Below, one piece after another: positions 1 through 25,466 of a DNA stretch of 25,466 bases. This stretch comes from a virus (Duplodnaviria > Caudoviricetes): the IMG/VR virus record IMGVR_UViG_3300031857_019453, positions 1 through 25,466 of that record; one strand, 5' to 3'. Every line of letters starts with the position of its first letter. Position 1 is the stretch's first letter. The translations under genes and the position numbers were made by a program. Below the pieces are notes generated by a model. The model ran no database searches. It saw nothing but the letters and a program-made list of their open reading frames with translations, and had not been told where the DNA came from.

Positions 1-75
1 GTGCCCACTCTTGGAATCGAACCAAGCACCCCCGCCTTATCAAGACGATGCTCTAACCGAATGAGCTAAGTGGGC
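1..75 (-). tRNA. tRNA-Ile(GAT), 3' end cut by the window edge
   Basis: Reverse complement folds as a cloverleaf: acceptor GCCCACT/AGTGGGC, anticodon arm TCGTC-TTGATAA-GGCGG, T-loop TTCGATT. Confidence 0.95.
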
Positions 76-135
76 AAGTATGATATAATCTACCAAGCAT
101 GTTGTGCTTGTATCACAGTTAGTTATATCATTAAA

Positions 136-211
136 TGGTACACCCAAGGGAATTCGAATCCCTGTTACCGCCGTGAAAGGGCGGGGTCCTAGGCCACTAG
201 ACGATGGGTGC
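136..211 (-). tRNA. tRNA-Glu(TTC)
   Basis: Acceptor GCACCCA/TGGGTGT, anticodon arm CCGCC-CTTTCAC-GGCGG, T-loop TTCGAAT, encoded CCA. Confidence 0.96.
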
Positions 212-220
212 ATAAAACTT

Positions 221-237
221 AAATTGTTAAAGAATCA
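221..237 (-). promoter_or_regulatory. boxA-like (rrn-type) antitermination element
   Basis: Minus strand reads TGATTCTTTAACAATTT, close to the E. coli rrn leader boxA TGCTCTTTAACAATTT. It sits between a promoter and tRNA-Glu. Confidence 0.6.
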
Positions 238-249
238 AAATATTCAGAC

Positions 250-278
250 ATCTTATCTCGTTTTGGATTTAATGTCAA
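250..278 (-). promoter_or_regulatory. sigma70-type promoter upstream of tRNA-Glu
   Basis: TTGACA (278-273), 17-nt spacer, TAAGAT (255-250). Confidence 0.75.
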
Positions 279-287
279 GTTGTTGTT

Positions 288-363
288 TGGTGGAGGTAAA
301 CGGGATCGAACCGATGACCTTTAGCTTGCAAAGCTACTGCTCTCCCAGCTGAGCTATACCCCC
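288..363 (-). tRNA. tRNA-Ala(TGC)
   Basis: Acceptor GGGGGTA/TACCTCC with the G3:U70 alanine identity pair, anticodon loop TTTGCAA, encoded CCA. Confidence 0.96.
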
Positions 364-372
364 ATTTTACTC

Positions 373-449
373 TGGCCTGCCCGAGACGATTCGAACGTCC
401 GACCCACAGCTTAGAAGGCTGTTGCTCTATCCAACTGAGCTACGGGCAG
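373..449 (-). tRNA. tRNA-Arg(TCT)
   Basis: Acceptor CTGCCCG/CGGGCAG, anticodon arm ACAGC-CTTCTAA-GCTGT, encoded CCA. Confidence 0.96.
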
Positions 450-462
450 ATATTAAAAGCAG

Positions 463-491
463 AGTATATCTCAACTCTGAATTAATGTCAA
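463..491 (-). promoter_or_regulatory. sigma70-type promoter upstream of tRNA-Arg
   Basis: TTGACA (491-486), 17-nt spacer, TATACT (468-463). Confidence 0.8.
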
Positions 492-492
492 C

Positions 493-1053
493 CTAAGACT
501 GTAGGATCCTGCTATGTTTGGGCACGCCACTAATCAAATATTCCATTTGATCTGCAAGAATGTTTCTATTTTGCAAAATCATACTTTCAAAGTGATTAGG
601 TTCGTAAGGCACATAAAGTAATTCCATTCTTGCTTCTTTAAGTGTCTTATTGTCTTTTTTGTTATTACATGCTGTACATGCAGTTACTACATTCATCCAT
701 GTATTAACACCACCTTTACTCTTAGGCACGATATGGTCACGACTAAGGTGGTGATAGTTTGGAAAATGCCCACCGCAGTATGCGCAAACATGTCGGTCAC
801 GTCCAAACAATGTTTTGTTTGTCAGTGCGACTTTGCCATGTTTAGCTGGATCAAATCCATGTCCTTTAATTGCAATGATACTAGGAGTTTCGATGTAACT
901 CAAACGACCGTCATTTTGAATTCCACCACGAAACTTTGCAACGACTTCACCTAGCGACCATGCAACCATATCTTTCGCATGATATGTAATTGCATTTTCG
1001 TGCGAAATCCATTGTCTAGGGATTCCACCGATGTCCAACGCTAGTACTGACAT
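493..1053 (-). CDS. HNH endonuclease (McrA-like, zinc-binding)
   Basis: RDRHVCAYCG...SRDHIVPKSKGG...N.VTACTACNNKK gives two CxxC pairs around the DH...N...N HNH core. Shine-Dalgarno AAGGAGAG precedes the ATG. Confidence 0.9.
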   Translation of the reverse strand: MSVLALDIGGIPRQWISHENAITYHAKDMVAWSLGEVVAKFRGGIQNDGRLSYIETPSIIAIKGHGFDPAKHGKVALTNKTLFGRDRHVCAYCGGHFPNYHHLSRDHIVPKSKGGVNTWMNVVTACTACNNKKDNKTLKEARMELLYVPYEPNHFESMILQNRNILADQMEYLISGVPKHSRILQS

Positions 1054-1156
1054 GATTCTCTCCTTTTAAGTTAAATGTATTTAGACACTCTAATATATAG
1101 TACTCAATCTCTTTGCAGTCAGGGTGCAACGATGGTTCCACTTTATATTAAAATGT

Positions 1157-1320
1157 ATGGTAAAGCAAACTGATCCTATGTCATCGGTCATAGGGTTACA
1201 CATGTTCATCAATTTGCTTTATCATTCCCGTTTTACTCTGCTGTTACCGCCAGCACTTTCATCAGGGGCTCCGCCCGTTCATAGCATGTTTAAAGTGCGC
1301 TATTGAGACCTCGTTTCTCT
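1157..1320 (-). ncRNA. putative structured non-coding RNA, family not recognised
   Basis: Multiple helices and a possible pseudoknot: ATAGC/GCTAT, GCACTTT/AAAGTGC, GGGC/GCCC, TGCTG/CAGCA, and a ~17-bp interrupted stem with inner CCTATG/CATAGG. Lies just downstream of a promoter at 1341-1370. Confidence 0.5.
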
Positions 1321-1335
1321 ACACACTTAAACGTA

Positions 1336-1488
1336 TCAAGATTCTAACACGTTATCGTCTTTATTGTCAACCGTTTTTATATAACCATATTGCTGTCGCA
1401 ATCTTTCAAATTTTTCTCTTATCAATTTGTCAAGTTGTTCATCTGATAATATATGGTCGTTGACAAAGTTATCATTTTGATAATTCAT
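1336..1488 (-). CDS. small hypothetical protein, 50 aa (not in ORF track): MNYQNDNFVNDHILSDEQLDKLIREKFERLRQQYGYIKTVDNKDDNVLES
   Basis: ATG at 1488 with GGAG Shine-Dalgarno (1500-1497), TGA at 1338-1336. First ORF after the attenuator terminator. Confidence 0.65.
   Translation of the reverse strand: MNYQNDNFVNDHILSDEQLDKLIREKFERLRQQYGYIKTVDNKDDNVLES
1341..1370 (-). promoter_or_regulatory. sigma70-type promoter with extended -10
   Basis: TTGACA (1370-1365), 18-nt spacer, TGn-TAGAAT (1346-1341). Confidence 0.7.
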
Positions 1489-1504
1489 TTGTTGTTCTCC
1501 ATAT

Positions 1505-1541
1505 AACAAAAAACCCTGGGACTTTTTTAGTACCAGGGTTT
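1505..1541 (-). terminator. Rho-independent terminator (attenuator terminator)
   Basis: AAACCCTGG-T-ACT / AGT-C-CCAGGGTTT stem running into a TTTTTTGTT tract. Confidence 0.85.
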
Positions 1542-1562
1542 AGATAATCATACTACACGCTA

Positions 1563-1691
1563 CTATTTACCTAAACCCCCCAAGCCCTCAATAATATTAC
1601 GGTCACTTGTTAAGGCATAAAACCCTACAGGTAGCCACCCCATTAGTGATGGCTGCTTTTTGGTTGTATGTATACAAGTAAAGTTAGTCAT
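1563..1691 (-). CDS. putative attenuator leader peptide, 42 aa (not in ORF track): MTNFTCIHTTKKQPSLMGWLPVGFYALTSDRNIIEGLGGLGK
   Basis: ATG 1691 to TAG 1565-1563, followed by a second TAG. It lies between a consensus promoter and a terminator, and its last codons form the 5' arm of a competing antiterminator helix. Confidence 0.65.
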   Translation of the reverse strand: MTNFTCIHTTKKQPSLMGWLPVGFYALTSDRNIIEGLGGLGK

Positions 1692-1720
1692 AGTAATTTT
1701 ATTTAGTCCTTATGCAAAAT

Positions 1721-1749
1721 ATTATACTTTTTCTAGTAATAAATGTCAA
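1721..1749 (-). promoter_or_regulatory. perfect-consensus sigma70 promoter
   Basis: TTGACA (1749-1744), 17-nt spacer, TATAAT (1726-1721). Confidence 0.9.
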
Positions 1750-1751
1750 TT

Positions 1752-2252
1752 TTAAATTTGCCCACTTATTTGTTTCAGTCCCGATAACATCCTTGAGACT
1801 GAACTCACTATGTCTAGGTCATCCTCAGATATAAACTGTATTGTATCTTTATCATCAACAATACACAATACCCTTGTTAACCTTTCTGTTGATAATTCTA
1901 ATCCTAACTTATCTGCCAAACTATTTTGTTGATGTGGATTATCCGTAAAAATATATAAGCTAGGAGTACCAACTTTTTCATTGATGGCTTTCCAAGCATT
2001 TTCAGAAAACAATTTATCCGTAGACCCTATCATTAATATCACACCATTTACAGCCAGTTGTTGTGAAATACTATGGAATCCTACTAATTCAGCAGGATGT
2101 ACATAAGTAAAGTTATTTGGATAAAATACAAATATTTTCCAAGAACCCTCAAAGGTTTTTTCGGTAACAAGTTTTCTACCGTTAAAGTTTGATTCGTTTG
2201 GTTTTATGCAATTGATAGCATAAGAACCTACTATGTCGCCTATGTTTTTCAT
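1752..2252 (-). CDS. AhpC/peroxiredoxin-like protein lacking the peroxidatic Cys
   Basis: Aligns by eye with the neighbouring AhpC (TFEGSWKIFVFYPNNFTYVHPAELV vs SFEGKWKVIVYYPKDFTFVCPTEIV; GSTD; R..CIVD), but has His in place of Cys. Confidence 0.75.
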   Translation of the reverse strand: MKNIGDIVGSYAINCIKPNESNFNGRKLVTEKTFEGSWKIFVFYPNNFTYVHPAELVGFHSISQQLAVNGVILMIGSTDKLFSENAWKAINEKVGTPSLYIFTDNPHQQNSLADKLGLELSTERLTRVLCIVDDKDTIQFISEDDLDIVSSVSRMLSGLKQISGQI

Positions 2253-2260
2253 ACAAGTAT

Positions 2261-2779
2261 TTAGTTACTTAATACTCTTGATACTGATGTTATAACTGCC
2301 GCTATTCGTCCAATATCTCGTAACTGTTCTACTGTGTATCCTTCTTTTTTAAGTGTTTCATAATGTGCCTTAACACAAAAATGACACTTGCCTACGATAC
2401 TTGCTGCTAAACTATATGCTTCAAATCTTGCTTTGGTTGTACCACCGTGACTTGTAATTGCATTCATACGCAATTGCGCTGGCAATCCTTTAAGGTTTTC
2501 GTCATCAGCCATTTCAACAAATGGATACCATACGTTGTTTTGTGCCATAATGCTTGCTGCTGTTAATGCTGCATCAGCCTCAGTACGGTTATCTAATTGG
2601 CTATGAAGCCATGTCCAAAATTTACTGTTGCCTGTTGCAAATGCTGCTGCAACTGCTACTGCTTCTGCTTCTTCGGCAGGTAATGTACTACGCTTAATTA
2701 CTGCATCTAAATTTAGTTTTGTATCCTTAGCGTAATCAGGGATACTTACTTCTTTCAATGTGTCTACCCATACTGTCAT
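2261..2779 (-). CDS. ahpD: alkyl hydroperoxide reductase AhpD (CMD family)
   Basis: IPDYAKDTKLNL N-terminus, MAQNNVWY, FEAYSLAASIVGKCHFCVKAH (CxxC-xxx-H motif); close to ahpC. Confidence 0.92.
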   Translation of the reverse strand: MTVWVDTLKEVSIPDYAKDTKLNLDAVIKRSTLPAEEAEAVAVAAAFATGNSKFWTWLHSQLDNRTEADAALTAASIMAQNNVWYPFVEMADDENLKGLPAQLRMNAITSHGGTTKARFEAYSLAASIVGKCHFCVKAHYETLKKEGYTVEQLRDIGRIAAVITSVSRVLSN

Positions 2780-3171
2780 TTTGTTAATGCTCCTAGTTGT
2801 CTATATCCTTTGTATGTAGGATGAACCTTATCAGGAGATAGTTCAGGAATAATAACAAAAGTATCACCGTAATGCCTGGCAATCTTTTTTACTATCTCTT
2901 GTTTTTCTGGTTTGATAGCAGGAACAATCCAAAATACACGATCAGAATTAACAAAACTTCTTAATGCTACTAATTCTATTTCGGTATTTAAGTTTTTAAA
3001 ATCATTACTGCCTAAACTAATAATTGTAGTTTTGGCTGGCTTAACTTTTTTAACATATGCATCGTTCCAATCTTTGCTATTAATACCGCTTTGAGCATAA
3101 GCCACACACTCAGTACGTACTTGGCTTACACCCTTAGCTATACTATCTCCTAAGATAAGGCACTCTATCAT
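2776..3171 (-). CDS. minimal SGNH/GDSL hydrolase
   Basis: Blocks LGDSIA (I), SG (II), LGSND (III) and DKVHP (V). Confidence 0.8.
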   Translation of the reverse strand: MIECLILGDSIAKGVSQVRTECVAYAQSGINSKDWNDAYVKKVKPAKTTIISLGSNDFKNLNTEIELVALRSFVNSDRVFWIVPAIKPEKQEIVKKIARHYGDTFVIIPELSPDKVHPTYKGYRQLGALTK

Positions 3172-3704
3172 TATAGTGTCTCGCCACCAACTGAACGATT
3201 ACATGCACATAGTTCACCTGTTTGTAGTGCATCTAGTACACGCAATGTTTCTTCTGGGCTACGACCAACATTTAGATTGTTAACTGTAACATGTTGAATT
3301 ACATTGTCTGGATCAACGATAAATGTTGCGCGGAGTGCTGCACCAGCTGGCGCAAAGAAAATGCCAAGCTGATTGATTAAGCTTAGTTCACCGCGTTGTG
3401 TATCTGCAAATTGTACATGCGTAATCTTTGCTAGATCAGGGTGTGCTTTTTGCCATGCTAATTTACAGAATTCATTGTCTGTTGAACCTGTCAATAATAC
3501 TGCATCACGGTCTTTGAAATCATTTGCCAACTTATCGTATGCTACGATTTCTGTTGGACAAACAAATGTGAAATCTTTTGGGTAGTAAACGATAACTTTC
3601 CATTTACCTTCAAAACTTGTGTCAGTAATGTCAAAAAACTGATCACTACCTGGGTTGACGCCTGTTACGGCAAATTTTTCAATGGTATCACCAACTGTTT
3701 TCAT
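3171..3704 (-). CDS. ahpC: peroxiredoxin AhpC (AhpD-coupled type)
   Basis: YPKDFTFVCPTE active site and C-terminal TGELCACN. Start moved to ATG 3704 (MKTVGD), which has an AAGGAG Shine-Dalgarno. Confidence 0.95.
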   Translation of the reverse strand: MKTVGDTIEKFAVTGVNPGSDQFFDITDTSFEGKWKVIVYYPKDFTFVCPTEIVAYDKLANDFKDRDAVLLTGSTDNEFCKLAWQKAHPDLAKITHVQFADTQRGELSLINQLGIFFAPAGAALRATFIVDPDNVIQHVTVNNLNVGRSPEETLRVLDALQTGELCACNRSVGGETL

Positions 3705-3812
3705 TTGTGTCTCCTTATGTGTGAATGAAATTATAATAAATGACATATTATAATCTAGTTATTTAGCTTTTGTAAATTGTTTGGGTAAAATAGTCTACAT
3801 GTAAATAGTGTT

Positions 3813-4724
3813 ATGAATACTTTTGCGTTGAATCCCAATGTCTATGATGTAGTATTCCTAAGTTATGATGAACCAAACGCTGAAGAAAATTATCAGCATT
3901 TACTATCTATACGACCCAAAGCAAAAAGAGTACATGGAGTGAAAGGCAGTGATGCTGCACATAAAGCTTGTGCAGAATTAGCCAAAACGGATAGGGTAAT
4001 CATTATCGATGGTGACAATCATGTATTATCTAGTTTATGGAGATTTAATATTTGGACTAAGCCACACTTTGATTGGACTGATTATGTATTCAGTTGGAGC
4101 AGTCTAAATATCGTTAACCATAATTGTTACGGCAACGGTGGTGTAAAATGTTGGCCTGTACATCTACTGAAAGAAATGCGTACACATGAAGTTGGAGATA
4201 GCGTTGATTTTGAGCTAGATAAATATCTTGAATTAAATGCAATTGCAAGTCACACAGTTATAAATCATAGTCCACTACAAGCATTTCGTGCAGGATTTAG
4301 AGATGGTATGAAGTTATTAGATAGCGGTAATAAAGATTTTGATAAGATAGATTGGAGAAATCTTTATAGACTTTATAATTGGATGCATGTTGGTAGTGAT
4401 ACTAAGAATGGTATTTGGTCGATTTATGGTGCAAGATTAGGAGCATTTTTATTATTGCGTGGACATGACATTAAAGTATTAAATGATTTTGAACAGCTTG
4501 ATGAAATATTTAATCAGTATTTTGGATTAGTAAACAGCAATATAGTAGAAGAATGTAATAAGCTTGGTAAACTACTAAACTACAAATTAATCACTGATAT
4601 ATTAAGCCCAGAAGAAAGCACACAATTTAAATTAAATTATAAAGCACCTATACGTAGTGCAGAAGAATTTTTAGCAGGAAAGAGACAAGAAGATATTGAC
4701 AGATTTTATGAACGTCCCGTTTGA
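3813..4724 (+). CDS. glycosyltransferase-A-fold-like protein
   Basis: DVVFLSYDEPNA N-terminal strand, AHKACAE helix, IIIDGDN DxD motif. Confidence 0.6.
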   Translation: MNTFALNPNVYDVVFLSYDEPNAEENYQHLLSIRPKAKRVHGVKGSDAAHKACAELAKTDRVIIIDGDNHVLSSLWRFNIWTKPHFDWTDYVFSWSSLNIVNHNCYGNGGVKCWPVHLLKEMRTHEVGDSVDFELDKYLELNAIASHTVINHSPLQAFRAGFRDGMKLLDSGNKDFDKIDWRNLYRLYNWMHVGSDTKNGIWSIYGARLGAFLLLRGHDIKVLNDFEQLDEIFNQYFGLVNSNIVEECNKLGKLLNYKLITDILSPEESTQFKLNYKAPIRSAEEFLAGKRQEDIDRFYERPV

Positions 4725-5679
4725 AAAAATAGTTAAGTTCGGGCAGCAAACAATGCTAGAGTATCCGCTTTTTTCTGTGAGTTGGATACTTGGTCGATTT
4801 TGCAATTATAAATGTAGTTATTGTTGGCCATATGCAAATTCAAGCACTCCCGACTATCAATCATTAGAAGTTTACAAAAACACAATTAATCAAATTAAAA
4901 CTCAAGCAAGACAAAACAACTTCACTAATTTTCATTGGTCATTTAGTGGCGGAGAACCTACTGCTTACAAACACTTAACTGAATTAATAAAGTGTCTAGA
5001 AGATGGTATAACTCCCTATCAAAGTATTCATATGACTACAAACTTAAGCCCAAGTAAAAAATGGTGGAGTAAATGGGCAACAGCAGGTGAATTATTACAA
5101 AGAAAATCAATAACAGCAAGTTTTCATCATGAGTTTAGCAATGAGGATGAATTTGCAGAGAAGTGCCTACATTTGATGGCAGAAAATGTTTATGTAACTA
5201 TCAATCAAGTTATGGTTCCAAATGAATTTTATCAATTATATGAAAGATGTCAACGATTTGCAGACAAAGGAATAAACGTAACACTAAAACCACAAAGTAA
5301 TGAAAGTGCTAGTGCAATAGTAGATGGTTACACTAGTGAAATGATTGATATCATGCAAAATGGTTTTCCGCAACAAGTGAATGAACAAAACATATATCAA
5401 ATACGATTGTATGATTCTAATAATATTGCATATAATTTTGATCAAGCCGAAAGATTTAATGCTTTCGGCTTTAACCAATTTACCAATTGGACTTGTAATA
5501 GCGGCTATCAAAGTGTTATAATAAGAGGCGATGAAGTAAAGCGAGGCTACAGTTGTAGCGATTTTAGATTAGGAACTCTTGATAAAGGGTTCAGTTTATT
5601 TGGCAACGCAATGCCTTGTATAACCCAACGATGTGTAAGTAGTGCAGACAGTAAAATACCAAAATGCAAATTAACTTAG
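4708..5679 (+). CDS. radical SAM protein with C-terminal twitch-like domain
   Basis: CNYKCSYC, SGGEPT, C-terminal C.SG...C...C...C. Start probably ATG 4708 rather than TTG 4696. Confidence 0.9.
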   Translation: MNVPFEKIVKFGQQTMLEYPLFSVSWILGRFCNYKCSYCWPYANSSTPDYQSLEVYKNTINQIKTQARQNNFTNFHWSFSGGEPTAYKHLTELIKCLEDGITPYQSIHMTTNLSPSKKWWSKWATAGELLQRKSITASFHHEFSNEDEFAEKCLHLMAENVYVTINQVMVPNEFYQLYERCQRFADKGINVTLKPQSNESASAIVDGYTSEMIDIMQNGFPQQVNEQNIYQIRLYDSNNIAYNFDQAERFNAFGFNQFTNWTCNSGYQSVIIRGDEVKRGYSCSDFRLGTLDKGFSLFGNAMPCITQRCVSSADSKIPKCKLT

Positions 5680-6257
5680 AACATATAATGTTTTGGATGG
5701 ATGCTATTCGTAATAGCGAAGATCCTAAACGCACATTAGAAAGTTTTTGGAAGGGTCAAATTAAAAGCAAAGAATGGCTAATAAAAGAATTAGGTGTGTT
5801 TGTAGGTAAGCCAGTCACTATAGATATATTTGGTGGTTGGAACGGTGTATTGGCTAGTATGCTTTTTCACGCAGCATATCCTGTAAAGTCAATTCGTAGC
5901 ATAGATATAGATCCTAAATGTGAAGAAATTGCAAACACAATGAATAAAATTGAACACACAGCAGGAAGATTTCATGCAGTTACAGCCGATATGTGTAATC
6001 TACGCAGTGATGCTGATGTTGCAATTAACACTAGTTGCGAACATATAACACAGGACCAATATGAACAATGGTTAACTTGTTTGCACTATAACAGTTTGAT
6101 TGTATTACAAAGTAATAATTACAATATACATGAGCATATAAGAACTGCTGATAGTATTGAAGAATTTATGGAGCAAAGTAAATTAAAAATTTTACACTCT
6201 AGTGTATTAAGTTTACCATTATATGACAGATATATGATTATTGGAAAACATAAATGA
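5664..6257 (+). CDS. class I SAM-dependent methyltransferase-like protein
   Basis: DIFGGWNG motif I, SIDID, ADM, INTSCEH Rossmann-fold pattern. Confidence 0.75.
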   Translation: MQINLEHIMFWMDAIRNSEDPKRTLESFWKGQIKSKEWLIKELGVFVGKPVTIDIFGGWNGVLASMLFHAAYPVKSIRSIDIDPKCEEIANTMNKIEHTAGRFHAVTADMCNLRSDADVAINTSCEHITQDQYEQWLTCLHYNSLIVLQSNNYNIHEHIRTADSIEEFMEQSKLKILHSSVLSLPLYDRYMIIGKHK

Positions 6258-7291
6258 ATTATCCTAATAATTTTTCAAGTATTCATATTGAATTGACTGA
6301 TAAATGTCAAGCCAGTTGTCCTATGTGTGCTAGAAATTATAATGGAGGGGAGGCAAGACCATTCGTCGGTAAAAATGAAATTAGTTTAGAAAAATTTAAA
6401 CAATGGATGAATCCTCAAACTTTGCAAAGATTAGATCATTTCTACGCATGCGGTAATTACGGAGATCCTATAATTGCTCAGGACTGTTTAGAAATTATGG
6501 AATATGTGCGACAATATAGCAACGCAAAAATTGGTATTCATACAAATGGCAGTGCTAGAACAATACAGTGGTGGTCTAATTTAGCAAAAGTTTTGAAGGA
6601 CAATCATGAAGTAGTTTTTGGCATCGATGGATTTGCTGATAGCCATGTATTATACAGACGAGGGACAGATTGGCATAAAATTATTGAAAATGCTAAATCA
6701 TTTATCAATAACGGTGGAACTGCAACAATTGACTGTCTAGTTTTTAAACATAATGAAAATGAATTAAAAGATTTTGAAGAACAGATGTTGACAATAGGAT
6801 TTAAATCAATAAATTTTAAATCGACCCAAAGATTTTATGATATGAATAACTTTCCTGTATTAAACAAAAAAGGAGAGTTTGAATATAATTTAGAACCCGC
6901 TACGATACAACCTTATAAAAAAATAAGTATGTTAAAATTAGAGGACATTCAAAAAGATTTAACAATTTGGGATAAGATAGTTACAGTTTCTAAAATTGAA
7001 CCTAAATGTAAATTAAAAAATGAAATTTATATAGATTGTGTTGGGAACGTTGTACCTTGCTGCTGGGTAGGTTCAGATATTTTAGAAGAACCATTAAAGG
7101 TAAACTCTGCTATACATGACTTAAGAAATAAACTGGTAGAGAATACAAAAACAAATTTTAATTCGTTCAGTAAATTGAACTTAAACAATTATTCTTTAGA
7201 TGATATAGTTAATGATGAGGTATGGAATCTTACAACTGACTTTAAACAAAAGCCTTGGATTTGTGTGAAAAATTGTGCAAACTTACACTAA
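6254..7291 (+). CDS. radical SAM/SPASM-twitch domain protein
   Basis: CQASCPMC, CGNYGDP in place of GGEP, HTNG, GIDG, C-terminal C...GNVVPCC...CVKNC. Confidence 0.9.
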   Translation: MNYPNNFSSIHIELTDKCQASCPMCARNYNGGEARPFVGKNEISLEKFKQWMNPQTLQRLDHFYACGNYGDPIIAQDCLEIMEYVRQYSNAKIGIHTNGSARTIQWWSNLAKVLKDNHEVVFGIDGFADSHVLYRRGTDWHKIIENAKSFINNGGTATIDCLVFKHNENELKDFEEQMLTIGFKSINFKSTQRFYDMNNFPVLNKKGEFEYNLEPATIQPYKKISMLKLEDIQKDLTIWDKIVTVSKIEPKCKLKNEIYIDCVGNVVPCCWVGSDILEEPLKVNSAIHDLRNKLVENTKTNFNSFSKLNLNNYSLDDIVNDEVWNLTTDFKQKPWICVKNCANLH

Positions 7292-7944
7292 GGTAAATCA
7301 TCTATTACTTTATATTGTCCTGTAACACCTTGTTTAACTGCCGCTTCATTCATTAAAGTTTTCCATTCATCTAATCCATCATGTCGTGCAATTATAATAT
7401 GTATTCTATCTTCATTACTCTTGTTAACGACACTATGATCATACGCTAAATTCATTGCGTAGACTCCGCCCTCTTCCATAATTAATTCTTCTCCGTCTCC
7501 CCAAATCCACTTACATCCTTTTGGATTGTTTAACGCAACATTGATGTTCTCTATCAATTTTATACCGCTCGGAGAATCATTATGCATTGCTATTTCGCCA
7601 CCGGCTCTAAGTAACATAAATCTTACTCGACCATATTTTTTACATGGGAAATAATTTTGTAACCAATTGGTAGTTACAGGACAAAGGTCTGCGATTTCTG
7701 TCCATCTATAATCGTTGCTTGCGTCTTTTCCTTTTGCATAGCCATATGTATCAAAATTTTCATGTTTATTCCATTCTAACCCGTGTATCGTCAATCCTTC
7801 CCAACCATCATGAGCATATTCTCCTTGACGATGTGGTGTGAACTTATCGATTAATGCAAAAGCTTCTTTTAGTATTTCTTTATAGGGTACCTCTATATCA
7901 AGCTTTAAATACTTTCCTTCTGAAAAAAAATATTCTCTTGTCAT
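7288..7944 (-). CDS. Asp/Asn beta-hydroxylase-like Fe(II)/2OG oxygenase
   Basis: GRVRFMLL...HND...HSVVN...RIHII. Start probably ATG 7944, overlapping the upstream stop (ATGA). Confidence 0.8.
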   Translation of the reverse strand: MTREYFFSEGKYLKLDIEVPYKEILKEAFALIDKFTPHRQGEYAHDGWEGLTIHGLEWNKHENFDTYGYAKGKDASNDYRWTEIADLCPVTTNWLQNYFPCKKYGRVRFMLLRAGGEIAMHNDSPSGIKLIENINVALNNPKGCKWIWGDGEELIMEEGGVYAMNLAYDHSVVNKSNEDRIHIIIARHDGLDEWKTLMNEAAVKQGVTGQYKVIDDLP

Positions 7945-9383
7945 AATATTCTCACATCCCCCGTTATAGGGCACAAGCTTTTCCAATTTTTTATTTGCCA
8001 AGTTGGTGTATTAAATTCATTTATATCCCAAAGAACAAAAGCATTAATTCTACCAAATCTTATTCTTTCTTCTGTACTTAAATTAGTTTTATAAACGAAT
8101 CCTAGTCTAAAAGATATGTGAAAATAAATTTTAGGACCAATGTTTTTAATAGTCGTAATTAAAAAATTTTCTCTTGCTACTCTAAATTTAACTGGTGCAA
8201 TATGTGCATATGGAACATGATTAAAAACATCACTTACATTAACAAATGTAATTTCCTTTGGATCAATAAATGATAAGTTTTTGTTAGCAAAAAAATCTAA
8301 AAGCACAAAATTGAATTTAAGTTTCTTTATTGTATTCCAAACATCAGTAAAATTTTCAAATCTTTTTTGAAAATCTGTAAACCAAATTTTTATATTTTCT
8401 TTATGTTTTTCTAAATCTAAATTGTACCCGTAAGGTACAAATTTTAATTGTTCCATATAGAATATATCGTAATCTTTGCCGTCCCACGTTTCTATTAAAG
8501 ATTTCATAAAATTTAACACTGCATAACTATTGTCAACAAAAGTTACTTTTGTATTTTCATGATATCCTAATTGTGTAATATTGTATATCCAATTAAGACC
8601 TGTACCAGTAGTAACATAATGATCTAGTGCATCTTCTTCTATTGTTTCATTTTCTAAAATGATATCGCTATTCCACGGAGTTACCATATTATTGCATATT
8701 AACTGATAGTCAAATAAATTAGGAACATGTCTGTAAAATACATGATCATATTCATAATATAAGTAGTTTTTTTCATTTCTAATTTCGTCACCTACGTCAC
8801 AAAATACCGCATTGTTTTCTAAACCAACCTTAAAAAAATTCCAACCATGACGTTTGTGTTTATAAGTTTTGTTCGTAAAACCATTTTTAATCCATACTGG
8901 TATCTCTTTATCACCACGTACACATTCTTCACTTCGTATAGGTTCTATTTTTTCATGAACTTCATTCCAAGATACTTCACCCATTTTAGGTTTTCCTAAT
9001 CTTTTATATTCATCTAAATTTACTATGAAAAATTGATTATGAATTTCGTAGTAAGCGTCACCCCTATCAAGTACATGACCAGATAAAGTAAAAAATTCAT
9101 TACATTTTTTTTCTATTGCTTGTAATAATCTTTCGGATAAACCAGTATGGGTACCCGTAATGACTACAACTGCATGAGTATAAAAATTATCTTGTGCGGC
9201 TCTTTCTAATAAAGCATCTGTGTTCTTATCAATTATTATATCATAGTTTTTAGAAACTACTAACGACAGAAAAAAATCGCTTACGTTTCTAGCAATTTCT
9301 TGAGATGTTGTACTATAAAATTCTTCAATATTATCAAGTATACAGTAAACAATTTTCTTTTCTTTTTTTATTAAATAATCCAT
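7941..9383 (-). CDS. hypothetical protein (480 aa), possibly two-domain
   Basis: Long ORF translationally coupled at both ends. The C-half has a Rossmann-like pattern (TGTG...VTFVD...LLDF...FVNVSDVF). Confidence 0.75.
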   Translation of the reverse strand: MDYLIKKEKKIVYCILDNIEEFYSTTSQEIARNVSDFFLSLVVSKNYDIIIDKNTDALLERAAQDNFYTHAVVVITGTHTGLSERLLQAIEKKCNEFFTLSGHVLDRGDAYYEIHNQFFIVNLDEYKRLGKPKMGEVSWNEVHEKIEPIRSEECVRGDKEIPVWIKNGFTNKTYKHKRHGWNFFKVGLENNAVFCDVGDEIRNEKNYLYYEYDHVFYRHVPNLFDYQLICNNMVTPWNSDIILENETIEEDALDHYVTTGTGLNWIYNITQLGYHENTKVTFVDNSYAVLNFMKSLIETWDGKDYDIFYMEQLKFVPYGYNLDLEKHKENIKIWFTDFQKRFENFTDVWNTIKKLKFNFVLLDFFANKNLSFIDPKEITFVNVSDVFNHVPYAHIAPVKFRVARENFLITTIKNIGPKIYFHISFRLGFVYKTNLSTEERIRFGRINAFVLWDINEFNTPTWQIKNWKSLCPITGDVRIL

Positions 9384-10132
9384 TAATTTATATCCTCAAA
9401 TGGTGATTCAAAATATCCAAAGCCCCATTTTCTTTCATAGCACCACCAGCAATTTTTGCAGTGTGATCCGATGTGCTTATCATTTTCGCAACTTCTAGTT
9501 ACAGGTAATAGCTTATCAGTTACATTAAAAAAATTATAAAGTTTAGCAATATCTTTTTTGTCATGGTTGAATAACGGTATATAAGCCTCAGAACCTATAG
9601 ATAAATTTTGAATTGGATTTCCATCTATTGTTAAAGGGACTGTTTTAAAATCTTCAGCTAAATCTACTGGTATTGTAAATCCAAATAAAGGTTTTTCTTC
9701 TTCATACGATCTAAATTTGTTATGCCAGTCAGGTTGTTGTTCAACTGGCCATTGTAAAAATTCTTCTGCGGGTGGAAATTTAGTCAATCCTAAGTAAATT
9801 ATATCGACTTCTCTTTTATTAATAGCATTCTGTAACATATTAATATAATATTCAGCAGATTCATCAGGCTCTACAAAGTTTTGATGTATAATAAAATTTG
9901 TGTTGCCAGTCAATTCTGAGCATTTGTCGATTACATCTCTAACATGGTTTTCTAAAGCAGGTCTACGAAATTCAGCCATCATATTATATATGTGAATTGT
10001 CTCTACAACAGTTGACATTAAAATGTAAAGTAATATTGCGCTATCAGCACCGCCGCTGATACCAATACCAACAGGACCTTTTTTATAAAGTCCAATTTTG
10101 ATGCCATCATAAATTTTATAATCTAAGTCCAT
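9383..10132 (-). CDS. QueC-like PP-loop ATP pyrophosphatase
   Basis: GISGGADS PP-loop and TRSC...CKNCWWC zinc motif. Confidence 0.8.
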   Translation of the reverse strand: MDLDYKIYDGIKIGLYKKGPVGIGISGGADSAILLYILMSTVVETIHIYNMMAEFRRPALENHVRDVIDKCSELTGNTNFIIHQNFVEPDESAEYYINMLQNAINKREVDIIYLGLTKFPPAEEFLQWPVEQQPDWHNKFRSYEEEKPLFGFTIPVDLAEDFKTVPLTIDGNPIQNLSIGSEAYIPLFNHDKKDIAKLYNFFNVTDKLLPVTRSCENDKHIGSHCKNCWWCYERKWGFGYFESPFEDIN

Positions 10133-10695
10133 TTTTCGTATTTTTCTAATTCTTGTAAAAATAAATTAGGAAATATTTCCCAAACTGTTTGTTCTACTCC
10201 CCTATAATAAACAGTTTTAATTTTTCGCATTTGCCCTGTCTCTTCCATAGCAGGAGCAAAAATTTTATGTACTAATTTTTGAGTACCTGCTTCTCCTTCG
10301 TTACTTGTGATGTATAATTTACTTCCTTTTGGTGCCCAATTGATGCATGTAGGTATTAAAAATTGACTAGTTGCATGTTGATGAGTTATTATTTGATTTT
10401 TTGTTCTTAAACTAAGTTTAGGTAATCTATCCGTAAACACACATGTTCTTGCTGCAATTCTATAACTGTTTTCTCCCATAACATCATCAAAGCTATGAGC
10501 GGCAACGCTTCCTACAGGCTGATCGTTATAATATAATATCCATACAGCCCATTCTCTTTCATTTCTAAAACAATCAACTAAGACTCTTTCACTTGAGTTA
10601 TTTGTAAAGCCTCTATTTGCTGCCTCCTTATAGAACAACTGTAAATCTAAGTTTGGAGACCAAGGTATAACTTTAAACACTTTTTGCTTTTTCAA
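10123..10695 (-). CDS. GNAT-like acyltransferase fold protein
   Basis: WILYYNDQPVGSVAAH...YRIAARTCV strand pattern. Alternative start GTG 10680. Confidence 0.5.
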   Translation of the reverse strand: MKKQKVFKVIPWSPNLDLQLFYKEAANRGFTNNSSERVLVDCFRNEREWAVWILYYNDQPVGSVAAHSFDDVMGENSYRIAARTCVFTDRLPKLSLRTKNQIITHQHATSQFLIPTCINWAPKGSKLYITSNEGEAGTQKLVHKIFAPAMEETGQMRKIKTVYYRGVEQTVWEIFPNLFLQELEKYEKWT

Positions 10696-11359
10696 TAAAA
10701 TCTGTAGGATAATTAGTTCTGAAACTTTCCCAACAAAGTTGATCCATTATACTCCAAGGCTGCGGTCTATCCCATTCTATTCCAAAATTGCGTAAGTGTT
10801 TCTTAATTTCAGCTTGTCTATTTAAATGTATATGACTTTCTACATCCTTAATACTTATTGATGGTTCGGTATGGAAATACGTAAAAAAATAATTAATGCT
10901 TTTTAATTTATTATCAACCACAAAATAACTACTTGGATGCATACTATATTTGTGTAATCCTAAAACTTTATGTGCTTTAATTATTTCAAGCATTTGATCT
11001 TGCCAGTTTGGTAAAACTTTATCAAAGTTTTTCATATCACATTCAGCTTGTTCCCAAAAATCTGATCCATCTACTTGTAAGTAAATTTTCTTATCGTTAT
11101 AATCTATATCAAGTATAAAAGGAACATGCATTGGATAAGCGTCATGCATTAACTTTAAAAACTTTACTTCACGCTCCCATTTTTCCTGCATTTTTTCTGG
11201 ATCAACTACTTGATTTTGACCTTTATGATAATCTGTATCATTATGATACCATTTTACAAATGTCTTTTTATCTTCGGACATCAAACTTGTGTAAATTAAA
11301 TTGTTTCTGCAGAGACCAACATTCGGAACATTGTTGTAATAGTATTCAAAATTTGCCAC
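10673..11359 (-). CDS. atypical kinase-like fold protein
   Basis: FVKW (beta3 Lys), WEREVKFL (alphaC Glu), IYLQ hinge. Catalytic loop reads HKYSMHPSS and the DFG-equivalent reads INY. GTG start. Confidence 0.55.
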   Translation of the reverse strand: MANFEYYYNNVPNVGLCRNNLIYTSLMSEDKKTFVKWYHNDTDYHKGQNQVVDPEKMQEKWEREVKFLKLMHDAYPMHVPFILDIDYNDKKIYLQVDGSDFWEQAECDMKNFDKVLPNWQDQMLEIIKAHKVLGLHKYSMHPSSYFVVDNKLKSINYFFTYFHTEPSISIKDVESHIHLNRQAEIKKHLRNFGIEWDRPQPWSIMDQLCWESFRTNYPTDFIEKAKSV

Positions 11360-11429
11360 ATGTATCCTTTAAATAGACGCACTTATTTATAGCATAAATA
11401 AATCAACTTAAAGATTATAGGGAGTACAA

Positions 11430-12284
11430 ATGAATTATAGAATGCATGAAAATGGTTGGACTGTCATTATTGATGACTTTGACTTAAATTATGCGACTCA
11501 GGAACACATAAACAAGATAGCTAAGCTAATTAGTCGTTATACTTTGGTTGTCGTTAAAAAACAAAAACTTAGTTTGGACAAAGAATTAGAAATTCTTAAA
11601 ATGTTTAAGGATTGTGTTCCATTATTTAAAAAGGATGATCCTAATTTTGAACACACAAGACTTGACCCAGACGGATTAATATGCCGTGTTACCGCAGAAT
11701 TAAATGAACATGGTAAACCAGGTGTGGGTGCTAATCCAGGAGATTTTGATTGGCACGCTAATTTAACTTGGCGTAAAGTAAGAGATCCAATTATTTGGTT
11801 ACACGGAGAAAGAGGCACTGCAGGTTCCTCTACTAGTTACAATAACAACATACTATCTTATAGAGACTTACCTAAAACTTTTAGAAATGTTATTAAAGAT
11901 TTGAAAATGATAATAACAGGTGGAACAAGACACGATGGTTCAAAAGCCTCAAGTTGGGCAGATGATGAAGAATTTTTTCATCCCTTAGTTTATGTAAGTC
12001 CACAGACAGGTGTTGAAGGTATGTATTTTCCGTTCTTACAAGTAAGAGGATTTGTTGGTATGCCACAAGATGAGGCAACTGAACTTATTAAATGGTTAGG
12101 AGAATATACAATACAAGACAAATATGTTTACACACATGAATGGGATGATGGTGATATTACTATTTCTGATCAATGGCATGGTATACATAAGCGTTATAAA
12201 TTTGTGTCGTTAGAAAAAAGAGTTATGCACAGAGCTGCAGTTTGGTATCCAGATCAAGATTATAGTTTGGATTCTCCCGTATAA
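11430..12284 (+). CDS. TauD/TfdA-family dioxygenase
   Basis: WHAN first ligand site, HPLV...TG, HEWDDGDITISDQWHGIHKR, RVMHR. GGGAG Shine-Dalgarno. Confidence 0.85.
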   Translation: MNYRMHENGWTVIIDDFDLNYATQEHINKIAKLISRYTLVVVKKQKLSLDKELEILKMFKDCVPLFKKDDPNFEHTRLDPDGLICRVTAELNEHGKPGVGANPGDFDWHANLTWRKVRDPIIWLHGERGTAGSSTSYNNNILSYRDLPKTFRNVIKDLKMIITGGTRHDGSKASSWADDEEFFHPLVYVSPQTGVEGMYFPFLQVRGFVGMPQDEATELIKWLGEYTIQDKYVYTHEWDDGDITISDQWHGIHKRYKFVSLEKRVMHRAAVWYPDQDYSLDSPV

Positions 12285-13372
12285 TGAATGAAACTTTTTC
12301 AATGTGTAGCATATGTTACAGGCATATACCAGCTACAAAATTGTTTAAAGATACGGGAGTATATTTAGTAAAACAGTGCCCAGTACATGGACATCAAGAA
12401 GATTTGATAGAAACAGACGTAGAATTTTATAAGCAACAAACTTACGTAAAACGACAACCTAGTTCATATTGGATTGATATTACAAACAGATGCAATCTTG
12501 ATTGTCCTCATTGTTATCAAATGCCAGATAATGATTCAAAAGACCCTTCCATTGATTATATCATAGATGAAATTAAATCTTTACCTAATAATGGATATCC
12601 TATTTCTTTAGTTGGGGCTGAACCTACCACCAGAAAAGATTTAGATATTCTTATTAAAAAAATACAAGAACTAGAGGGTGAACCAAGAATGATTATGGTT
12701 GTCACTAATGGCATAAATTTAGCAAAACATGATTATGCTAAAAAGTTTAAAGGTATACCCAATCTTAAATGGACTATAGGGTTGAATCATCCAAATTACA
12801 ATGGCGATTCAATTAGACAAAAACAAGAACAGGGTATTAAAAATTGTGTAGATTTAGGACTTGTCATTAAAAATTTTACATATACTTTAGGCAGCATGGA
12901 TGAATTACCGGACGTTTTAGATGAAGTACAAAAATGGAAACAACAAGATGTTTGTGACAATGCGAGAATTCAACTAGGGGTAGAAATAGGAAGAACTCCA
13001 AACGATCACGGAAAAGAATTATATCTTTCTGATTTAGTAAAAGAAACTAAAAAAATATGTGAGATTAAAAATTGGAACTTTGAATATAGTTTAGAAAATT
13101 CAAATAGAACACATTATGCAGTAAAAATTAATAACATTATACATAGATTAATAAAATGGTGTGATGTAAAAACCATTGATTTTGAAGAAACACAAAGCGA
13201 GAGTTGGGCATCACTAGTACCAAATCAACCAATGTCAACATTATTGCATCAAGTAATAATAAGAGATCGTTTTGTAAATAACAAACTACCTTTATACGAT
13301 AGTATACCTAAAAAATACAGAAACAATGAGATTGATAAACGAAACATTATCTATATGTCACCAATGCTATAG
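12284..13372 (+). CDS. radical SAM protein with N-terminal CxxC...CxxHG metal domain (COG1964/MJ0619-like)
   Basis: CSIC...KQCPVHG, DITNRCNLDCPHC, GAEPTTRKDL, TNG. Confidence 0.88.
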   Translation: MNETFSMCSICYRHIPATKLFKDTGVYLVKQCPVHGHQEDLIETDVEFYKQQTYVKRQPSSYWIDITNRCNLDCPHCYQMPDNDSKDPSIDYIIDEIKSLPNNGYPISLVGAEPTTRKDLDILIKKIQELEGEPRMIMVVTNGINLAKHDYAKKFKGIPNLKWTIGLNHPNYNGDSIRQKQEQGIKNCVDLGLVIKNFTYTLGSMDELPDVLDEVQKWKQQDVCDNARIQLGVEIGRTPNDHGKELYLSDLVKETKKICEIKNWNFEYSLENSNRTHYAVKINNIIHRLIKWCDVKTIDFEETQSESWASLVPNQPMSTLLHQVIIRDRFVNNKLPLYDSIPKKYRNNEIDKRNIIYMSPML

Positions 13373-14405
13373 GCACATTCCTGCTTATAAATTTGAAAAA
13401 GACGGTAGCATTTGGATCACAAAAACATGTAAAGAACATGGAGAATCCACACACTTAATAGAACCTGATGCTGAGTTTTATTTAAGCTATTCGTATCACA
13501 GACACGCATTAGGAAGTTATTTCATAGAGTTAACTAACAGATGTAATTTAACTTGTCCTCATTGTTATCAAATGCCTGATAACAAATCAGTTGATCCATC
13601 GATTGACTTAATATTAGAAAAAATTAAATCATGGCCCAATGATGGATTACCAATCGCTCTAGTTGGAGCAGAGCCAACAGTCAGAAAAGACTTACCTAAA
13701 ATTATAGAAAGTATACAAAATTTACCGGGAAAGCCTAGAGGTCTAATGATTTTGACTAATGGTGTAAATTTATCAAATGAAGAATATACAAAATCTCTTT
13801 CACAATATAAAAATGTTAAATGGACATTTGGGTTAAATCACAAAGATTACCAAGGGGAAGCTGTTAGAAAAAAACAAATGCAAGGTATAGAATACTGCAT
13901 TAAGTATAATATGGATATTAAAAATATTTCTTATACATTACTTGATCTTACGCAATTAGAAGATTGCGTAAATGAATTAGTTGAATTAGGAACAAGTTAT
14001 TGTGAGCAATTTAGAATAAGATGCGGAGCTGATATAGGAAGAACACCAGGTGGCGAACAAATTTATCTATCTGATTTAATGAAAGCAACAGAAAATGTTT
14101 GCATAAAGAATGGATATAGTTTTGAAAAATGTCCTGAAGAGGGTAATAGGGCTCATTATGTAATAAAAATTAATGATATTCCTGTAAAAATAATTCAATG
14201 GCCTGATGCAACAACTCTTGATTTAAGTGAGATACAAACAGAAGCTATTGCAGATATACTACCAGGTAAACCACCAAGCCCATTAGTTCATCAAGTTTTA
14301 TTAAGAGATGGTGCAATTAATAAAGGACTTCCCTTATTAGATACAATACCAAAAGAGTGGATAGAAAATTATGGAAGAATAAAGGAATTTACAAAACATG
14401 ATTAA
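13326..14405 (+). CDS. radical SAM protein, tandem paralog of 12284..13372
   Basis: CHQC...KTCKEHG, ELTNRCNLTCPHC, GAEPTVRKDL, TNG. Confidence 0.88.
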   Translation: MRLINETLSICHQCYRHIPAYKFEKDGSIWITKTCKEHGESTHLIEPDAEFYLSYSYHRHALGSYFIELTNRCNLTCPHCYQMPDNKSVDPSIDLILEKIKSWPNDGLPIALVGAEPTVRKDLPKIIESIQNLPGKPRGLMILTNGVNLSNEEYTKSLSQYKNVKWTFGLNHKDYQGEAVRKKQMQGIEYCIKYNMDIKNISYTLLDLTQLEDCVNELVELGTSYCEQFRIRCGADIGRTPGGEQIYLSDLMKATENVCIKNGYSFEKCPEEGNRAHYVIKINDIPVKIIQWPDATTLDLSEIQTEAIADILPGKPPSPLVHQVLLRDGAINKGLPLLDTIPKEWIENYGRIKEFTKHD

Positions 14406-15201
14406 GGGAATCAATGATAAACCATATATAGATATGGAGCCATACATTGATATGGACACATTCATGAAATTGCAACCAGAAATTATTAGAGGGTTTGCAG
14501 AAGCAAGAGAGTTTGCCAAAGAAGGAACATGGATGGCACCTGGTTTTAGTTTTGATGACATGAGTTACAAAGTAAATTGGAAACCAATATATCAAGCCAT
14601 GACAGAATTTTTATCTTTACCAGACAATGATCCTATAAAACTTGCAGGAATGGATTTATATCAAGATATAAAGAACTATAAGCAACGAAATAAGTTTACT
14701 AGATTTTTAAAAATGTCAATGGGAGCATATGATCCATACATTTATTATTTTTTGTATGAAGAAGGTGACTGGAATGATAGACCAGGTGAACGACAACTTA
14801 CAGAAGAAGCAAAATATTTTCCTAACGTAGTGCAATGGATAGAAAATATGAAAGTAAACGGCATTTTTGAACATATAGGTAGAGTTATATTTTTTCATTG
14901 TGAAGCAGACGGTATTCCATTTGAACATAGAGACTTAGATGCTAAGAATGGCATTGATGTAGTAAAACCGCACAGAAACGAATTCATACATATTAGACCG
15001 AATACTAAAAAAGCTTTTTATGTTTGGGATCCAAAGAATAAAAATAAAGTGTACTTAAACACTAGAGCAGCATGGTGGAATGATGTAGATTGGCACGGCG
15101 GTGAGCGTATTATGGAACAAAGTTATAGTTTACGTATTGATGGAAAGTTCACAGATACTTTTAGAAAAAAATTAGGCATCGATCATTTGGAGTCTTATTA
15201 A
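14398..15201 (+). CDS. Fe(II)/2OG oxygenase-like protein
   Basis: GRVIFF...HRD...WHGG...SLRIDG: HxD...H...R pattern. Confidence 0.65.
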   Translation: MIKGINDKPYIDMEPYIDMDTFMKLQPEIIRGFAEAREFAKEGTWMAPGFSFDDMSYKVNWKPIYQAMTEFLSLPDNDPIKLAGMDLYQDIKNYKQRNKFTRFLKMSMGAYDPYIYYFLYEEGDWNDRPGERQLTEEAKYFPNVVQWIENMKVNGIFEHIGRVIFFHCEADGIPFEHRDLDAKNGIDVVKPHRNEFIHIRPNTKKAFYVWDPKNKNKVYLNTRAAWWNDVDWHGGERIMEQSYSLRIDGKFTDTFRKKLGIDHLESY

Positions 15202-15725
15202 TGCAGTTCATAGCGAATTACAGTAATTGGATTAAAGAACAAAAAATTATGGAACATCTTACGTCATGCAAAGGAGATACTACTCCTGTGTGGCAACCGG
15301 ATCGTTGGACTGGTAATTCAACATTAGAAAAATTTAAAGAAATGGCTAGACCTGGTTATTCATGTAATAAGTTTTTCTTTCATCAAATGAATCCTTCAAG
15401 TAGAGAAATGCAAGATTTTAAATTCGATCTTCCTTATTTGACAGAAAGTAGAAAACACACGATTTGGTGGTTTGTAATTTTATATCCAGGTGAATTTCAA
15501 GCTATGCATATTGATCCTCAATTAACAGAGGTAAAAAATCCTGTAAGATATACTATGTTTCTACAAGACTGGGAACCTGGACATGTTTTTGTATATGATG
15601 ATAAAGTCGCTGCTAATTACAAAGCAGGTGATTTATTTGAATGGAGTGATCCTATGACAATACATGGACCAGCTAATATTGGATATAACACTAGATATAC
15701 ATTACAAATTACTTTATGGGATTAG
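15201..15725 (+). CDS. Fe(II)/2OG oxygenase-like protein
   Basis: YPGE..MHID...RYTMFLQDWEPGH...HGPAN...RYTLQIT. Confidence 0.7.
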   Translation: MQFIANYSNWIKEQKIMEHLTSCKGDTTPVWQPDRWTGNSTLEKFKEMARPGYSCNKFFFHQMNPSSREMQDFKFDLPYLTESRKHTIWWFVILYPGEFQAMHIDPQLTEVKNPVRYTMFLQDWEPGHVFVYDDKVAANYKAGDLFEWSDPMTIHGPANIGYNTRYTLQITLWD

Positions 15726-16213
15726 TATCCTAATAGATTAAACATATACTTATTTGTAAGCCCACCATTAATACCATTGTGCCACTCTCTATGATTATCC
15801 CACTCTAGAATCTTACCCTGAGATTGTTGATAGTAATATTTTTGCCCTAATATAAAAATATGTCCTAAATTAGGCTCACTTATAAAGATTGAATATCTTT
15901 TTAACTTGCCATGTTTTAAATATTCTGATTCATAATCATCAATGTCATAGTGATATCCTGTCATATATCCTGGCTCTACACAACTTATCCAACTACGCAA
16001 TGGTGTTACATTCAAGTTTTCTGCTACTGTATTTTGTATATCTTTGCAATCATAATAGTTCACCCATCTGACACTATCTGTGTTAAAATTATTTGATCTC
16101 CATAATTCTAACATTTTAGCGTATTCTGGATTATCCATATTCCATTGCGAAGGATCTACAGTAACTACTTTACCATTTTTAAGCTCAGATATTACTTTGT
16201 TCCAGTTGATCAT
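15722..16213 (-). CDS. Fe(II)/2OG oxygenase-like protein
   Basis: EPG..GYHYD...RYSIFI...GHIF...WHNGING...KYMF; similar layout to 15201..15725. Confidence 0.7.
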   Translation of the reverse strand: MINWNKVISELKNGKVVTVDPSQWNMDNPEYAKMLELWRSNNFNTDSVRWVNYYDCKDIQNTVAENLNVTPLRSWISCVEPGYMTGYHYDIDDYESEYLKHGKLKRYSIFISEPNLGHIFILGQKYYYQQSQGKILEWDNHREWHNGINGGLTNKYMFNLLGY

Positions 16214-16895
16214 TTAAATATATTTCTTCAAAAAAATTAGGGAAGGGCGAATTAGGCCAATAGTTTGTTAAGTGCTGTCTTACTGTAATTTCAAAAAACT
16301 TTTTAAAATCTATGATGCCATTTTCAGTAGACTGGTCAAAGCGATATGCTCCCTCTTTTCCAATAATGCTTTCTATTATTTTTCTTTCTATATATCTTTC
16401 ATTTACTGGGACAACAGAATAGTAGTCTATAGTTTTTAATTCACCGTCAATAGAAATATAAAAACAATGAGGATATAAAGCTAGTTTATAATAATCTTTT
16501 TGTTTAAAATCTTTTAATATATTATAAATTTGAGTTTTCCAATTTGGTAGTTCATTGTCAATATTTCTATTATCATCAAAAATAATTTGAGACAACGTTT
16601 CTTTGTTCCATTCAATAAACACACATTTATTTTTTGTATCTATTTCATAAATTTTTGGTGTTGAATTTAGATTAGATAACTCTTGCAGAAAACGTATTTC
16701 TCTATTAAAAAACCAACCTATTAATTCTTGATCTATTAATTCTCTGCCGGGTCTATATACTTGATCTTGACAGTAGTGCATACACATTACATTTCCCTCA
16801 GGGTTTACTTTAGGACTGTATAACATATTACTATCATTCAACACTCTGCTTGGTGTCAATTTATAATAATAATTCCAATTAGATATATCTGTCAT
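16185..16895 (-). CDS. atypical kinase-like fold protein, paralog of 10673..11359
   Basis: YYYK...NMLY, FNREIRFLQEL, LPNWKTQI, YKLALYPHCF, LKTIDYY. Start probably ATG 16895 (ATGA overlap). Confidence 0.55.
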   Translation of the reverse strand: MTDISNWNYYYKLTPSRVLNDSNMLYSPKVNPEGNVMCMHYCQDQVYRPGRELIDQELIGWFFNREIRFLQELSNLNSTPKIYEIDTKNKCVFIEWNKETLSQIIFDDNRNIDNELPNWKTQIYNILKDFKQKDYYKLALYPHCFYISIDGELKTIDYYSVVPVNERYIERKIIESIIGKEGAYRFDQSTENGIIDFKKFFEITVRQHLTNYWPNSPFPNFFEEIYLNDQLEQSNI

Positions 16896-18427
16896 TTTTG
16901 CCAACTTAATTTTTTATTGATATAACTCTGCACAAATTCTTTAAATTTAATATCATTTGTATCTATGTCTGAAATGTTCTTATCGTAAATATCTTCGTAT
17001 GTAGATGTTTCGTAATATCTAAAAAGCCTATCAGTCAAAAATGGATTCCCTCCTTTTCTTCCTTTATAGCCTTCGGTTGAATAAAATTCTTTAACTAAAG
17101 CCTCTGCTTTGAACCAATCCATATCATTATGTTTCCAAATAACAACATCCTTTCTAGTTGTACCTACTCCCCCTCCTTGAATAGATTTAAAAACAATATC
17201 TCCTTTTTCATCTTTATACACATTATAACCAGGATGTTCTTTAGAATCTAATTTCTTAAGTCCATTTTTTACAAGTTCTTTTGTAAAGCGACTTTGATTT
17301 GTGAGAGATTCGTCGTAATCACTCACTTCTAATATCCATGCACTTGCACTTTGTCTTGTCCAATAAGTATTAAGCCATTCCATTGAATCATACCAAGATT
17401 CAACTGTTTCTCCTGGTATGCCACAAATCATTTGAATGTTAGCTCTATACCTACGTGGTGCATGTGTGTCAGTATAAGATTGAAAATCAAGTAATCCCTC
17501 TTTTAATTGATCAGGATCCATTCCCTTACGTACTAATTTTCCTGCTTCTCTGTTAAATGTTTCTATTCCCATTGAATGACCTAAAAATCCTAAGCGTATA
17601 TAATCATCCCAATGTTCACGATGTTTGACTACTAAATCACCTCTAGCAAAACCACAAATCCATGGATCATATCCTAATTCATCAACAGCTTCGGCATATT
17701 TACGAATCTTTTCTGGACGATCATTTGTTGTTTCATCCATAATTCTCCAGTTAACTATACCCCATTTTTCAAATCCAGTTTGTAATTGTTGTTTAAATTC
17801 CTGTTTACTTACACTAACATCTTTTGCTTGACCAATTATCGGAAAGTTACAATAGCTACAACTAAACATGCAACCACGTGCAGTTTCAATTTGTGGGCAA
17901 TCAAATGGATCCATAAAATCTCTTGCTTCATAGTCTATTAAATATGATTCAAGAGGTGCACTAGGATAATGATGTAATCCCCTTATAACTTTTTTGTTAC
18001 CAAAGAAAGAAGGATCTGTTAAAAGTTGTGAGCCTAATGTTCCTAATAAATGTTTACATAATGCTAATATAGCATTTTCTCCATAACTATCTACCCAATA
18101 ATCCACGTTATCTGCTTTTGTTACTAGTGCATTTTGCCCGCCTACTACGACAGGAATATTAGGATATTTTTCTTTAAGCCAACTAATAAAATCATTAAGA
18201 TAAGGACTCCATGGATTTAAAAAAGCTGTACCAAAACAAAACATAACTGTTTTATTTGTAGTACGTGATATAACTAATTCTTGTAATTCTTCTAATTTCC
18301 AAAAAGCAGTAAAATCTATAACCTCAGCATCCCAATCATGTTTACGTAAAAAAGATGCAACTCTATGTGGCCATAAAGCTCTCTCCCATCGTTTTCCTGT
18401 AAGTGAGAAAAATAAGCAATGGTTCAT
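16892..18427 (-). CDS. cobalamin-binding-domain radical SAM protein (class B methyltransferase-like)
   Basis: N-terminal B12-domain features (AEVID, VVVGG, GE), ETARGCMFSCSYC, MGIET, GIPGET. Confidence 0.85.
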   Translation of the reverse strand: MNHCLFFSLTGKRWERALWPHRVASFLRKHDWDAEVIDFTAFWKLEELQELVISRTTNKTVMFCFGTAFLNPWSPYLNDFISWLKEKYPNIPVVVGGQNALVTKADNVDYWVDSYGENAILALCKHLLGTLGSQLLTDPSFFGNKKVIRGLHHYPSAPLESYLIDYEARDFMDPFDCPQIETARGCMFSCSYCNFPIIGQAKDVSVSKQEFKQQLQTGFEKWGIVNWRIMDETTNDRPEKIRKYAEAVDELGYDPWICGFARGDLVVKHREHWDDYIRLGFLGHSMGIETFNREAGKLVRKGMDPDQLKEGLLDFQSYTDTHAPRRYRANIQMICGIPGETVESWYDSMEWLNTYWTRQSASAWILEVSDYDESLTNQSRFTKELVKNGLKKLDSKEHPGYNVYKDEKGDIVFKSIQGGGVGTTRKDVVIWKHNDMDWFKAEALVKEFYSTEGYKGRKGGNPFLTDRLFRYYETSTYEDIYDKNISDIDTNDIKFKEFVQSYINKKLSWQK

Positions 18428-19098
18428 GACTCAATAACCTCAAAAATAGAAGGAACATTATTTTTAAATTCTTGTAAACTATCTTTTTCAATATTAAGAG
18501 TAACTTCATTCTCATTAATATATTTGAAATTATTAATTTTACCTTCTTTATTTGCTTGATTTAACCATTTGCTTGTAATTTGATCAAATATGTATCTATT
18601 GTTTTCATCTAAACTTTTTAATGCTATTACTTTAATGTGCTGAGGATCTATAAGATTGTTTCGATTTAACAATTTTCTAACAACAAGTTGTATTCTTTCC
18701 ATACCACTTAAATTTACTGCGCTGTGTAATTTTCCTGCGTTCATTTCATACCAAATACCATCACATTCTGTTTTGTGCATTATGCAATTATCTACATCAA
18801 GCAAAAACGAATTTTCACCTTGAATATTTAAATGATATCGATCATCTATATCTGAATGGGCAACATAAGCAGTTTTTGAATTTAAAATTATAATTCTTGC
18901 TTCTCCGAAAGAAAATGGTAAAGAGTTTAGAATAGTTTCCCAAACAGTGTTCTTAAAGTTTTCTTTAATTTCCCATGGATCGTAAAAGAAATCGCCTAAC
19001 GGTCTATTTAAAGTAAATTTCCCATTTATGTTTGGTAAGTTGTTGAGTGCTATATTTATTATTTCTTTTGGAACGGTAAACTGAGTTTTAAGTAACAT
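18424..19098 (-). CDS. Asp/Asn beta-hydroxylase-like Fe(II)/2OG oxygenase
   Basis: GEARII...HSDIDDRYHL...HSAVN...RIQLVVR. Confidence 0.75.
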   Translation of the reverse strand: MLLKTQFTVPKEIINIALNNLPNINGKFTLNRPLGDFFYDPWEIKENFKNTVWETILNSLPFSFGEARIIILNSKTAYVAHSDIDDRYHLNIQGENSFLLDVDNCIMHKTECDGIWYEMNAGKLHSAVNLSGMERIQLVVRKLLNRNNLIDPQHIKVIALKSLDENNRYIFDQITSKWLNQANKEGKINNFKYINENEVTLNIEKDSLQEFKNNVPSIFEVIES

Positions 19099-19103
19099 GT
19101 GAA

Positions 19104-19119
19104 TATTTATTTATAAATA
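19104..19119. promoter_or_regulatory. back-to-back T4-late-promoter-like motifs
   Basis: TATAAATA on + (19112-19119) and TAAATA on - (19109-19104) in the 22-nt divergent gap. Confidence 0.5.
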
Positions 19120-19120
19120 A

Positions 19121-19876
19121 ATGACATATACAAATCCAATGAAAGAATATACTATTGATCAAGTAAGCATACCATTTGATAAAAATTGGTCACGTATTGC
19201 AGTAAGCGTGAGTGGTGGTGCCGATAGTGCATTGTTGCTCTATTTACTGTGTCAACTAGCAAAAGAACACAACCCAAAATTATCTATACACGTGATAAGT
19301 CATATACGTTGTTGGAAAACTAAACCATGGCAAGAATATGACAGTTATCAGGTATACGAATTTATAAGTAAAAAATTTAATTTTTTCAATTGGTATAGAC
19401 ATGTAAATTTTATAGCACCTGATCTTGAGTATGGTACTACAGGGCCCTCATTGACAGATGAGTATGGTAAAAAAGTTAGCGGAGATAATATACAAATACG
19501 TTCATATAGTGAATACATTTGCCATAAATTTAAAGTACAAGCATACTATAACGCAGTAACAAGAAATCCAAAAAATGTAGAATTTAAGGGAATGGTAGAG
19601 CGTGATATTGAAGAAACAGATACGAACAAACATTTAAGAATTATGACACACATGGATAAATTTGCTATTCATCCATTTAGGTTTGTTGAAAAAAAATGGG
19701 TAGTTAAACAATATCAAAGACTAAATTTATTAAATTTGTTTGATTTGACAAGAAGTTGTGAGGGCGAATTCGAAAATATCAATTATCTTAACTACAGATT
19801 AGGAATGAATGTTCCTACTTGTGGCAATTGCTTTTGGTGTAAAGAAAGGAAGTGGGCAATTGAACAATCAAAGTAA
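19121..19876 (+). CDS. QueC-like PP-loop ATP pyrophosphatase (second copy)
   Basis: SVSGGADS and TRSC...CGNCFWC. Confidence 0.8.
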   Translation: MTYTNPMKEYTIDQVSIPFDKNWSRIAVSVSGGADSALLLYLLCQLAKEHNPKLSIHVISHIRCWKTKPWQEYDSYQVYEFISKKFNFFNWYRHVNFIAPDLEYGTTGPSLTDEYGKKVSGDNIQIRSYSEYICHKFKVQAYYNAVTRNPKNVEFKGMVERDIEETDTNKHLRIMTHMDKFAIHPFRFVEKKWVVKQYQRLNLLNLFDLTRSCEGEFENINYLNYRLGMNVPTCGNCFWCKERKWAIEQSK

Positions 19877-21128
19877 AACATTCTGTATGCATCCATTTAC
19901 AGGATTAGCAACACGTGAAGATGGTGCAATTAAAGTTTGTTGCAGAAGCCATCCTATAGGATATATTCAAAACGAAAGTTTAAAAGATATTTGGAATAAC
20001 GAAACAATGCGTAAAATACGTTTTGAAGTATTAAACGATATACGTCCTAAAGAGTGTGAGCCTTGTTTTACATTAGAAGATCAGGGTGTTGAAAGTTTAA
20101 GACAAAGACATATCAAAGGAGTTATTCCTGAAGCAAGAATAAATCTATACCCTAATGCATTACAAGATTTGACTGAAGATTATACAATGCCTTTTGAAAT
20201 TCCTACAATGGAAATTAAACTTAATAATTTGTGTAATCTTAAATGTAGAATGTGTCATCCAATGGATAGCACTAGTTGGAATGATTGGGATAGTATAGAA
20301 AAATATTATGTCAAAGAAAATAACTTCTTGCCAAATAAGATTAAAACATTAAACTTAATTGATAGACCACATCTAAAAGAATTTGATGATAGTCAAAACT
20401 GGTGGAATAGTTTCGAAGAATTATTGCCACACTTTCGTAGAGTAGAGTTTGCAGGTGGAGAACCACTGATGGATCCACAACATTACAAAATTCTAGATAT
20501 GTTAAAACCATACGGCAAATATATTGAATTGAAATACGCTACTAACGGTACAACATTAGGTATAAGTAAGGGTAGAACCATACATGATTATTGGCCATAT
20601 TTTAAAAGTATAGCAGTTAATGTTAGTTTAGATGGCATACATGATGTTTATAATTATATTAGAAGCAATAGCAATTTTGCTGACGTAGAAAAAAATATCA
20701 AAGAGATACAAACATTACCAAACATTACTAGAATAGTGGGAGCATTTACTGCGCAAGCAGGCAACATACTTCAAGCAGCAGACTGTATTGATTATTTTAT
20801 CAATGAAATGAACATTGTGTTTTACAGTCATAGAGTCAGTTATCCAAACTGTCTTTCTGCTCAAGTTTTACCACAAGAATTAAAAGAATTAGCAATACAA
20901 AGACTTGAAGAAGTTAGTAAAAGATTATGGACATTTCCCAATGTTACAAAATATCCCATACTTGAAAACGTTACGCAACAACAGATTAAAGATAATATTA
21001 ATTATATAAAGGCTAAAGATCAATTTCACTTATGGTCTGATTTTGTAAATTTTAATCGGCAACTTGATTTAAATAGAAAGCAAGGGCCTATAGAAAATAT
21101 AATACCAGAATTTAAAAATTATGTATAA
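19860..21128 (+). CDS. radical SAM protein with N-terminal twitch/SPASM-like domain
   Basis: FCMHP...VCC...CEPC, then CNLKCRMC and FAGGEPL. Start probably TTG 19860; the track's 19809 start overlaps the upstream gene more. Confidence 0.88.
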   Translation: MNNQSKTFCMHPFTGLATREDGAIKVCCRSHPIGYIQNESLKDIWNNETMRKIRFEVLNDIRPKECEPCFTLEDQGVESLRQRHIKGVIPEARINLYPNALQDLTEDYTMPFEIPTMEIKLNNLCNLKCRMCHPMDSTSWNDWDSIEKYYVKENNFLPNKIKTLNLIDRPHLKEFDDSQNWWNSFEELLPHFRRVEFAGGEPLMDPQHYKILDMLKPYGKYIELKYATNGTTLGISKGRTIHDYWPYFKSIAVNVSLDGIHDVYNYIRSNSNFADVEKNIKEIQTLPNITRIVGAFTAQAGNILQAADCIDYFINEMNIVFYSHRVSYPNCLSAQVLPQELKELAIQRLEEVSKRLWTFPNVTKYPILENVTQQQIKDNINYIKAKDQFHLWSDFVNFNRQLDLNRKQGPIENIIPEFKNYV

Positions 21129-22068
21129 AGTTACCAGTGCATATAATCACCAACACATGATTAAAGTTGAGTGGAATATTGGCAAACGATGCAACTATGA
21201 TTGCGAGTATTGCCCAACTCTTATTCATGATAACTACAGTCCACATACTGATATTGAAATACTTAAAAAAGCTGTAGATAAATTACCAGTAAACAGCAGA
21301 ATAAGTTTTACTGGTGGTGAACCTACAGTACATCCTGACTTTGAAGAACTGGTTCATTACTGTGTGCAGAAAGACATAAGTTGGATTAACTTAACTACAA
21401 ATGGAACTAGAACATCATTGTACTACTTTCGTTTACCAGTAAATCATATAGTTTTTAGTCTGCATTTTGAAAAAGATTGGGCTAGAGTTTTAGAAACAAT
21501 TTCAAGATACGCAGCAAGTGATGTTGAACCTGGTATGAGAAAACCTTGTATGATTAATATTATGGCTCATCCTGAAAAAATGATAGAAGTTAAAGATGCA
21601 ACAAGAAGGCTTGAAAATTTAAACATACCATATGCTATAAGAAGAATACGATGGACTAATGATGATCACAATCTATTTGATGATATGAGATACGAACAAA
21701 ATAATTTAGATTGGATATTAAGTAAAGAGGCAACTGTAGCTCCAAACTGCATAATTGACAACAAACAAAAAATGCATGCCAATGATATAATTAAATTTCA
21801 TAAAAATAAATTTAAAAATTGGGCGTGTACTGCTGGTCAAGAAAGTCTAATGATAAATTGGGATGGTGAAGTACATCGTGCTACTTGCAGAGTAGGTGGA
21901 AGTTTAGGTAATATATATAACGGTACTTTTACTTTACCAGATCAGCCTATAATATGCACAAGAGATTTTTGTACTTGTGCAGCAGACGTACCACTTACGA
22001 AAGTAAATGTGCAAGCTCTGGGAAGGACTGAGAGAAATCAGTTTTTCGAATCGAATCAAGATTTTTAA
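21121..22068 (+). CDS. radical SAM protein with C-terminal twitch-like domain
   Basis: CNYDCEYC, TGGEPT, CTAG...C...C...CTC; similar to 4708..5679. Confidence 0.9.
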   Translation: MYKVTSAYNHQHMIKVEWNIGKRCNYDCEYCPTLIHDNYSPHTDIEILKKAVDKLPVNSRISFTGGEPTVHPDFEELVHYCVQKDISWINLTTNGTRTSLYYFRLPVNHIVFSLHFEKDWARVLETISRYAASDVEPGMRKPCMINIMAHPEKMIEVKDATRRLENLNIPYAIRRIRWTNDDHNLFDDMRYEQNNLDWILSKEATVAPNCIIDNKQKMHANDIIKFHKNKFKNWACTAGQESLMINWDGEVHRATCRVGGSLGNIYNGTFTLPDQPIICTRDFCTCAADVPLTKVNVQALGRTERNQFFESNQDF

Positions 22069-23419
22069 TATATTCAGCAAAATCAGGCAGTAAGTGTGTA
22101 TGATCTTCTGCATCCATAAAGTCTAAAATAGCTTGCCACCTTTTCCAACCATATGGATTAATTTTCCAATAATTCTCATCTTGTCTATAATTTTCATACA
22201 ACCAATTTGCAAACTCTCCGTATATCTTACGTATTTCTATTTTATCTTCTTTAGGCAAAACTCTACAACTTAAAAAAGTAGGAATGTATAATAGATGCAT
22301 GTTTAATATGCCGCCGCCGGCCTGAACTCCTGCATAAACATTTTCTAAATTTATTTTTTTAAAATTTTGTTGTATTTTCCATTTAGCTAATTCAGGTAAT
22401 GTTTTTATATTAAGTATTTGAATTGCAGTAGAGATGCTTACTTCTATATTAGAAGGAGTATTATCTAATATGTGCATATTCTTAGTTATAGTTTCCCAAT
22501 CAGAAGGAAATCTTATGTAATGATTTCTTTCTTTAATATTATCTAAGCTTATAGCAAACTTTACCTTTTTAAACTTTTTCCATAACTCAATTATTTCAGA
22601 ATCTAATAGCAAACCGTTACTAGTATATCTTACTAAGATTTTGTCTGCATATCCTCTTCTTACAATTTCTTCTAAAAACTTTTTGTGTTCTTTGTGCATC
22701 AGTGGCTCGCCACCTGCAAAATACACTTGTTTCAAATTAGGAATCTGTTCGTAAATTTCGTCCCAAAAAGGTTGACTTTCAAACCATTGATTATTAAAAG
22801 TGTTTGAATCCCATGAAAGTTGTGATTTAATTGTTTCACTCTTGAATATGGGAAATACTTTGTTATAATCTTGCACCCATTTGCTACTATCATGTGGGCT
22901 ACACATTATACATTTTAGATTACATGTGTGTCCTAATCGTAAGTCCAAGTACATTAAATTATCAGGGACTGAACCGTCGGCAAAAGTATTTCTAATTAGT
23001 TGTTCTACATCAATGCCATCTGCTATCCACGTGTTAGTTTCCCATAATCTTTTACTTACTACTCCTTTACTTTCTTCTTCGAAACACTTGTTGCAACTAC
23101 TAGGAATTTCTCCATTCAACATTGTATTGCGTACACTACGCATGTATTGATTATTCCACGCACTTAAAGGTGTCTCACTAGCAAAATTAGCTGGTACACC
23201 ATTTTCATTTTTTACTAAACCTATGGTATGATTTTTTCCTGCACCACTTGCGTTAGCACCACAACAAAGTCTCATATCACCATTTGGACGAGTTGCAAAG
23301 TGAATCCATGGCAAAACACAATAAGTTTCACTGTGTGATCTAGTTGAAATATTGTTTTGAAGTTCTGTTATTTTTGGGCTATTGTGGTTTTTCCAAAAAG
23401 TGTCTAAATGATCACTCAC
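21995..23419 (-). CDS. radical SAM protein with N-terminal twitch/SPASM-like domain
   Basis: YCVLPW...LCC...CNKC, CNLKCIMC, FAGGEPL; similar to 19860..21128. Confidence 0.9.
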   Translation of the reverse strand: MSDHLDTFWKNHNSPKITELQNNISTRSHSETYCVLPWIHFATRPNGDMRLCCGANASGAGKNHTIGLVKNENGVPANFASETPLSAWNNQYMRSVRNTMLNGEIPSSCNKCFEEESKGVVSKRLWETNTWIADGIDVEQLIRNTFADGSVPDNLMYLDLRLGHTCNLKCIMCSPHDSSKWVQDYNKVFPIFKSETIKSQLSWDSNTFNNQWFESQPFWDEIYEQIPNLKQVYFAGGEPLMHKEHKKFLEEIVRRGYADKILVRYTSNGLLLDSEIIELWKKFKKVKFAISLDNIKERNHYIRFPSDWETITKNMHILDNTPSNIEVSISTAIQILNIKTLPELAKWKIQQNFKKINLENVYAGVQAGGGILNMHLLYIPTFLSCRVLPKEDKIEIRKIYGEFANWLYENYRQDENYWKINPYGWKRWQAILDFMDAEDHTHLLPDFAEYIKNLDSIRKTDFSQSFPELAHLLS

Positions 23420-23804
23420 TAGACACCTTTTGATGTTTTTTTTGGTAGTCAGCTATTGCTGATTTTATAGCATCCTCCGCCAATATTGAACAATGTATTT
23501 TGACTGGAGGGAGAGCCAATTCTTCCGCAATTTCTGTGTTCTTAATTGCTTCTGCTTCCGTAAGAGTTTTGCCTTTAAGCCAAGTCGTGACGAGCGACGA
23601 ACTTGCAATCGCCGAACCGCACCCATATGTTTTGAATTTCGCATCAGTAATAACATCGTTTTCAACCTTTATTTGAAGTTTTAAAACATCACCGCAAGCA
23701 GGTGCGCCAACAAGACCAGTACCAATGGACCGATCGCTAGCATCAAAACTACCCACGTTTCGGGGATTTTCATAATGATCTAAAACCTTTTCAGAATACG
23801 ACAT
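23412..23804 (-). CDS. iscU: Fe-S cluster scaffold protein IscU
   Basis: YSEKVLDHYENPRNVG, GAPACGD, FKTYGCGSAIASS, LPPVKIHC (HscA-binding LPPVK motif). Confidence 0.97.
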   Translation of the reverse strand: MSYSEKVLDHYENPRNVGSFDASDRSIGTGLVGAPACGDVLKLQIKVENDVITDAKFKTYGCGSAIASSSLVTTWLKGKTLTEAEAIKNTEIAEELALPPVKIHCSILAEDAIKSAIADYQKKHQKVSSE

Positions 23805-23823
23805 ATATTTTCCTCAATTTTAT

Positions 23824-24330
23824 TTAGTCCGGTGTATCTGCAACTAGCCAACCTAGTTTAAATAAATCCTCTTTTACTTCATCAGTTATCTCGCCTTCAC
23901 CAATGTAACTATTAGTTAACTCGCCATCGTCGTGTCTAATACCAGTACAGTACCAATCAAGATAATCTCCCTCTCCTCGCAAATCAGCTACAATGCTACC
24001 CGCATAGCGCCATGTGCAACTCCAGTATTCTTCTTTTAAGATTGGCACTACATCGTTTTTTACAAATTCGTTATTGCAAAGTGCTGCGTAAATGTTTTGC
24101 GCATAAGCTCTATTCTTACATTTTTCTACTATATATTCGCTATTACGCAAATCATATTCTAGGTTATTTTTTCGCCACTCAGGATCATTTTCTTGTTTTA
24201 ATTTATCATCTTCAAAGTTTAAATAAAAATCTTTGAGAGCATCATAATTTTCCGAATCTTTATTCAATCTCTCAATCCTTTTTTGAACAGTTTTAGCTCT
24301 GTCTTTACTTATTGCTAACTTCTTCATCAA
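23824..24330 (-). CDS. hypothetical protein
   Basis: 168-aa ORF coupled to its neighbours; YAQNIYAALCNN...WSCTWRYAG...YLDWYCTG. No function recognised. Confidence 0.7.
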   Translation of the reverse strand: MMKKLAISKDRAKTVQKRIERLNKDSENYDALKDFYLNFEDDKLKQENDPEWRKNNLEYDLRNSEYIVEKCKNRAYAQNIYAALCNNEFVKNDVVPILKEEYWSCTWRYAGSIVADLRGEGDYLDWYCTGIRHDDGELTNSYIGEGEITDEVKEDLFKLGWLVADTPD

Positions 24331-24742
24331 TAACCTCCATCCACGTATAGTCCCCTAACCATTGTACTCTTGCTATATATTCAATGTGATCAGGTGCGCC
24401 GGTTGTCCAATCATTAGGACCAGTATGTAATAATACATGTTTTTGCTGTCTATAGTCAAATCCTAAATGATAAATTTGGTTATGATAAACTTGAAATTGG
24501 TATTCACATTTATGAACCATATCTGTGATGTCCAATCTACGTCTTAATTGTTCTGCTTGTTTCTGTAAAACACGAACCATTTCCATAATGCGTTCGTATT
24601 CCTGCTGCGCATGTAACCGCGCAACATTAATCATAATGTCTTTTTGTTTTTCTACTGGTACAAGTTCAAACTTCGGAGCCCCAATTTCCATTGGGTAAGT
24701 TAAACTATAATGTTTATCGGGGTCCGAAGGTTTTAACTTCAT
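24305..24742 (-). CDS. hypothetical protein, DUF2452-like
   Basis: LTYP..IGAPKF N-terminus, coiled-coil middle, YQFQ...IYHL...W C-terminus resemble DUF2452 from memory. Confidence 0.55.
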   Translation of the reverse strand: MKLKPSDPDKHYSLTYPMEIGAPKFELVPVEKQKDIMINVARLHAQQEYERIMEMVRVLQKQAEQLRRRLDITDMVHKCEYQFQVYHNQIYHLGFDYRQQKHVLLHTGPNDWTTGAPDHIEYIARVQWLGDYTWMEVIDEEVSNK

Positions 24743-24743
24743 A

Positions 24744-25391
24744 TTAAGCTTTTGCTAATACCTGTGGTTTCTGTTGTTTCTTTTTGGTTTTTTCATAAAA
24801 TATATGATTTCCTATTTGTGCTACCTTTTTATAAGGCCACATAGGGTTCACCCATAAATTATGAAAGAACAAAACAGTACTTGGAATTACATCCTTATAT
24901 GCATCATGTGCTAATACATTGTATGCAATTCTTTCGCTTTGTTTGTATCTTGGGTCATTGATGTTTAATGGTTTACGATCACTTTCACAAACCCAACTAA
25001 ATTGACAAAGTTTGACCTTTTTCATAATGGGGTCGTTATCTAAATAATCTTCCGTATCAATGGGAATTAATTTAGTACTTACTTGATAAATTACTGAGCA
25101 TGGGTTAGGAGCGAATCCATGTTGAACACGATTCATTACTACCCTTGCTACTGCTTGTTTACCTTTTTCAGGTTCGCTGCCAGCTTCATAAAATATATTT
25201 GTAGCCAAACATTTTAATTGTTTATGATCGACTGGTTTTGGTTGTGGTTTTACTTCGGCAATAACTTGTTCTTCTTCTTCCTCAAAGAATAAATCATCGT
25301 TAGCCATAACTAAAACCGCAGAAAAAAAGATTACTAATCCTGCTATAATATTTTCAACACGTGTGTCACGTAGAAATGTTAATAATTTCAT
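24744..25391 (-). CDS. SleB/Hydrolase_2-family cell wall hydrolase with N-terminal hydrophobic segment
   Basis: CLATNIFYEAGSEP (catalytic Glu), AVARVVMNRV, CQFSW, IGNHIFY. Confidence 0.9.
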   Translation of the reverse strand: MKLLTFLRDTRVENIIAGLVIFFSAVLVMANDDLFFEEEEEQVIAEVKPQPKPVDHKQLKCLATNIFYEAGSEPEKGKQAVARVVMNRVQHGFAPNPCSVIYQVSTKLIPIDTEDYLDNDPIMKKVKLCQFSWVCESDRKPLNINDPRYKQSERIAYNVLAHDAYKDVIPSTVLFFHNLWVNPMWPYKKVAQIGNHIFYEKTKKKQQKPQVLAKA

Positions 25392-25411
25392 AATTTTCCT
25401 TTCCGAACGAT

Positions 25412-25440
25412 AGTATACACTATGTTCTATTAAAAGACAA
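25412..25440 (-). promoter_or_regulatory. sigma70-type promoter
   Basis: TTGTCT (25440-25435), 17-nt spacer, TATACT (25417-25412), upstream of the hydrolase gene. Confidence 0.55.
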
Positions 25441-25466
25441 GAATTTTGGTTTTAACTTATTATTAA

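Follow-up and report, generated by a model that had tools for sequence, protein, structure and literature searches.

In the leaders of the trp, his, leu, thr, ilv and phe attenuators, control codons for one to three amino acids stand in runs, and the regulated operons are biosynthetic. T-box riboswitches bind one uncharged tRNA directly and have no leader ORF. A leader of broader composition is the upstream ORF (uORF) of whiB7 in M. smegmatis, which, according to the accessible passages of its description, contains 19 of the 20 amino acids with Cys absent (PMC10274678). In the same passages, stalling on this uORF leads to read-through, one codon is enough for a response to the corresponding amino acid, and loss of the single Trp weakens the Trp response (PMC10274678). 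The attenuator is described there as chromosomal and Ala-rich and as controlling a transcription factor, and the M. tuberculosis version is devoid of several residues (PMC10274678). Two further uORFs, P. aeruginosa PA5471.1, which acts on armZ (PMC12057347), and E. coli toiL (PMC12121999), are induced by ribosome-targeting drugs and sense drug-induced stalling; toiL acts via RBS occlusion and Rho. The passages available for these two describe neither full amino-acid coverage nor a tRNA gene as target (PMC12057347, PMC12121999). T-box riboswitches are mentioned in the excerpts of PMC2965389, which do not refer to phage, and PMC11464382 reports in its title that a viral tRNA neutralises a tRNA-cleaving defence. 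No leader-peptide attenuator for tRNA genes or for a phage tRNA region was found in the searched literature, at the level of listings and abstracts and mostly outside subscription journals.

The locus described here was found in a piece of an uncultured, T4-like jumbo phage genome from freshwater, which is referred to as the window (the whole stretch of DNA analysed, 25,466 nt). Its features are listed in Table 1.

Table 1. Position of the leader, its switch elements and the downstream genes in the window.
Feature	Position	Strand	Remarks
Leader ORF	1563..1691	(-)	42 codons; all 20 amino acids present by codon 35
Antiterminator 5' arm	1567..1579	(-)	within last four leader codons
Antiterminator 3' arm	1535..1547	(-)	overlaps terminator 5' arm
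Intrinsic terminator	1506..1541	(-)	core stem-loop 1538-1514, U tract 1513-1506
Sigma-70 consensus promoter	1721..1749	(-)	12/12, 17-nt spacer
Conserved motif AGGACTAAATA	1700..1710	(-)	includes TAAATA 1705-1700, 8 nt before ATG
Internal sigma-70 promoter	1341..1370	(-)	11/12; bypasses attenuator
Internal sigma-70 promoter	463..491	(-)	11/12; directly before tRNA-Arg
50-codon ORF	1336..1488	(-)	good SD; directly after terminator; no family match
Structured non-coding RNA	1210..1332	(-)	no Rfam family; ends approximate
HNH endonuclease gene	493..1053	(-)	
First four tRNA genes, Arg-TCT, Ala-TGC, Glu-TTC, Ile-GAT	1..449	(-)	contig end

Recomputation confirmed what the original prediction had reported of the ORF, i.e. 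its position, the appearance of 19 amino acids by codon 31 (Arg) and of the 20th at codon 35 (Glu), and the variation of synonymous codons; the upstream sigma-70 promoter likewise reached the full score. Ten amino acids are present as single copies, and Met also occurs internally (codon 17), so that coverage is complete without the initiator. From codon 2 to codon 37, 30 different codons are used, which represent 23 of 24 isoacceptor classes. The ORF has no match in Pfam or PHROG, and 40 members of its family gave no meaningful NCBIfam match. The predicted pairing of 1578-1567 with 1547-1536 was recovered with 12 bp and one G-U, and since both antiterminator and terminator use 1541-1536, the two helices are mutually exclusive as claimed. 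The antiterminator 5' arm follows Glu35, the last new amino acid, after 7 nt. The terminator starts 27 nt past the first base of the stop codon and its stretch (1545-1500) folds with -16.0 kcal/mol (RNAfold); a simple terminator scanner with a loop limit of 8 misses it. The observation in the window was confirmed as real and not due to chance.

In its layout the locus resembles the trp, his, leu, thr, ilv and phe attenuators, where the 3' end of the ORF also forms the antiterminator arm and the terminator follows about 30 nt after the stop. Unlike those of the trp/his type, however, the phage leader contains no control-codon run but all 20 amino acids, 10 of them in single copy. As in T-box riboswitches, the status of tRNA would set the choice between antiterminator and terminator, but no Rfam match to a T-box (Stem I, specifier loop, T-box bulge) was obtained in the window or in 20 related loci, and the leader matched no Rfam family. 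With PA5471.1-armZ (PMC12057347) and toiL (PMC12121999), as far as their available passages go, it shares a uORF that would report general translation stress. The closest system is whiB7, which, in the accessible passages, combines a uORF of broad amino-acid content, an antiterminator and an intrinsic terminator (PMC10274678); near-complete amino-acid content upstream of the antiterminator is found in the phage leaders as well. This case had been overlooked in the original prediction, which regarded known leaders as enriched in one or a few amino acids throughout (PMC10274678, same passages). The phage leaders differ from whiB7 in that they appear to be selected for completeness within 32-59 codons and head tRNA genes, i.e. 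the molecules that would be sensed. Whereas whiB7 exerts positive feedback on its own promoter, the phage leader heads a small ORF, an ncRNA, an HNH gene and tRNAs. Likened by its layout, it would work like the whiB7 attenuator but is not a whiB7 leader. The principle is known from whiB7; new are the phage setting and the complete, compact and arm-locked coverage ahead of a replacement tRNA set.

Full coverage of one lone ORF is unusual but not decisive. Among windows taken from 28 of the 31 ORFs of the contig, all 20 amino acids were found in 12 of 6295 with 34 residues and in 63 of 6099 with 41 residues. With random codons, 20/20 is reached in 0.1-0.2% at 35 codons, a chance that the original prediction had left to be computed, and in 0.6-1.3% at 42 codons. 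In the complete relative G003, one ORF out of 222 with 40-50 codons is complete, and this is the leader. Chance is excluded because the whole family keeps the coverage.

More than 200 related mini-genes keep the layout of the window leader. Divergent homologues have AGGACTAAATA directly ahead of the start codon in common, and a scan with this motif, which is blind to the peptide, yielded 119 stretches, spread over 40 of the 64 parts into which the viral collection is divided. In 279 loci, 148 motif matches led to 136 ORFs of 35-75 codons, 86 of them distinct. All 20 amino acids, start Met excluded, are present in 76 of these 86 and the other 10 contain 19, so the leader ORFs of related phages keep their coverage despite divergence, a point that the original prediction had proposed to check; the leader sequences are related, and counts within the family are therefore not independent. 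Among representatives below 50% identity, 12 of 14 are complete. A profile search, whose set is chosen by similarity and overlaps the motif-picked one, gave 105 proteins, 102 of them complete, and two of the three misses are N-truncated gene calls. For the set-retention test, 175 distinct peptides were used and seven were dropped (truncated, extended or read-through). Here 164 of the 175 are complete, and completeness was 81-94% compared to 7-14% after permuting residues within alignment columns. A comparison of 119 nearest-neighbour pairs shows changes at 54 of 1521 sites with single-copy residues (3.6%) and at 1285 of 10426 sites with repeated residues (12.3%). In 51 of the 54 cases the changed single-copy residue is found elsewhere in the partner peptide, and the sole internal Met occupies 14 alignment columns, Val 10, His 7 and Trp and Cys 5 each, although alignment shifts somewhat inflate these relocation figures. 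Thus the rare residues (single Cys, Trp, His, Tyr and internal Met) relocate and yet the set stays complete, at a mean column identity of 34%. The pattern of substitution indicates that the full amino-acid set is retained by selection, which would act on the residue set of the peptide rather than on its sequence. Each genome contains one leader, except for G005, where two leaders (G005:C1:126988-127122 and 416418-416552) and two similar tRNA arrays lie in a 525-kb record; this record may represent two phages joined in assembly.

That the leader is translated, as assumed in the original prediction, is supported by a coding signature in its substitutions. In 48 close pairs, 270 changes fall on third positions compared to 144 and 145 on the others, and 184 of 332 single changes are synonymous and 148 non-synonymous, where 23% synonymous changes would be expected without mutational bias. 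Both other frames are closed by a stop in all of 83 leaders. The codons are also more varied than expected when the pooled leader codons are redealt; a null model from phage coding genes was too lenient. Thirty representatives contain 983 distinct codons (899 +/- 8.5 redealt) and 698 isoacceptor classes (666 +/- 4 redealt), and neither value was reached in any of 1000 shuffles. This excess points to tRNA species, beyond amino acids, as what is sampled.

The switch is conserved together with the ORF. Of 85 leaders with sufficient sequence, 83 have a terminator that starts 23-35 nt past the stop, and at least 5 U in 8 nt follow at 75 of 83 terminators. In L035, L045, L046, L258 and L261 the U tract is degenerate and the terminator would be leaky. 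In partial folds, the ORF end pairs with at least 4 bases of the terminator 5' arm in all of 83 leaders, but this alone is weak evidence because shuffled ORF ends capture as many in 54% of trials. The antiterminator energy lies beyond z = -2 in 55 of 83 leaders and is weak in some members, such as L014, L165 and L022. Stronger evidence comes from covariation, which was analyzed in 29 short-type leaders out of 45 representatives, the long type being left out. Here pairing reaches 76% in the antiterminator (19 two-sided cells) and 96% in the terminator (16 two-sided cells), both above 500 of 500 shuffles and above all slid controls, while two of five measures, which count pairs or types, are not above shuffles. 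Both predicted helices hence covary in relatives.

The residue set is positioned relative to the arm. Residue permutation would put the end of the last new amino acid upstream of the arm in 27.4 of 83 leaders, but it lies there in 79, and among leaders below 60% identity the set is complete before the arm in 19 of 23 (7.1 expected). Completion before the arm also holds where the arm sits 30-39 nt ahead of the stop, so it is the arm and not the stop that matters. The gap between set and arm is mostly 5-14 nt, which we take to fit the stretch covered by a ribosome ahead of its A site. In a masked-fold model (equilibrium folding, with the ribosome as a 26-nt mask), termination of the window leader is 0.14 without a ribosome and rises to about 0.99 from codon 36-37 on. 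Over the sensing codons, mean termination in this model falls below 0.5 in only 6 of 23 representatives at 37 C and in 5 of them at 20 C. Since equilibrium favours the terminator in most members, the model needs kinetic trapping, i.e. an antiterminator that forms first.

Only 13 of 83 homologous leaders are preceded by the perfect-type sigma-70 promoter, which is local to a subgroup. TAAATA lies 6-8 nt before the ATG in all 83, a range fixed by the search motif. In G003, TAAATA peaks 4-5 nt before the ATG in 24 of 282 long ORFs. We take the motif to resemble the T4 late consensus (TATAAATA-like -10 motif), and TAAATA at 1705-1700 is likely a phage late promoter that would give a near-leaderless mRNA. 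No Sigma70_r2 match to a gp55-like late sigma factor was obtained in four genomes, and none appeared among 72 of the 121 mid-size ORFs of G003 at E 1e-12. The original prediction had raised as a caveat that the Shine-Dalgarno sequence is far from the ATG. The sequence is as it was read, but it belongs to the conserved motif, which more likely holds the late promoter, and with a near-leaderless late transcript the worry would fall away. A second caveat, that internal promoters could bypass the switch, proved justified. Besides the two in Table 1, a further sigma-70 promoter lies at 278 in the window, and 44 of 60 loci have sigma-70 promoters in the interval from the terminator to the first tRNA, often 20-40 nt past the terminator; 14 of the 60 have neither promoter type there. 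Within each of 10 arrays examined there are 3-9 sigma-70 promoters, and none of the 10 contains a strong terminator.

Relatives of the locus were located via the neighbouring HNH and AhpD-like genes and include complete genomes of 349-525 kb; a T4 Gp23-type capsid protein was found in 4 of 5 records. The downstream RNA motif is present in 51 of 60 loci, contains invariant AACG.G and GGGCGG segments and shows two-sided changes at 10 of 12 predicted pairs. The tRNA genes that are cut by the contig end in the window continue in relatives. A record with identical leader peptide and HNH protein (G006) carries 14 tRNAs before its end, the closest long relative (G001) has 27 tRNAs covering 20 amino acids, and 14-33 tRNAs follow the leader in each of 10 arrays examined. 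Four arrays in complete records cover 18-20 amino acids. A tRNA gene within 1.5 kb upstream of the leader was found in none of 61 loci, and all 23 leaders without downstream tRNA have less than 1200 nt of sequence there. These comparisons support the placement of the leader at the head of near-complete tRNA arrays. The idea that gaps in the leader match gaps in the array was rejected, as 6 of 7 arrays keep a tRNA for the amino acid missing from their leader. In G010, His is absent from leader and array alike, and the array of G014 is truncated.

The same layout was also found in other leaders. A search by terminator alone (4 of 64 parts of the collection) gave 142 matches at 123 loci. With at least 600 nt visible, a short ORF with at least 19 residue types precedes 3 of 11 matches with tRNAs and none of 79 without, and five tRNA-linked matches have leaders with 15-18 residue types. 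A second family was identified with an internal motif that fixes five residues near the arm and thereby biases the counts of completeness and arm position; 15 matches were skipped. Here 80 of 85 leaders are complete, the set is complete before the arm in 74 of 84 (17.9 expected) and tRNAs lie downstream in 54 of 54. Furthermore, 38 array heads were chosen by neighbouring genes alone. Of these, 23 are matches of the first family and one more is L022, six carry other leaders, 32-40 codons long and with 19-20 types (L079 when read from an inner start), one has a leader with 15 types and in seven none was seen. In L074, L077, L079 and L080, the terminator lies 57-87 nt ahead of the first tRNA.

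Leaders before tRNA arrays of other phages were noticed in L301, L303, L337, L354 (about 2000), L305 and L392. Such leaders have 31-32 codons and 15-18 residue types, and there are a 24-codon Gln/Asn-rich leader in L305 and a Tyr/Ser-rich leader before tRNA-Tyr in L392. The promoter shapes of some of these phages are presumably of the Bacteroidota type. In L341 (1800-2040), a leader-like frame with antiterminator and terminator and 9 tRNAs downstream has no ATG start and possibly begins at GTG or ATA. In L395 (100-340), a leader of 43 codons, in which 19 residue types occur, has the same switch and is followed by an ATG, with 300 nt visible downstream.

We regard it as very likely that the element is an attenuator of some sort. 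More specifically, the leader is probably a ribosome-coupled transcription attenuator that senses slow decoding of any codon class and boosts transcription of the tRNA array. Transcription would start at the TAAATA late-type promoter and, in the subgroup of the window, also at the sigma-70 promoter. A ribosome keeping pace would reach codon 36-37 and beyond and mask the arm, whereupon the terminator forms. A ribosome held at any of codons 2-35, where a tRNA is missing, cleaved or uncharged, would leave the arm free; the antiterminator would then form first and the polymerase would read through. Polymerases that read through would transcribe the entire array and add to the basal tRNA from internal sigma-70 promoters; the switch would be a booster, probably late in infection, and not the sole gate. 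The comparative tests support the original prediction in part, namely in the translated leader, the selected coverage, the covarying alternative helices and the placement at array heads. Its further claim, that the entire tRNA supply of the phage follows demand, is not supported in this form, in view of the sigma-70 promoters downstream of the terminator and inside the arrays; with these, the switch more likely adds to a basal supply.

Other explanations have to be weighed against a sensor of every codon class. An attenuator might read overall ribosome speed or initiation instead of each tRNA, with temperature, antibiotics, ribosome damage or late-infection uncoupling as inputs, and full coverage would then merely avoid a bias towards single amino acids. 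Any lag or failed initiation would free the arm, in line with the low termination of the unmasked window leader (0.14), the 5' UTR looks nearly leaderless and leader gaps do not follow array gaps. Moreover, PA5471.1 (PMC12057347) and toiL (PMC12121999) answer ribosome-targeting drugs, as stated in their available passages. However, avoidance of bias needs no full set, and yet the leaders retain the single Cys, Trp, His, Tyr and internal Met at shifting positions and the codons are spread wider than expected, so that we consider this explanation unlikely. Control mainly of the next unit (50-codon ORF and structured RNA), or trimming of late read-through, with the tRNAs expressed almost entirely from internal promoters, agrees with the promoters at 1370, 491 and 278 and with an internal sigma-70 site in 44/60 loci. 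It is nevertheless improbable given the 14/60 loci with neither promoter type between terminator and first tRNA, the arrays without a strong internal terminator and the four loci with a terminator 57-87 nt before the first tRNA (L074, L077, L079, L080); leader completeness also parallels arrays that cover 18-20 amino acids.

The peptide itself could also be active, as an arrest peptide or small protein, with a terminator that merely ends its mRNA. An S-x-R motif is indeed found in 79 of 83 leaders, mostly 6-10 codons ahead of the arm, and Ser30 and Arg32 are near-invariant in alignment A1. But the motif is fixed at the codon level (Ser AGY and Arg CGY in 77 of 79 each) and in 75 of 79 the sensing zone has no other CGN codon. 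The C-terminus tolerates frameshifts (L005, L007), mean column identity is low (34%) and unrelated peptides occupy the same layout, which leaves an active peptide very improbable. Hardly any weight can be given to a chance ORF ahead of an ordinary terminator. About 1 in 100 windows of 41 residues holds all 20, and G-rich ORF ends readily pair with a terminator arm, but family-wide completeness, the coding signature, covariation and the distribution of short ORFs with at least 19 residue types (0/79 tRNA-less, 3/11 tRNA-linked terminator matches) speak against it. This explanation is refuted by the completeness of motif-picked leaders, the arm geometry and the set-retention test.

For the decoding-dependent attenuator favoured here, the broader meaning is more tentative. 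We incline slightly to the view that jumbo phages evolved, more than once, a compact audit of decoding in which any tRNA loss induces a replacement tRNA set as counter-defence. A leader of 32-59 codons would sample all amino acids and almost all isoacceptor classes upstream of the antiterminator, and such an audit would cover tRNA cleavage by host anticodon nucleases. If true, the tRNA genes would be under feedback from the very function they serve. It is debated why phages have tRNA genes, and codon bias, replacement of degraded host tRNA and escape from anticodon nucleases are discussed. A sensor that responds whichever tRNA fails and is wired to a near-complete set argues for replacement on demand over codon matching, and the role of phage tRNAs becomes testable with a 250-base reporter in a laboratory strain. 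The leaders themselves would be a natural compact reporter of decoding stress. The phage leaders may also be linked to the leaders of bacterial RNA-repair operons.

Among cultured phages, no leader-region match was found in 50,697 phage records, and matches elsewhere were at chance level. Ralstonia phage RsoM2USA and Salicola phage SCTP-2 have the HNH gene in common with the window. No 20/20 leader with terminator was seen in the stretches scanned, which were 30 kb of SCTP-2 and, in RsoM2USA, 60 kb that take in the start of the tRNA cluster lying furthest upstream. Before the first tRNA cluster of RsoM2USA (L282, ~12120-12040), a TATAAATA motif is followed by a Ser/Leu/Glu-rich ORF of ~25 codons, for which no clear terminator was seen. 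HNH relatives in the Ralstonia phage and in Burkholderiales plasmids weakly suggest a betaproteobacterial host. In bacterial genomes, one of 44 motif matches is a leader (L435); its 13.5-kb MAG contig carries 11 tRNAs and is probably part of a phage that was binned in error. Leader-related sequence is weakly present in three RNA runs; a 360-nt contig of run X3 spans 1250-1614 including the terminator with ~87% identity, but it is unstranded and may be DNA.

Several further features were observed. Downstream of the ahpD-like and ahpC genes, the window contains a second, degenerate AhpC/TSA-like gene (2252-1752; Pfam E 1e-7) with TAAATA 5 nt ahead of its ATG. Between 3813 and 23419 there is a long gene run with radical-SAM-type Cys motifs and oxygenase-like genes, as judged from translations. 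G003 encodes a phage tmRNA with the tag ANDSQFALAA (G003:C1:38319-38707), distant from the tRNA array. A tRNA call with CUA anticodon lies away from the array in L137/L141 (166-239), and a group I intron is located within the tRNA region of L211 (4319-4512).
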